55,722 bases of DNA. Source: a virus. Its lineage: Duplodnaviria > Caudoviricetes. A model generated the notes under the pieces. That model did no database searches and had not been told where the DNA came from. It worked only from the letters and a program-made list of their open reading frames with translations. Positions 1 through 55,722 of the stretch are shown one piece after another (the first letter of the stretch is position 1; each line of letters begins with the position of its first letter). The stretch spans positions 1 to 55,722 of the IMG/VR virus record IMGVR_UViG_3300042923_000857; one strand, written 5' to 3'. A program made the translations under genes and the position numbers.

Positions 1-127
1 CGGTCATTTAACTGAGGAGCAGTTAGAGGCGGTAAAGAAAGTAAATATGGACGACGATTCCTTTTTAGACGTTCCATTCATCTTTAATGGCCGTGAATTA
101 ACAAGGGAACAGAAAATTAAACTCCGA
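1..127. repeat. Terminal direct repeat, left copy (circular assembly overlap)
   Basis: Identical to 55596-55722. The repressor ORF reads in frame across the join. Confidence 0.95.
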
Positions 128-239
128 TCTGCTGCTCAATTATTTCTTGAGTAAGATCTATAAGCAATTGCTCGATTATTGCCTTATGCTCAGGAGTGTC
201 ATTTGCTAACGCGTTTAGGAATTCAATTGTATCGATCAT
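117..239 (-). CDS. Small acidic hypothetical protein (40 aa, MIDTIEFLNALAND...)
   Basis: ATG at 239 with GGAAGGGG RBS; convergent with and overlapping the 3' end of the repressor. Confidence 0.45.
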   Translation of the reverse strand: MIDTIEFLNALANDTPEHKAIIEQLLIDLTQEIIEQQIGV

Positions 240-296
240 GATCTTACCCCTTCCAATTTTGAGATTATAACTAAATAGTTCGGAGGATAGCCACTC

Positions 297-524
297 ATGC
301 CACTTTCCGTTGGGAAGTGTCAGCTGCAAGGAATCCGCAAATCCAATGGGTGGACTCAAGATGAGCTATGTATTGAATTAAAACGAAAGCTCGGTATTGA
401 GTTAACCCCTCAAATGATTTCCCATTACGAGACGAACAAGAAGACGATGTCTCTTCTTAATCTGATGGCGATGTCGGAATTGTTTGAACGGAGCATGGAT
501 GACTTCTACCTAAGAAAGCGGTAG
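297..524 (+). CDS. XRE-family HTH regulator
   Basis: GGAGG RBS; HTH_3 pattern IRKSNGWTQDEL...ISHYETNKKTMSL. Confidence 0.85.
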   Translation: MPLSVGKCQLQGIRKSNGWTQDELCIELKRKLGIELTPQMISHYETNKKTMSLLNLMAMSELFERSMDDFYLRKR

Positions 525-693
525 ATAAGCAGTTGGATAAAGTAGGATTTTATCTACTTCTTCCCGAGGGAAAATTTAACCCCTGGCTTTCGTTCTAAAA
601 TAGTCAAGAGGGTATTCAAAGTTTTTAATTCCCACTAGACAACCGCCTGTATTTGTATTATTGGGGATATGGGGATAATTGTAAACTGACTAT

Positions 694-722
694 CAACCGC
701 CTGAATTGTGGTTGTTTTTTTT
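694..722 (+). terminator. Intrinsic terminator
   Basis: CAACCGC-ctgaatt-GTGGTTG followed by a T run. Confidence 0.7.
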
Positions 723-740
723 ATGTCTGTGTGTTATGGA

Positions 741-771
741 AAAAAAGAAAAAAACTGCCATTTGGCAGTTT
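741..771 (-). terminator. Intrinsic terminator ending the agr-like operon
   Basis: Minus strand AAACTGCC-aaat-GGCAGTTT followed by a T run, just after the LytTR stop. Confidence 0.75.
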
Positions 772-785
772 ATAGTTCACAATGT

Positions 786-1166
786 TTAGTTTATAACGAT
801 CACTCGGTTTTCTTCGCGGGCCTTCGACACTACTTTCTTGTAGTACTTCTGAGCTAAGGTAATTTTTTTTGAATTTTTTTCGACTTCATATTCGAAGTAC
901 GCAATGGTATAAATACTGTCCAACCTCTTGATTTTCGGCATATGGACTACAATATTTCGATCAACTTTCTCGAAATCATATCCAGCCGCCTTGAGAGCTT
1001 CCACCCAGTAAGACAAGGAGCCCCCGATATAAAATCGATCCTCCAGCGTGTGAACGAAGACTCGTTTCTCATCAAACTCCAGAAAAAGGACATCCGAAGC
1101 ACCTACGTTCAAAGCCCCTTTTTTTCCTTCTTCATCTTTGGAGACGGACAATTGTAGTGGTAACAT
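786..1166 (-). CDS. Stand-alone LytTR DNA-binding domain protein (no receiver domain)
   Basis: LytTR pattern DVLFLEFDEKRVFVHT...FEKVDRNIVVHMPKIKRLD; GGAGGG RBS before ATG 1166. Confidence 0.85.
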   Translation of the reverse strand: MLPLQLSVSKDEEGKKGALNVGASDVLFLEFDEKRVFVHTLEDRFYIGGSLSYWVEALKAAGYDFEKVDRNIVVHMPKIKRLDSIYTIAYFEYEVEKNSKKITLAQKYYKKVVSKAREENRVIVIN

Positions 1167-1187
1167 ACCGATTCCCTCCATTGTTTT

Positions 1188-1313
1188 CTATTTCAACAAT
1201 TCTGCAGGAGTCTCATCTTGATGAATGTAAAGCCAGCTAGCCGTTGTTGTTGCGATTATTACCGCAATGAATCCTAACAATGTAGCGAGTTTATAGAACG
1301 CACGTTTTTTCAT
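1188..1313 (-). CDS. agrD: AgrD-type cyclic lactone autoinducer propeptide, 41 aa: MKKRAFYKLATLLGFIAVIIATTTASWLYIHQDETPAELLK
   Basis: Translated by hand (absent from the ORF track). ATG overlaps the agrB stop (ATGA) and has an AGGAGGTG RBS. Amphipathic leader followed by TAS-WLYI-HQxExPxxL, the AgrD layout. Confidence 0.9.
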   Translation of the reverse strand: MKKRAFYKLATLLGFIAVIIATTTASWLYIHQDETPAELLK

Positions 1314-1828
1314 GTACTATCACCTCCTCTCCGGATTAACGTTGCACTCTGCACTAAGAATGCAATCGCCAATACCGGTGAGTCAAACAAGAAGTTGCTT
1401 GAGATGATGATGATCGTAATTAATTTAAGTACTGGATATCGTTTTTTCGGAATGCGTGATTCTAATTTTGAAGGAGCAAAAGCTAAAGCGAGGCATGCAG
1501 AAAGGCAATTCATAACATCAATCGTAGTTTGTCCGAAATCCGCAAAAGAGAAGCTAGTTAATCCTAAAGTGGATACCACTACACAAAGCGTACCCGACTT
1601 TAAGTGGAACCCACCTGAGAACTGTCTAAGGAGAGCGTATGATACAAGTGCGATGACAATTTCCGTTGTGCGGCCTGTAAAAGCGGAGATGATTAGCGAT
1701 ATTCCGATGATGAACCCGGTGTTAAGTAAAAATGAAATAGCATGCTTTAATACTGCAACACTACGCGGGTGGTCGGGATTGACAGATTTAATGCCTCTTG
1801 CGAGCTTCCACGCTAGTGAATCAATCAA
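1310..1828 (-). CDS. agrB: AgrB-family membrane peptidase/cyclase
   Basis: Signature LRQFSGGFHLKSGTLC (catalytic His and Cys), FAP motif, several TM helices, directly upstream of agrD. Confidence 0.92.
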   Translation of the reverse strand: MIDSLAWKLARGIKSVNPDHPRSVAVLKHAISFLLNTGFIIGISLIISAFTGRTTEIVIALVSYALLRQFSGGFHLKSGTLCVVVSTLGLTSFSFADFGQTTIDVMNCLSACLALAFAPSKLESRIPKKRYPVLKLITIIIISSNFLFDSPVLAIAFLVQSATLIRRGGDST

Positions 1829-2457
1829 TCTGCAGCATCCTCCTTCTTAAAGGAATAACGGAGGAATACCAGGAGAGCTAGAACGAATACAAGCAAGTTA
1901 AGGAAAACTTCTCTGAAATACATCATTGCTGCTAGAGCAACTATGAAAACAATAATGGACGAAATTACCGCGACTCGTTCCCATGAGAATTTTACGTTCT
2001 CAATAAAGTCGAACGTAAATCCATAGCCGAATCTATACAGAGTCCAACCGATCGAGAAGCCGACAACTCCCGTAAGAACTTGCACTGAGTATGCTTTCCA
2101 TAAAAACTCCTGCACTATATCTAACGAAAAGTATCCATCAGACAAATACAATATCCCATTCTGTATGATGCCAAGTCCCACATAACCAGCAACAGACATA
2201 AAGAACGATCCGATCAGCGGTATTCTAACGAAGATCATTAAGAAGAGTACGATTATCAGCAGGTTTATGATTGGCGCTATAAACGACAAAGATAGTTCTT
2301 CCCTAATTAAAAAATTCTGAAAATTGATGATGATAATCACGATTAAGGTGGACCATTTATAACGCATCAAGTCGTACCTAAAGATATAAAACAATATCGA
2401 AAACACGGCGATCCCTTCAAATATCGAGAAAAACATAAACCCAAGAAATTCACTCAT
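1825..2457 (-). CDS. Polytopic membrane protein (about 6-7 TM) resembling an AgrC-type sensor domain without a kinase
   Basis: Hydrophobic over all 210 aa; translationally coupled to agrB; no H-box or ATPase domain. Confidence 0.7.
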   Translation of the reverse strand: MSEFLGFMFFSIFEGIAVFSILFYIFRYDLMRYKWSTLIVIIIINFQNFLIREELSLSFIAPIINLLIIVLFLMIFVRIPLIGSFFMSVAGYVGLGIIQNGILYLSDGYFSLDIVQEFLWKAYSVQVLTGVVGFSIGWTLYRFGYGFTFDFIENVKFSWERVAVISSIIVFIVALAAMMYFREVFLNLLVFVLALLVFLRYSFKKEDAAD

Positions 2458-2498
2458 GCCGGTGGGCTCCCCAAGTCAAGATAACTGCTAAGTAAGGT

Positions 2499-2807
2499 TT
2501 AATCACTCTTTACTCTTTTGCGCTGTTCCCGCCATTCGTCGATCTTATCGATATATTCTTCTATGTCATCTTCAAGCCAGAAGGGGAATTTACCTGCATG
2601 GAGCATGGGTTCAGGGAAAAACTCTGTCTTTCGCTTATGAATCATATTTCTCGGATCGATCCCAAGCATGATCGCGACTTCTTGATTTCCTATTAGCTTA
2701 ATCCCTTTGGTGCGTCCCTCGTATTTTTTGATCAACTCGTGAATAAGACGTCCGTCTTCCCCGCCGATCCGGTCAGCGAGTTCACGATATTTTTGAAGCT
2801 GATCCAA
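2499..2807 (-). CDS. AlpA/excisionase-like DNA-binding protein
   Basis: LIGNQEVAIMLGI...FPEPM...PFWLEDDIEEY is an AlpA-like winged-helix pattern; TTG start with AAGGGGG RBS. Confidence 0.65.
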   Translation of the reverse strand: MDQLQKYRELADRIGGEDGRLIHELIKKYEGRTKGIKLIGNQEVAIMLGIDPRNMIHKRKTEFFPEPMLHAGKFPFWLEDDIEEYIDKIDEWREQRKRVKSD

Positions 2808-2831
2808 TTATTACACCCCCTTACAAGAATC

Positions 2832-2860
2832 ATTGTATGTCAAAGTCTTATGTATGTCAA
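2832..2860 (-). promoter_or_regulatory. SigA promoter of the agr-like operon, overlapped by a 10-bp direct repeat
   Basis: TTGACA-17-TACAAT; TTGACATACA occurs at 2860-2851 and 2843-2834. Confidence 0.8.
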
Positions 2861-2895
2861 CATCATATATAAGGGAAACTCATATATTCTCAAAT

Positions 2896-2924
2896 AAAAA
2901 AAGCCGCGAAATTACTCCGCGACT
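2896..2924 (-). terminator. Intrinsic terminator ending the ATPase module
   Basis: AGTCGCG...CGCGGCT followed by a T run. Confidence 0.7.
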
Positions 2925-3082
2925 CTCTTTAGACCAACAATAGTCTTGATCCGGTACATCAGCGTCCGCACTTTCTTTCGAAATGGTTTCCGTCGCTCGA
3001 ACTTAAACACGACTTCTACCTTTCCGTTTTTGCTGACAACATACGGTTCGCCATTACGCACACCGATCACAACTCTTTTCAA
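2912..3082 (-). CDS. Small basic hypothetical protein (56 aa, MKRVVIGVRNGEPYVVSK...)
   Basis: Hand-translated; TTG start with GAGGTGAGG RBS; followed by a terminator. Confidence 0.6.
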   Translation of the reverse strand: MKRVVIGVRNGEPYVVSKNGKVEVVFKFERRKPFRKKVRTLMYRIKTIVGLKRVAE

Positions 3083-3145
3083 TTGCCTCACCTCAGTATT
3101 TATTTATCAAGCGGATATCCGCGAGATAGCCTATTCCAATCCCCC

Positions 3146-5602
3146 TTATTTGTTTGATCTACGTTTCTTAATGTCGGCCAGTACTTCGGCTATGGGACGT
3201 CCATACTGCCTCGCATGGCGCTTGGTTAGGAAAGAGTTATCAATAGTGTCGTATCGGTTACCAATCAACGGGAGAGCGTCACAAACGAACGGAGCCTCGT
3301 ATTCTCCCTCGTGCAGCCAGCAAGCAATGTACTGATACTGCTTTGTTGCATCAAAAGCCTGCTGAGGTTCGGTAAATGTCTTACCCAGGTACGGCATTAA
3401 CTTTTTGTATGTGTCTACGTGCGTATTTTTGAACAAGTGCCAATTGATCGAAGCTGAAAGAAGGGTATCTGTGAACCCGGGGTATTCACTAAATGCGCTG
3501 AAATCGTGGAAGACAATCACCGGCGCCAGCCGATACTTCGGCCCTTCTCTTAGCATCCGCTTTGTAAAGTGTACGAGGCCCTTCGATAGGAATTGATGCG
3601 GTTCGTTTAGGACAAGGAACGTTCCCGAGCCTTTACCATCCTGCGCGAGCTTGATCAAAAATGTGAGCATGGCGATCCAATAACCAAGCGTCTCTTTAAT
3701 ACGCTCCGGCATAGGTATCCCATCGGGCATCCGGCAGCGAATGATAACTACCTTTCCTTCCTGTAACCAACGATACAGATCCATCTCAGGGTTAAAGCTC
3801 TGACAAAACATCGGCTTTAGAAACTCGCTGCCTACGATCTGGTTGAGCCTGCGGAGCACTGGTCCGTATATTTGCCCTTGCTTCCCCTCGCTCATCTTAT
3901 CGAAGTCTCGCCAAGTATCCATGTCGAAGACACTATCGAGTTCGGATATCTTCTTTTTCCTGAATGATGGCGAGAGGAACATTTCTTTCATGTCGGTAAA
4001 ATCTCCGTTCGTTGCTTTGGCAGCTTCCCGGGCAAAGTCTGCCGTCTGGAACTTATCCTCGTCGCCGTCCGAAAGTAGAAAGTCGGTTAGATACTCCGCG
4101 ATGACATCGGCAGCCACCCGAGTATCTTTCACATTTTGGAATATAGACTGCAGACCTAGATAAGGTGCATACGCAGTGTCGGCAAGGTTTATATCGATCA
4201 CGTCTTCAGGCGGAAGATGATCTCTTATCGCATCGGCCATGCCGCGGTGACCGTTACGCTCGTCTATGAAGTCTGGGATAACAGCTCCGATGCCGTGCTT
4301 GCGCTTAGCCTCAACAACCATGTTAATGACCGCTTGATCTTTCCCCATACGTGGGCTCCCGTTGACTCCTCGAGCCATATATAGCTTATCCGGACGATTC
4401 GTAGGGATGTGGATATCATAGGTCGCTCCCCGATCGGTAGCCGTCCCGGCCAGAATGCCCTTATCATTCAAAAATACTTTGGGTAACTCGATCTCTACTC
4501 GCCGATTAGATTGGAGTGCATTGGCGAACTCCAATTGCAATTCGGACGTTGGGAGCTGCTGGAGCTTGCCGAGTTCGTCGACGCTCATGATGTTTGGCGT
4601 CATTTCATTCATGCGCCAATTGCTCAAGTCGTTTAATGCTTCCTTGGATCGCAGATTGACCTTTACCATCTCCAAGCGGTTATCGTGGTACTTTCCTTTT
4701 TCAGTGACGACCCCGTACGCACCGGCAACAGATCGAGCAAGCATTTCCCTTTTGACCGGATCGACCGAGAAAACTGTATATCGAATCGACGTTTTGAACA
4801 CCGGGAGATTCCGCTTGTTTTTACTCAGCGGGGATAAATCACCGCTAACCAGCAATTCAGACCGATCGGGATTAATATGCTTTGGCCGCTCTACCTTTTG
4901 CCGTTGCCCTCCATTGTTGTGAAAGAATGACCGTTCGAGTCCGACTAGAACATCGTCGACCAATGACTTAGCTTCAAAGAATAGATGAGTTACCCCGTTC
5001 GCGACATGGCGCAGGATCCTAAGTGGATCGAATCCAGCACGGTACGGCACGCCCCCCTTATCCCATTGTTCCCAAGCATAATCGGCTAGCTTCTTCCACT
5101 TCCCCCGCGGTACCGTCTCTGTCTTAATGAAAATAGAAACTGCTTCATCTTCCGATAACTCATTCGTGACCCCGAGCACGCTCCGGACCGGAATCGTTTG
5201 TTCCGAGTGGTCGGCATCGAGAGAGAACATATCATGTCGCTTATATTTGAGAGCATAAAGCTCCGTCTGCTCACCAGTCGGGAAGTCGAACGTATCGGCA
5301 ACTTCGAGAGTCGACTTCCTCCATTGGTCATGGTTTCTAAACTTGATCCGGAACGCGTCCGCAAACTCTGCTGGCATAGCACAATAATACTCGATAGTCT
5401 GAGAGGTAAGCTTTGTTATCCACCAGAAATCCGGGGCGGCCTTAACAATGATCTTAAATCCTTCCCTTCTTGGTTTATGACGGACCGAGAATAATTCATA
5501 AAGCGCTCGCTGAAAGTTTCGGGAGGACGAATTAAGGACGGTGTGATGCGGGATTATTCGGAATACGACATAGGACGGCTTAAGACGTTCAATGAAATGC
5601 AC
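3146..5602 (-). CDS. Large FtsK/HerA-superfamily (VirB4/VirD4-like) P-loop ATPase
   Basis: Walker A-like GSPRMGKD, Walker B-like FLVLNEPH, REGPKY motif; GTG start with GGGAGG RBS. Confidence 0.75.
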   Translation of the reverse strand: MHFIERLKPSYVVFRIIPHHTVLNSSSRNFQRALYELFSVRHKPRREGFKIIVKAAPDFWWITKLTSQTIEYYCAMPAEFADAFRIKFRNHDQWRKSTLEVADTFDFPTGEQTELYALKYKRHDMFSLDADHSEQTIPVRSVLGVTNELSEDEAVSIFIKTETVPRGKWKKLADYAWEQWDKGGVPYRAGFDPLRILRHVANGVTHLFFEAKSLVDDVLVGLERSFFHNNGGQRQKVERPKHINPDRSELLVSGDLSPLSKNKRNLPVFKTSIRYTVFSVDPVKREMLARSVAGAYGVVTEKGKYHDNRLEMVKVNLRSKEALNDLSNWRMNEMTPNIMSVDELGKLQQLPTSELQLEFANALQSNRRVEIELPKVFLNDKGILAGTATDRGATYDIHIPTNRPDKLYMARGVNGSPRMGKDQAVINMVVEAKRKHGIGAVIPDFIDERNGHRGMADAIRDHLPPEDVIDINLADTAYAPYLGLQSIFQNVKDTRVAADVIAEYLTDFLLSDGDEDKFQTADFAREAAKATNGDFTDMKEMFLSPSFRKKKISELDSVFDMDTWRDFDKMSEGKQGQIYGPVLRRLNQIVGSEFLKPMFCQSFNPEMDLYRWLQEGKVVIIRCRMPDGIPMPERIKETLGYWIAMLTFLIKLAQDGKGSGTFLVLNEPHQFLSKGLVHFTKRMLREGPKYRLAPVIVFHDFSAFSEYPGFTDTLLSASINWHLFKNTHVDTYKKLMPYLGKTFTEPQQAFDATKQYQYIACWLHEGEYEAPFVCDALPLIGNRYDTIDNSFLTKRHARQYGRPIAEVLADIKKRRSNK

Positions 5603-5754
5603 TATATTCGGCCTCCCTGTAAATCATTTAACGAATCGACTGATAAGCAGCAACGACATCCTTCCCAAAACCAACAAGTATGTTGGCAATGGCGTGAACC
5701 AAGCTAGGCAGACAAATGATAACGAGAGCCCTAACGATATATATCGCCTCCCTG

Positions 5755-6429
5755 TCAAGTTATCATCCGCCAAATCACGCCGCCCCAGAGGACGATAAAG
5801 AGGCGTCCGATCCACTTACTGCCGCTTCCCATAATCGGACCTACCATCATCCCGACTGCGCACGCGCAGACGCCTAAAGTAATAATCTCCGCAGAACACA
5901 GACTCACTAGTTCAAAGGTGTGTTTAGTTGTAGCCATAAAAACATTCCCAGCGGGTTTCACAATGAGCTCCGCTTCTTTACCAACAAACCAATCGGCAAA
6001 CCCGTTCGCCTTATCCATGACTCCGCCCCAGAATCCGGGGTCTGATGCTGCTTGAGCTATTGGGGTCGGATCAACCAATGCGCCATTATCTGTGATTACC
6101 TGCAGGTGTAAGTGTGGTCCGGTAGAATGACCAGTGTTCCCACTCAAGCCGATGATGTCGCCGGCATGAACATGATCACCCACTTTTACGTTCATCTTGG
6201 ACATATGGCCGTAGACAACATCTGGACCGTCGTCGAGATCGAGCCTGACCATTCTACCGATCGGTCTATCCCCGGTGATATCGACCTTCGAAATGATTCC
6301 GTCAGCAACGGCATGCAGTTCCGTTCCTTCGGGCATTGCGATATCCACACCCGAGTGAGGGATTTTGTGGACAGAATCTATTGATCCAAATTCGGAAGAG
6401 ATGGGGAATCCATTAATACGTAGCTGCAT
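5755..6429 (-). CDS. M23-family metallopeptidase with C-terminal TM helices
   Basis: HSGVD (HxxxD), YGHM and TGPHLH (HxH) motifs; ATG 6429 after GAGGTGGGG. Confidence 0.88.
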   Translation of the reverse strand: MQLRINGFPISSEFGSIDSVHKIPHSGVDIAMPEGTELHAVADGIISKVDITGDRPIGRMVRLDLDDGPDVVYGHMSKMNVKVGDHVHAGDIIGLSGNTGHSTGPHLHLQVITDNGALVDPTPIAQAASDPGFWGGVMDKANGFADWFVGKEAELIVKPAGNVFMATTKHTFELVSLCSAEIITLGVCACAVGMMVGPIMGSGSKWIGRLFIVLWGGVIWRMIT

Positions 6430-6440
6430 GCCCCCACCTC

Positions 6441-6794
6441 CTACAATGTTTTCAGCCAGTTTCGAATATCCAGAGCGTGCCGAATGATGAGATATCCTGA
6501 TGCGCCACCCATTAAGAATTCCAGCGCCTTTGTTCGATTGCCGAACATCCAGGTCACGCCGGCATAAACAATAATCCCCGCACATAGCCAATCCGATATT
6601 TCGAGTACGGTATTAAATATCTCGAGCCATGATGATTCGGAAGCCGGGACAGCGGCGAATACTTCTTTCGGAAATAGAATGAGGTGTACTGTTGCAGCTG
6701 TCTTCCTTGCGATGTTTAGTTTGCGATGCCGATCCAGCGGGACGATGTGGCCGACCATAAACTCATTCCAGTTTAAGGTCACCGATTTTCCCAT
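6441..6794 (-). CDS. TrbC/VirB2 pilin-like membrane protein
   Basis: Leader ending VFAA, then two hydrophobic helices separated by GNRTKA, as in VirB2/TrbC pilins. Confidence 0.55.
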   Translation of the reverse strand: MGKSVTLNWNEFMVGHIVPLDRHRKLNIARKTAATVHLILFPKEVFAAVPASESSWLEIFNTVLEISDWLCAGIIVYAGVTWMFGNRTKALEFLMGGASGYLIIRHALDIRNWLKTL

Positions 6795-6875
6795 TCGATT
6801 CATTCCTTTCGTCCGTATGACCATTCCTGATCGAGGACATGATTAGTTATAAAAACCGGAAATGAGGTCGAGACA

Positions 6876-6938
6876 ATGTCCTTCTTTATTGGATTGATTG
6901 TTGGTGGAGTAGTCGGCTGGTTCGCTAGCGGCATATAA
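6876..6938 (+). CDS. 20-aa hydrophobic peptide MSFFIGLIVGGVVGWFASGI
   Basis: Hand-translated; GAGGT RBS; GxxxG TM motifs. Confidence 0.5.
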   Translation: MSFFIGLIVGGVVGWFASGI

Positions 6939-7060
6939 TTTTCAGCCGACTACGCGGACACGCATTATAGACATGCCCGGTTGCATACGCTGGGGGTAAA
7001 GCGGTCGCCTTCGCGATCGCGCTTGGGAGCGACGGCGGAAAACCTCGCTCCCTTTTGCTG

Positions 7061-7297
7061 TCATTTCTTGATGAACCGCGCTCCTTTCGCCGTCAATGAG
7101 ATCCATACTGTCTCAGGTTCGTTGTTGGCATTGGATGGGAACTGTGAAGATGACGGCGAATCTGAAGCCTCCATATCGCGCTGAATCAGACGTTTGATGT
7201 AGGACGAGTAGTTCGTTTGACTTTCCGCATACTCCAACAATTTCATTTGAAATGGATCATCAGGGTTAAACACTACCGGCTTTCTCTTCATTGCCAT
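7061..7297 (-). CDS. Ribbon-helix-helix-like small regulator
   Basis: KRKPVVFN...LLEYAESQTNYSSYIKRLIQRDM; GAGGAG RBS. Confidence 0.6.
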   Translation of the reverse strand: MAMKRKPVVFNPDDPFQMKLLEYAESQTNYSSYIKRLIQRDMEASDSPSSSQFPSNANNEPETVWISLTAKGARFIKK

Positions 7298-7476
7298 TCT
7301 GTAGTTAACTCCTCTCGTGGTTATCATGTAGTTGCTACCCGTGCATAACGGGTTATGTTGAGAGAATATGGCGATTGCTTGGTTAACTTTCCGATTTCTA
7401 TGACTCTAGCTTGTATCTTTTTATAGATTCTCGTCCAAACTGATATAAATCAGAATCTCGGACGAGGAGTGCCAAT

Positions 7477-7698
7477 ATGTATGGAATAGGTAAGAAGAGA
7501 AGCAAGTATGGGAGGTTTTTAGATGACAATAAAATAGACCAGTCCGAAGTGTGTAAACTAGCTGGCATTAACAAAGACACGGTATCTAAAGCGTGCAACG
7601 AGGATGATCCGGTGTTGCGGGGAATTACAAAGAGGGCATTGGTAGAGGCGGCTAGACGTTTATCGAGGATCGATGTTGAAGAAGATGCTTTCTGGTAG
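7477..7698 (+). CDS. HTH (XRE-like) regulator
   Basis: IDQSEVCKLAGINKDTVSKAC HTH; GAGGAG RBS. Confidence 0.8.
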   Translation: MYGIGKKRSKYGRFLDDNKIDQSEVCKLAGINKDTVSKACNEDDPVLRGITKRALVEAARRLSRIDVEEDAFW

Positions 7699-7776
7699 GA
7701 TATGCTATATTAGGATTACCAGAATTTCAGCAAATACCCCAGCCGATGGGGATCATATTAAATGGGGAAATTACAA

Positions 7777-8457
7777 ATGAAAAGAAAGATTGTCTTATCG
7801 CTGATCATTGTTTTAGTACTAATCTCATCCGTTTCTTTCGGAGCTTTCGCTGCAACAAAAATGAAGGTGATTGTAAACGGAAAAACATCCACAGTTGATC
7901 CGATTGTTATCAAAGGAGTGACCTATGTTCCACTTAGAGCTGCAGCCGACATGCTAGGAGCAAAGGTTAATTTTGACGCTTCCACTAACACTGTTAGAAT
8001 TACAGGTTCGGGCTCTGAAACATCAAGCAGCCCGGCATCAAAACCAAAGTCCTACAATGTCGACGTAACAGTCAATAGCGGACCAATGATTCTAAAAATA
8101 TCAAAGGTTACGTTAGACCCTGCTTACAAGCAGTACTCTTTTGAATCTGCGAGCCACAATGCTTTAGTCTTTGATGTCACTGTAGAAAATACCTCTACGG
8201 ATAAATTGACTTGGTATGTAGATCAAACTCAGCTAGTTTTGAACACGAAGGAGCAAATCGAGAGTGGATTAATGACAGAGGATCGAATTTCTTCCGATTT
8301 CAATGGGAAGGTAATAAAAAAGGGGCAAATTGCGTATGAGGTTAAAAACAGTACGCTCGAGGAAGTTAAAAATATAAGGTTGCTCATTAAATATGTGATA
8401 GACGCGAACTTCGATACTGTTGCGGAAGACACAGAAACAGAAATCACCCTAGAATAA
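7777..8457 (+). CDS. Secreted/surface protein: signal peptide, copper amine oxidase N-terminal (stalk) domain, Ig-like domain (moron)
   Basis: MKRK plus hydrophobic signal ending AFA; IKGVTYVPLRAAADMLGAKVNFD motif; FDVTVENTS beta-sandwich; opposite strand to the late genes. Confidence 0.75.
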   Translation: MKRKIVLSLIIVLVLISSVSFGAFAATKMKVIVNGKTSTVDPIVIKGVTYVPLRAAADMLGAKVNFDASTNTVRITGSGSETSSSPASKPKSYNVDVTVNSGPMILKISKVTLDPAYKQYSFESASHNALVFDVTVENTSTDKLTWYVDQTQLVLNTKEQIESGLMTEDRISSDFNGKVIKKGQIAYEVKNSTLEEVKNIRLLIKYVIDANFDTVAEDTETEITLE

Positions 8458-8500
8458 AAATAATCCCCGCTCTGACCCACTTGGGCCAAGGCGGGGATTT
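8456..8500. terminator. Bidirectional terminator between the moron and the endolysin
   Basis: AATCCCCGC...GCGGGGATT hairpin between convergent stop codons. Confidence 0.7.
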
Positions 8501-8502
8501 CA

Positions 8503-10068
8503 TTAATCCTTATCGATAAACACAGTATTACTATCCTTATCCCATTTAACTTTTGCCCCTAAAGCTTCGGCGACCGCTCGAGCTGGTGTAAAGGTTACGC
8601 CATTCTCTACATATCCACTCGGTACCTTTACTCCATTCACAATGACATTTATCTCCACTTTCACTTCCTCTTCCTCCTTCCCGTTCCAGAACAACCCTTC
8701 TGCATAAGCTTCGTTGAAGTCGACATCAACTCCGCCTAAAGATGTGCTGTTCTTGTACTGCCACATGTCCGCATGCTGGCTTTTCTTTCCGTCGCTCCAA
8801 GCGTAGGTCTGCCAATAATATTGACAAGCATCGCGGTTAGCCATTTCCTCGATCACTTCATAATGGCCGTAAACGCCGACTTGATATCCTTGGAGCTCCG
8901 CTTGTGCCGCCCTCAAATAAGTCTCGATTGCATCGTAGTCCTTTGCTTGTACGTCGTAATCAACGGCCATGAAGATCGCGGATCCCGTTGGTTGGGCGAT
9001 TGCTTTAGCTTCGGCAAGTGCCGCTTTGCCGTCGACTTTACCGTTTGCAGCACCGCCAGCCGGGCGATTGGTGGTAAGCTGAAACACAGATGCTAGGCGC
9101 AAACCAGCATCTTCGATCGCAACTACTTCTTTCCGGGTTAGCCGTTTCCAAGCATAAGTTTCCGGTACCAGATACCGAACGGCGAACTTGGCGCCTTTCT
9201 CTGCTACCGCCTTTGCCGTTGCTGCCGTTAAAGGCTTCGCGCAATCGATTCCGAATAAAGCCTTTTTAACCGGAAATAGAACGGCGGGATCGAACTTAAT
9301 TGCAATTCCATGATGGATGTTACGTTGGACTTGCTTTTCACTCATATCGGCGACGTGGTAATCACGCTTGATATCCAGTGCATCGAGTAGCTGTTGGTTA
9401 TTCGTTGCGAGTGTAGCCGATCCGCCCCCGTCTCCACTAGCTGAGTTAACATATCCGAAATGTTCCGCCGCGACGCCCGACTCCAGCGCACTAAGACCGC
9501 GATCGGTTTCGCCTCTGCCGTCGACAAGAAGAATGCCTAACGTGCCGTCCGCGTTCGTGCCGAACACAATGCGAGATTGGACGGCGGCGACATCCGCAGG
9601 CGTCTTTTCCTGAGTCCGTAGCGCACTTAAGGCTTTTCCACCTTCGGTTATAGTCGGGACAACAACGACGCCCCAATCCAGCCCCTCCGGGCTCTCTTGC
9701 CGACCAATCCCGAAGCGTCCGTCTTTCCGGTAAAAATGCGGACGCTGTTCCGTTTTTCCCGCTACATCCGAAAAGATGATTTTACCCATTTGAAACGTCT
9801 TTCCCAGCAACGAACCGTTTGCTTCATTGAAAAATGGGGCATTCACGACAATCCAGTTACCGCCATGTTTTTTCACGAGGTCGGCCAATATCGCGGAAGC
9901 AGCTTTGCCTTTCGCAATTACGAGCTCCGTCTGAATGACAGCTGCAGGCGGGATATCTAGGACCCGGATATCTGTCCACCCATTTGCCTTAGAAAAAGAA
10001 CCGCTATAGTCCAGCGGCCCCTCTTCAAGCTTATTGGCTTTTACTCGAACGCGAGTATGTTTAATCAT
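8503..10068 (-). CDS. Endolysin: phosphodiester-glycosidase (NAGPA-like) domain, DUF1906 glycoside hydrolase, copper amine oxidase N-terminal binding domain
   Basis: LLVDGRG...GDGGGS; GIDC...AVRYL...AVDYD...WQTYAWS; ENGVTFTPARAVAEALGAKVKWD; follows the holins. Confidence 0.8.
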   Translation of the reverse strand: MIKHTRVRVKANKLEEGPLDYSGSFSKANGWTDIRVLDIPPAAVIQTELVIAKGKAASAILADLVKKHGGNWIVVNAPFFNEANGSLLGKTFQMGKIIFSDVAGKTEQRPHFYRKDGRFGIGRQESPEGLDWGVVVVPTITEGGKALSALRTQEKTPADVAAVQSRIVFGTNADGTLGILLVDGRGETDRGLSALESGVAAEHFGYVNSASGDGGGSATLATNNQQLLDALDIKRDYHVADMSEKQVQRNIHHGIAIKFDPAVLFPVKKALFGIDCAKPLTAATAKAVAEKGAKFAVRYLVPETYAWKRLTRKEVVAIEDAGLRLASVFQLTTNRPAGGAANGKVDGKAALAEAKAIAQPTGSAIFMAVDYDVQAKDYDAIETYLRAAQAELQGYQVGVYGHYEVIEEMANRDACQYYWQTYAWSDGKKSQHADMWQYKNSTSLGGVDVDFNEAYAEGLFWNGKEEEEVKVEINVIVNGVKVPSGYVENGVTFTPARAVAEALGAKVKWDKDSNTVFIDKD

Positions 10069-10424
10069 TTGGCCTTCTCCTTAACTTTGGCATTGTAGTC
10101 GAGCACCGCTTTTTCAATGGCGGCTCTGATTGCATCCTTGCCAACTTCAATTCCATAATCACTTGCACGATCTAAGAGATACGCAAGTGCCTCTTTTAAC
10201 TTCCTATCTCCTCCGTACTCCTTATAAACCGACTCAGCATATGCCATTCCTTCTTGTGCCAGCCGATGTAATATCTCGCGTTGCTGTAGGTTTGTGCGGC
10301 TCTCTAGCCAAGCGGTAATCTTGACCCTGAGCGATGCGATAACTCCCAGCACAAACGTAACAAGGAGCCCGACAAGGGCTCCCACGATGCCATCAATATA
10401 CGGTTGTAATATTTCCAAAACCAT
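10065..10424 (-). CDS. Holin (LL-H-like)
   Basis: N-terminal TM; YAE...GGDRKLKEAL...IRAAIEKAV pattern; position in the lysis module. Confidence 0.8.
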   Translation of the reverse strand: MVLEILQPYIDGIVGALVGLLVTFVLGVIASLRVKITAWLESRTNLQQREILHRLAQEGMAYAESVYKEYGGDRKLKEALAYLLDRASDYGIEVGKDAIRAAIEKAVLDYNAKVKEKAK

Positions 10425-10444
10425 CAACCTCCGTTTTTATAATT

Positions 10445-10732
10445 TTATTCTTCGAGCTTATCTAGACGCTTGTGCGCTTGTTTAGACGACTCTTCAACCC
10501 TTGTTACTCGCTCGGAAAGAGCGTCGAACCTTTGACCCTGTACTCGTTGTTCAACGCGCATATCATCAACGCCGCGTTTGATGTATTCAACATCCGTTTG
10601 GAGAGTGGCATTCTGACGAGCCTCTACTGCCACATCCTGACGTATTGTACGAGAGCGACCTGACCAACCCAACACTATCCCGCTAATGGCCGCAATCACT
10701 GATATACCCGCCAACCAAACCGCCGTATCCAC
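10445..10732 (-). CDS. XhlA-like/holin accessory protein
   Basis: One TM plus coiled coil ending RVTRVEESSKQAHKRLD; GTG start after GGAGG. Confidence 0.75.
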   Translation of the reverse strand: MDTAVWLAGISVIAAISGIVLGWSGRSRTIRQDVAVEARQNATLQTDVEYIKRGVDDMRVEQRVQGQRFDALSERVTRVEESSKQAHKRLDKLEE

Positions 10733-10777
10733 CCGCCCCACCTCCAATAGAAATAGCCCCGCGACTGCGAGGCTGGT

Positions 10778-13045
10778 TTAAGGCATGTTCGGGGAGTACC
10801 CAACGATATGCCATTTAAGATTTTGGAAAACACGGTAAGTAACGGAACCCCTAGTATTTATCGCGAGCACTGTATTTGTTCCGTCGATCGGGTCAATGAC
10901 CGTCAAAGTGAACGCCGCTTTATTATGCTTAAGGATCGTAAACTCCAAGCCATCAAATAAACCTGTCGACGGGAGTGTAACCGTGCGGTTTGCCGTTAAT
11001 TGATTGTGCTTGCGGTATGGTAAGTCAGATGCAACGAGCACAACGTTAGCGTCTGGCGCATCCACGGATTGCATTCTTTGCGCTCTATCGGCATCAATTC
11101 TAGGTGTCCACGATGAATCGTAACGTTGTACTGGAGAGAATACGCGCAAGCCAGCTGCACAAATGAAATCATCTGCTTTTGTTGCATACACATTACCGCC
11201 ATTGAGAAGTGCGGCATCCGCTATTAGCCCGTTCACCATAAGCTTTCCGGTTGTCGGTGATGCCAGACCATCTGGCGAGTTGCAGTTCACAAGGAACGTT
11301 GAGCCACCCCCGCTTATCGGAATGTTCGTAATCGTGCATCCTATGATGTCAACAGTGGAGTTTGAAAAATTCCAAAAGAAGTAATTGCCTCCGCCTGTAT
11401 TTATGGTTGATTGTTCGGCTCGACAGTTGAGCATCGTGACGTTGTAACATCCTGTAATCTCAATTTGTGGATATCCGGGCCCAAAATTACCTTTGTTAAT
11501 CTCCACAGAATCAAGCAATACCGAGTCGCAGTAGCCTATGAATATGCAACGCTCCGTTTGTAAATCAGCGCGGATATATAGATCTTCTAACTTTATGATA
11601 GGCTGTCCTACGGCAATTTCAGGACAGAGTTGAATGGTGCCTCCCGACTGATCCCAAAAGCTACATTTTCGAGCAGTAAAGCCCCATACTGCTAACTGGA
11701 TAGCGCGATTTATTGCGATAGCATAATACCCACCGTAAAATGTAACGTTCTCGATATTCATTTCGAAAAAGCCGTCTGCCGCCCCCGCTTCGAAGAAGAT
11801 ATGAACTGCTCTAGTATTCGTAACGGGTTGTACTGAATTGTAGCTTAAAGACAAGTCTCGCACTTCCCATGAATGCGTAAGGGCCACGCTGAAAGTAAAG
11901 ATGGGTTTGTTGGCAGTATACTGAACAATCCACGTAGAGCCTCTTGACTCACCCTCAATGATGAACCCTGTCATAAACGGAATGATGATCTCGTCCGTTA
12001 TCTTATATACGCCGGCTGGGAAGACAAGACGTCTATTTCGGATATAGCCACCTAACTCTACGGTGTCGAATTTCAGTGCGTTAACAGCACGTTTTATCGA
12101 CGATGTGTCATCGGTAACACCATCAAACTTGGCGCCGTAATCACCGACATTAATGACGATATCGTGCAGGCGACGCCATCCATAAGTGTCGTCTCCCATT
12201 TTCACGCAAATATAATGCGTATCCGGTGAAGCCGCTACTCCTGTAATAGGTGTCGTCATTCCTGCCGTTGAAGTTGCGCCCGTTGATCCTGCTGAGTATA
12301 CCCCGTTGGTTTTGTTACCCACAGTGGTCAATGTTGCCGTGAAAGTAACGGTTGTTCCGGATCCTCCGGTTATCCACCCGGGAAACGAAGCAGCGCGAAT
12401 CGCAGTCGCAACAAGAGTCGCCGTATTCTGAGCCGTTGTAAGCGCAACTGTCTTTGCTACTCCGTCCAGAGTAATTGTTACATTGCCGGATGTCGTACAG
12501 GGATTGTTAATCGTAAGGGAGTTTACTTCCCAAACATTCGCTGCCCCTTGTACTAGATACTCCCTTCCTCGATAGGTCGCGCTTGGAGTTGGCAGTAAAG
12601 AGATATTGGAGACAATTGTTATCCCTCCGCCTCCGCCACCGGCATTCCATGTAGCCTTTTCGGCGTCTGTTACAAACCGATGAGTAGAATCTTCCGTTAT
12701 TGTTGATGCCGTATGAACATGGCTATCATCAGCAACTACCACAGTTATACTTGCATTTGCCGAACCATCAAAGCTAACAGAACCGCTTGCATCACCAGTC
12801 AGAGTGATTGTGCGAGCTGTTTGTAACTTCGCTGCTTGGTCAACTACGCCATTATTATTGGAGTCATAAATAGCTTTAAGCATGTCTCCGGTGCCGGGAC
12901 CACTGCCACCACCAGCATTCCAAGTGGCTATTTCTACGTCGGTAACAAAGCGATGCTCTGAATCCTCAACTATCGATGTTGCTGGTAATGCATCCAGCTT
13001 GGAATCGGTGTATTTTTTACTTGCACCTAAGGTTAATAAATCCAT
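10778..13045 (-). CDS. Tailspike/depolymerase with pectate-lyase-like beta-helix
   Basis: INVGDYGAKFDGVTDDT...LVFPAGVYKITD motif; fiber-like N-terminus with duplicated EDSxHRFVTDxExATWNAGGG. Confidence 0.8.
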   Translation of the reverse strand: MDLLTLGASKKYTDSKLDALPATSIVEDSEHRFVTDVEIATWNAGGGSGPGTGDMLKAIYDSNNNGVVDQAAKLQTARTITLTGDASGSVSFDGSANASITVVVADDSHVHTASTITEDSTHRFVTDAEKATWNAGGGGGGITIVSNISLLPTPSATYRGREYLVQGAANVWEVNSLTINNPCTTSGNVTITLDGVAKTVALTTAQNTATLVATAIRAASFPGWITGGSGTTVTFTATLTTVGNKTNGVYSAGSTGATSTAGMTTPITGVAASPDTHYICVKMGDDTYGWRRLHDIVINVGDYGAKFDGVTDDTSSIKRAVNALKFDTVELGGYIRNRRLVFPAGVYKITDEIIIPFMTGFIIEGESRGSTWIVQYTANKPIFTFSVALTHSWEVRDLSLSYNSVQPVTNTRAVHIFFEAGAADGFFEMNIENVTFYGGYYAIAINRAIQLAVWGFTARKCSFWDQSGGTIQLCPEIAVGQPIIKLEDLYIRADLQTERCIFIGYCDSVLLDSVEINKGNFGPGYPQIEITGCYNVTMLNCRAEQSTINTGGGNYFFWNFSNSTVDIIGCTITNIPISGGGSTFLVNCNSPDGLASPTTGKLMVNGLIADAALLNGGNVYATKADDFICAAGLRVFSPVQRYDSSWTPRIDADRAQRMQSVDAPDANVVLVASDLPYRKHNQLTANRTVTLPSTGLFDGLEFTILKHNKAAFTLTVIDPIDGTNTVLAINTRGSVTYRVFQNLKWHIVGYSPNMP

Positions 13046-13083
13046 TGCCCCGCATCCTTTCTCCATCGCTTTTCGGAGCTAAT

Positions 13084-13113
13084 AAAAAAAGCCCCGCGCT
13101 TATGCGGAAGCTT
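13084..13113 (-). terminator. Intrinsic terminator inside the late region
   Basis: AAGCTTCCGC...GCGGGGCTT followed by a T run. Confidence 0.6.
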
Positions 13114-13243
13114 CATATGCATCGCCTGTGATCGTCTCATATTGCTCGGCTGTGATCTTACCAACGATCACTCCGTCTGCAACCATTCCTTTTGTCCAAA
13201 GCTCCGCGTCGTAAAACTTCTTGATTCGATTGAACCACGCCAT
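13100..13243 (-). CDS. xkdX: XkdX-family protein (47 aa, MAWFNRIKKFYDAELWTKGMVADGVIVGKITAEQYETITG...)
   Basis: Hand-translated; IKxFY...V..GKITxEQYxxITG motif; GGGAGG RBS. Confidence 0.8.
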   Translation of the reverse strand: MAWFNRIKKFYDAELWTKGMVADGVIVGKITAEQYETITGDAYEASA

Positions 13244-13244
13244 T

Positions 13245-13583
13245 CTAAACGCCTCCCAGCATCATGACTTCGTACCACAGTGCGGAAACTTCCGTTTCAT
13301 TTGCTTCGACTTTAGCGGATTGAATCATGTTCTCGTACCATAGCGCCGCGTTGTCGGCTTCAAGCTGCTCGATCCGGATCTGTTCTGCCGTCGGTTCCGG
13401 TTCCGGTATTGGCTCAGGCTCCGGATCATATCTAGTCCAAATACCTTCCAAGAAGATATCTCCGAGTCTAATGTCTTCATCAATCAGTAAAATCATAAAA
13501 GGGTTGTCTACTTCGCCTGATATTTCAGACAAGCCGAAGCACATTCCGTTCTCATTTATTTGTGCATACTTGTACATTATCAC
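13245..13583 (-). CDS. Tail fiber assembly protein (XkdW-like position)
   Basis: YAQINENG...PEPEP...coiled coil; lies between the fiber gene and xkdX. Confidence 0.6.
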   Translation of the reverse strand: MIMYKYAQINENGMCFGLSEISGEVDNPFMILLIDEDIRLGDIFLEGIWTRYDPEPEPIPEPEPTAEQIRIEQLEADNAALWYENMIQSAKVEANETEVSALWYEVMMLGGV

Positions 13584-13592
13584 TTCACCTCA

Positions 13593-14282
13593 CTAGTAAG
13601 ACTCTATGACTTCCCAAGATAAGTCTAAGGGTGTTGTTTGAGAATATTGTCTGGTAATTTGTAGATTTGTTGAGGATGATAAAACTGCTCTGATAGCAGT
13701 GCCATCACCTGTATAGATGTTAGGAAAATTAATATAAGCCTTTGCCATATTGACCGCACTTATTGGTACATTTATAGTACCTGTATTGCCGGGCGACGTT
13801 ACAACCCCTCTTTGAACGCTTTTAATACCTCCCACTGGTTTCCACCCACTTCCGTCGTCATATTCGACATAACCGTTAATCGTACGGAAATGTATGCCAT
13901 CCACTGTGTCTGAGCCAAGATTCGGGACAACCGTTCTAGATGTTACTGACATCGGAGCAGTTCCGTCTGCGACTCCGGATATAAATCGTCTTCCCGTTAT
14001 ATCTCCATTTCCGTCTCGCTGAACGATCCGGTTAGCCGATGCCGCTGTCGTTGCCCCGTGAATTCCGGTTGTTGCTACTATATGGGCATCCGCGGCATCA
14101 TGAACATCCGCGATACCTTGCTCCATCTTGTTGAACAAGGCTGCACTATTTAGAGTACCTGTTTGCGTGACAGTTCCGGGAGACTGGATAAGCGTAACTT
14201 CTGTCGATGTTTCGCCGCTCTTTGTGTAACGGTTCGCGAATTCAACTATGCGGTCAAGCCAATTCGTCTTTGTATATGCCAT
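13593..14282 (-). CDS. Tail fiber/receptor-binding protein
   Basis: MAYTKTNW start, NKMEQGI, IKSVQRG...WEVIE motifs. Confidence 0.7.
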   Translation of the reverse strand: MAYTKTNWLDRIVEFANRYTKSGETSTEVTLIQSPGTVTQTGTLNSAALFNKMEQGIADVHDAADAHIVATTGIHGATTAASANRIVQRDGNGDITGRRFISGVADGTAPMSVTSRTVVPNLGSDTVDGIHFRTINGYVEYDDGSGWKPVGGIKSVQRGVVTSPGNTGTINVPISAVNMAKAYINFPNIYTGDGTAIRAVLSSSTNLQITRQYSQTTPLDLSWEVIESY

Positions 14283-14819
14283 CTATAACCTCCCCCATCC
14301 TTCTCCGCAATAGAAAGTACCGCAATAGCGGAAGCTGTCAACGACAAGCTGACCGTATTCGAAGAGTTGCATGATATTCCGTTCCAACCTGCTAGCATCC
14401 GCATCAGTAAAGCCTTTTCCGCTCGTCCATGTTTTGGACCCTAGATAACCATTCGGATGAACAAAATTGGAATGAATGGCTTCTAGGTTCTGTTCGATAC
14501 GGTTTATACCCGTAAGGAAGTCAATGCTCGCTTGAGTCCGGTTCGTGACCGTAGTCAACTCCGGCATTGGGTATTGAATGCTTTCGAGGAAGGTGAGGAT
14601 CGTGCTCGTGTTTACCTCGATGGCGTTAAAGTCATCTGAATTAATAGTATCCGACGGCGCCCAATCCACCTTTGGCGTGTACCATATCAGGGAAGAATCC
14701 ATCCAGTTGTCCCAAAACACTTCACCGCCCATAGAATCATCATACGATGTGGTTGAATCGAGTTGGTCTGCTGAATCTCCGCCAGTATAAGTGTTCCAGA
14801 GCGCATCATATTCTCTCAC
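14283..14819 (-). CDS. Baseplate/tail tip protein
   Basis: TPKVDW...DFNAIE, NRIEQN and YCGTFYCG motifs; position. Confidence 0.55.
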   Translation of the reverse strand: MREYDALWNTYTGGDSADQLDSTTSYDDSMGGEVFWDNWMDSSLIWYTPKVDWAPSDTINSDDFNAIEVNTSTILTFLESIQYPMPELTTVTNRTQASIDFLTGINRIEQNLEAIHSNFVHPNGYLGSKTWTSGKGFTDADASRLERNIMQLFEYGQLVVDSFRYCGTFYCGEGWGRL

Positions 14820-14855
14820 GGTGTCACCCGCCTTTCTGTGAGCAAGACAGACACA

Positions 14856-15284
14856 TTAAGCCACTATCTTTCCTTTGACTGTGATGCTGCCTCCGGCAAT
14901 TGCGGATATCCGAGCTCTGAAAAATACAAGACCAGTTACATCGAATTGCCATATCTCGTCTTTTCCCGTTGTCTGCGACGCTATGGATAAATCTTGCATC
15001 TTGACGCCTTGGATTGCGCACCATGCACCGCTAGTAATAGCCCCTTCGAAAATAATTGTTCTACTAGTACTAGTCCCGTTAACTTCAATGGTTAACGATT
15101 TCGCGCCTCCAACAGCTAGAGTTGTTCCGTTCACGGCAGTTGTGGCAGCATTATGGAAAACAATGTCCGTGACCTGGCTACCCGCAAGCACAACCTTTGG
15201 AGTTGATATCGCGTCGGTTCCACTAACCCAATCAGCTACCTTTTTCCATTTATCATAAAGGTCGTTAAGCGTAATGAACGCCAT
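14856..15284 (-). CDS. Virion structural/hypothetical protein
   Basis: Beta-rich ORF with RBS in the tail region. Confidence 0.5.
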   Translation of the reverse strand: MAFITLNDLYDKWKKVADWVSGTDAISTPKVVLAGSQVTDIVFHNAATTAVNGTTLAVGGAKSLTIEVNGTSTSRTIIFEGAITSGAWCAIQGVKMQDLSIASQTTGKDEIWQFDVTGLVFFRARISAIAGGSITVKGKIVA

Positions 15285-15302
15285 GCTCTCACACCTTTCG
15301 TT

Positions 15303-15623
15303 TTAGTTATTGATGGGGTACGAAATATTTTTTATCACTTCGAAATAAGTAAGCTTGCTCCAGCGGTTACCAACTGCGTCAATGATCATTAGCTCGCATG
15401 GATATCTGCCCGGCTCGATATTCGTGTCGTCGCCGCTTAATCTAACCTCAATTGCACCTTGCTCGGGATTCGTAATAACAATCCCGTTTTCGATTGTCTT
15501 GACAATGGTATCTGACACCAAAAAAAAGATGCTGCAGCCAGCTACGTCGACAGCAACATCATCTTCATCCTTTATCGTTAGCTCCAGCAAAAGGCTATTT
15601 CTGCGGTACACTGAATAGCTCAA
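15303..15623 (-). CDS. BppU-like Ig-fold baseplate protein
   Basis: ITNPEQGAIEVRLSGDDT...GRYPCEL pattern. Confidence 0.55.
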   Translation of the reverse strand: MSYSVYRRNSLLLELTIKDEDDVAVDVAGCSIFFLVSDTIVKTIENGIVITNPEQGAIEVRLSGDDTNIEPGRYPCELMIIDAVGNRWSKLTYFEVIKNISYPINN

Positions 15624-15832
15624 TTCTCGCGCCTCCTTATCACGACCTCTTCTGAATGCTTCATCGTGATCGTTATGTCTCTTGATTCAGCATTAGTAAT
15701 CGTTTTGATTGGAATGCCCAACAAGAGAATTAAATACAGTGCACTTTTAGCGTCGAGATTGAATGATTCATCCTCGTAATCCACTTCGGGGACTAACCCG
15801 GTGAGCGGCCAATATTCCCTTTGCGAGATCAT
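15620..15832 (-). CDS. Hypothetical tail-region protein
   Basis: ATG overlaps the upstream stop; coupled to the next gene. Confidence 0.45.
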   Translation of the reverse strand: MISQREYWPLTGLVPEVDYEDESFNLDAKSALYLILLLGIPIKTITNAESRDITITMKHSEEVVIRRREN

Positions 15833-17406
15833 TAATTGACCGCCCCCATCGCCTCTGTACGGGCTTGCAGATATCCTTCGTATGTTAACTCCGTCTTTGT
15901 GATCCTCGCATCCATGTTGGCTCCGAAGCTGTTCTCGATTGCAATTGAATCCGCGAGCTCGTGCACCGGATTTCCGCGCCAATTAATACTATACTTGGCC
16001 CGGTTCTGCTTTTGCCCCATTATCCAGTTCGCAACGGCCAATGCGACGGCAGATGTATTTATAAGCGTGTTTTCCTCGAGTTTAAGCGTGTCGCCTATCT
16101 CTACTCCTGAAGCGTTCACCGCCTCTGTTACGGATGTTTCAATATCCGTCCAGTAGTTAACTTCGACCCGCTTCACGACCCGCTCCAACTCAATCTTAGG
16201 CTCTTCATAGGTGTTGTCGAATGTCACATCGTCAACGACTCCGCTTTGCGGTACCTGTTTGAGCGTGATTACATTCTCCCGAGAAACATAGATATTGCAA
16301 CGGCCGGCTATTGCGATCATTTGTAATAACGATCTGCAATCCGTCTCTTTCGCGAGTGAATTTGTTGTAATGGACAGCAGCGCCGGATCAATACTGTAAT
16401 TTGTAATATTGCATTGCGCGAAAGTCTGAACGGCCAACGCATGCAATGACTTGGGGCTCGCGGTCAAACGCTCATAAGTGAAATTCACCATCAGGTCGAG
16501 ATTTGTTCTGGTCGTAAACGTCGCGGTTAATGAACCTTGCTCGCTCACCCATTCCCAGAGCATGTAGTTACCAAGCGGCACATACTCTGTTTTCCCATCC
16601 TCGAGCTCTACCCCTAACTCTGCAATGACCTGCTGACGTTGCTGGAGGTATTTGTAGAACCCCGTTGGGTTTAGGATATTGAACACCCTGTCAGAGTTGT
16701 CTACTGTGAAGCGAAACTCTGGCGAAGGTAGTTGGCCGCCTGTCATGTCCATTTCTTCAATGAGGTTAAACGAGATTAGAGTGTCGTCGGTGTATGTGAT
16801 AAGAAAGCCGAAATCGAGTTCTAATACACGCGCGCGTCTGTTGCCTACATTCCATTTTGTAATGGTCAGAACAACCTTTTTGTAATTCAAGAACTGACCG
16901 AGAAAGGCTCGCCGTGATTCGGTGTTTCCTGTCACATTGGCGCTGTCAATCAGCAAACCGGAAGCGTTGTACGCGCTAAGGTTAAAGTCGGCAGCATATT
17001 CGTTATTCAACGTGTCGAACGTTACCGTTAACCCTGCGCTAGAGTGGATCGATCCGAAGTTAACCGTAATTGTTGGGGGACTTGAGAAGGTGCCGTCCGG
17101 GCTGCATAATGACGAACTGACATAGCCGACCTCGCCGTTATTCGACGGCGTAACATCATCGGCAAATGAAAAAGAACCGTCCAACCGGAAGCGGTCCTGT
17201 TCGAGTGTCGCGAGATTGATCTTTGCTTCTCTGATGTTGCTGTTTATTTGCGCCTTCTGGCTAATCGATGGGAGCTCTGTGGTGGTAAGAATGCTCGATA
17301 CATCATCCGCTGCTGTGACATCGCTAATGTCGAAGGTGACCCTGGCGGAAACTCGGCGAGTTGGCGCATAAACCGCATCCTTATACAATTGCGTTGTTGG
17401 ATACAT
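15832..17406 (-). CDS. Tail tip/hub (Tal-like) protein
   Basis: Follows the Dit-like gene; WRGNPVHELAD C-terminal motif. Confidence 0.7.
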   Translation of the reverse strand: MYPTTQLYKDAVYAPTRRVSARVTFDISDVTAADDVSSILTTTELPSISQKAQINSNIREAKINLATLEQDRFRLDGSFSFADDVTPSNNGEVGYVSSSLCSPDGTFSSPPTITVNFGSIHSSAGLTVTFDTLNNEYAADFNLSAYNASGLLIDSANVTGNTESRRAFLGQFLNYKKVVLTITKWNVGNRRARVLELDFGFLITYTDDTLISFNLIEEMDMTGGQLPSPEFRFTVDNSDRVFNILNPTGFYKYLQQRQQVIAELGVELEDGKTEYVPLGNYMLWEWVSEQGSLTATFTTRTNLDLMVNFTYERLTASPKSLHALAVQTFAQCNITNYSIDPALLSITTNSLAKETDCRSLLQMIAIAGRCNIYVSRENVITLKQVPQSGVVDDVTFDNTYEEPKIELERVVKRVEVNYWTDIETSVTEAVNASGVEIGDTLKLEENTLINTSAVALAVANWIMGQKQNRAKYSINWRGNPVHELADSIAIENSFGANMDARITKTELTYEGYLQARTEAMGAVN

Positions 17407-17415
17407 GCGCCCTAC

Positions 17416-17769
17416 CTACCTCTCAATGAAATTTACTTTTACATCTTTATAGCGCAACACGCCATTAATGTAATCCATAACCGGCGTTGTCCTGGCTCCT
17501 TTGTAAAACGTTCCCGTTCTCAGCTGATTTTCAACTGGATCTATATAAGTAACGCTGAAGAATGTCGGTTTGATAGTTGTAAGAATTAGCGATAACTGAT
17601 CCGGCATAAGAAATATCCAAGTGGTTTCTATTTTAGCTTTAGTGGTAATAATCTCGCCGATCATCGTCCCTCTTGCATTCCGTTCCCACTTGCCTATATC
17701 TTCTTGACTCGGAACCAATGACGAAGGGGGCGGCATTTCAATCTCGTTTATGATCAATAGATGATCCAA
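17416..17769 (-). CDS. Distal tail (Dit-like) protein
   Basis: Directly after the TMP; RNARGTM...VNFIER. Confidence 0.65.
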   Translation of the reverse strand: MDHLLIINEIEMPPPSSLVPSQEDIGKWERNARGTMIGEIITTKAKIETTWIFLMPDQLSLILTTIKPTFFSVTYIDPVENQLRTGTFYKGARTTPVMDYINGVLRYKDVKVNFIER

Positions 17770-17780
17770 TCCGACCCCTC

Positions 17781-20135
17781 CTATGTCGTTTTCAACATTG
17801 AACCGCCGATCCGAGTACTCTCTTTTGCATTGTAAGCATTCATAATACGTGCAAATGTAATGCCGTCTATTTGCAGAACGATGTCTCCTTGCGATCGTTG
17901 GTTCTGGTTGCCCCCCGATTGAGCCACGAGCACCGCGGATTGGATCATCGCATTTAAGTCGGACAACGGTGACACTACTTCTTCACCGCCTGGATTGTCC
18001 CCGATCATGGCAAGCATGGGTCCACTTGTTATGCCGCCTTTTGCAAGGGCTGGTATACTCGGAATATTCGGCATTCCAATGCTGAATCCACCAACTTTCC
18101 CAACCAGAGGAATGTCAACAGTCGGTACTTTAATTTCGATCCCGTTCACTTTGCTGATAAACCCATTTATCGAATGAATAACTGTGTTGATGGTGTCTTT
18201 AATTCCATTTGCAATAGAGTCCCAGATGTTACGTGTAGAGGTTTTAATGTCCTCCCAGACATTTACGATAGCTGTTTTCATTCCGCTAAAATCGATGCTT
18301 ACAATCGCATCCCATTTCTCGCCGATAAACGTTTTGAGCGCACTTAACTTTTCGCCCGTTTCCGTCTTAAGATCGTTCCACGTATTTATAATTGCGGTCT
18401 TCATTCTCCCTGCCGCTTTGCCTACTGCATCCCATGCCAAGGTGAACTTATCCTTTAGATAATTTCCGAAGGGAACCAATGTTTCATTCCATATCTTCTT
18501 GAGCGCTTCACCTAGCGGAATCAGTGTGTTCGTTTTTAACGAGTCAATTTTTCCTTTGAGAAGAGACCATGTTTCAATGAAAACATTACCTAGCCACGCG
18601 CCGAAAGGTTTAAGCACATCTTCCCAAAGCTTTTTGCCAGATTCTTTAACGGCGTTCCAAGCAGCAACGAACTTCTCGCCTAGGAATTTTCCGAACGGAA
18701 CCATCACATCGGTCCAAAGCCACTTAAATGCATTTCCGATTGGTATCGTGACATTATTCCAAACCCAAGCCATGGCGTCTCCCACGCCACCCCAGAAACC
18801 AATATAGTAGTCCTTTAACCACTTGCCGAATGGTTCCAAGACCTCTCGCCAAAGCCATAGCTCAGCGTTTCCAAGCGGTATCGTTATGTTCTTCCAAATC
18901 CATTCGAGGGTGTCTCCGAGTATCCCCCAATTCCGCTTATACTCGCCGCCCAACCATTGAGAAAAAGGGCGCATGTCATCCCAGAGGTCATTGACCGCTT
19001 TCTTGATTTTTTCGTATGTTTCCCTGACTTTTTCGGCTGCTTCTCTAACTTTCGCGGATATTTCTTGGGTTTTAGCTCCCACTTCATTTAGTCCGTCCAT
19101 ACCACCCGTGTCAAAAGAAGGTAAGGCTGGAGCAGAACCCCCACCAACTCCGTCGCCCGAGGATTCCGCTAAGTTATTTACCTCGTCAAATCCAGCTACA
19201 CTCCGCGAGGCTGCTTTACCTGCTTTTGTATAAGCGTCGCCTAAATCACCAATCGCTCCGGTTTGCAATGCTGTAGACGATGCTTGTTTCTTCATTTCAT
19301 AGCCGAATAAGACTGAAGTAAATTGCGCAACTATAACCATCACCCTTGAGAGTGATTCGGCTAGGCGAGTGAGGGACGGCAAAACAGAATTAATGATTGG
19401 AAGGAAGGCTTCACCTAAACTGAGCTTTACGTTTTTCAACTGAGCTGTAAATGCCCCTAGCTTTGAGGCTGTATTGTCCGCAATTGTATCGCCGTACTTA
19501 AATGTGGTTTGTTCTAATATCCCGAACAACCGAATCTGTTGCTGTACTTGGAAGCTAAGCTGATCCCACGATTTGCCGTTGGCGAATCTTCTGAACGCAT
19601 CCGTGGATTCCAGCATCGCGACGTTGACGTTTACGCCTAAATCCTCGATTGCTTCCGTATTTCCGAGCATACCAGAACGGATCCGGAACATAACGTCTTC
19701 CATGTCTCGACCAGTTGCGCCGGATATTATTGCAGATGCTTTAAGCAAAGCCTGGGTTTGCAACATTGCCGTTTTCGTATCTTTCGTGAATGTGCTGATC
19801 AAGTTGGCATAGATGGCGCCGTAACGCACTGCTTCACTTCGGGACATATTGAATGCTATTGCACTCTCGTTTGCCCACTTTTCAAACTCCTGACCACTGG
19901 AACCAAGCATTCTATTAACTTGCTGTAAGGCAGCCTCGAACTTTATTGCATCGTCGGCGGCCTGCTTGATTCCAACGCCAGCTGAAAGGCCAGCCAGAGC
20001 CACGCCAACCAGTCTCATCGATCTTGTAATACCTATTTGAAATTTATCAACGGCGTCCGTTGCTCTCGCCATCTCTCTTCGCATAGCTGAAAAGTCAGCC
20101 CCGGCCCTGACCATTAGATTCCTTACTACGCCCAT
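17781..20135 (-). CDS. Tape measure protein
   Basis: 784 aa, helical, with periodic W/F repeats (WxxVxxPxG); follows the chaperones. Confidence 0.9.
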   Translation of the reverse strand: MGVVRNLMVRAGADFSAMRREMARATDAVDKFQIGITRSMRLVGVALAGLSAGVGIKQAADDAIKFEAALQQVNRMLGSSGQEFEKWANESAIAFNMSRSEAVRYGAIYANLISTFTKDTKTAMLQTQALLKASAIISGATGRDMEDVMFRIRSGMLGNTEAIEDLGVNVNVAMLESTDAFRRFANGKSWDQLSFQVQQQIRLFGILEQTTFKYGDTIADNTASKLGAFTAQLKNVKLSLGEAFLPIINSVLPSLTRLAESLSRVMVIVAQFTSVLFGYEMKKQASSTALQTGAIGDLGDAYTKAGKAASRSVAGFDEVNNLAESSGDGVGGGSAPALPSFDTGGMDGLNEVGAKTQEISAKVREAAEKVRETYEKIKKAVNDLWDDMRPFSQWLGGEYKRNWGILGDTLEWIWKNITIPLGNAELWLWREVLEPFGKWLKDYYIGFWGGVGDAMAWVWNNVTIPIGNAFKWLWTDVMVPFGKFLGEKFVAAWNAVKESGKKLWEDVLKPFGAWLGNVFIETWSLLKGKIDSLKTNTLIPLGEALKKIWNETLVPFGNYLKDKFTLAWDAVGKAAGRMKTAIINTWNDLKTETGEKLSALKTFIGEKWDAIVSIDFSGMKTAIVNVWEDIKTSTRNIWDSIANGIKDTINTVIHSINGFISKVNGIEIKVPTVDIPLVGKVGGFSIGMPNIPSIPALAKGGITSGPMLAMIGDNPGGEEVVSPLSDLNAMIQSAVLVAQSGGNQNQRSQGDIVLQIDGITFARIMNAYNAKESTRIGGSMLKTT

Positions 20136-20150
20136 ATCGTCTCTCCTTTC

Positions 20151-20501
20151 CTAGTAAGTCGTCCCGCCGAACTTCGCATTCAGCTCGATCATTTTTGACC
20201 ACATATCCTCTGGCGTTTGCTCCTTGGATTGCGGTTCGTCTTCTAACAATTTCTTTAGGTCTGGCATTTTTTTAACGCGACCCAACTTCGCAGTCAAATA
20301 AGCCATGGTCATCTGCTGATTTTGCAGCAGGCGTTCGCGTTCAATGTGAGCGTGGATATGAAGTACAAGCTCGTGTGGAGTCATCTCGTCATAATCCTTA
20401 ATCGATATGCCTATCCCGATCGCGGACTTTAACGACTCCTGCCAGTCCCACGGCTTTGATTCGGCTAATTCCCCGGCTTCCCCGCCGGCTGTCCGTTTCC
20501 C
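20151..20501 (-). CDS. Frameshift extension of the tail assembly chaperone (gpGT-like)
   Basis: The -1 frame is open from slippery G GGA AAC (20501-20495) into ...DYDEMTPHEL... Confidence 0.8.
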   Translation of the reverse strand, partial: GKRTAGGEAGELAESKPWDWQESLKSAIGIGISIKDYDEMTPHELVLHIHAHIERERLLQNQQMTMAYLTAKLGRVKKMPDLKKLLEDEPQSKEQTPEDMWSKMIELNAKFGGTTY

Positions 20502-20806
20502 GAGAATCCTCCCATTGCCTTCTGCATGGCCTCATTTATTTTCGAAATGAGATACCCCATGCTTGGCGCACAATCAAGGATGTCCTCCATTTGATCCATA
20601 GTTAGGGTTTCGTTGTTGGCGATAGCGTCGCGTTGCAGGCCAAAGAAATAGATTTCTTCTATTTGAGCGGCATCGAATTCTTCGTCCCCCAACTGATCCA
20701 GATCCTTGCCGGAACTTGACGCGAATCGCTTAAGTGCTTTATGTCCAAACCGCAGTTCGCGCGGTCTGTCGAGATTCACAATAACTACATCGTTGTTGTC
20801 GCTCAT
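20465..20806 (-). CDS. Tail assembly chaperone (gpG-like)
   Basis: Between the major tail gene and TMP; slippery site near the 3' end. Confidence 0.8.
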   Translation of the reverse strand: MSDNNDVVIVNLDRPRELRFGHKALKRFASSSGKDLDQLGDEEFDAAQIEEIYFFGLQRDAIANNETLTMDQMEDILDCAPSMGYLISKINEAMQKAMGGFSGNGQPAGKPGN

Positions 20807-20869
20807 GATTCTTTCCTCCAATGGAAATAGACCGGAGCAACAGCCCCGGCCTTTTGGTTTTTTGATTCC

Positions 20870-21574
20870 TTACGCGGTTTTAATCACGACAACTTCATAA
20901 ACCTTTTGCGCCTTGCCGATTTCGTTCGCAAGAATGGTTAGCTTCTTACCAACGTTAATCGCCAATGGTATTGCCGCCGATGGGCTTCCCGAAACAAGAT
21001 CCTGAGAATATACACCGTCGACGTAGAGTCTCAACGAATGTGAAGCGGCTGTGGCCGTCACAGTAACGCTTGTGGCGGTAACTCCCCCGAAGCTGTAGCT
21101 TCTGTTACTGGTTGAGAAGGCAGGAGAGATAGCACCACCTGCACCCGTAAGTGCCAAGGCAGAGAGTCCCGCACTCTGCGTAATACCCAGCGACGGCGAG
21201 CCCGACACCTTGATAGTTCCCTCGAAGGAAACCGTATCTTCGAGTTCGGAACCTGTTGAGAATCCTGTAACAACGCCGTTAAAAGTCCATGATCCGCCTG
21301 CGGGGTAAACGATCGTGTATGAGTCGGTTGTTCCCGCTTGGAAGGCGGCGTACATGGCCATTTGACCGTTTGTGTCTTGCACATTGAAATGGCCCGATAA
21401 GCTGACCTCGCCGCCGTCCTTAAATCCGCCTATAAACTCGCGATACCCACCCGAGCTTGAAAGGTTCGTGACGTCTATTGTCTCGGCAGACAATTCGGGT
21501 CCACCGATTGAAGTAAGCTCCGCGATGGAGTTGGCGCCGATTTGAATATAAGTGCCTAACGCTCTTTGTGCCAC
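20870..21574 (-). CDS. Major tail tube protein with C-terminal Ig/cadherin-like domain
   Basis: ETIDVTNL...YREFIGGFKDGGEVS motif. Confidence 0.88.
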   Translation of the reverse strand: MAQRALGTYIQIGANSIAELTSIGGPELSAETIDVTNLSSSGGYREFIGGFKDGGEVSLSGHFNVQDTNGQMAMYAAFQAGTTDSYTIVYPAGGSWTFNGVVTGFSTGSELEDTVSFEGTIKVSGSPSLGITQSAGLSALALTGAGGAISPAFSTSNRSYSFGGVTATSVTVTATAASHSLRLYVDGVYSQDLVSGSPSAAIPLAINVGKKLTILANEIGKAQKVYEVVVIKTA

Positions 21575-21589
21575 TCGCTAATTCCTCCC

Positions 21590-21967
21590 CTACAAATAGG
21601 CTTTGAAATTAATAATGCATCGTTCCAATTTCGTAATGCTTTCGTACAACTCAACCGGTTCCTCGTATGTGATTTCTCTGATGTATGGCCCGTCCGTTCC
21701 GATTGAGCGAAACTGAAAACTTCTTAGAACCTCGGTGATGAGAGGGGTTATAGCTTTCAGGCTCGCGTACGTCTTCGTAATCAGATTAAGCTCCACGCTC
21801 ACCGTCTTGGTGTCCCGATAGCCTCCCAAGTCCTTATCCGGCATGCCGTCGCCTGAAATATAAACCAGATACGGCGCTTCTTTCCCCGGGGCGGCAAGCG
21901 GAAACACTTTTCCAGCGAGCGGGGGGATGGTTTCGAACTCCGCCGTCATCGCTTGTTCGAAATTCAT
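21590..21967 (-). CDS. Tail terminator/completion protein
   Basis: VFP..AP...PYLVY pattern; synteny. Confidence 0.7.
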   Translation of the reverse strand: MNFEQAMTAEFETIPPLAGKVFPLAAPGKEAPYLVYISGDGMPDKDLGGYRDTKTVSVELNLITKTYASLKAITPLITEVLRSFQFRSIGTDGPYIREITYEEPVELYESITKLERCIINFKAYL

Positions 21968-21973
21968 AACCCA

Positions 21974-22420
21974 TCACCTCTCGTTCCACGCCTTATCGAC
22001 TTCTTTAAGGGCAATCTCGACAACTCTTTCTTCAATAGCTCTTCGATTTTCGTCGATCGAATCCCGAAGATAATGAGCGCCAGGGTGGAAACCGCCGTTT
22101 GCGAGCATATAACCATATTCCTGAGAGGCGGGATAGTACGATCGCTTGCCCTCTTCGGATACCTTCACGAAAATATGATTCTTTGCAGGATCCAACATAA
22201 TCCCGTACATTTTTTTGCCGGGTTTGGAACGACGCTCGCCTTTGAGGATGATTCCCTTCCTGAGTTCGCCCGTGTCCTCCGGCGCTTTTAGCTTGGCGGA
22301 CTTATACGCGATCGTCGCGCCAGCTCGAGCCGCACGGTTCGCAACCTTTTGCGGAACTTTGCCGAGGCGCCTCATTGCCCTAACGAGTTCCCTGACACCC
22401 TGTACATCAATTCGAGCCAC
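21974..22420 (-). CDS. HK97 gp10-like neck protein
   Basis: APEDTGELRKGI, QEYG motifs. Confidence 0.8.
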   Translation of the reverse strand: MARIDVQGVRELVRAMRRLGKVPQKVANRAARAGATIAYKSAKLKAPEDTGELRKGIILKGERRSKPGKKMYGIMLDPAKNHIFVKVSEEGKRSYYPASQEYGYMLANGGFHPGAHYLRDSIDENRRAIEERVVEIALKEVDKAWNER

Positions 22421-22423
22421 ATA

Positions 22424-22732
22424 TCATCCCTCCATTGGAAACCGAGAGCAGATAAGCTCGAGCCGTTCGCCATTTTTGGAGAAGGTACGAATGATCTGGT
22501 AGACGGTGCCCTCATTCACCAACTTTGGCTCGTCGCGGTACTCAATCGATTGAACCTCGAAAACAATCTCAGGCTTGATTCCAACGGCTGCCGCTTGGTA
22601 GAACTCCGTCTGTCTGACTGACTTCTTGTTCGCAATGACTTCCCGCGGATCACTATCGGCGTCCGTCTCTTCGCCGTATGCATCGCGCGACTTGGTGACT
22701 GCTATCAGACCAACCACATCCCGCCACAGCAT
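22424..22732 (-). CDS. Head closure (head-tail adaptor) protein
   Basis: KSVRQTEFYQAAAVGIKPE motif. Confidence 0.8.
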   Translation of the reverse strand: MLWRDVVGLIAVTKSRDAYGEETDADSDPREVIANKKSVRQTEFYQAAAVGIKPEIVFEVQSIEYRDEPKLVNEGTVYQIIRTFSKNGERLELICSRFPMEG

Positions 22733-23025
22733 CAGGCGCCACCTTCCGTGTATTCCTGCGACAACGTAAGGTGGGCTTTTAGCGAGTCATACGATTTTTG
22801 GAACTTCTCAGCATCCGGATTGTCTAATCCGAAATTAGCCTTAACGTAAGAAGACACGGCCCGCTTGATTAACGGGTCCGTGTCATCTACCGCTTTCGCC
22901 GCCAGAACACCGGCTAATATTAAGTCGTTCTGAGCTGCTGCTATAAGATCCTCGATCTCGGTATCAAACGCCGTAGTTGAGGCGCTTATCCGAAGCAATC
23001 CCTTCATGTCTGAAGTTAAGGACAT
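22732..23025 (-). CDS. Head-tail connector (gp6-like)
   Basis: LLRIS...FDTEIEDLIAAA...YVKANFG. Confidence 0.82.
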   Translation of the reverse strand: MSLTSDMKGLLRISASTTAFDTEIEDLIAAAQNDLILAGVLAAKAVDDTDPLIKRAVSSYVKANFGLDNPDAEKFQKSYDSLKAHLTLSQEYTEGGA

Positions 23026-23034
23026 TTGCCACCC

Positions 23035-23355
23035 CTACTGGCCGCCGCCTTTACGAAAGTCGATTTCCGCAAGTCGCTTCAGGGCCTCTGGTTTTCCCCG
23101 GACCTTCTCACCGTTCGGAAGCTCGTAATAACCTCCGCCAACATGCTTAAGATCGGTGTCCAGGTCGTCGTCCGAATCATCATGATCCGGATCAGCGAGT
23201 GGAGCGACCTCAGTCGCCCCCTCAACATATCCTTCGTCGTTAAGAAACTGAATGCGTTCCTCATCAGACACATACTCGCTACCAACACGATAAAATTGAC
23301 CCGTCACTTTACATTGAAACTCCACGACTACTGCGCCTGTAAATTGTTTTATCAT
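23035..23355 (-). CDS. Small head-associated hypothetical protein
   Basis: Directly after the MCP; KHVGGGYYELPNGEKVRGK motif. Confidence 0.55.
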   Translation of the reverse strand: MIKQFTGAVVVEFQCKVTGQFYRVGSEYVSDEERIQFLNDEGYVEGATEVAPLADPDHDDSDDDLDTDLKHVGGGYYELPNGEKVRGKPEALKRLAEIDFRKGGGQ

Positions 23356-23358
23356 AGA

Positions 23359-24588
23359 TTACACCGCCGCGACTTTCTTCACGCGTAGGAACCCGTTAGC
23401 CGAAGCAACATTGCCGCCAACAAACACAGCGCTACGGTGAGCAATCATACCCTGTTTGAATTTGTAATCAGTCGAACGTTGAACGTCAATGTCAGAGAAT
23501 ACAGTGAGCAAGTAATTGGATAGTGGCCCGTACGCCATAGCAAATGATCCAACCGTTGTCGCAGCGACGCTCACCGGCTTACACGCGCTGTTGATGATAA
23601 AAGGAACAGTATCAATTGTTCCGGTGTTGCCGTTCGTTACAATGGTGTGGAATTTTTTTCCGTCAGTTGTACGCAATTTTGCAAATGCCCTAAGATCCTT
23701 TTTATTAAGAATCAGAACGGCGGCATCTTCGACATCCTCATCCCCGCCGAAGCCAAACACAATTTCTTCGAGAGTGTTGTTGTCGATTGCAGAAATACCA
23801 ACATCTGTCGCTGCGTCAATCGCAGTAGCGGCGGCTGAGAAAATACCCGCCAAGTGATTAGTCGTACCGTCACCGATCAAGATTTCACGAGTGATTTTTT
23901 TACGAGAAGCAACAGTGATACCTTTCATTACTTCTGCATCGTAATCAACGGCCGGGAGTTTTTGGAGCTCTTCGGAATCTTCGGCATACGCAGTAACCTT
24001 CGATTTATTGATGGCTACCGAATCGAATACTGGTTCGGCAGTTGTGTAATCGACACCTTCTGCCGTGTAGTCACCGGTACCATAACTTTTAAGGTATGGC
24101 TGACGGTAGCTTTCGCCTCCAATGAGTGGCTTAGTTGTCACTCGGTCGATAAGGCTGGAGACTTGGTTAAATGTCGGACGGATATCGTTCGCATCGTGAC
24201 GAGGCAAAATAACGCCGGTTGATGCAACCGTGACGGAACGATTCTCTTTAAGCGCCTCACCGCGTTTTTTACGAACTTCTTTGTCGGCGGCTTTAGGATC
24301 AATGACCGGTTGTACATCTAACGGAGCACCGACTTGGCGAGCTTCCGGAGGAGGATTTCCAACGTTAATAGATGCCGCAGCTGCTTTCCGTTGCTCGATC
24401 TTTGACTTTTCTTCATCAAGCGCACGAACCTCAGCCGTCAGCGCATCGAGATCCACTTCTCCATTGCCTTCTAACAATGTGCGGATAGCGGATTTACGCG
24501 CCTCGATTTCTGCCAAACGCACTTCAGGTGTTGCGGAGAATGTTTGCAATTCCATCTTCATAAATGCTTTTTTGATGAATTTACCCAT
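23359..24588 (-). CDS. HK97-fold major capsid protein
   Basis: Coiled-coil delta domain plus capsid-type sequence; follows the protease. Confidence 0.9.
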   Translation of the reverse strand: MGKFIKKAFMKMELQTFSATPEVRLAEIEARKSAIRTLLEGNGEVDLDALTAEVRALDEEKSKIEQRKAAAASINVGNPPPEARQVGAPLDVQPVIDPKAADKEVRKKRGEALKENRSVTVASTGVILPRHDANDIRPTFNQVSSLIDRVTTKPLIGGESYRQPYLKSYGTGDYTAEGVDYTTAEPVFDSVAINKSKVTAYAEDSEELQKLPAVDYDAEVMKGITVASRKKITREILIGDGTTNHLAGIFSAAATAIDAATDVGISAIDNNTLEEIVFGFGGDEDVEDAAVLILNKKDLRAFAKLRTTDGKKFHTIVTNGNTGTIDTVPFIINSACKPVSVAATTVGSFAMAYGPLSNYLLTVFSDIDVQRSTDYKFKQGMIAHRSAVFVGGNVASANGFLRVKKVAAV

Positions 24589-24613
24589 GGTTCTTCATTC
24601 CTCCAATAATGTT

Positions 24614-25222
24614 TTATAGGTACATCTGTAATATCAATTTCTTCCGCTGTTCAGCAGCCACCGCCGCTTGTTCCTTCTCTCTCTCCAGTTCGAAGTAAGA
24701 ACGGGCCGAAATTGACGTTGTATCATAGGCCGGAATATCCACAGCCGAGACATCATAGAGCTTCTTGACTTTGCGCACGGTTCGAATACGATTCTCAGAA
24801 TCATAAGCGGACTCACTGGCCGTAAAAGCGAAACTCATACGGTCGATGTATCCGCCATTGATTTCCTCGTAAATCTTCCGCCCTTCTTCGGTGCCATCCA
24901 GCCGCGCACGAATGAACAATCCTTTTTTATCCGTGGACAACTGCAAGGTTTTATTTCTGGTCCGGGCCATAACCTTGCCAGCGTGATTATAATTAAAAAT
25001 CACATCTGACATATCCGCCTCGTCGAAGGCCCGGTCATCAATTTGTTCTTTATATTCGATACCATCGTACTCCCAAAGCACAGTAGGTTCGTTGAAGGTT
25101 ACTGCATATCCCTCGGCGTATAATTCTTCCTGTCCGGCATCGTTCAGGGCTGTTCTGATTTCAAACGGAAACTCTCTGAACTCGCGATCTTTACGCTTCG
25201 GTTCTTCAGCTTTCAATGTCAT
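24614..25222 (-). CDS. HK97-type prohead protease
   Basis: EGYAVTFN, FNYNH, MSFAF and LYDVSAVDIPAY motifs. Confidence 0.92.
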   Translation of the reverse strand: MTLKAEEPKRKDREFREFPFEIRTALNDAGQEELYAEGYAVTFNEPTVLWEYDGIEYKEQIDDRAFDEADMSDVIFNYNHAGKVMARTRNKTLQLSTDKKGLFIRARLDGTEEGRKIYEEINGGYIDRMSFAFTASESAYDSENRIRTVRKVKKLYDVSAVDIPAYDTTSISARSYFELEREKEQAAVAAEQRKKLILQMYL

Positions 25223-26462
25223 CTTCGTTCTCGGCCTCCTTTTCTGGCGGATCGTCCGGTTCATCCGGCGCTGGGTCTGTCTTGCCTAATTGATATTCAT
25301 TGGCCTTGTCAGCCTGTATATAGTTAAGAGAAACGATATACTTTTCTCCATCGGGTACCGGACCCATGTTAAAAATCTCCCGGCCCTCGTTTCGATTCAT
25401 TAAGCCGCGATCTACGAGCTTTTCTATAACGGCCAACTTTGTCGTAACACTCGCATATTGCAGCCGGTTAGCTTCGAAAATGATCTCGGCTCCGTGATTT
25501 CTCTCCCCAACAGAAAAAAGCTTGGAAGTGAATTCCAAACTCAGTTGTAAACCTATGGGTTCAATCACTGATTCATAAAAAGCGTTCCATTCGTTCTCGT
25601 TATACATAGACATTACGATCTTTTCGTTGACGTTGAAGAATTTATAAACCTTTTGCTCAATCAACGCCATCTGTTTAGCATCGACTATTTTTGGCTCGTT
25701 CGGCGTGGGGATAAACTCGAACTTGCCATCAGTTGCGCCAACGCCTCCGTTATTATCTGTGCCTAAGTATTCAGAAACGAATTTATCCCTTGCGGCTGCC
25801 ATATCCGCATCCTTTAGCATGGATGTAAATTTCAAAATACCTCTAAGGAACGCCGAAGACTTAATTGCATTGATGATACCCTGATTCGTTGTGTTGATTA
25901 GTTCGAGCGTTGGAAGCAAGGCGACATCGTTGCTTTCTCCGAACATATCCCCCTCGTTGAAGTAACGGCGCAGGTGGATAATTTGGCTATAAGGTTGTGT
26001 CAATGTCCTTCCATTTGAAAACCTGAATTTCAGGTATGTTTCATCTTTGTATTCCCAAGTTTCAACAGTCGAAGGAGTGAGCGGGTAGAACCCCGTAATA
26101 CCCATGCTATCGGACTGAATCAAGATGAAAGCATTGCTTCTCATAAACAATTGCGTGACCACTTTGTAATAAAAGTCATACGCATTCATATGAGGGTTAG
26201 GTCGAACAGACAATTTCTTTTCAAGCATACTATGCTGCAGTTTGATATTCCCATCCGTTCGGCGGATATGCCTCGGCTTCAATTTGGCCGCATTGGTTGC
26301 AATGGCATGGATCGTCGATCTCACAACATCGCTCGCATATGCATTATTACCAAAGGCACTGAATGTTGGGCTCCATCCATTCATAACCTGCATTCTAGTC
26401 ATGCCCGTCGGAGTTTGATCCTTACTACCAAACCACTTCTGCCAGATGCTCCGTTTTTGCAA
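25206..26462 (-). CDS. HK97-family portal protein
   Basis: RPNPHMNAYDF, IIHLR, NEGRE motifs. Confidence 0.92.
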   Translation of the reverse strand: MQKRSIWQKWFGSKDQTPTGMTRMQVMNGWSPTFSAFGNNAYASDVVRSTIHAIATNAAKLKPRHIRRTDGNIKLQHSMLEKKLSVRPNPHMNAYDFYYKVVTQLFMRSNAFILIQSDSMGITGFYPLTPSTVETWEYKDETYLKFRFSNGRTLTQPYSQIIHLRRYFNEGDMFGESNDVALLPTLELINTTNQGIINAIKSSAFLRGILKFTSMLKDADMAAARDKFVSEYLGTDNNGGVGATDGKFEFIPTPNEPKIVDAKQMALIEQKVYKFFNVNEKIVMSMYNENEWNAFYESVIEPIGLQLSLEFTSKLFSVGERNHGAEIIFEANRLQYASVTTKLAVIEKLVDRGLMNRNEGREIFNMGPVPDGEKYIVSLNYIQADKANEYQLGKTDPAPDEPDDPPEKEAENEDDIES

Positions 26463-26475
26463 TTTATCACCCCCT

Positions 26476-28167
26476 TCAAATCAGAGCCTTGAAGTCATTC
26501 ATTCGGTTATACAGAACCGTATAGGCGATCAACAAAGAAACAGCCCCGTCAATTCGAGCCCGTTGGTTTTTGCCTTTGATTGGCCTGATATTGTCATTCG
26601 TGTCATGATGCACAGAACAGTTTGTTAGGTTCCAGAGAGTCAGCTGGTTGTTGTTATAGTTGATACGTTTGCCAGCTAAGTCAGCGCCCATTTGCTTCAT
26701 TGGTTGGCTAAATGTTTGAGCACCCTGACGGACAACCTCCATCGTAAATCCTTGACCTTGCATTTCGTCGACCCAGTACTTTGCATTCCATTGGTCGTAG
26801 CCAATCCATACAGGTGTGATGTCGAATTCCTTATACATCTTCAAGAACCATGCCGTTACATCGGTATAGTCCACTTTATTCCCGGCACAAGCTGTTAACC
26901 AACCGCGATCGATGTATCTATCGTAGGGGATCTTATCCTCATTGACGCGCTTCTCGATCAATTCCTCTGGAAGGAAATATTGTTGCAGCGCATAAATTTT
27001 ATCGTCCCCAGGCTTCATAACGAGCAATGTAGCGCAACTTAAATCAGTTGTGCTGGACAAATCCGAGCCGCCAACCGCGTATGATCCACGAAGGAATTCC
27101 ATGTCGTAAGTTGCATCGTTTTTGGCATCCTCATAAACCAACCAAGCCTCAGCGCTAGTCTCTCTGATATTAAAATCTTTGGTTAGAAGATTCTTGACCA
27201 GCATTGGATTGGCTTTGGCTTTATTGACCTTGGTTTGAAGTTGATCGATCTTTTTGATCGTGCCCAAACCGGGATTAGCTTTCGGCCAGCATTCAGGATC
27301 CGTCCATTCTTTCCGATCATCGAGCTCGTAAATAATCGGGAGGAACCGGTCGTCCTTGTAGCCTTCCGGATCGTCCAAACCGTTTAATACATCTTCGGCC
27401 TCGGAATACTTCTGGTCGTAGACAGCTTCGCGAACAGTGCCGGCCGTCGTGATCATGACGATTAGCGGTTGCTCCCGCGAGCTCGTACCATCCACGATTA
27501 CGTCATAGAGGTTCTTGTCCTTCCAAGCGTGTATCTCATCAAGTAGGGCGCCCGACACGTTGAGTCCATCCAGCGTCTCGCTATCGGCTCCCAGCGGCTT
27601 AAACGAGCTATCGTTCCAGTCAGATACCAACTCGCTAACAAGCGGCTTTATGCGACTGAGGAGGACGGGCGACTTCTTGACCATTCGCTTCGCTTCGAGC
27701 CATACGAGTTTCGCTTGATCCTTCTTTGTTGCGCATGCGTATACTTCCGCCCCAGGCTCGCCGTCCGCGATCTGAAGGTAAAGCCCGATACCGGATGCTA
27801 TGGTCGATTTCCCGTTCTTCCGGGCAACGACCAATAAGACCTCGCGGTATTTGCGGGTCCCGTCAATTTTATGGATGAATCCGAAAGTGGCAGCTATAAA
27901 AGCCTGTTGCCATAACTCCAGATCGATCGGCTTACCGCCCCATTTACCTTTCGAGTGCTTGCAGAAGTTCTCAATAAACTCGATGGCGTGGTTCGCGTGG
28001 CCGGGACTGTATTCGTATTCCGACTTCTGATCGTAAACGTTGGCAGCGAGCTTCCGGTAAATCCTCCGGACTTTATCTCCGACAACAACCTGTCCGTTTT
28101 CGATCTGCGTCCAATAGGCGAGTACGGGGTTATACGCTAATGGGTATTCGACTCTGAGCGCACTCAT
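26476..28167 (-). CDS. terL: Terminase large subunit
   Basis: LELWQ, VARKNGKS (Walker A), LLDEIH (Walker B), ITTAG, RIDGAVS. Confidence 0.95.
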   Translation of the reverse strand: MSALRVEYPLAYNPVLAYWTQIENGQVVVGDKVRRIYRKLAANVYDQKSEYEYSPGHANHAIEFIENFCKHSKGKWGGKPIDLELWQQAFIAATFGFIHKIDGTRKYREVLLVVARKNGKSTIASGIGLYLQIADGEPGAEVYACATKKDQAKLVWLEAKRMVKKSPVLLSRIKPLVSELVSDWNDSSFKPLGADSETLDGLNVSGALLDEIHAWKDKNLYDVIVDGTSSREQPLIVMITTAGTVREAVYDQKYSEAEDVLNGLDDPEGYKDDRFLPIIYELDDRKEWTDPECWPKANPGLGTIKKIDQLQTKVNKAKANPMLVKNLLTKDFNIRETSAEAWLVYEDAKNDATYDMEFLRGSYAVGGSDLSSTTDLSCATLLVMKPGDDKIYALQQYFLPEELIEKRVNEDKIPYDRYIDRGWLTACAGNKVDYTDVTAWFLKMYKEFDITPVWIGYDQWNAKYWVDEMQGQGFTMEVVRQGAQTFSQPMKQMGADLAGKRINYNNNQLTLWNLTNCSVHHDTNDNIRPIKGKNQRARIDGAVSLLIAYTVLYNRMNDFKALI

Positions 28168-28604
28168 CGCTTATTCGCCAATTCGTCGCGCTTATTCGTC
28201 CATTCGTCGAATCCATCGCTTTTAGGATTACTTTTCACGCCGCCCTCTCCGTCACCTTTCGGTATCAGGTCGGTAAGTTGCTTGATGATCTGCTGATAGT
28301 TCCGGTTCATTTGATTGTAGAGCCGGGCAACCGGACGCTCCCGTTCATACGCCGCAGTCTTCTCGGATTGCGTGAACTGTTCGACATATCCGCGGTCGTC
28401 TAAGTCCGCCTCGTAATCTTCCAGCGAGACGAGCATGAATGCAGCTCGTCGAATTAATCCGTTGGCGATCCCCATCTGTTCGGCGGGAATCTTCTCGTAA
28501 CTCTTCCGAAGTCGCTTCTCTTCGGCCGAAACCCTACGCTTTTTATCCCGCTGTCGCTTCTTCTTCGCTAGCTCCTCGAGCCGCTTGGCCTCATCGCCCT
28601 CCAT
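28164..28604 (-). CDS. terS: Terminase small subunit
   Basis: Helical protein coupled directly upstream of terL. Confidence 0.75.
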   Translation of the reverse strand: MEGDEAKRLEELAKKKRQRDKKRRVSAEEKRLRKSYEKIPAEQMGIANGLIRRAAFMLVSLEDYEADLDDRGYVEQFTQSEKTAAYERERPVARLYNQMNRNYQQIIKQLTDLIPKGDGEGGVKSNPKSDGFDEWTNKRDELANKR

Positions 28605-28688
28605 CGTATCACCTCACTTTGGGGTAGGGGGGTCATGCGCAAGCCCTGCGCGTTCTTTGAATGGGGCACAACGGTGTTCAGCCGGAGC

Positions 28689-28898
28689 CTAGTCTGGGTC
28701 AGACCGGGGGGGCTTGGCCTGATCCGTGGTTAGGACAACGGTGGCGTCCTGTCTTCCACCCCACCAATCCGTCTGACCGTCTGCCCAAACGTTGAAATGG
28801 TATATATCGCAGAACACTACCGATACCTCTTCTAAGAAGGCAGCAACAACGCCCGATCCATCAGGTACAGTGTTATCGCATTGCTCGCATATCTTCAT
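28689..28898 (-). CDS. Small Cys-containing hypothetical protein
   Basis: ORF track; CxxC motif. Confidence 0.4.
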   Translation of the reverse strand: MKICEQCDNTVPDGSGVVAAFLEEVSVVFCDIYHFNVWADGQTDWWGGRQDATVVLTTDQAKPPRSDPD

Positions 28899-28905
28899 TC
28901 GCTCT

Positions 28906-29103
28906 CTACCTCTCCTCCCACGCTACCCTGTACCACGTCCATGGTAGATACCACTTACCTACCCATACAGACCTTGCTATTACAAACTCCACATTGTTAG
29001 GCGCCCCACAGTGAGGGCATATAGGCATGAAGAACTTCGAACTAAACTGAGCATCGGCTACTATCTCCCTACACCCTAAGCACTTAGCCCACTTGTTCCA
29101 CAT
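28906..29103 (-). CDS. Small zinc-ribbon protein
   Basis: Two CxxC pairs. Confidence 0.5.
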   Translation of the reverse strand: MWNKWAKCLGCREIVADAQFSSKFFMPICPHCGAPNNVEFVIARSVWVGKWYLPWTWYRVAWEER

Positions 29104-29104
29104 A

Positions 29105-29617
29105 TTACTTATCGCTCCTATCCGCAGTACACCCTGTTATATACTCCACCTCATGGGTAGTCGCCTCGCCCACGGCTGCATGAATAGTGATGGACCTTAC
29201 GCCTTTCAGTTGCTGGCCATCCTGATAGACCTTTGCATAATGACCGCCCTTCTCCTGAACGAACAGAAGAGCAGGGTGCTGGTCGAGCATTAGCGGTATA
29301 CCACTCACTACGCCCAACCCTAGATCCTTCTCGATGCTGTCGCATGCAGTTTGAATTCGCTTGGCGATTTCTTTCCTTTCTTCGCTGTGAGCAGCGGTAT
29401 CGAGCATATGCCGTAACTCAGCTAAGTACCGCACCTTATCTTGCATAGCATTCCTGTCATATGGCTTCATTCGAATCACTCCATCTTCTTTATTTAATTG
29501 ATTTTCAGGAATAGGCATCATTGGACCTTTACATTTCGGGCAACTTTTCCCGTCGAGGTTTCGTTTATCGATAATAGAGAAATCGCAATCTAAGCATCCA
29601 TAACCACCGATATTCAT
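29105..29617 (-). CDS. Hypothetical protein with N-terminal zinc ribbon
   Basis: CLDC...CPKC; AAGGAG RBS. Confidence 0.6.
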   Translation of the reverse strand: MNIGGYGCLDCDFSIIDKRNLDGKSCPKCKGPMMPIPENQLNKEDGVIRMKPYDRNAMQDKVRYLAELRHMLDTAAHSEERKEIAKRIQTACDSIEKDLGLGVVSGIPLMLDQHPALLFVQEKGGHYAKVYQDGQQLKGVRSITIHAAVGEATTHEVEYITGCTADRSDK

Positions 29618-29629
29618 TTAATCGCTCCT

Positions 29630-29842
29630 TTAACGTGAGTGATAGACTGTTACATCATCTCCACTCGCTAGATCAACGCTCAACACCCAATGCCTATTAG
29701 CTTCCATGTAGAACTTGAACTGTTCATCAATCGATTCTCTGTTTAACTCTATCCAGCCACGTGCTTCAGGAGTAACCCCCATCTGCTTTATAAACTCATC
29801 GAGCGTTGCACGGGACTTGCCGTTCCCCCTGCCGATCGTCAT
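29630..29842 (-). CDS. Hypothetical protein
   Basis: AAGGGGG RBS. Confidence 0.55.
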   Translation of the reverse strand: MTIGRGNGKSRATLDEFIKQMGVTPEARGWIELNRESIDEQFKFYMEANRHWVLSVDLASGDDVTVYHSR

Positions 29843-29900
29843 ACAAACATCCCCCTTATGCTTAATTTGGACAAAAGAAAAAGCCGCCTATTTAGCGACT

Positions 29901-30053
29901 TCACCGCTCCAAGATGCCGTTAACACGATCCATCATTTCATCGCGAACAGGGATGGGTATACGCTCATCCTTGCTCATATCAATGAGTACCTGACATAGT
30001 TCTTGAACAACGTCAAGTTCAGTCATCTTCACCTCGACCTGCAATCCAGCCAT
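29901..30053 (-). CDS. Hypothetical protein (50 aa, MAGLQVEVKMTELDVV...)
   Basis: Hand-translated; AAGGGG RBS; followed by a terminator. Confidence 0.55.
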   Translation of the reverse strand: MAGLQVEVKMTELDVVQELCQVLIDMSKDERIPIPVRDEMMDRVNGILER

Positions 30054-30113
30054 ATGCATTTCCCCTTTTAATTTGGTCAAAAGAAAAAGCCACTCGATTG
30101 AGTGACTTGATTT

Positions 30114-30332
30114 TCATATTTCAGTGAAAATAGAGATGTCTGATGGTATTACATCACGTTGATCCGCCTTTGTTACTTCCCTGTTTACCGAATGCTTTAT
30201 TTCCTCTGTCGTTTCTTTAACATACATCTCAACGATTTCTTCGGGTGTTGCCCCCATTGCGATATACCCATCAACTACACTGGACCATACGGCATATTTA
30301 CCGTTCGTTTGCTTATCTATTCTTCTCCCCAC
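30114..30332 (-). CDS. Hypothetical protein
   Basis: Coupled to the HNH gene; YAVWSSVVDG motif. Confidence 0.55.
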   Translation of the reverse strand: MGRRIDKQTNGKYAVWSSVVDGYIAMGATPEEIVEMYVKETTEEIKHSVNREVTKADQRDVIPSDISIFTEI

Positions 30333-30637
30333 ATTCGATCACCAACCTGTATCAGATTTCCCTCGCTATCAAACGCAAGCCCCTCTGCCGTCACCGGCTC
30401 ATGGCTGCCGTGATGTTCCTTGTTATGGCAATCCTGACAAACGTATTCGAGTAGATCGTGATTAAGCGATATCGCCGGATCGTTTATATTGGTCGGCGTT
30501 AGATATACCTTATGATGGACAATATACCCTGGCGCCGGGCAACGTTCGCATAAGCCAAACACCTTCTTGATGTATGCTGCTCTGCACTTCTTCCATGCCT
30601 TGCTGTTATAGAACTTAATCGACCATTCTTTAGCCAT
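30317..30637 (-). CDS. HNH endonuclease (packaging-associated)
   Basis: FYNSKAWKKCR, CERC, VHHK, CQDCHNKEH. Confidence 0.9.
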   Translation of the reverse strand: MAKEWSIKFYNSKAWKKCRAAYIKKVFGLCERCPAPGYIVHHKVYLTPTNINDPAISLNHDLLEYVCQDCHNKEHHGSHEPVTAEGLAFDSEGNLIQVGDRMWGEE

Positions 30638-30657
30638 TTCAGCTCCCAAGATATTAA

Positions 30658-30750
30658 TTGACATATTTTAGTGCAGATTGTATGCTATTCTCAAATCCGA
30701 TAGCATCGGTCAAAGTTGAGTCGAGGGAAAGCATCCCCGGCTCTTTTTGT
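30658..30750 (+). ncRNA. Candidate small RNA (about 55-60 nt) with its own SigA promoter and terminator
   Basis: TTGACA-17-TATGCT (30658-30686), two hairpins, then a T-rich tail; no ORF. Confidence 0.5.
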
Positions 30751-30790
30751 TTGTCTTGGTGTTGATTTTCTTCGTTTTTCTCATTTGTCA

Positions 30791-30830
30791 AGACAAATTC
30801 ACCTATGGTTTAGACGTTTTCACCTATGGT
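30791..30830 (+). promoter_or_regulatory. Direct repeat with 21-bp period (LytTR-type geometry) upstream of the 30909 moron promoter
   Basis: TTCACCTATGGT at 30798 and 30819; -10-like TAGTAT at 30863. Confidence 0.6.
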
Positions 30831-30908
30831 CAATTTATCTGTATTTCCTTCTGGCTTTGCGGTAGTATTAATTGCAGGAGAAGCACTCCGGGAAAGAGGT
30901 GAAAAACA

Positions 30909-31124
30909 ATGAATCCTACTTATGAATTCCATGGGTATAAAATTATCGCTAACGGCTCTAAGGTGAACTTTTATAAACCCATTAATGATGAGTCAGAGCT
31001 TTTAGTTCTGAAAGATCAAGCAATCTTTGCCAAAGTGAATTTTGTTGGCGATGGGGCAATTAATGTATCATCACCCGACGGTGTCCGCATTCAGGGACAA
31101 ACAATCACTCTTCTAAGTCGATAA
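30909..31124 (+). CDS. Small beta-rich hypothetical protein (moron)
   Basis: GAGGTG RBS; opposite strand; downstream hairpin. Confidence 0.7.
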   Translation: MNPTYEFHGYKIIANGSKVNFYKPINDESELLVLKDQAIFAKVNFVGDGAINVSSPDGVRIQGQTITLLSR

Positions 31125-31176
31125 CATCGAAAAAACTCTGTAGCGAGTGCACGCGCTATAGAGCTGATAATCATCT

Positions 31177-31524
31177 TCACCCCTCGGTCAAAGACATCTC
31201 ATTCTTCCTCAAGATATCTCCCATCTTCATCCTGCGGTAAAACACAAGTTCGGACGTCGGTATTTCATACTCTTGGCGATTGCCGTGAAGCGAATATCGG
31301 TACTGGCGCTCGCCGATCGGAACGTCATATACCCACATTCTATTGGCTTTCATTCTTACGTGCGACTCTTCCAGCTCCGTCATTAATTCTCGCCCTAATG
31401 ACTTTGCCGCTAATTGCAATAGTGACGTCGACTTAGCGACTTGATCCTTCATGTCCTCGACCATGGTCAATATCGCGATATGGCTGCTTAGGGAATTGAT
31501 TGGGTCAAAGCTACTTGCTGACAT
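31177..31524 (-). CDS. YhjD-like SOS-regulated hypothetical protein
   Basis: ATG 31524 with AAGGGTG RBS; LexA box in the promoter. Family resemblance judged by eye only. Confidence 0.55.
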   Translation of the reverse strand: MSASSFDPINSLSSHIAILTMVEDMKDQVAKSTSLLQLAAKSLGRELMTELEESHVRMKANRMWVYDVPIGERQYRYSLHGNRQEYEIPTSELVFYRRMKMGDILRKNEMSLTEG

Positions 31525-31555
31525 CGAGATCACCCTTTGTTGATTTGGTGTTCTC

Positions 31556-31577
31556 ATTATACACGAACAATTGTTCT
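31556..31577 (-). promoter_or_regulatory. LexA (Cheo) box next to a TATAAT -10
   Basis: GAAC-aatt-GTTC at 31565-31576; TATAAT at 31561-31556. Confidence 0.75.
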
Positions 31578-31781
31578 CGTTTCTAGTGGTAGTTAAAACG
31601 GCCATTTACTGACGCAGGCCGCATGCGCTGCCGATCCGAACCTTGTTCATAGGTGCTTGGCATCAACACCCAAGGAGTGTACATCCCCACCTACTGGGGC
31701 ATTTACCCTTGCCGGCAGGTCTAATGTCATCGGGATGTTTTAGGGAGGTTCGGCGTAACGAAAATGAGGGATAAGCATTGT

Positions 31782-31857
31782 TGGTAGCGGAGAAGGGGAT
31801 TCGAACCCCCACCTTTCACATTGTCGTGAATGAGCTATCCGTTACACTAACCCCGCA
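31782..31857 (-). tRNA. tRNA-like element / pseudo-tRNA (no assignable anticodon)
   Basis: GCGGGG/CTCCGC acceptor, GGGGG-TTCGAAT-CCCCT T arm, ACCA end; the anticodon loop is only 6 nt (GACAAT). Confidence 0.6.
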
Positions 31858-32035
31858 TATTAAGGCGGTAATTTATAAAATGCGGCTACCGCTAATCCGC
31901 CTGTCCCCGGAATGGGGCTCTTCGCGTCCTCGGGCTATTACCCTCACAGGACAAGGCTCAATGGGTTTGATATGTGAAGCGCTACGGGCAGACTAACAGG
32001 CTCTCCAGCCTCCGGGCGCTTGTCACTTTATTAAT

Positions 32036-32146
32036 CGTGAGGCATAGGACTCTCACCTATGCATGAGGGTTTCCGTATTTCACGGCATGTTTGTTACGTT
32101 CCGCCCTCTTATCTGCCGTTAAGCGTCTGTATTCCGCCACCCACGT
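32036..32146 (-). ncRNA. tRNA-like element with a Leu/Ser-type D arm and an expanded anticodon region
   Basis: CGTGGG/CTCACG acceptor, TGGCGGAAT..AGACGC D arm, ATAGG-TGAGAGT-CCTAT T-like arm, about 60-nt insert. Confidence 0.5.
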
Positions 32147-32185
32147 AAGTCATCGAAAAACCGCCGTCGGAGCTTTCACCGCAAA

Positions 32186-32217
32186 ATAAAAAGCCATCCT
32201 GTAATGATGGCTTTTTC
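32186..32217. terminator. Bidirectional terminator-like hairpin in the late leader
   Basis: AAAAAGCCATC-ctgtaat-GATGGCTTTTT. Confidence 0.65.
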
Positions 32218-32325
32218 GGTGCGCCGGCGATATAAGGGGATCAAATCATCCACATCTCGGCGGCACTAATATGATGGGGCATTCATGCCCCCGCGGTGTC
32301 CTCTGTTCGGTTTTCCGATGATATA

Positions 32326-32382
32326 AATATAACACGTACAAATTGCAGTGACACGCAGTAAACACGCAAAATATACGAAAAA
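32326..32382 (-). promoter_or_regulatory. Putative ArpU-activated late promoter
   Basis: Extended -10 TGTTATATT with no good -35; ACACGC/ATACG repeats at 32351, 32362 and 32373 (11-bp period). Confidence 0.55.
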
Positions 32383-32395
32383 AAAGCTCACGAAT

Positions 32396-32560
32396 TTAAT
32401 TCATGAATAAAGCAACAATAGCGACGGCAAGCCCGAGAACACCTGTAATTACACCGATGATTCCGATAACGAAATTCCGTTTACTATCAGCATTCATTTT
32501 CTTTAATTCGTCTTGGATCTCACTTATCCCGTTAACGTTGCTATAAAATTGCTTCCCCAT
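32396..32560 (-). CDS. Small membrane protein (54 aa, C-terminal TM)
   Basis: Hand-translated MGKQFYSN...FVIGIIGVITGVLGLAVAIVALFMN; GAGGGG RBS. Confidence 0.55.
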   Translation of the reverse strand: MGKQFYSNVNGISEIQDELKKMNADSKRNFVIGIIGVITGVLGLAVAIVALFMN

Positions 32561-32699
32561 CACGATTCCCCTCGTCTTCTCCGATTTATCCTAATGATAG
32601 AAAGTATCACATATTTTGATTTCCCTGAACAGCAGAAAAACCCGCCTCCCCTGTGGCATTGGAGAATGGCGGGATAACCCGGTACGGTAAGTTTATGCA

Positions 32700-33389
32700 T
32701 TAAGAGGAAGTGTTTTCGGCTGGCGCTTCTTCCTTAGGCAACTCCATTCGGATCTCGAAATCGATCCCCTCGCCTTGTAGTTTGTAACGGTGAATGTTGG
32801 TTCTTGAAGGATACGTGCTCACTTCCTTTTTTTGAAGCCAGTCCGTGCCGGTTGCCACGTCCCCTAGAACTTCGGTAGCGACTTCTGGTGTTACATGCGG
32901 ATTCTTTGATGTCGAGAATATACTCCAGCTTGCCTCTACCCACGCTTCGATAACCACATTTGCATCGACCCCGTATAATTCCCGTGACAACGAACATAAC
33001 CGATGTACTGCCCAAGCCGACTTTGACATTGATTTTGGTGGGGACTTCAAAAGCTTACGTTTCTTTCCTGCTCGCACCCCTTCCCTTTTGAAAATTGTCA
33101 CATCGAGGTCTTTATCCAGACCTCCGCCATTCGCGCAGAAGAAAGTCAACTTATCATCACTATCGGCTGTATGCCATTCGTTTGTCCAAGACGCTCCACC
33201 GTCCTCTGCTATGTCAGCCACAACCAACCGGGCAAGGTATGTTGTTGAAGTCCACCCATGGATGTTTACCTTTATGTCCACATCTAGACCGTGTTCATCT
33301 TTCATTACCTTTCTTAGGGCGATCACTGCCCCGGCGATTGTCCGGACGGACGGAACTGGTATCGGCTTAGCTTTTCGCTTGGCTGTCAT
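32700..33389 (-). CDS. Hypothetical protein (two similar halves)
   Basis: Coupled to the acyltransferase; AAGGAGG RBS. Confidence 0.65.
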   Translation of the reverse strand: MTAKRKAKPIPVPSVRTIAGAVIALRKVMKDEHGLDVDIKVNIHGWTSTTYLARLVVADIAEDGGASWTNEWHTADSDDKLTFFCANGGGLDKDLDVTIFKREGVRAGKKRKLLKSPPKSMSKSAWAVHRLCSLSRELYGVDANVVIEAWVEASWSIFSTSKNPHVTPEVATEVLGDVATGTDWLQKKEVSTYPSRTNIHRYKLQGEGIDFEIRMELPKEEAPAENTSS

Positions 33390-34486
33390 TTAATCATTCC
33401 TCCTTTTAATAATGCTTTGTAGTTATCGCCTACGAATGCACCAGGCTCCTTGTACGATCTCGTGGTCCGGATGCCACCAACGAGATACTTACCAAGCGGA
33501 TGCTTATTGACGATGTGAACTGTAACGATCGATGCGATAACCGACGATATGAAAAGCATTGCGACCCCGTAGCCTCCGAGATAAATTCCCACAACGCCGA
33601 GAGCTTTGTTCGTTGCTCGCATGAAGAAGAAATGAAGCAGGTAGATCCCGAACGAATACTTGCTAACGAACCCTAATATGGCGGGTTGTCGCTTGAGCCG
33701 TGTGAAGGCGAGGAATAGGGCTAGGATCATCGTGACCGTGAATACCACCATATCCATACGCTTTGAGCCGTAGGGCATGACGTCGAACGTGTTGACGTAC
33801 AACACGATTCCAAGTGCGATAACTGGAGTTGTCAAAACGATAACCGGATGCGCCTTTAGCATCTGAATGAATCGTTGATAGTTCTTCCCGCAGTAATACG
33901 CCAGTGCGAAATAGAATAACCAGCCGATACAAGGAACCCAATACCCGCCTTCCCATAGATATACAACCGAATCGTTAGGCGGTGAGCTGAGATTAAAGAA
34001 AGCCAGATACGCCAAGTTTATGATGAACGAGCCGGTTAATATGATCGGAGCGGATACCTTGCTAAGATACTTGATGAATAAGCGATGGAGAATATAGAAC
34101 TGGAGAATGACGAGAATGAACCATGGACCATGGATGCTGCCGAGTAGGTTGTATGTAAAATCTTTGAGCAGAAGCGGTATGTTGTTGTAATTGGGGACGA
34201 ACGAATTGAAAAAGGAAATGAACACGAACGGCAGGAGGATCGGCAGCACTCGCTTCTTAAAGAAGGAGCCCGGTAATCGGTCTGGATAGCTTCGAGACAA
34301 TATTAGTTCAGAGATGAAGACGAATGTCGGTGTACCGAAGGCGAGGATTCCGACGATGGTGAGTGCCATTTGATTTGTTGTGTCATAGAAATCGTTAGCG
34401 TAAAGAATGGAATGCAGGAGAACCACACATAAGCATGCAATTGACCTTATTGAATTGATTTCTTTAATAACCACTTTGTCCGCCAT
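33386..34486 (-). CDS. Acyltransferase-3 family (IcaC/YfiQ-like) membrane O-acyltransferase
   Basis: IRSIACLCVVLLH, FGTPTFVFIS, WFILVILQFY, YSFGIYLLH; about 10 TM. Confidence 0.88.
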   Translation of the reverse strand: MADKVVIKEINSIRSIACLCVVLLHSILYANDFYDTTNQMALTIVGILAFGTPTFVFISELILSRSYPDRLPGSFFKKRVLPILLPFVFISFFNSFVPNYNNIPLLLKDFTYNLLGSIHGPWFILVILQFYILHRLFIKYLSKVSAPIILTGSFIINLAYLAFFNLSSPPNDSVVYLWEGGYWVPCIGWLFYFALAYYCGKNYQRFIQMLKAHPVIVLTTPVIALGIVLYVNTFDVMPYGSKRMDMVVFTVTMILALFLAFTRLKRQPAILGFVSKYSFGIYLLHFFFMRATNKALGVVGIYLGGYGVAMLFISSVIASIVTVHIVNKHPLGKYLVGGIRTTRSYKEPGAFVGDNYKALLKGGMIK

Positions 34487-34554
34487 GAGAAACACACAAC
34501 TCCTTTTAATATAAAAATGAATCACAGCAAGGGTTTAACCTTTGTGTGATTCAA

Positions 34555-34583
34555 AGTATATTACATTCGTAATGTATTTTCAA
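34555..34583 (-). promoter_or_regulatory. SigA promoter for the acyltransferase moron
   Basis: TTGAAA-17-TATACT with the palindrome TACATT-n3-AATGTA in the spacer. Confidence 0.75.
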
Positions 34584-34592
34584 GCACGAAAT

Positions 34593-34616
34593 AAAAAAGG
34601 CGCTCAATGAGCACCT
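34593..34616 (-). terminator. Terminator after the recombinase
   Basis: AGGTGCTC-att-GAGCGCCT followed by a T run. Confidence 0.7.
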
Positions 34617-36210
34617 AAAGGTACGTATCTACTACTACCTCGCCGTACTTATCAACTTCGATCCGCTTCACGCAAAGCATAAGCAGTGGACGAGTTTTCT
34701 CAACATCTGAATATGATGGTAACGCCGTGAGGCCGTCAGCAGATATTTTCGCGTCTCTGACGACTCGGGAAACATCTAACACCCTACGCTCATCAGTGGC
34801 GATCTGTGCTAGCTTTTTGTCCGCCTCTGTTATCTCCATCTCGTATTGTTCTTTTTCGAATTCGTACTGAGCGCCATCAAGATCGCCAAGCATGTTTTGA
34901 CGACGAATTTCGAAAAGCAACTTCCGGTTGTCCTCGATGCGTTTTTCGAGCTTACGCCTATCTTTCTCGTAGTTTCCGCCCGGCATCCTGAATTCCATAT
35001 CTCTGGAACCTCTTTCGAACTCCTTGACCCCTATTCTTACTTGGCGTAAGATTCCATCGATCAGCTCGTCCCGCATTTCAGCATAAGGAATCCATTTGTC
35101 ATTCGAGCATCCGGCCTCTCCAGCTCTCCGTCGACGACTACACATCAAGTAACGATACTCTTTACCAAGACGGTTCTTTGTCTTACTTGCCATAGTTACA
35201 ATGGCAGAACCACATTCCTTACAAAAAATCATCTTAGCAAACACGTTGACGTACGCTCGTCTACCACCTCTTCTTCCTCCGCCGCGCTCCATTCTTATAT
35301 CTTGAGCAATTTCCCATCGCTCAAGCGGGATGACGACCGGGAACCAAACCTTCTCAGACCATTCCCATTTTTCTCTAGGCTGCTTAACGAGTTTTTTTCG
35401 CCTCTTCATCAAATCGGTAAGATCATCGTACATCAATTCAGTTTTGTATCTGCCGTGGACGTTGTAACCAGTATAAATAGGATTTTCAAGTATCGCCTGC
35501 ACAGCGGTTATTGTCCATACCCCGCCTTTATATGCTGGATACTTGATCCCTTCCGGATTGTCGCCGTTCAAATAGTTTACGATCAGCTTATCGCCAAACC
35601 CGTAATCGATTTTTAGGCTAAATATCAATTCGACTAACTCCGCTTTTCCCTTGATTCGTTCAAGTGATTTTCGTTTTCCGCTTTCTTGTAGCGGATCGTC
35701 TACCAGTATCTTGCTAAGACCGAATGGTGGTATGGTTCCGATGTAGTTACCGAATTTTAAAGAAGAAGTTCTGATGCCGCGACTGGAAGATCCGCTTATG
35801 TCCGAACTTGTATTTTGGTTAATGACCGACTTAATTCCGAATAGCAATTCGTCATCCTTCTTGGCCGAGTCGTATCCGTCTTCAATTGAGACCACTCGAA
35901 TCTTAAGTGCATTAACAAGGATTCTTTTCAGTGTAATCGCATCTAGTGCATCCCGGCTAAAACGGGAAAGAGAGGCGAACCATATTGAACGGACCTCGCC
36001 TCTCTTTGCGTCATCTATCATGCGCTTTACGTCTGTACGTTCAACGATTGTTGTTGCTGAATCCTTATCGTGATAAAAGTCATCTGTTCCAAGTTGTATG
36101 CCTTCACGAGCAGCTGTTTCATGTATGAATGACTCCTGATGCTCTGGACTGTCCCTCTGCGAATCTTGGTTAGTTGAAACCCGGACGTAACCTTTATCCT
36201 TTTGTATCAT
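34615..36210 (-). CDS. Large serine recombinase (integrase)
   Basis: GYVRVST..Q (catalytic Ser), SRFSR, ILENPIYTG, CKECG...YLMC zinc ribbon, coiled coil. Confidence 0.93.
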   Translation of the reverse strand: MIQKDKGYVRVSTNQDSQRDSPEHQESFIHETAAREGIQLGTDDFYHDKDSATTIVERTDVKRMIDDAKRGEVRSIWFASLSRFSRDALDAITLKRILVNALKIRVVSIEDGYDSAKKDDELLFGIKSVINQNTSSDISGSSSRGIRTSSLKFGNYIGTIPPFGLSKILVDDPLQESGKRKSLERIKGKAELVELIFSLKIDYGFGDKLIVNYLNGDNPEGIKYPAYKGGVWTITAVQAILENPIYTGYNVHGRYKTELMYDDLTDLMKRRKKLVKQPREKWEWSEKVWFPVVIPLERWEIAQDIRMERGGGRRGGRRAYVNVFAKMIFCKECGSAIVTMASKTKNRLGKEYRYLMCSRRRRAGEAGCSNDKWIPYAEMRDELIDGILRQVRIGVKEFERGSRDMEFRMPGGNYEKDRRKLEKRIEDNRKLLFEIRRQNMLGDLDGAQYEFEKEQYEMEITEADKKLAQIATDERRVLDVSRVVRDAKISADGLTALPSYSDVEKTRPLLMLCVKRIEVDKYGEVVVDTYL

Positions 36211-36388
36211 TACACATTACCCCTGTAACGTATTTAGACAAAACTTCGTCCAAATTATCGCTTACAACGCCGTGTTTTGCAAGAACTTTTTCAATTTCAC
36301 GTTTTAGTAGGGTTCGTGTAATTTCCACGCGCCGATCCTCAACGCAATTGAAACGTATGCGATAAGCTTTTTTCTTCTCTTTAGCCAT
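36194..36388 (-). CDS. Small basic protein upstream of the recombinase (possible directionality factor)
   Basis: Overlaps the recombinase start; function inferred from position only. Confidence 0.45.
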   Translation of the reverse strand: MAKEKKKAYRIRFNCVEDRRVEITRTLLKREIEKVLAKHGVVSDNLDEVLSKYVTGVMCNDTKG

Positions 36389-36425
36389 AGCATCACCCAT
36401 ATATATCGTATGCGCGGGGGCTTAA

Positions 36426-36899
36426 TCAACTTTCCCCCGCGCCTTGCTCCTTCCCCTTCTCTACTGCAATATCTAAAGCTAGGGCCAATTTATAAAAAGC
36501 TTTCCAGCGTATCTTCGCGTAGGTGTTATCGCTAATCGGTGGCTGAAACTTCTGCGTATAAACGTTGTAATCCGTAATGTATTCAGCGTCTTCACACATA
36601 TAGCGTTCTTGAAGCAGAAACCTTTCCATCCGCGGAAGCCCCTTAATCGCTCGCTCAATTTTTTCGCAGTCGTGCTTATGTGATGTTGGAGCGTCCACGT
36701 TATAAATGGCTATGTTGGCCGTTTGATCGCTGGTCACATTTGTTTGGCTGGGAGGGATGACCGAATATCCTGGTGTAATGCTGGCCTCACGCTCTTCGAA
36801 TAGTAAGTATTTATAAAGGCGGTATTTCCCTAACGCCCGTTCCACCGCCTCTTGCGTTAACTTACGATCCAGTTCCGGCAACTCGAATGACAATTGCAT
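36426..36899 (-). CDS. arpU: ArpU-family late transcriptional activator
   Basis: SITPGYS...TSDQTANIA...LLQERY...KAFYKLALAL. Confidence 0.88.
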   Translation of the reverse strand: MQLSFELPELDRKLTQEAVERALGKYRLYKYLLFEEREASITPGYSVIPPSQTNVTSDQTANIAIYNVDAPTSHKHDCEKIERAIKGLPRMERFLLQERYMCEDAEYITDYNVYTQKFQPPISDNTYAKIRWKAFYKLALALDIAVEKGKEQGAGES

Positions 36900-36956
36900 C
36901 CCATCACCTCACTTTGTTTTACCGGAGCGGACGCCGAAGCATCCGCCCCTCTTGCA

Positions 36957-37577
36957 TTAGCCGATCTTTGGACCGCTGGTCACAACCTCTTCATCACCGG
37001 CTTCCGCGTCGGCGGCCTCGATCTGATCCAAGGTTAATTGGTTCTCGTCGTCGATCACTTCCGTCTCTTCGGGCTCTGCCTTCTCGTCGCCAGCCGTTAC
37101 CTCTTCGATGGTAATTTGCTTGGATTCAATAAGCACTTTAGCCAGACGCTTCATGTCCTCCATAATCAGTCCGTGTCTCTTGACTACCGCAACGAAGTCT
37201 TCAAGATCATGCGGGTTTGTGGTTAGTTTTGGACGACCATCTTCCCCAATCTTCGTATCGAAATTCTTATCTACAACTACATCCAAGTGGCACAATTCGT
37301 GGTCTAATAGATATTTCTTCTGAACCGGTGAAAACATTACCCATGCGTTCCGATTAAGGTAAATGATTGCATCGTACCCGAATGTGCTTCGGATATCGTC
37401 CCCAACCACCTTTACGCGGCCAAGTATCGTCCTGCCTTTGGACTCCCATCCGCCATGTTTGAAGAGGATGAGGAAGGATGATTTGATCAGTTTACCGTGA
37501 CTCTCCTTAATTACATCCTGTAACATCGAGTGGGTATCGCTGCCTGCTTGAGTATGAAACTTTTTAGGTGCTGCCAT
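36957..37577 (-). CDS. Putative phage metallopeptidase
   Basis: LLDHELCH (HExxH) and HDLEDF motifs. Confidence 0.75.
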   Translation of the reverse strand: MAAPKKFHTQAGSDTHSMLQDVIKESHGKLIKSSFLILFKHGGWESKGRTILGRVKVVGDDIRSTFGYDAIIYLNRNAWVMFSPVQKKYLLDHELCHLDVVVDKNFDTKIGEDGRPKLTTNPHDLEDFVAVVKRHGLIMEDMKRLAKVLIESKQITIEEVTAGDEKAEPEETEVIDDENQLTLDQIEAADAEAGDEEVVTSGPKIG

Positions 37578-37603
37578 TTATAATTGCTCCTCGCTATTTG
37601 AAT

Positions 37604-37996
37604 TTATTGTAAAATTCTCTTCGGCGCGCTCCGTTTCTTCCGTTCCCATTTAGGATGGAAGTGTTCGCCCGTATGTCCGTATTGATAAAGAATGAATGCT
37701 TTGCTTAGAGATTCCATCCACGAGCTAGTGAATACGATTGTGGCTTCGCCTTCTTCGCCTATCGTGGCGAAATGACTGATCATATCCGGACCGTTTGTTA
37801 ACCGCATTATGCCGATGTCGCTTACGTATTCCTGAATCAGATCCATAAGCTTCAGCGCGGCTACCGGATCGGTTGACCAAGCGCCGACATTGGTCACTAC
37901 AAACTGCCCGAGTTCTTCACTGACAGCCTCGTCCAACTCTGCCCCCGGCTTAATGCTCATGAGTTGCAATGGGGTTATTGGCATTCCTTTAGTCAT
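37604..37996 (-). CDS. Hypothetical protein (ABA-sandwich/BC1872-like)
   Basis: PGAELDEAV...WSTDPVAALKLM pattern. Confidence 0.55.
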   Translation of the reverse strand: MTKGMPITPLQLMSIKPGAELDEAVSEELGQFVVTNVGAWSTDPVAALKLMDLIQEYVSDIGIMRLTNGPDMISHFATIGEEGEATIVFTSSWMESLSKAFILYQYGHTGEHFHPKWERKKRSAPKRILQ

Positions 37997-38121
37997 CCGC
38001 TCTTCCTCTGAGAACTCTTAATTTATCTTCTAATTTATCGATTCTGATGTGTATCATCAGGTCGACATAGCCGATTATTGCGACCACCATGAAAAAGCTA
38101 ATCATTGTCACGATTACAAAA

Positions 38122-38316
38122 TCACGTTCCATTCCTCTTCCTCCCCTCAACAATCTCCATAGCCTGAACGATGGTAACGGTGACCATGACCTTCCAGCCG
38201 TCTACGAGCTCGTACTTGGCGCCGGGGTAATTCTGCTCGACGTATGCCCGCCAGTCTTCCCCGACGATGGGTCCGACGTATTTGCCGTTTATAAATATCG
38301 TGGGACTGACGCTCAT
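38122..38316 (-). CDS. Hypothetical protein
   Basis: Coupled to the ASCH gene. Confidence 0.5.
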   Translation of the reverse strand: MSVSPTIFINGKYVGPIVGEDWRAYVEQNYPGAKYELVDGWKVMVTVTIVQAMEIVEGRKRNGT

Positions 38317-38762
38317 TCAGGTCTTCCCCAATTCCAAAGCCTCTGCTGCCCCTTGGCCGGGATCGGAGCGGGTAGTTTAAACATTTCATCGAATTCCCAG
38401 GCGAAGCGACCATTCTCGTAATATCCGAACTTCTCTTCGTTCAAACTGACCCGCTTCGTATCTCCGCCTATGCCATTGAAAAGCACCGGCATTCCACTCT
38501 GATAATCAGTTCCGATCGACCAGCAATGGCTTAAGTCACCGATTCCTACAACTGCCCCGGTCGGCAGATTTTCCGCCGTGAAGCCATGCTTTGCCAAAAC
38601 GGACTTGATTGGCTCCCGTTCGCAAGCTTCGCGGTCTATCTGCTTGCCTGCGTGGATCGCTGTCTCCCCTCTATGGGATGTTGACCAGCTGCGTGTTTCG
38701 AATATCTTTTCACCGAGGGCTAACAGTGTTGCCCATGGCTGGTGAATCGTAATAGCCTTCAT
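38313..38762 (-). CDS. ASCH-domain protein
   Basis: MKAITIHQPWA...GEKIFETRSW...IHAG...KGQQRLW. Confidence 0.88.
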   Translation of the reverse strand: MKAITIHQPWATLLALGEKIFETRSWSTSHRGETAIHAGKQIDREACEREPIKSVLAKHGFTAENLPTGAVVGIGDLSHCWSIGTDYQSGMPVLFNGIGGDTKRVSLNEEKFGYYENGRFAWEFDEMFKLPAPIPAKGQQRLWNWGRPE

Positions 38763-38948
38763 TCCTGTTCCCTCCCTCAAATGTGATGAGCGGAATACTT
38801 TCGGATCCCGTCGCCGAATTCAACATCGATAACCTGATGGCCGTCAAGCGTTAACCGACCGACACCGATGACCTTACCTTCAACTTCGATGACCTTGTTG
38901 TTCATATCGCGAATCCTGAATAGTTGTTTAGAGCCGACTTTCACTCGC

Positions 38949-39191
38949 TCACCCCCAATGACCGTTGCGCTTCAGTATCTCGATTACTTCATCCGCATAA
39001 GGCTCATCCGTGTTGATGACCAAATACGTGTTCTTGCTCGCCGGTAGCTTCCCGTCCAATCGACGGCCGTTGTCGATCGCGGCTCCCATCATTCCCAGTT
39101 GCGCCCGCTGATCCGCGTTTAGATATTTGAACAAGTCATTTTTCTTGAAAATGCCGAGGAACTTGAATGCCATACCCTGCGTGTTAGCCAA
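38949..39191 (-). CDS. Hypothetical protein
   Basis: GAGGAGG RBS; YLVINTDEPYADEV motif. Confidence 0.6.
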   Translation of the reverse strand: MANTQGMAFKFLGIFKKNDLFKYLNADQRAQLGMMGAAIDNGRRLDGKLPASKNTYLVINTDEPYADEVIEILKRNGHWG

Positions 39192-39227
39192 ACTGTTCGC
39201 CTCCTCTTAGTTTCTAAGGGTTCGTGG

Positions 39228-41756
39228 TTAAAAATTTTTGGTTAAGTCCTCTAGATCGAAAAGCGTTGGCATGTCGACCATACTCTCCGCAGCTCTCAGG
39301 TACCCGACTCCATCGCGGAAATAATCGCTGTTCAATTCGATACCGTAACCGCGGCGCCCCATCTTAACCGCTTGGACCGGTACCGTCATAAGGCCGCCGA
39401 ACGGATCGAGCACGACGTCGCCCTTGTTCGAATACCGGTTGATGATCCGCTCTACGATATCGATTTGTAACGGACATACATGCATTTGAAGCCGCTTCTG
39501 ATTCTGCTGGGTGTTAAGGGTCTTCATCCGATTGATGTTGTCCCACACTTCGTCCGACCAGCTACCCGGGGCGACCACCATGAAAGATGCCGGAAGCTTG
39601 CCGTCCTTATCGAGTCGTTTGGCGAGCTCGACATGCTGTCTGTAGTTGTAGAAGGAACGGCGTGAGAACTTCCGATATGCGGCTTGCAGTTTGCTGACCG
39701 GAAGAGATGCGAGTTCTTCCTTTGCGACTAACCGATCCCCGCTCGAGCGCCAGAATCCATGAGCATCGATCTGCCATTGAGCCCGGGTATATTCTTCCTT
39801 GCTCTTAGTGACCGGATCGTCTGCATAAGCCTTGCCGGTGTTCGACGGGAGCCTCCGGAAGAGAAGGATGTATTCCGGGCAACCGACGCCCATCTTCGTT
39901 CCGTCCTTGCATTGCTCCGTCCAGCCGAGGCGATACGTTTGGTTGTTCTCGCGGACCACGTCGGTTATTACCGTGATCATTCCGAAGTATTGGAAGCCGT
40001 GTTGCGTATAATGGTTGATGCAAATTGCATGGAATGGTTCGATGGTCGGCATTCCGGTACCCGTCGCATTTCCGAATAGCACCCGGTCCTTCACATGACA
40101 AGCGAATACCCTTCCCGGCCTAAGCACTCGCAACAGTTGCGGTGTCAGGTGGTCCATCTGTTCGAAGAACCGTGCGGTATCCTCGTTATGGCCGAAATCG
40201 TTGTACGATGGCGTGTATTCGTAATGGTTAGAGAACGGGATCGAAGTATGGATAAGGTCGACGCTGTTCTCTTCCATCGCGGCCGTCTCGAGCACGCAAT
40301 CATTATTCACGGCCGTATATAGCTCCGTTTCAATTTTCACTCTCTCAACTCCAATGCTTCGTGCTAACTTATCGATGATCGACGTTCCGGAAAGGCCGTA
40401 TTTCTTAATGATCTCGACCATTTTGCCGACCAAGTAATCATGCTGCTTCCACTTCTCAAGCAACGTTTTAAGGATCTCTCGCTCGCTTTCCATATAGATG
40501 AAATGGATTTGGCAAGCATAGAGCTGCAGGAAGCGGTGTATCCGGTGAACCGCCTGAATCGTATCGTTGAAGGAGTAGTCGATCCCGGCGAATATCGCGA
40601 TATGGCTTTGCTGGAGGTTGGCGCCAGACCCGAGTATTTCAGGCTTACTCAAAATGACGGTGTATTTCCTTGCCTTCCAATCCAGCAGCCGTTGCTCCTT
40701 CTCTTCGTGAGTAAGGCTGCCGTAAATCGATGCGACCGAGATACCCGCAGACTTTAAAGCACTCTCGATCTCGTCCTGCTCGTCGTTGAGATGGCACCAT
40801 ATGACGATCTGTTCCGGTAGGTTAGCCTTAACGAGCTCCATGACATTTGCCACACGCTGCCCTATGCTATCGCGCTTCTCCCGCGCCGCATCCTTTAATC
40901 CCATGGCCGCGTCGCGCAGGAGAAGCATCTGGCCATCTCGTTCGGATCCCGCCTCGGAATGATCAACGGCGAGCTCATGATACTGTAGATCCAATTTCGG
41001 TAAGTCATATCCTTCATCGGAGTATCCGAGGTCTGAAGGCTTGGTGATGAACAATGCCCAGGTCGATACCCATAACCAGAACTCATCTTCTTTGTGCGGG
41101 TAGAGCGTCAGATTATTGGCCTTCGTGCTGTCCCTCTGGAAGAAGCGTGTTAGCGCCTGACCAGTATCCATCACCTCTAGATACCCGGCGTAATGGATGA
41201 GCTCCTTATATTTGTTCGGGCTTGGCGTCGCCGTACAAACGAGCTTGAACGGTACGCCTTCGAACTTATCGAGGAACGTTTGATAGGTCTTGGTCCCGTA
41301 TCCGCGCAGAACAGAAGCTTCATCGAGCGAACATGCGGTAAAGTAGTTCGGGTCGATGTCACCGTCCCGTACCCGCTCGTAGTTGGTGAGAAGGATCCTT
41401 CCCTTGGCCGCCTTAACTTCCGCCATCGTCCGGACATACTCAGGAGCATCCATCCCCAACAGGTTGACGGCATCGTTAACGAACTCCTGTTTTACTCCAA
41501 GGGGCATGACGATTAGTGCTTGACCTCCTATCCGGTCCGTAACGATGCGGCAATACTCGAGCTGTTGAAGCGTCTTACCGAGCCCGAACTTTGCAAATAT
41601 CGCCCGTCTGCCCCCGCGAACCCCCCATACGACTCCATCCCGTTGATGGGGCTTTAATATCGGATGGACTTCATCGGGTGATATTTCGAAACCCGATTCC
41701 TTGGCGATTACTATCTTAGATTTCAGGAATTCGAGATAAGAACTGATTTGTATCAC
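39228..41756 (-). CDS. SNF2-like helicase fused to an amino (N4C/N6A) DNA methyltransferase
   Basis: FGLGKT, LDEAS, TATPSPN helicase motifs; TSIPF and VLDPFGG methyltransferase motifs. Confidence 0.85.
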   Translation of the reverse strand: MIQISSYLEFLKSKIVIAKESGFEISPDEVHPILKPHQRDGVVWGVRGGRRAIFAKFGLGKTLQQLEYCRIVTDRIGGQALIVMPLGVKQEFVNDAVNLLGMDAPEYVRTMAEVKAAKGRILLTNYERVRDGDIDPNYFTACSLDEASVLRGYGTKTYQTFLDKFEGVPFKLVCTATPSPNKYKELIHYAGYLEVMDTGQALTRFFQRDSTKANNLTLYPHKEDEFWLWVSTWALFITKPSDLGYSDEGYDLPKLDLQYHELAVDHSEAGSERDGQMLLLRDAAMGLKDAAREKRDSIGQRVANVMELVKANLPEQIVIWCHLNDEQDEIESALKSAGISVASIYGSLTHEEKEQRLLDWKARKYTVILSKPEILGSGANLQQSHIAIFAGIDYSFNDTIQAVHRIHRFLQLYACQIHFIYMESEREILKTLLEKWKQHDYLVGKMVEIIKKYGLSGTSIIDKLARSIGVERVKIETELYTAVNNDCVLETAAMEENSVDLIHTSIPFSNHYEYTPSYNDFGHNEDTARFFEQMDHLTPQLLRVLRPGRVFACHVKDRVLFGNATGTGMPTIEPFHAICINHYTQHGFQYFGMITVITDVVRENNQTYRLGWTEQCKDGTKMGVGCPEYILLFRRLPSNTGKAYADDPVTKSKEEYTRAQWQIDAHGFWRSSGDRLVAKEELASLPVSKLQAAYRKFSRRSFYNYRQHVELAKRLDKDGKLPASFMVVAPGSWSDEVWDNINRMKTLNTQQNQKRLQMHVCPLQIDIVERIINRYSNKGDVVLDPFGGLMTVPVQAVKMGRRGYGIELNSDYFRDGVGYLRAAESMVDMPTLFDLEDLTKNF

Positions 41757-41781
41757 CTCATTTCTAAACCTATAGGTTGAT

Positions 41782-43407
41782 TTACTGATTGATCACATCT
41801 AGAATTCTGCATCCGATCTCGAATGCAAGGATAGACGTCACACCGTTTCCAGCCATTTTATAAAGCTGCGAATCGCTTATGCCTTCCTTGATTCCGGTCC
41901 GTTGGATCAGGGATAGGACTTGCTCAGTAATGTCATTTCGAGTCATATCGATCTGTTCGATTAACTCTGGGTGACGGAAAAGCTTGAGTTTTACATACCA
42001 CCAATCGGGATAGCTCTGAAGACGGAAACATTCGAGTGGGGTGAGTTTGCGGATGCGATGTCCGACGACAGCGTGATTATTGTCTTGATAACTGTTCGAT
42101 GTTAATGTCGGTGCAATGTCATGCGTTCCGCCCTTGTTATAACCTCGCGGTCGTTGGTAGATAAAGTTTCCGCTTGAACCGCCGCCTCCACCTTTCAAGC
42201 AATGAGATAACCCGTCATCTCTTGTTTCAAATCCGCGGCTATGAATAAGGCCGCTCTCAACATCAACGATAACTACCCCATGTAAATCTTGCGCCGTCAG
42301 GGTAAACATTGGCTCTCCAGGTTCCTTCATTCTTCGACCGTTCTGGCGTTTCTCCATGCGGTCAGGAGTCAGTACAGCTCTTGGTTCCTCAACGACCATC
42401 GTTCTTCTGGCCTTAATGTTTGGATTATCATTGATGCCTTTCTGATACCCTGCATCAAGGCAGTAGGCAATGCCTTCACCATTTATGCTGTATTGAGTTG
42501 GCTTGTGATCAATAATCTTAGTAACTGCATTCCCATGCTGCGCAAGTTGTGTTGGGGCAATCCCATCAGGAGCATATATCTTACCTGTACCGCCGCTGTC
42601 ACAATCTAGTTGACCGGCAATAACGATTTTCGGTTCATTTCCTTTACTTTGAGCTCTAAGGGTTGGAGCGATTTCGCTCAGCTTATTAGATTTATTTCTA
42701 CCCTGATCATCAAGTATCTTCGGTTCCTGCCTACCGCCCTGCATCGTGGAAAGTGCCGGTGCTACCCCCCCAGTTCCGTAGACTCGGTTCCATTGATCTT
42801 TTCCGGGGAGTGCGAGTCTTCCAATGACATCAATAGTTTTGCTGTTTTCTCGTCCGAAAGGAAATATTTTTCCGGCACTGCATCCTCTAAGACTTGCGAC
42901 AATGAATATCCGCTCTCGGTTTTGAGGAACGTAGGCCGCGCTGTTAAGCACTTGCCATTCTCCCACGTACCCCAACTCATCCAATGTGCCGAGGATAATT
43001 CCGAGCGTTCTTCCTCCGTCATGGTTTCTAAGTCCGTCCACATTTTCAAGGAGTAGAAATTCGGGTCGGAGAACAGATGCGAACCGGACGACTTCAAAAA
43101 AGAGAGTACCTCTAGTCTGGTCTGCAAATCCTTCACGTTTTCCAGCAATGCTGAAAGTTTGGCATGGAAATCCGGCAGCGATAAGCCGTACGCCTCCGTC
43201 GATTCGTTCTCCGAGTTCCCGAATAGATCCATCTGATACATCTCTGATGTCATATGCGCTCCATAACCTCCTTTCAGGATCGTGTAGCACCTCATAAGCT
43301 TGATGAGCGTATTTATCCCACTCGACGTAACCAACACACTCCATACCCGCCTGTGTGAGTCCATGCCCTATACCGCTTATGCCGGCGAATAGTTCAAGGA
43401 ACTTCAT
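41782..43407 (-). CDS. C5-cytosine DNA methyltransferase with a long repeated variable region
   Basis: LFAGISG, GFPCQ, ENV, QNRERIF, RKLTPLECFRLQ, YKMAGNGV. Confidence 0.93.
   Translation of the reverse strand: MKFLELFAGISGIGHGLTQAGMECVGYVEWDKYAHQAYEVLHDPERRLWSAYDIRDVSDGSIRELGERIDGGVRLIAAGFPCQTFSIAGKREGFADQTRGTLFFEVVRFASVLRPEFLLLENVDGLRNHDGGRTLGIILGTLDELGYVGEWQVLNSAAYVPQNRERIFIVASLRGCSAGKIFPFGRENSKTIDVIGRLALPGKDQWNRVYGTGGVAPALSTMQGGRQEPKILDDQGRNKSNKLSEIAPTLRAQSKGNEPKIVIAGQLDCDSGGTGKIYAPDGIAPTQLAQHGNAVTKIIDHKPTQYSINGEGIAYCLDAGYQKGINDNPNIKARRTMVVEEPRAVLTPDRMEKRQNGRRMKEPGEPMFTLTAQDLHGVVIVDVESGLIHSRGFETRDDGLSHCLKGGGGGSSGNFIYQRPRGYNKGGTHDIAPTLTSNSYQDNNHAVVGHRIRKLTPLECFRLQSYPDWWYVKLKLFRHPELIEQIDMTRNDITEQVLSLIQRTGIKEGISDSQLYKMAGNGVTSILAFEIGCRILDVINQ
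42762..43253 (-). CDS. Nested alternative-frame gene inside the C5-MTase (M.EcoHK31I beta-like)
   Basis: Open alternative frame; AAGGAGGT SD at 43273-43266 before ATG 43253; SLSQVLEDAVPEKYFLS motif. Confidence 0.6.
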   Translation of the reverse strand: MTSEMYQMDLFGNSENESTEAYGLSLPDFHAKLSALLENVKDLQTRLEVLSFLKSSGSHLFSDPNFYSLKMWTDLETMTEEERSELSSAHWMSWGTWENGKCLTARPTFLKTESGYSLSQVLEDAVPEKYFLSDEKTAKLLMSLEDSHSPEKINGTESTELGG

Positions 43408-43808
43408 GAGTCATCATCCTCGTCACCGAACGGAAGAAGTTCCTTCAACACGGCCGCTTCAATTTCCGTTTTCCCGACACCCCAACCCGCTAGATATCGC
43501 TTCAACGTGCTGATGTCGACATTGCTCTTCTCGGCAACTGCGTCGCGGCTCAATCCGGTTAAACGAAGCTGGAGGTATTCCTCTTTCGTTAACTTGAACC
43601 TCCGATTTTTCCTCGCCGAGCTGTCCATAGCCCTTCTCATTTGCCTAACTCTTTGGGAAGATGCCGAAACGATAACCGGATCCTTGCTGCCCTTCTGTAC
43701 GTTGGACTCAGGGATGTACACGCGATCCGGTTCTCCTAAGTCCATGCCCGGCTTATAGTTGGCAACTTGCTCCGGAGTAAGATGGAATTCCGAGACTTTG
43801 TTGATCAC
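43404..43808 (-). CDS. Hypothetical protein with C-terminal HTH
   Basis: LTKEEYLQLRLTGLSRDAVAEKSNVDISTLKRYL. Confidence 0.6.
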   Translation of the reverse strand: MINKVSEFHLTPEQVANYKPGMDLGEPDRVYIPESNVQKGSKDPVIVSASSQRVRQMRRAMDSSARKNRRFKLTKEEYLQLRLTGLSRDAVAEKSNVDISTLKRYLAGWGVGKTEIEAAVLKELLPFGDEDDDS

Positions 43809-44122
43809 TTGGCTGCCTCCCCTCGGGGTTGGGTAGAATGCTCAACATCCGATAAATTCAAGGCTATCTCGGCTTGTGATACCGCATCTGATAATGAATC
43901 CTTTAATTGCTCACTCATTGTGATGAATCGTCCAATTACTTCAACGAGAAGTTGCTCTTTGAAAAGGATAAAGTACTTTCCTCCGAAGCTAGCTGCGCCA
44001 GTATGTTTATTTATCCAAATGAATGGATCTCCTTGAGCGTCGACGATAACGAATTGATCGATAAAGGTTGGATGATCAATAAACTTCAGATTGTGAGCCG
44101 TATGCTTCGTTTCTCTTTTCAT
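43805..44122 (-). CDS. Hypothetical protein
   Basis: Coupled ORF within the operon. Confidence 0.55.
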   Translation of the reverse strand: MKRETKHTAHNLKFIDHPTFIDQFVIVDAQGDPFIWINKHTGAASFGGKYFILFKEQLLVEVIGRFITMSEQLKDSLSDAVSQAEIALNLSDVEHSTQPRGEAAK

Positions 44123-44124
44123 TG

Positions 44125-45243
44125 TTATCCCACCGCCGATCGATAGGGGAGTACGAGGTGCAGATCGTTAGCGCCGTCAACTGGTTTAAGGATGATTGGT
44201 TTAAGCGCGCCGTTGAACCCGATGAACGTCTCTTCGCTGTCGATAACCTTCAACGCATCAAGCACGTATTTCGAGTTAAAGGAAATAGTGAAGTTATCAC
44301 CTGTTAGTTTTGTAACAGCGAGCTCCTCGACTACCCTGCCGACTCCGGGCGCGGATGATGTAATCTCGATAAATCCGATTTCCGTCGATGATATCCTTAC
44401 GATATTTGTTTTTTCCTCTTTCGACATGAGGTAAGCCCTATCCAATGCACCTGCAAGCAATGCTGTATTGATGGTTAGTTCAGTTGTGTATGAGGTCGGG
44501 ATAATCTGAGATGTGTCCGGGAATTTTCCGTCAAGCATACGAGTGAAGAATTGAACATTACCGGATCGGAACATTACTTGGTTACCCGCTATCGCAATAT
44601 CGACATTGCCTTTGTCAGGAAGAACCTTGGCAAGACCTTCAAGATCCTTCCCGGGGATAACGATGTTTTCAAATTGCATCGCTAATTTTGTTTCCATCGC
44701 TACCCATGCCATCCGGTGACGATCTGTTGCCAGCAACCGGAAAACGCCGTCGAGCATAGTCCATAAAGTGCCGGTTAGGATCGGTGTGTTTTCATTCGAC
44801 GAAACCGCGAAGGTCGAGCTGCGGATCATGTTCTTTAACTCCGTCGCGCCGATCGTGAACAGTTCTGATTCATCAATAACCGGCAATGCCGGAAACTCTT
44901 CCGCATCCATAATCGCTAGCTGAAGCTCTGACTTTCCGGAAATGATTGTCGCCTGCGTCGCATCGGTGGAAATGAGAACTTCGTTCTTCGGAAGCTTCTT
45001 AATGATTTCGACGAAGAACTTTGCCGATAGAACGATACTGCCTACTTCCTCGACTCCGCCGAGTTCGATTGGGATTCGACTTTGAATCATGACGGTTGTA
45101 TCGCTGGCCGTGAGAGTGACCGCGGATGCGTCTGCTTCGATCTTAATCCCTGTTAGAATGGGAATCGTCGTCCTAGCAGATACGGCCTTGGAAACGTGCT
45201 GGATGGCCGCGTCGAGGTCGTTCTTATTTATCGTGAATTTCAC
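44125..45243 (-). CDS. dnaN: DNA polymerase III beta sliding clamp
   Basis: TTIPILTGIKI, ATDRHRMA, GKFPDTSQIIP, FNSKYVLDAL, LVLPYR; full length. Confidence 0.93.
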   Translation of the reverse strand: MKFTINKNDLDAAIQHVSKAVSARTTIPILTGIKIEADASAVTLTASDTTVMIQSRIPIELGGVEEVGSIVLSAKFFVEIIKKLPKNEVLISTDATQATIISGKSELQLAIMDAEEFPALPVIDESELFTIGATELKNMIRSSTFAVSSNENTPILTGTLWTMLDGVFRLLATDRHRMAWVAMETKLAMQFENIVIPGKDLEGLAKVLPDKGNVDIAIAGNQVMFRSGNVQFFTRMLDGKFPDTSQIIPTSYTTELTINTALLAGALDRAYLMSKEEKTNIVRISSTEIGFIEITSSAPGVGRVVEELAVTKLTGDNFTISFNSKYVLDALKVIDSEETFIGFNGALKPIILKPVDGANDLHLVLPYRSAVG

Positions 45244-45818
45244 TGATCCTCCGCCTTTCCTAAGATTGTTTGGATGACTTCGATCTGATACGGATAGTTA
45301 TCGATGGTCGGCTTATACTCGCTGAAGAGGTACATAGCCCGACAAATGCGAGCGATGATATAAGCGTCGACGACGTTATGATCCGGATGAGAATAGTCGA
45401 AATGGCTAAGAGCTCCAGCTGCCATTGCTTCCTTCTTCTCTTTCTCGCCTTCCAGCCGCACTCGCTTACCGTCTACTTCCTTGAATCCGGTAACCCCGAC
45501 AAACTTTTTTACTGAACCCGGGGAGACGATATCGAAGTTAAGATCCTTTCGTTCGATCATGGTCCGTAAGCCGCCGTGGATCATTCCGGTAGATATAGAT
45601 TTCTGAGTACCCGGCGCCGCATCTTCTATCAATATTTGATCGCCTGGTTCGAGCAGGTCATAGAACTGATTTTCTAGCGATACGAGCTGCTTAGGGGTAA
45701 TCCCGCCTTTAACGGTCTTCCCTACTCCCTTAATGGTTCGCTCTTCTACCACTTCGCCGTTCTCATCTAAAGCGACGAACCCCGTTACGGTTGCCGGGTC
45801 GACTCCGATAAATCTCAT
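45240..45818 (-). CDS. RuvC-like Holliday junction resolvase
   Basis: IGVDPATVTG, IED, HNVVDAY. Confidence 0.8.
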   Translation of the reverse strand: MRFIGVDPATVTGFVALDENGEVVEERTIKGVGKTVKGGITPKQLVSLENQFYDLLEPGDQILIEDAAPGTQKSISTGMIHGGLRTMIERKDLNFDIVSPGSVKKFVGVTGFKEVDGKRVRLEGEKEKKEAMAAGALSHFDYSHPDHNVVDAYIIARICRAMYLFSEYKPTIDNYPYQIEVIQTILGKAEDQ

Positions 45819-45977
45819 TCTCCTTTCCCCTCCCTCCTGCGCCTTTCCGCGATATACGATCGTGTTCAGGCTCGCTATATGTGTAGAGATCGCCGATCGC
45901 TCGGCCGTTGTCGTCGTAAAATATTTCCCATGGTGTATCGTCGATGTAAGGGTCGTTACGCGTATTTGCCAAAGCCC

Positions 45978-46241
45978 TCACAGAACCTCATCCTTTCCTA
46001 TCCAGCCTAGTATCTCGTACAGTCCTCGCACATTAGGGAACTCGCGGGCGGATCGGCGAATTTTATAATGCTCGATATGTGCCGCTATCCGATCATAGGC
46101 TTTCTGATATATCGCTTTGTTCTCTTCCGTGACAAGCGGATGCTCAATCTCGTCCGCCGCCTTTGTAAGTCGATCGAGCGCCTCCTCGTACTCCTTTTCC
46201 GTTTTTATTGGCTTTATTGGAGCCCCCATCGTCTTTAACAC
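45978..46241 (-). CDS. Hypothetical protein
   Basis: IKTEKEYEEAL motif; operon position. Confidence 0.55.
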   Translation of the reverse strand: MLKTMGAPIKPIKTEKEYEEALDRLTKAADEIEHPLVTEENKAIYQKAYDRIAAHIEHYKIRRSAREFPNVRGLYEILGWIGKDEVL

Positions 46242-47547
46242 CCGCCTTCAGGTCGGTTTCAACGAACTTCTGATACCACCATTTGAACTCGAGACGGAAG
46301 CGATTGAGGCCGATGTTGCGCCCCTTGGCGAATATGGAGTCTATTATCTTGGAGCTGTCTTCGAGTTGATCATCCGGATTAAACCATAGGAATTGAACGA
46401 CGTCTGCATCCTGCTCGATGCTGCCGGACTCCTTGAGATGGCGCATCTTTGGTTCCTCGCCGTCGACCGCCCTATCGAGCTGGGAAAGCATGATGAACAC
46501 CAATTTGAAGCGCCTTGCGATCCGCTTCGCATTCTTGGTTACGCGCCCGATTGCCGACGATCTGGTCTCGCCCTTCTTCTCGGGGATATCCATAATCTGA
46601 AGGTAGTCGGTGATAACCGCGGCAACCTTACCGTGCTCCTTCTTGAATTGCTTCACGGTAGAGCGGATTTGGTCGATCGATACTCCTGAAGCATCCTGCA
46701 CGTAAATCTGTAGCTTCTCGCAAAGGGCGTAAGCTCGATTGATCCGTTCCCATTCCTTATCTGTGAACCCTTCCTCGCCGCCCTTGTTAATGAGCTTGTT
46801 GTAATTGACCTCGGCAAGGTAGGAAACCATCCGGTCAATGACCTCGACCTCATCCATCTCCTGCGAGAAGAACAGGACAACGCCGGCGTTAAGGTTCTGA
46901 CTTGCGATGCCGAACAGCAGTTGAAGCGCGTAGGCCGTCTTCCCGACTCCCGGCCGCCCCGCTAGGATATAAAGCCAACCTCGCCACAGTTGCGCCCATG
47001 CGTCGTATTTCTCGAATCCAGACTTGAGCTTTTCCGCTTTACTCTTCAGATGATCAAACCACTTGGAACGAATTTCCTTGAAGCTCCGCATCTTGGCCGC
47101 CTGCTTTGGCCTCAAGTCATCCAGTAGGTCCTCTACCGCTTCGAAGTAATCCTCATCCGTTTCAAATTCTTTGTGGCTTAGCGCGATAACCTCATTGCCA
47201 TATTCAATGCCGCGCCGCCGAAGCGCCTTGGATCGAACGATCTTCGCATAGTACTGGATGTTAGCCGCAGTAGGCGACGATACGGCAAGTTTGGAGATAT
47301 ACATCGGGCTGACCGTTCCCGGCCTGTGTTTCTCGAATTGTTCCACTACCGTGATCAGATCGATGGGCATATCGCGTTCATTGAGCCATTGCATAACCTT
47401 GTAAATTAGTTGGTGTGATTCGGTTGAAAAGTCTCTCGGCTCCAGTTCCGGTATTTGGTCAATACTCCCAGATTCAAGGAAGATCGCGCCGAGAACTGCC
47501 TGCTCCGCCGGTAAGCCTTGTTCCATTTCCTCCTGGCTCATAGACAA
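46144..47547 (-). CDS. dnaB: Replicative DnaB-family helicase
   Basis: AEQAVLG, AGRPGVGKT, DYLQ, LSQLDR, SGSIEQDAD. Confidence 0.95.
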   Translation of the reverse strand: MSMSQEEMEQGLPAEQAVLGAIFLESGSIDQIPELEPRDFSTESHQLIYKVMQWLNERDMPIDLITVVEQFEKHRPGTVSPMYISKLAVSSPTAANIQYYAKIVRSKALRRRGIEYGNEVIALSHKEFETDEDYFEAVEDLLDDLRPKQAAKMRSFKEIRSKWFDHLKSKAEKLKSGFEKYDAWAQLWRGWLYILAGRPGVGKTAYALQLLFGIASQNLNAGVVLFFSQEMDEVEVIDRMVSYLAEVNYNKLINKGGEEGFTDKEWERINRAYALCEKLQIYVQDASGVSIDQIRSTVKQFKKEHGKVAAVITDYLQIMDIPEKKGETRSSAIGRVTKNAKRIARRFKLVFIMLSQLDRAVDGEEPKMRHLKESGSIEQDADVVQFLWFNPDDQLEDSSKIIDSIFAKGRNIGLNRFRLEFKWWYQKFVETDLKAGVKDDGGSNKANKNGKGVRGGARSTYKGGGRD

Positions 47548-47854
47548 ATGCCTCCGGATCGCCTCCTGCAGTTACCCATTGCTGATTGGCGATTTGCTTA
47601 TTTCGGTGATATATTTCCGGGTCGACCTTTTCGACGTACCGTTCGCGGATGATATCCGCAATGTCCGGGAAGAAATTGCTATCGTCGATATGGTCGTTTA
47701 GATTTTGTAAGGCGAGATTCGGATCGATGAAGGCTAGCCGCTCAACCCATAATTCAAATATTTGCGGGTTATTCTTCAGATTCGGAGCCTTGCTCGGGAA
47801 AGCTGCCGAAGCCTTCGCCAAGAGTAAGCCCACTTGTTCTCGATTGATCGCCAT
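47474..47854 (-). CDS. Helicase loader/inhibitor (G39P-like)
   Basis: FFPDIADI motif; between the initiator and the helicase. Confidence 0.7.
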   Translation of the reverse strand: MAINREQVGLLLAKASAAFPSKAPNLKNNPQIFELWVERLAFIDPNLALQNLNDHIDDSNFFPDIADIIRERYVEKVDPEIYHRNKQIANQQWVTAGGDPEAFVYEPGGNGTRLTGGAGSSRRDLP

Positions 47855-48686
47855 CGCCTCCGATCTGACCTCTCAAAAAGTCGAGGTTGGAATCGATCTT
47901 CGTTTCCTTGCCAGTTGCTAGACCTTCCGGATCTACCGTCTCGTAATCCGCGTAACGTGCTTGGTTCAGAAACGTGGAAGGGTGCGGTATGAAGTTGGCC
48001 GCAGTCTCGAGCAGCGTGCACGTCTCGGCAAAGTTGATCGTATTCGAGATAACGATATTCGGGTCGAATTCAGCCTTCTTAGACAGCTTGATCCACGTCT
48101 GCTTTGCATACGCCTTTGCTACTTTCCTTGGATAAGCTAGATAGAAGAATTCAAACCTCACCATGTTTTCTTTAAAGCTTTTCTTTAAAAGATCTTTTTC
48201 TTTATATGGGGGAACAATGCTTCCCCTCCAAACCCTATCTAGAGGGGAAGTGTTGTTCACCTCCGAGGGGAAGTGTACTTCACCCCCATCCGCTTCTTGA
48301 GGTGAAGTATCGTTCACCCCCAACTGAGCGAATAAATCGATTTGTTCATCCACAGAATCACCGCTTTTCGGGATAGTCCATTTCTCGTAATTCTTGTTAA
48401 AGGCGAGCTTGCGTGGTAGGGAGCTTGTTTCCTTTCGGGTGATAAGCAGCACCTTGGCTTCGATCAACGACGCCACTTCCTTCTTAATTGTCCGATCCGA
48501 AAGCCCCGTTTGTGATTGCAGATACGTTATTGAGAATTCATGGTCCTTTCTATTGAATCCGTAGGTCAGGCGCCAGACCTTGATGATGATTCGAAACTGA
48601 GCTCCATTGAATTTATAAAGGCAAATTTGATCCAATATTTCATGAGCAACAGGCGTATAACCGTTCGCCTTCTGAGGGCTTGCCAT
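47769..48686 (-). CDS. Replication initiator (lambda O-like N-terminus)
   Basis: MASPQKANGYT..AHEIL, RLTYGFNRK, FNKNYEKW; YPRK and HPSTFLN at the C-terminus. Confidence 0.88.
   Translation of the reverse strand: MASPQKANGYTPVAHEILDQICLYKFNGAQFRIIIKVWRLTYGFNRKDHEFSITYLQSQTGLSDRTIKKEVASLIEAKVLLITRKETSSLPRKLAFNKNYEKWTIPKSGDSVDEQIDLFAQLGVNDTSPQEADGGEVHFPSEVNNTSPLDRVWRGSIVPPYKEKDLLKKSFKENMVRFEFFYLAYPRKVAKAYAKQTWIKLSKKAEFDPNIVISNTINFAETCTLLETAANFIPHPSTFLNQARYADYETVDPEGLATGKETKIDSNLDFLRGQIGGDGDQSRTSGLTLGEGFGSFPEQGSESEE
48170..48321. repeat. Replication origin: iterons plus AT-rich tract inside the initiator gene
   Basis: GAGG(G/T)GAAGT-n4-TTCACC(T/C)CC at 48242, 48265 and 48299; inverted copy at about 48208-48229; AT-rich 48170-48206. 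Confidence 0.75.
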
Positions 48687-48691
48687 TCACC

Positions 48692-49393
48692 TCACCCGCT
48701 TTGTTCGGTACCTAAGATGCTCATGATCTCCGTTACAACATCGTGTGCGCTATGACCTCTAGCGACCATGTCGCCCTTGATTAGATGCTGAATTGCCTTT
48801 TGTTTTGGTGTCGGTTCAAGTTCGACTGTGAAGCCGTTGACGAGAGCCGTCACAAGCCGCTCACGCTTCTCGCGGATTTTTCCAATCCAAGCGGCAATTA
48901 TTGAGCCGTCTGTCGAATAAACCTTTCCTCTCAAAGATTGATTCACCACGTCCAAGATACTGAAATTGTTGTTCTCAATTCCCCACTCGGCGTCTGCCAG
49001 CCGAAGCCTTTCGATCGCCTCAGCCACCTCCCTTGGAAGAGGAACCTTCTTCGCTTCCAGCGCTTCTTCCACTTCATTCGTCAAATTGAGAATTACATTT
49101 TTGGAAGCGACATGCTCCTGCGCAAAAGTTTCATTTGCGAGCAATAATTCCTTGACCTCTTCGCGCCATTTGAGTGCTTCTTGGTGGATTTCCGTATACT
49201 CGGCAAGTGAGTAAGTGGGTTCCTCGGGTAGTTCGACGCAATTTTTAATGTAGATTTCTTCCCCTGAATGCTCGCCATCTATGATTTGATAATTTGTAAT
49301 GGCGGAAAGGAAAACTGTTGACGGCATGTATCGTGCCTCGAATACCGATCCATTTTGTATGTCTCCCTGTTGCCTAACCATTCTGATTTTCAT
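48692..49393 (-). CDS. Hypothetical protein (DUF1642-like C-terminus)
   Basis: KVPLPREVAEAIE...ALVNGFTVE. Confidence 0.6.
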   Translation of the reverse strand: MKIRMVRQQGDIQNGSVFEARYMPSTVFLSAITNYQIIDGEHSGEEIYIKNCVELPEEPTYSLAEYTEIHQEALKWREEVKELLLANETFAQEHVASKNVILNLTNEVEEALEAKKVPLPREVAEAIERLRLADAEWGIENNNFSILDVVNQSLRGKVYSTDGSIIAAWIGKIREKRERLVTALVNGFTVELEPTPKQKAIQHLIKGDMVARGHSAHDVVTEIMSILGTEQSG

Positions 49394-49758
49394 TGATTAG
49401 CTCCTTTCGTATTACCAGCGAGAACGTTCCGGAAGTTTTCAGCCCATTCCCGTCCCTCGCGAGTATGGTCTACCCACCAATGGCAAGTGCCTTTGTTTTG
49501 TTGCGGCGAGCACAACATCGCGACATCGTTCTCAGTCGTTTCATCGAGTTGCCATCGACGTACCAGATGCGCGGCTTCTATTCTCCACCTCAATCCCGTT
49601 TTATCGAAGATGCCGTCTTCCCACTTACACTTTTCACACCTGCCTCCCGATCGCTCATATGCCTTGGCATACACTTCCGGGGAAACCTCACCCCGCTGCT
49701 TAGCCTTCTTACTGCCGCGACCATGCTTTGGCTTAGGTGCTGGATTGAAGCCGAACAT
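49390..49758 (-). CDS. HNH-like nuclease
   Basis: RCEKC, EAAHL, MLC...CHWWVDH. Confidence 0.65.
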   Translation of the reverse strand: MFGFNPAPKPKHGRGSKKAKQRGEVSPEVYAKAYERSGGRCEKCKWEDGIFDKTGLRWRIEAAHLVRRWQLDETTENDVAMLCSPQQNKGTCHWWVDHTREGREWAENFRNVLAGNTKGANQ

Positions 49759-50571
49759 TTAATACAAAGCCAATTCGGCGTAATGTTTGATGCGGTGAAT
49801 CTTCTTGGTGCCGCGGCAGTATTCACAATGCTCGCACCTGGTCGGCGCCACTACGCCGGACTTAACTGCCTTGACCCTTTCGATGTGATTGCCGACAATA
49901 TTCAAGTGCTGTTCGATCACGTCGTAATCGAAATAGATGATTTCATGGTCTGGCGGATCCTGCTTTGTGACGATAACCATATGCGGCAAGAGCCACTTTT
50001 CTCTGCTAGTCGCTAGACGCTCTACCTCGGCGTATACCGACATCTGGACGGTGTAGCCATAATGATCAAGGAAGTTTTCATAAGCCTGTGCATCCTTGTT
50101 CCACCACTTGCCGTCGATCTCTTTCAGCGCCTTAAGGTCCGCGAATATGCTTACTTCCGGTTGATAACTATCGAGCATCACCTTCCACGGAATCCCGAAC
50201 AGATTGGCCGTTAAGATGACTTCCTTTTTCCCGGCCAGCGCCTTCATGACGAATGGATCATTCTCGAGCGTTTCGATCATCACGTTGCAATGTTGGAAAT
50301 TGGATTTAAGTTGTCCAGCTGTTGGCCCACGACTGCTGTAAAGATCAGGGTTACTTGCCTTAAACTCGTCGAGCGTTCCTTCGTTCCAAGCGTGAACGTA
50401 ATGACCTTCTAGAAATGCCGTAAGTGATGGTTGCTCATAAGAGCCGTTAAGTTTAGCCATTGCCCGAGCTTCACATCCGCCGAACGAAGCGGCGAAGTCT
50501 TTGAATTGACTGACTGACATATAGTGACGGTTGGCTTCGAGTGAAAAGTAATTACTCTTTGTCAGCTGCAT
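49759..50571 (-). CDS. PD-(D/E)XK exonuclease (DUF3799-like, RecE partner)
   Basis: MSVSQFK, KVMLD...DLK, YTVQMSVY, RCEHCEYC. Confidence 0.8.
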   Translation of the reverse strand: MQLTKSNYFSLEANRHYMSVSQFKDFAASFGGCEARAMAKLNGSYEQPSLTAFLEGHYVHAWNEGTLDEFKASNPDLYSSRGPTAGQLKSNFQHCNVMIETLENDPFVMKALAGKKEVILTANLFGIPWKVMLDSYQPEVSIFADLKALKEIDGKWWNKDAQAYENFLDHYGYTVQMSVYAEVERLATSREKWLLPHMVIVTKQDPPDHEIIYFDYDVIEQHLNIVGNHIERVKAVKSGVVAPTRCEHCEYCRGTKKIHRIKHYAELALY

Positions 50572-51304
50572 TCGCAATTTCCTCGAATTCTGCATCAATA
50601 ATGTTCAATGGACTATTCTGCTCAGGTTGTTTTTTGGCTTCAAAGTCTGCGCCATCTTCAAAGGCTTGAGCCTGCTCGATATTATCAAAATCGAGTTGAA
50701 TGGTTTTACAGAGTCTGCGCAATACAGTCTTTTTCTGCATCTCTCCGGGACTCTTTGTCCACGATGGGCCATTAGCCTGTTTGGAATAATTTTTTCTTGT
50801 CTCCTCTATCTCCTTGACGCTCATGGAGTCACACGCCATCCCACCATCCTTATATAGGACCACGGCGTAAGCTCCGATTACCTTCCCGTCATTAAACCCC
50901 TCGGGAGGCTTGTGTTGGATTGTCTGCTCTCCATCCTTTGTCTCTTTTAGAAAGAAGTCGCCCTCGCGGACCAACTCTGCGTAAATTCTCAGCACAGGAC
51001 GGACACTGTACTTTTGAGCAAGCTTGATCTCGCCCTTATAGTCCGTTTGGAATGTGCAAACCCCGCCGTAAATAATGGGATAACATTCTTTATTGAAGAA
51101 GTCCAATCCAAGAAAAGCGCCTTTAAGCATAGTGCGAGCAATGCTAACCGCATCACATTCGTTGATTCCCTTTGTGTCCTGCAATACCGACATGCTGTTT
51201 TGAAGGAACCTGGTCTTGTTAAAATTCGCCGGCATCGCATCTCGTTTAGAATCCAGAAGCTTCTCTAGATTGTTGTGAATGGTTAGTAACTGGCTGCTAC
51301 TCAT
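50552..51304 (-). CDS. recT: RecT single-strand annealing protein
   Basis: FQTDYKG, VREGD, EMQKKTVLRRLCK. Confidence 0.9.
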   Translation of the reverse strand: MSSSQLLTIHNNLEKLLDSKRDAMPANFNKTRFLQNSMSVLQDTKGINECDAVSIARTMLKGAFLGLDFFNKECYPIIYGGVCTFQTDYKGEIKLAQKYSVRPVLRIYAELVREGDFFLKETKDGEQTIQHKPPEGFNDGKVIGAYAVVLYKDGGMACDSMSVKEIEETRKNYSKQANGPSWTKSPGEMQKKTVLRRLCKTIQLDFDNIEQAQAFEDGADFEAKKQPEQNSPLNIIDAEFEEIANAADKE

Positions 51305-52935
51305 ACCCCACTCTCCATTGCTTCAATTTTCAGATCTTGGCCGTCGACCGTCTCGAGAATGAAGTATTGGTAATCGTCCTGCAATGCAGCATTGATAATC
51401 TCGTGTTGTTTGCTTCCGAGATTCTGCCAGCCGTCGACGCAGATTACTTTCAATTCTCCGGCCTGAGCCCTAGCCAGCTTAAAGGCAAAATCAAACGACT
51501 CTCCTTCGGACAATCCATCGATCAGCGTTCCGTCGATACGGATGCGGCCTTTTTCGTCGACGGTTAATCCTTCAACCGGTAACGAAGCAGTTTTAAGCAA
51601 TTCCGTTGGCAACTCCCGGGCTTTCTGAATCTTGGCCGTTAAATCGGCGGAACGGGCTTCCTTCGGCGAAAGCTTCTCTTTGATGATGTCGTTCATCCGT
51701 TCCCACTCCCGGAGGTATTCCTTCATCTTGGCGGCCGTGTCGGCTTCTTCCTTAAGCGGCTCCACCGGAACCCTTGTGAATTCCTCGACGATCGCTCGAG
51801 CGTTGCCCGACTTTTCGTTCTCCAGCGCAATTAATGAAGCTTCATGGTCGACGATCTTCTGCAGATCCTTTTTCTCATGCTCGGCAATGTTGGAAAGGAG
51901 ATTCTTTTTCTCGGACAGCTGCTCCTTGTATTCGCCGATAAACACGTTCGATTGCTCGGCTTCTTGCTGGATAGTCTCCTTGGCCGTCTGCTTCTTAGCT
52001 TGGTACTGAAGCTTTAGGCGTTCGATGGCTTGTTCAAGCTCACCGTCTAAACGGATGTGTTCCGCGCTGATTCGGCGACTTGCATCATCAATCTTTACCT
52101 GTTCGTCCTTGATGTTATTGGTAAGCCGTACGATCGAATCGTTCAACGAATCCCGCTGCCGGTTATAATCAAGCTTCTTCGATTCCTGCGCATTCGCAGA
52201 ACGTTGCTTGATGTCGTCGATCCGAATATCAAGTCCTGTTATAAGCTGTTCGGCTTCGTCCAATCGCTTATTGGACTGCTCGGTGTTGGTTAGCTTCTCG
52301 TAGAGCTCTTGCAGGTTAACTCCCTTCCACGCGTTGCCGTCGTAGTTAGGTGGCAAGTCTCGCTTGATGCCTTCAATATTGGCCCGGAGCAGATTGGCTT
52401 CGCGGTTGATCGTTTCCCGCTCGGAGTAATATCCCGTTTCGATTTGCTTCAAAATCTGGAGGATGTGCTGCTGGTAGTCAGCTTCCGGCATTTCCCCGAA
52501 CCAGTTTTTAATGTCCTCTACCGTCCAATTGATGGTCAGCATATTGAGGATGATCTTTGCCTGAGCCTCTGGAGTCTTCTGGACGAACTCGATGGGCCGG
52601 AATATGTCGCCGCTGATTAGCTTCTTAAGGAAAGTTTCTGTGCTGCTAACCGACTTCGAATCGTGCTTTACCTTCAGATAGTCCGCTTTCTCGGATCGGA
52701 TTCTCCTCGTTGTCTGCAATCCGTCATCCAGTTCGACGAACAGCTCCGCTTCGTCCGTGTCGTGCCGGATAACCTCGGTGCGCCGGCTCAGGTTGGTGAA
52801 TACCTTCTCGATGGCTTCAACGAGGCTTGTTTTCCCGGTACCGGAATCGCCGGATACCTTGTTGATTTTGCTCGGGCTGAACAGCAACTCCTTGATTCCA
52901 AGCCAGTTCTTAATCTCGATACGCTTAATGTGCAT
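51301..52935 (-). CDS. SMC/Rad50-like AAA ATPase with coiled coil
   Basis: GDSGTGKT Walker A, LSEGE signature, long coiled coil. Confidence 0.82.
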   Translation of the reverse strand: MHIKRIEIKNWLGIKELLFSPSKINKVSGDSGTGKTSLVEAIEKVFTNLSRRTEVIRHDTDEAELFVELDDGLQTTRRIRSEKADYLKVKHDSKSVSSTETFLKKLISGDIFRPIEFVQKTPEAQAKIILNMLTINWTVEDIKNWFGEMPEADYQQHILQILKQIETGYYSERETINREANLLRANIEGIKRDLPPNYDGNAWKGVNLQELYEKLTNTEQSNKRLDEAEQLITGLDIRIDDIKQRSANAQESKKLDYNRQRDSLNDSIVRLTNNIKDEQVKIDDASRRISAEHIRLDGELEQAIERLKLQYQAKKQTAKETIQQEAEQSNVFIGEYKEQLSEKKNLLSNIAEHEKKDLQKIVDHEASLIALENEKSGNARAIVEEFTRVPVEPLKEEADTAAKMKEYLREWERMNDIIKEKLSPKEARSADLTAKIQKARELPTELLKTASLPVEGLTVDEKGRIRIDGTLIDGLSEGESFDFAFKLARAQAGELKVICVDGWQNLGSKQHEIINAALQDDYQYFILETVDGQDLKIEAMESGV

Positions 52936-53151
52936 TTAGTTTCCTCGCCCTCCATTTATTAGCGGCATGCCCGCCCTGACGTAGCAAACAGTGCAGTAAA
53001 ACTTGTTTTTTTCGAATCCGTTATAAGTGCCTTCCTCTTGCTTCATGTACTCGAGAGGAGTCATATTTTCATCAGCTGCAGATTCGATATATTCATCGAT
53101 TTGATCGGGAGGAAGATTGCATCCGATACAGGTTGGAATCACATCAGGCAT
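52936..53151 (-). CDS. Small Cys-rich hypothetical protein
   Basis: CIGC and CTVC motifs. Confidence 0.55.
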   Translation of the reverse strand: MPDVIPTCIGCNLPPDQIDEYIESAADENMTPLEYMKQEEGTYNGFEKNKFYCTVCYVRAGMPLINGGRGN

Positions 53152-53524
53152 GCTTGCTCGCCTTCCTTTTTGCGTATTTGCTCGGCTTCCGCTTATAGCC
53201 CTTATCCCTTACCGGACCTTCGCCGTTGTAGTGCTTTTGAAAGGGGATTTCTAAGAATCGTGAGTGTTCTCTTCGCATTCTTCGTGGCGCCATTACGATC
53301 TCTTTGGTTAAGATGGATTCCGAAACCGCGGACAGCCCCAGCTTCCCGGGCTCATAAGGAGTTCTCTTCTCACGAGGCTCGGTACGCGCTGGCCTTTTGC
53401 CGCGACCACTTACCGAATTCCCACCCTTGCGAGCGGCGTAATCGTAAGCCGCGGCGGATTGATTTGCGATGGTTAAGGCTTCAAATTTCTTAGGATCGCG
53501 TTTGAAGATTTTGGATAAGTTCAT
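53144..53524 (-). CDS. Basic hypothetical protein
   Basis: GGAGG RBS before MNLSK. Confidence 0.55.
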   Translation of the reverse strand: MNLSKIFKRDPKKFEALTIANQSAAAYDYAARKGGNSVSGRGKRPARTEPREKRTPYEPGKLGLSAVSESILTKEIVMAPRRMRREHSRFLEIPFQKHYNGEGPVRDKGYKRKPSKYAKRKASKHA

Positions 53525-53610
53525 TGATTCAGCCTCCAATTTGGTCGTTATTACTGAAAATTGGCGAAAAAAAATACGCCGACGATAAAACAGCGATTAA
53601 CAGGGGTTCT

Positions 53611-53895
53611 TTACAGAGCCACGAGCTCGGCTTCGAGTTCTCTGATTTCGAAGAGAGTGTTGGTAATAAAGACGTTAAGGATAAGAGCTTGAAGATGGGT
53701 GCGAGAATCATTCGGCAGTTCACCGGTTTGGTTTGTTAAATTAATGCGAATGTCCTGACCCTTTTTGGTGACTATCGTAACGTTTCGTGCAATCTTTGCT
53801 TTTTCAATTTCCACGAGACGTTCCTCGATTTTGGTCACAATGTTAAGTGCGGCTATCGCTCTCTCCTCGTATTGCTGAAGTGTAATTCTATCCAT
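53611..53895 (-). CDS. Hypothetical protein
   Basis: AAGGAG RBS. Confidence 0.6.
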   Translation of the reverse strand: MDRITLQQYEERAIAALNIVTKIEERLVEIEKAKIARNVTIVTKKGQDIRINLTNQTGELPNDSRTHLQALILNVFITNTLFEIRELEAELVAL

Positions 53896-53919
53896 TGACT
53901 TTTCTCCTTTCGTAATGGA

Positions 53920-54156
53920 CTAGACTTGCAACTGCTCGATCTGAGCACAGATATCGTGTAACCAATCCATGTCGTTTGTTTCGTATGCCATTTGCGACAG
54001 GTTTTCAAGGCAGGCCATCTTGTGGCAAAGTAATTCGTTAGCCTGAAGCAACTGATCCAGCTCGAGTTCAAGATTCACTCTCGTCGCCGGGCTTAAATTC
54101 CGATCGCTCTTCAATCGCCGAGTTATCTCTGCCATGCGTTGGTATATGGCATTCAT
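53920..54156 (-). CDS. Hypothetical protein
   Basis: GGAGGAGG RBS before MNAIYQRMAE. Confidence 0.65.
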   Translation of the reverse strand: MNAIYQRMAEITRRLKSDRNLSPATRVNLELELDQLLQANELLCHKMACLENLSQMAYETNDMDWLHDICAQIEQLQV

Positions 54157-54283
54157 TTGGAACCTCCTCCGCATATAAGAACCGGATAGCTAACGTTCTC
54201 CAGAACCTTGAATCCCGTACGGAGTAACGTTCCTTTGTGATCAACGGCAACCAACGACTTACAGTGCATGCAGTAGGCATAGT

Positions 54284-54541
54284 TCACGATTTAGCCGTCC
54301 CCCTAAGCAAGTAATCTAAGCTGATGTTAAATCGATTCGTAATCCGCAGTATCATCCGCCGATCCATACCGCGCCTTCCGGTTTCGTAATGGGACAGTGC
54401 GCCGCGGGTGATTCCAAGCAACGTTGCGAATTGTAATTGTGTGAAGCCTGTTTTGAGGCGAATATCTAGGAGTCGTTTGCCGAATGTTGTATTGTCCTCT
54501 TCAATGGCTTCTGTTGGTTGGTTGGGAAGCGTTACGTTCAT
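54284..54541 (-). CDS. XRE-family HTH protein
   Basis: FGKRLLDIR...TQLQFA...ALSHYETG...ISLDYLL. Confidence 0.85.
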   Translation of the reverse strand: MNVTLPNQPTEAIEEDNTTFGKRLLDIRLKTGFTQLQFATLLGITRGALSHYETGRRGMDRRMILRITNRFNISLDYLLRGTAKS

Positions 54542-54632
54542 CTAACCAATCCTCCATCCATAAGCTGAAGAACCAGACGGGAATGTAAATCCAGAAGCCG
54601 ATAAGCATTGAGAGAAGCAACTGCCATATCAT
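54501..54632 (-). CDS. Small hydrophobic peptide (43 aa, MIWQLLLSMLIGFWIYIPVWFFSLW...)
   Basis: Hand-translated; ATG overlaps the upstream stop. Confidence 0.4.
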   Translation of the reverse strand: MIWQLLLSMLIGFWIYIPVWFFSLWMEDWLDERNASQPTNRSH

Positions 54633-54850
54633 GATGTTGGAAATTTCTTGTTGAGGAAGTCACGGAGTTTGTGAATACTTTCGAGGCGATCTATGGTGAA
54701 CGACTTAGCTGGCACTTGAAAACCACTTTCGTAATCGATTGTTTCTTCTTGCATCATCGATAAGACGACTGCCGTTCCGCGTTCTATTACTTGAGCGACC
54801 TGTTTATCGCTTAGAGATGCGGCATCTTGCATATGCGACCTTCTTCCCAT
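54629..54850 (-). CDS. Hypothetical early protein
   Basis: ORF track; downstream of cro. Confidence 0.5.
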   Translation of the reverse strand: MGRRSHMQDAASLSDKQVAQVIERGTAVVLSMMQEETIDYESGFQVPAKSFTIDRLESIHKLRDFLNKKFPTS

Positions 54851-54872
54851 AAATAAAACTCGATATATGACG

Positions 54873-54901
54873 TTGACGTATATATGAGTTTCACTTATAA
54901 T
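54873..54901 (+). promoter_or_regulatory. SigA promoter antisense to cro, pointing toward cI
   Basis: TTGACG-17-TATAAT within an imperfect inverted repeat. Confidence 0.7.
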
Positions 54902-54957
54902 AAATTTTGTAGGGATTTAAGAATTTTTGTAACTCACTCCCATCCACAGTATATTAT

Positions 54958-54972
54958 CCTTAGATTCTAAGT
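54958..54972. promoter_or_regulatory. Operator copy 3
   Basis: CCTTAGATTCTAAGT matches the operator palindrome. Confidence 0.7.
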
Positions 54973-55179
54973 GTTACTGGGTAAAAAAAATTCCATCGGC
55001 TCTCCTAGAGCCTTAGCTATTGCCGCGAACTCCTCTGGCAAAACCTTAGCCCTCCCTCCAAGAATCGCATAAAAACGTGTTGCTTCAATGCCACAATCTT
55101 CAGCTACCTTGTTGAATTTCAAGTCATTGGTGAGAATATGAAGCCGGATCTTCTGTACAACAGGATTCCTTTTGTTCAC
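54967..55179 (-). CDS. Cro-like HTH protein
   Basis: Divergent from the repressor; KVAEDCGIEATRFYAILGG HTH. Confidence 0.8.
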   Translation of the reverse strand: MNKRNPVVQKIRLHILTNDLKFNKVAEDCGIEATRFYAILGGRAKVLPEEFAAIAKALGEPMEFFLPSNT

Positions 55180-55216
55180 GATCCCTTCGATGTATAATCC
55201 CTCCTTTCTTGGTAAA

Positions 55217-55274
55217 CCTTAGAATCTAAGGATTCCGTGTGAACAATATAACCCTTAGATTTTAAGGATGTCAA
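55217..55274 (-). promoter_or_regulatory. Early lytic promoter with two operators
   Basis: TTGACA-18-TATATT (55274-55245); CCTTAGAATCTAAGG at 55217-55231 and CCTTAGATTTTAAGG at 55253-55267. Confidence 0.8.
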
Positions 55275-55368
55275 CAACTTTATTTATTTTTGAGATTTTT
55301 TTTGTAAATTACATAATATTCTTGTTTTCAATAATCTATGGTATCATCAGAAATTGGAGGGGATCTCA

Positions 55369-55722
55369 ATGAGTATCTTGTCAGAGAGGTTAAAAGAGGC
55401 GAGAAAAAGAAAAGGGAAACTGGATGGTAGGAAACTTACTCAAATCATGGTACAAGACGCAACAGGAGTACACAGTAGTACTTTGGGTGGATATGAAAAT
55501 TCAGTGAGTGAGCCCGATTCCGAAACCCTTCTCACTTTGGCTAATTACTATGGGGTCACAACAGATTGGTTGCTCGGGAATACCAGCAATCCGGCCGGTC
55601 ATTTAACTGAGGAGCAGTTAGAGGCGGTAAAGAAAGTAAATATGGACGACGATTCCTTTTTAGACGTTCCATTCATCTTTAATGGCCGTGAATTAACAAG
55701 GGAACAGAAAATTAAACTCCGA
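55369..55722 (+). CDS. cI-like XRE repressor (126 aa; continues across the join through 128-154)
   Basis: Hand-translated MSILSERLKEARK...LTQ...STLGGYEN...EPDSETLLTLANYYGVTTDWLLG; GGAGGGG RBS; stop at 152-154. Confidence 0.88.
   Translation, partial: MSILSERLKEARKRKGKLDGRKLTQIMVQDATGVHSSTLGGYENSVSEPDSETLLTLANYYGVTTDWLLGNTSNPAGHLTEEQLEAVKKVNMDDDSFLDVPFIFNGRELTREQKIKLR
55596..55722. repeat. Terminal direct repeat, right copy
   Basis: Identical to 1-127. Confidence 0.95.

What the first reader, a model, noticed from the sequence alone, without database searches (positions are those of the whole stretch)
786..2860. Phage-encoded, kinase-less agr-like peptide signalling operon beside the lysis-lysogeny switch
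SEEN: one promoter (TTGACA-17-TACAAT) and one terminator bracket five co-oriented genes: AlpA-like regulator, about 6-7-TM membrane protein, AgrB (RxxSGGxH...C intact), an unannotated 41-aa AgrD, and a LytTR protein with no receiver domain. I found no histidine kinase in the genome. On the circle the operon lies within 1 kb of the cI-like repressor. KNOWN: AgrB/AgrD make cyclic (thio)lactone peptides that are normally sensed by an AgrC kinase and AgrA (receiver plus LytTR). An agrBDC cassette was reported in C. difficile phage phiCDHM1. Streptococcal LytTR regulatory systems pair a stand-alone LytTR activator with a membrane inhibitor. Arbitrium uses linear peptides and RRNPP receptors. INFERENCE: this may be a self-contained, phosphorylation-independent circuit in which the peptide binds the membrane protein and frees or sequesters LytTR. 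It could count infected cells or lysogens (a cyclic-peptide analogue of arbitrium), or jam or mimic host agr signalling.
Basis: partly seen in the sequence, partly recalled or inferred. Interest (0 to 1): 0.92.

Follow-up and report, generated by a model that had tools for sequence, protein, structure and literature searches.

The report
Kinase-less agr peptide-signalling operon in phage
A temperate soil phage carries a complete cyclic-peptide signalling operon whose receptor looks like the usual sensor kinase with its kinase part missing and whose regulator lacks its phosphate-receiving part; the same unit is common in chromosomes of its host family, and it may show how such peptides are sensed without phosphorylation.

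Summary
Window 786-2930 (minus strand) is a self-contained five-gene unit in a complete, circularly assembled temperate phage. The genes are a small MerR/excisionase-like regulator, a 7-helix membrane protein, AgrB, a 41-aa AgrD and a LytTR-only regulator. The phage has no histidine kinase.

Three new points:
1. The AgrD has no Cys, only a conserved Ser, so a lactone ring is predicted.
2. The membrane protein is a remote homologue of the sensor domain of true AgrC kinases (hhalign 97.9%, E 4e-13). The unit therefore reads as AgrC-minus-kinase, AgrB, AgrD, AgrA-minus-receiver.
3. The unit is not phage-specific. The membrane-protein family occurs in 190 of 301 sampled genomes of the host family. 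In all 50 genome loci examined it is followed by AgrB. A LytTR-only gene follows in 46 of the 50.

The predicted outer half of the membrane protein co-varies with the peptide ring; the inner half does not. A predicted membrane protein-LytTR complex got only weak support.

The best reading is a phosphorylation-independent agr circuit. A role in the phage's lysis-lysogeny choice is unsupported. Hargreaves 2014 had already noted such kinase-less cassettes in three phages. I rate this a new variant of a known kind, interest about 0.66.

The parts
2886..2930 (-). Upstream hairpin plus U-run that insulates the operon from the genes before it
   Evidence: The fold is -17.7 kcal/mol, z -4.85, with 0 of 200 shuffles as good. 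The sequence was read.
2832..2860 (-). Sigma-70-type promoter TTGACA-17-TACAAT. The 10-base word that starts at the -35 hexamer recurs about 17 bases downstream.
   Evidence: The promoter site is (11 of 12 matches). The repeat was read by eye. A function for either is not shown.
2499..2807 (-). 102-aa small regulator, probably a MerR/excisionase-like winged helix in its C-terminal two thirds
   Evidence: PHROG hits phrog_4745 at 1.9e-5 and phrog_66 at 1e-4. No Pfam family. AF2 model pLDDT 79.3. Best Foldseek hits include MerR/excisionase folds, at E about 0.1 only. Homologues stand in front of the unit in 5 of 15 genome loci, 4 of 30 and 4 of 21 viral contigs.
1825..2457 (-). 210-aa membrane protein with 7 long predicted helices (N-out/C-in inferred). 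It is a homologue of the AgrC sensor domain without the kinase half and is the proposed peptide receptor.
   Evidence: AF2 pLDDT 87.8, with 7 long helices and two short ones. K+R bias 10.5 inside against 2.45 outside. hhalign against AgrC sensor domains: 97.9%, E 4e-13. PHROG phrog_15604 at 2.7e-7. No Pfam family. No PDB fold match at E <= 0.001.
1310..1828 (-). AgrB, the peptidase/cyclase for AgrD
   Evidence: PF04647 at 5.3e-13. phrog_10353 at 1.7e-34. H75 and C82 are invariant in 37 of 37 homologues.
1188..1313 (-). 41-aa AgrD precursor. The predicted 5-residue Ser-lactone ring is residues 26-30, followed by an acidic tail with a conserved Pro.
   Evidence: TIGR04223 at 5.8e-7. The ring position is inferred by analogy with known AgrD peptides, which I recall rather than tested.
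786..1181 (-). 131-aa LytTR-only DNA-binding protein (AgrA without a receiver domain)
   Evidence: PF04397 at 3e-8 over residues 25-118. Homologues are aligned.
752..771 (-). Terminator-like hairpin plus T-run that ends the operon
   Evidence: Terminator scan. The fold is -11.3 kcal/mol, z -2.95.
297..524 (+). 75-aa HTH_3 gene, convergent with the operon. It is conserved next to the unit in prophage-type loci.
   Evidence: PF01381 at 3e-8. Homologues lie at the same place in L007, L008, L013 and L018 and in 7 of 21 viral contigs.
55354..55722 (+). cI-like HTH_3 repressor gene. It continues over the circular junction to base 154 and is divergent from a 70-aa ORF at 55179..54967.
   Evidence: PF01381 at 7.3e-12. 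ORFs. Terminal repeat.

Best explanation
Shown:
- The region is an independently transcribed accessory operon of a temperate phage. The phage has a serine integrase and a cI/cro-type switch. Its host is probably Cohnella or a near relative.
- The operon holds an agr-derived four-gene unit in which both phosphotransfer parts are missing: an AgrC-type sensor without its kinase half, AgrB, AgrD, and an AgrA-type LytTR domain without its receiver. A small MerR/excisionase-like regulator gene precedes it.
- The unit is a standard, mostly chromosomal module of Paenibacillaceae that phages have picked up.

Inferred from family membership: AgrB cuts the AgrD tail and closes a five-residue lactone ring on the conserved Ser, and the peptide is released.

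Inferred from homology, co-variation and weak docking support: outside the cell the ring binds the outer face of the 7-helix membrane protein. On its cytoplasmic face (the conserved loop 5 and C-terminal tail) this protein holds or releases the LytTR protein, which then changes transcription without any phosphotransfer.

Unknown: the target promoters and the sign of the response. Nothing shows that the unit steers the phage's own lysis-lysogeny choice.
For: Family assignments. No kinase in the complete phage.

The membrane protein is an AgrC sensor homologue.
- The family profile (148 sequences) against the first 215 aa of 11 AgrC-type kinases gives hhalign prob 97.9%, E 4e-13, over 150 columns.
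- Those kinases were confirmed: 10 of 10 fetched frames carry a kinase half. Three of them scanned with Pfam have SPOB_a plus HATPase_c and HATPase_c_5, with AgrB next door (2.4e-29) and AgrA-type regulators in two loci.
- As an in-session negative control, the same profile against another set of TM sensor domains gave prob 1%.
- Natural split forms exist: a 156-158 aa sensor-like protein followed by a 300-304 aa kinase part.

Strict linkage of the four genes.
- 15 of 15 genome loci have the membrane protein, AgrB and LytTR, and 14 of 15 have AgrD by tblastn.
- In a further 30 loci, 30 have AgrB, 28 AgrD and 26 LytTR.
- 20 of 20 more divergent loci have all three, with LytTR in frames of 113-183 aa.
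- 20 of 21 viral contigs have the membrane protein and 16 of 21 have LytTR.
- Cultured phages Abouo and Harrison carry the same order, with the LytTR gene named 'peptidase'.

No AgrA-type regulator was found in three host-family genomes. All 8 LytTR hits lie in frames of 121-140 aa.

Co-variation in 23 cassettes.
- Identity of the membrane protein tracks identity of the AgrD ring after controlling for AgrB and LytTR (partial Mantel r 0.28, p 0.005). AgrB gives 0.05 (p 0.33) and LytTR gives -0.10 (p 0.85).
- The signal sits in the predicted outer half: r 0.39, reached by 0 of 3000 permutations, and 0.385 (p 0.0003) when the inner half is also controlled.
- The inner half gives 0.09 (p 0.23). 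Topology comes from the AF2 helices and the K+R bias.

Complex prediction of the membrane protein with LytTR. The verdict is weak support: score 0.57 (three runs 0.56-0.59) against a best control of 0.00. The mark was reached by 58 of 80 solved complexes and 2 of 110 mismatched pairs. At 0.60 or under it was reached by only 7 of those 80 solved complexes and by both mismatches that passed. The runs agree in at least 94% of contacts, and the partner's pLDDT is at least 80.

One viral contig (L021) keeps the regulator, membrane protein, AgrD and LytTR but has no AgrB.
Against: - Homology to a sensor domain does not show that the protein still binds the peptide or that it touches LytTR. The complex score is in the band the tool itself calls more often wrong than right unless the guess was already likely.
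- The hallmark of streptococcal LytTR regulatory systems, direct repeats just upstream of the -35, was not found. There are 0 such pairs upstream of the window operon and none in 33 of 41 loci. The phage's intergenic DNA has 4 against 2.0 expected. So no autoregulatory site or target is known.
- The membrane-protein gene and agrB overlap start to stop and are always adjacent. That also fits a partner of AgrB in peptide maturation or export. Outer-face co-variation with the ring would fit that too.
- In some chromosomal loci the same four genes sit beside 1-3 AgrC-like kinases, so a second receptor type can coexist with the unit.
- The Mantel tests use related sequences and one topology model. 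They are exploratory.
- No expression or peptide data exist.
Confidence: 0.55

Rival explanations
1. The membrane protein is a helper of AgrB in peptide maturation or export (leader removal, transport), not the receptor. The peptide is then sensed elsewhere, by host kinases or an unknown receptor. The LytTR-only protein acts as an autoregulator or as a competitor at LytTR sites.
For: - The membrane-protein gene and agrB overlap start to stop (coordinates). They are adjacent in all 50 genome loci checked.
- Co-variation with the ring would also be expected of a maturation or export factor that handles the ring at the outer face.
- Some loci have adjacent AgrC-like kinases that could be the receptors.
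- From memory, not from a call: S. aureus needs a further membrane protease (MroQ) for some AgrD types, and streptococcal BlpS is a LytTR-only repressor.
Against: - The protein is homologous to AgrC sensor domains, not to a protease or transporter family. It has no Pfam family and no PDB fold match.
- The window protein has no His (translation).
- Most loci, and the complete phage, have no kinase nearby.
- Three host-family genomes showed no receiver-plus-LytTR regulator for a kinase to act on.
- L021 keeps the membrane protein without AgrB.
Confidence: 0.22
2. The kinase-less sensor works in trans with a separately encoded host kinase module, as in the natural split AgrC forms. Signalling would then still be by phosphorylation, through host proteins.
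For: - Split forms exist in other Bacillota: a 156-158 aa sensor-like protein followed by a 300-304 aa kinase part.
- Cohnella genomes hold AgrC-like kinases beside paralogous units.
Against: - In the split forms the kinase part is the next gene. Here the next genes are agrB, agrD and a receiver-less LytTR, in 50 of 50 and 46 of 50 genome loci respectively.
- The adjacent Cohnella kinases have full sensor domains of their own, unrelated to this family (prob 1%).
- No receiver-plus-LytTR regulator was found in three genomes.
- A search for longer fused relatives found none, which the tool says is weak evidence.
Confidence: 0.1
3. For the phage, the unit is a prophage-expressed accessory cargo. 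It would give the lysogen an extra signalling channel, or cross-talk with (mimic or jam) chromosomal paralogues. It would not be an arbitrium-like counter that sets lysis versus lysogeny. This rival concerns what the unit is for, not how it signals, so it can hold together with any of the three mechanisms above and its confidence is not meant to add up with theirs.
For: - The unit has its own promoter and terminators on both sides.
- Its place between the lysis genes and the repressor recurs in related prophages. In Abouo and Harrison it lies beside the integrase.
- The same unit is mostly chromosomal.
- The window's predicted ring is identical to that of one chromosomal unit and of one viral contig, and is one residue from several others, so cross-talk is possible.
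- No LytTR-type repeats were found near the phage switch.
Against: - The convergent 75-aa HTH gene and the cI-type gene are conserved next to the unit in several diverged prophages. That could mean functional coupling.
- LytTR sites may be too degenerate for the scan used.
Confidence: 0.5

Closest known systems
Canonical agrBDCA quorum sensing (Staphylococcus and other Bacillota)
   Same: AgrB with the catalytic His and Cys. AgrD with a hydrophobic leader, a five-residue ring position and an acidic tail containing Pro. A multi-pass membrane protein homologous to the AgrC sensor. A LytTR DNA-binding output domain.
   Different: There is no kinase half (DHp and ATPase) on the sensor and no receiver domain on the LytTR protein. 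The gene order is sensor-B-D-LytTR. The ring nucleophile is Ser (lactone), not Cys. A small extra regulator gene stands in front.
agr cassettes of phages: phiCDHM1 (agrD, agrB, agrC) and the cassettes noted in phages Davies, Emery and Abouo (Hargreaves et al. 2014, PMC3901668; passages read)
   Same: A temperate phage carries agrB and agrD. [quoted passage not shown] Abouo and Davies carry homologues of this window's unit.
   Different: phiCDHM1 has a full AgrC kinase and no regulator. The 2014 passages I read do not mention the LytTR-only gene, which is annotated 'peptidase' in the records. They also give no homology test and no chromosomal survey.
LytTR regulatory systems of streptococci: HdrRM, BrsRM (Zou et al. 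2018, PMC6193735; abstract and section 9 read)
   Same: A soluble LytTR-only regulator is encoded in one operon with a membrane protein, and signalling is without phosphotransfer.
   Different: Here the membrane protein comes first and agrB and agrD lie between the two genes. The membrane protein is AgrC-sensor-like and gave no Pfam family, DUF2154 included. The defining direct repeats before the -35 were not found. No produced peptide ligand is mentioned for those systems in the parts I read; a peptide is encoded here.
Arbitrium (AimP/AimR) of SPbeta-like phages
   Same: A temperate phage encodes its own secreted peptide signal next to its lysogeny genes.
   Different: From memory, not from a call: arbitrium uses a linear peptide taken up by Opp and a cytoplasmic TPR receptor. 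Here the peptide is AgrD-type and probably cyclic, and the candidate receptor is a membrane protein. No effect on lysogeny is shown.

Membership tests
agr (AgrBDCA) quorum-sensing locus | AgrB peptidase with catalytic His and Cys | tested here: met
   PF04647 at 5.3e-13. H75 and C82 are invariant in 37 of 37 homologues.
agr (AgrBDCA) quorum-sensing locus | AgrD precursor with a ring nucleophile five residues before the cleavage site and a charged C-terminal tail | tested here: met
   TIGR04223 at 5.8e-7, above the cut-off. A conserved Ser stands at the ring position across the family, with no Cys in the window peptide. Ring chemistry was not tested.
agr (AgrBDCA) quorum-sensing locus | AgrC: membrane sensor fused to a histidine-kinase half | tested here: not met
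   The sensor-domain homologue is present (hhalign 97.9%). No HATPase_c or HATPase_c_5 is found anywhere in the phage. The top 150 of 389 family representatives are all 88-242 aa.
agr (AgrBDCA) quorum-sensing locus | AgrA: receiver domain plus LytTR domain | tested here: not met
   The protein is 131 aa with LytTR only. Homologues are 117-137 aa.
LytTR regulatory system (LRS) | Soluble LytTR-only regulator co-operonic with a membrane protein | tested here: met
   The order is reversed and two genes lie between them.
LytTR regulatory system (LRS) | Direct repeats (about 9 bp, 11-13 bp apart) about 10 bp upstream of the operon's -35 | tested here: not met
   No 9-mer pairs (up to 1 mismatch, start-to-start spacing 19-23) within 200 bases upstream of the window operon, and none in 33 of 41 loci. 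More degenerate repeats were not tested.
LytTR regulatory system (LRS) | The membrane protein inhibits the regulator by binding it | tested here: inconclusive
   Complex prediction gave weak support: 0.57 against a best control of 0.00. No experiment.
Arbitrium-type phage communication | The peptide signal controls the phage's lysis-lysogeny decision through a phage receptor | not testable with these tools
   No LytTR-type repeats in the phage's intergenic DNA. No RNA data.
AlpA/excisionase-type (MerR-like winged helix) small regulators, for the first gene | Match to the family profile, or a clear fold match | tested here: inconclusive
   Pfam: 0 of 9 homologues match. PDB sequence search found nothing below E 0.06. 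Best Foldseek hits include RdfS, BldC, MtaN and the GIsul2 excisionase, but at E about 0.1. PHROG phrog_66 at 1e-4.

The most novel reading that the evidence does not exclude
A cyclic lactone peptide is sensed by an AgrC-derived seven-helix receptor that has lost its kinase. This receptor directly tethers or releases an AgrA-derived LytTR factor that has lost its receiver, giving a phosphorylation-independent agr pathway. Temperate phages of Paenibacillaceae would use their own copy as a private channel that reports lysogen density and feeds into the neighbouring cI-type switch.
Probability: 0.12. Interest if true: 0.9.

Novelty: new variant of a known kind. Interest (0 to 1): 0.66.

Why it matters
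Many Bacillota carry agrBD genes without a recognisable AgrC/AgrA pair, and how their peptides are sensed is an open question. This unit offers a concrete, testable answer for one large family: the sensor and the DNA-binding domain were kept, and both phosphotransfer domains were lost together.

The unit is common. It is in 190 of 301 sampled genomes of the host family, often several per genome. It also sits in cultured temperate phages (Abouo, Davies, Harrison, Paisley), so genetics and synthetic peptides could test it directly.

If the membrane protein does hold the LytTR protein, this links agr signalling to the little-understood LytTR regulatory systems and adds a new receptor type for cyclic peptides.

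For phage biology it adds a candidate peptide channel distinct from arbitrium, but that part is speculative.

It also corrects database names: the 'peptidase' of Abouo gp47 and Harrison gp41 is a LytTR protein.

Tried and rejected
DNA similarity. The first 6 kb (megablast) and the operon (blastn) found no match in the phage collection. A tblastn of the membrane protein against phages also found none, although the PHROG profile links it to Abouo gp44 and Harrison gp38. BLASTP between window and Abouo proteins is not significant.

The membrane protein in libraries. Pfam and NCBIfam gave no family. Foldseek against PDB gave nothing at E <= 0.001. The ESM Atlas gave only unnamed Bacillota clusters. 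A search for longer fused relatives with the 148-row alignment found none (the tool calls this weak evidence).

First homology test. hhalign against the sensor domains of the Cohnella kinases that sit next to paralogous units gave prob 1%. I had therefore first concluded 'not AgrC-like'.

Direct repeats. LRS-type repeats upstream of the operon and in all 32 intergenic segments of the phage were not above chance. The palindromes I saw over the promoters of loci that carry the 102-aa regulator were read by eye and not tested.

Expression. One DNA run (a soil metagenome, possibly the source) holds the operon, and no RNA holder is listed.

Literature.
- The searches found no paper describing a membrane protein-AgrB-AgrD-LytTR-only unit. 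The library lacks most subscription journals, and supplements are closed. For example, S3 Table of PMC6193735 and the data files of PMC12180512 could list such loci.
- PMC4168068 and PMC5056774 only list AgrB in tables (passages).
- PMC12180512 (outline and sections 6 and 10) describes a different thiolactone AIP of P. polymyxa and does not contain the word LytTR.
- PMC11945551 (passages) mentions phage agr genes only in general terms.

Tyrosine integrase: none. A serine recombinase lies at 34615..36210.

Full report
**What the window is.**
- The record is a 55,722-base virus contig. Its first 127 bases repeat at the end. It is classed as having direct terminal repeats and as 100% complete, so it can be read as a circle of 55,595 bases.
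- Nearly all long ORFs are on the minus strand.
- It encodes a large serine recombinase (34615..36210: Resolvase, Recombinase and Zn_ribbon_recom). There is no tyrosine integrase.
- A plus-strand HTH_3 repressor-like gene starts at 55354 and runs over the junction to base 154. It is divergent from a 70-aa ORF.
- Lysis-type genes lie at 5755..6591 and 8503..10068.
- A prophage in Cohnella yongneupensis (L007) shares the 818-aa neighbour protein at 83% identity and the same local gene order. The host is therefore probably Cohnella or a close relative.

**The observation.**
- Five minus-strand genes lie between a TTGACA-17-TACAAT site (2860-2832) and a hairpin with a T-run (771-752).
- A strong hairpin with a U-run stands just upstream of the promoter (-17.7 kcal/mol, z -4.85), so the unit is insulated on both sides.
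- Start and stop codons of the 210-aa gene/agrB and of agrB/agrD overlap (coordinates).
- AgrB (PF04647, 5.3e-13), AgrD (TIGR04223, 5.8e-7, above the cut-off) and a receiver-less LytTR protein (PF04397, 3e-8) are confirmed. The AgrB His and Cys are invariant in 37 of 37 homologues.
- No HATPase_c or HATPase_c_5 match exists in the phage.
- The first gene has no Pfam family. PHROG hits and the best, non-significant Foldseek hits of a pLDDT-79 model point to a MerR/excisionase-like winged helix. 'AlpA-like' is therefore plausible but not established.

**The peptide.**
- The window AgrD has no Cys.
- In the roughly 40 homologues collected, a Ser is conserved five residues before a conserved tail with Pro and acidic residues. 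The second ring residue is usually Trp, the third varies, and the last two are hydrophobic or aromatic.
- By analogy with known AgrD peptides (recalled, not tested here), this predicts a five-residue lactone ring.
- Ring sequences differ between loci. The window's ring is identical to that of chromosomal locus L038 and of viral contig L021, and to that of L042 by eye in the list.

**The unit elsewhere.**
- The cultured phages Abouo and Davies (Brevibacillus laterosporus) and Harrison and Paisley (Paenibacillus larvae) carry AgrB homologues.
- In Abouo and Harrison the order is membrane protein, AgrB, a small peptide, and a 118-122 aa protein annotated 'peptidase'. That protein is a LytTR domain (9.7e-7 and 1.2e-6). 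The membrane proteins belong to the same PHROG as the window's.
- In one-genome-per-species collections, 15 of 15 loci found with the membrane protein carry AgrB and LytTR in the same order, and 14 of 15 carry AgrD by tblastn.
- Four of these 15 (L007, L008, L013, L018) have homologues of this phage's genes on both sides. One (L009) has only the 102-aa regulator. Ten have none.
- In those ten loci, and in L009, the flanking genes I scanned are ordinary cellular genes where Pfam named them: glutamate dehydrogenase, a short-chain dehydrogenase, AraC and RpiR regulators, NUDIX, FAA hydrolase and DNA ligase. There is also an IS66 transposase in one locus and a helicase/PLD protein in another.
- A profile of the family matches 190 of 301 sampled genomes of the family of G001, with about 329 matches and 1-7 per genome.
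- Of the 30 best loci, 30 have AgrB next, 28 have AgrD, 26 have LytTR, 4 have the 102-aa regulator, and none has a kinase in the 1.5-kb flanks.
- Of 20 more divergent loci, 20 have all three larger genes, with LytTR in frames of 113-183 aa. Two have a kinase after LytTR.
- In IMG/VR, 21 contigs encode a related AgrB. Of these, 20 have the membrane protein, 16 have LytTR, 7 have the convergent 75-aa HTH gene, and none has a kinase. Several of these are prophage predictions with the unit at a contig end, so not all need be truly viral.
- The unit is thus mainly chromosomal and recurrently phage-borne.

**Kinases and regulators in host genomes.**
- Five Cohnella genomes hold 14 AgrB matches. All 12 loci that were returned show a membrane-protein match immediately upstream.
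- Three have 1-3 AgrC-like kinases of about 450 aa, divergently adjacent. No receiver-domain regulator was seen in those three loci.
- In three of these genomes all 8 LytTR matches lie in frames of 121-140 aa. This six-frame search missed at least the prophage copy in G001, so it is not exhaustive.

**What the membrane protein is.**
- The AF2 model (148-row alignment) has pLDDT 87.8 and seven long helices.
- Loops 1, 3 and 5 and the C-terminal tail carry on average 10.5 Lys+Arg, against 2.45 in the other loops. That gives N-out/C-in.
- The top 150 of 389 family representatives are 88-242 aa.
- A first profile comparison with the sensor domains of the adjacent Cohnella kinases was negative (prob 1%).
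- A phylum-wide search with the family profile then matched 42 of 301 genomes, and 15 of the 52 listed matches lay in frames of 445-496 aa.
- Ten such loci were fetched. All ten frames have a kinase C-terminal half, nine have AgrB next door by my HMM, and three have a LytTR-containing frame of 236-251 aa.
- Pfam confirms SPOB_a plus HATPase_c and HATPase_c_5 in three of the kinases, AgrB at 2.4e-29, and Response_reg plus LytTR in two regulators.
- hhalign of the family against the first 215 residues of 11 of these kinases gives prob 97.9%, E 4e-13, over 150 columns, covering residues 1-147 of the window protein.
- Two genomes have split forms: a 156-158 aa sensor-like protein followed by a 300-304 aa kinase part and, in one, AgrB.
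- The window protein is therefore an AgrC sensor region without the kinase half, and the LytTR protein is an AgrA without the receiver.

**Evidence on mechanism.**
- In 23 cassettes, pairwise identity of the membrane protein follows identity of the five ring residues after controlling for AgrB and LytTR (partial Mantel r 0.28, p 0.005). AgrB and LytTR show no such relation.
- After splitting the protein by the inferred topology, the signal lies in the outer half: r 0.39, reached by 0 of 3000 permutations, and 0.385 (p 0.0003) when the inner half is also controlled. The inner half gives 0.09 (p 0.23).
- The inner half is the more conserved. Near-invariant residues sit in cytoplasmic loop 5 (G146, F147) and conserved ones in the tail (K205, E206).
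- Complex prediction for the membrane protein with LytTR returned weak support: 0.57 against a best control of 0.00, with the caveat that passes at or below 0.60 are more often wrong than right unless the guess was already likely.
- Together these fit an extracellular peptide sensor with a conserved cytoplasmic output face that handles the LytTR protein.
- They do not exclude a role in peptide maturation or export. The absence of LRS-type direct repeats leaves the regulator's targets unknown.

**Comparison with what is known.**
- Hargreaves et al. 2014 (PMC3901668, passages) reported the phiCDHM1 agrDBC cassette. They also noted cassettes in phages Davies, Emery and Abouo with AgrB, a putative AgrD and membrane proteins that 'may be homologs of AgrC' but lack the ATPase domain. 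So the kinase-less phage cassette as such is in print.
- My searches (open-access library only, supplements closed) did not find the following in print: the LytTR-only partner, the profile-level proof of AgrC-sensor homology, the parallel loss of kinase and receiver, the wide chromosomal distribution, and the outer-face co-variation.
- The streptococcal LytTR regulatory systems (PMC6193735; abstract and section 9 read) are the closest functional analogue. Their promoter hallmark is not met here.

**Verdict.** This is a new variant of a known kind, mostly chromosomal, with good experimental access. Interest is 0.66.

Noticed in passing
L035 (G001:C36), L036 (G004:C26), L037 (G005:C40): Paralogous membrane protein-AgrB-AgrD-LytTR-only units sit divergently beside 2, 3 and 1 AgrC-like kinases of about 450 aa. 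No receiver-domain regulator is in the locus. They are flanked by a conserved secreted protein of about 515 aa and by a conserved gene of about 260-280 aa on the other side. Between species the LytTR proteins are 69-73% identical, while the membrane protein and AgrB are only 33-39% identical. What these kinases phosphorylate is unclear.
   Followed up: partly
L021 6001-7139 (IMG/VR contig): A variant has a 66-aa HTH gene, the membrane protein, a 50-aa AgrD with the same predicted ring as the window, and LytTR, but no AgrB. L110 (G018:C1) likewise shows the membrane protein and LytTR without a detectable AgrB.
   Followed up: partly
L112 472-1834 and L114 1471-2852: These are split AgrC forms in other Bacillota: a 156-158 aa sensor-like membrane protein directly followed by a 300-304 aa protein with SPOB_a and HATPase domains. 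In L112 AgrB comes next.
   Followed up: partly
L002 4651-5019 (Abouo gp47) and L003 4648-5004 (Harrison gp41): Proteins annotated 'peptidase' (and PHROG phrog_15081 'peptidase') are LytTR DNA-binding domains (PF04397, about 1e-6). This looks like a propagated misannotation.
   Followed up: yes
Upstream of the operon in L007, L008, L009, L013, L018, L020: Loci that carry the 102-aa regulator show AT-rich imperfect palindromes, in L020 a 22-base-spaced pair of them, over or beside the promoter. They may be operators of the small regulator. L012, L015 and L021 have a different 60-66 aa HTH gene and a different palindrome. These were read by eye only.
   Followed up: no
window 3146-5602 (-): An 818-aa protein just upstream of the operon has no Pfam family but a strong match to PHROG phrog_5156 of unknown function (3.5e-161). 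It is 83% identical in the Cohnella yongneupensis prophage.
   Followed up: no
window 7762-8457 (+) and 33386-34525 (-): Other likely accessory genes are a plus-strand secreted-type protein with Cu_amine_oxidN1 and a weak DUF4352 match, and an Acyl_transf_3 membrane acyltransferase beside the serine recombinase.
   Followed up: no
P0002 (window's own protein as held in the protein collection): The public gene call for the membrane protein is 137 aa. It starts at residue 74 of the 210-aa frame and so misses the first three helices that carry the AgrC-like motif.
   Followed up: no
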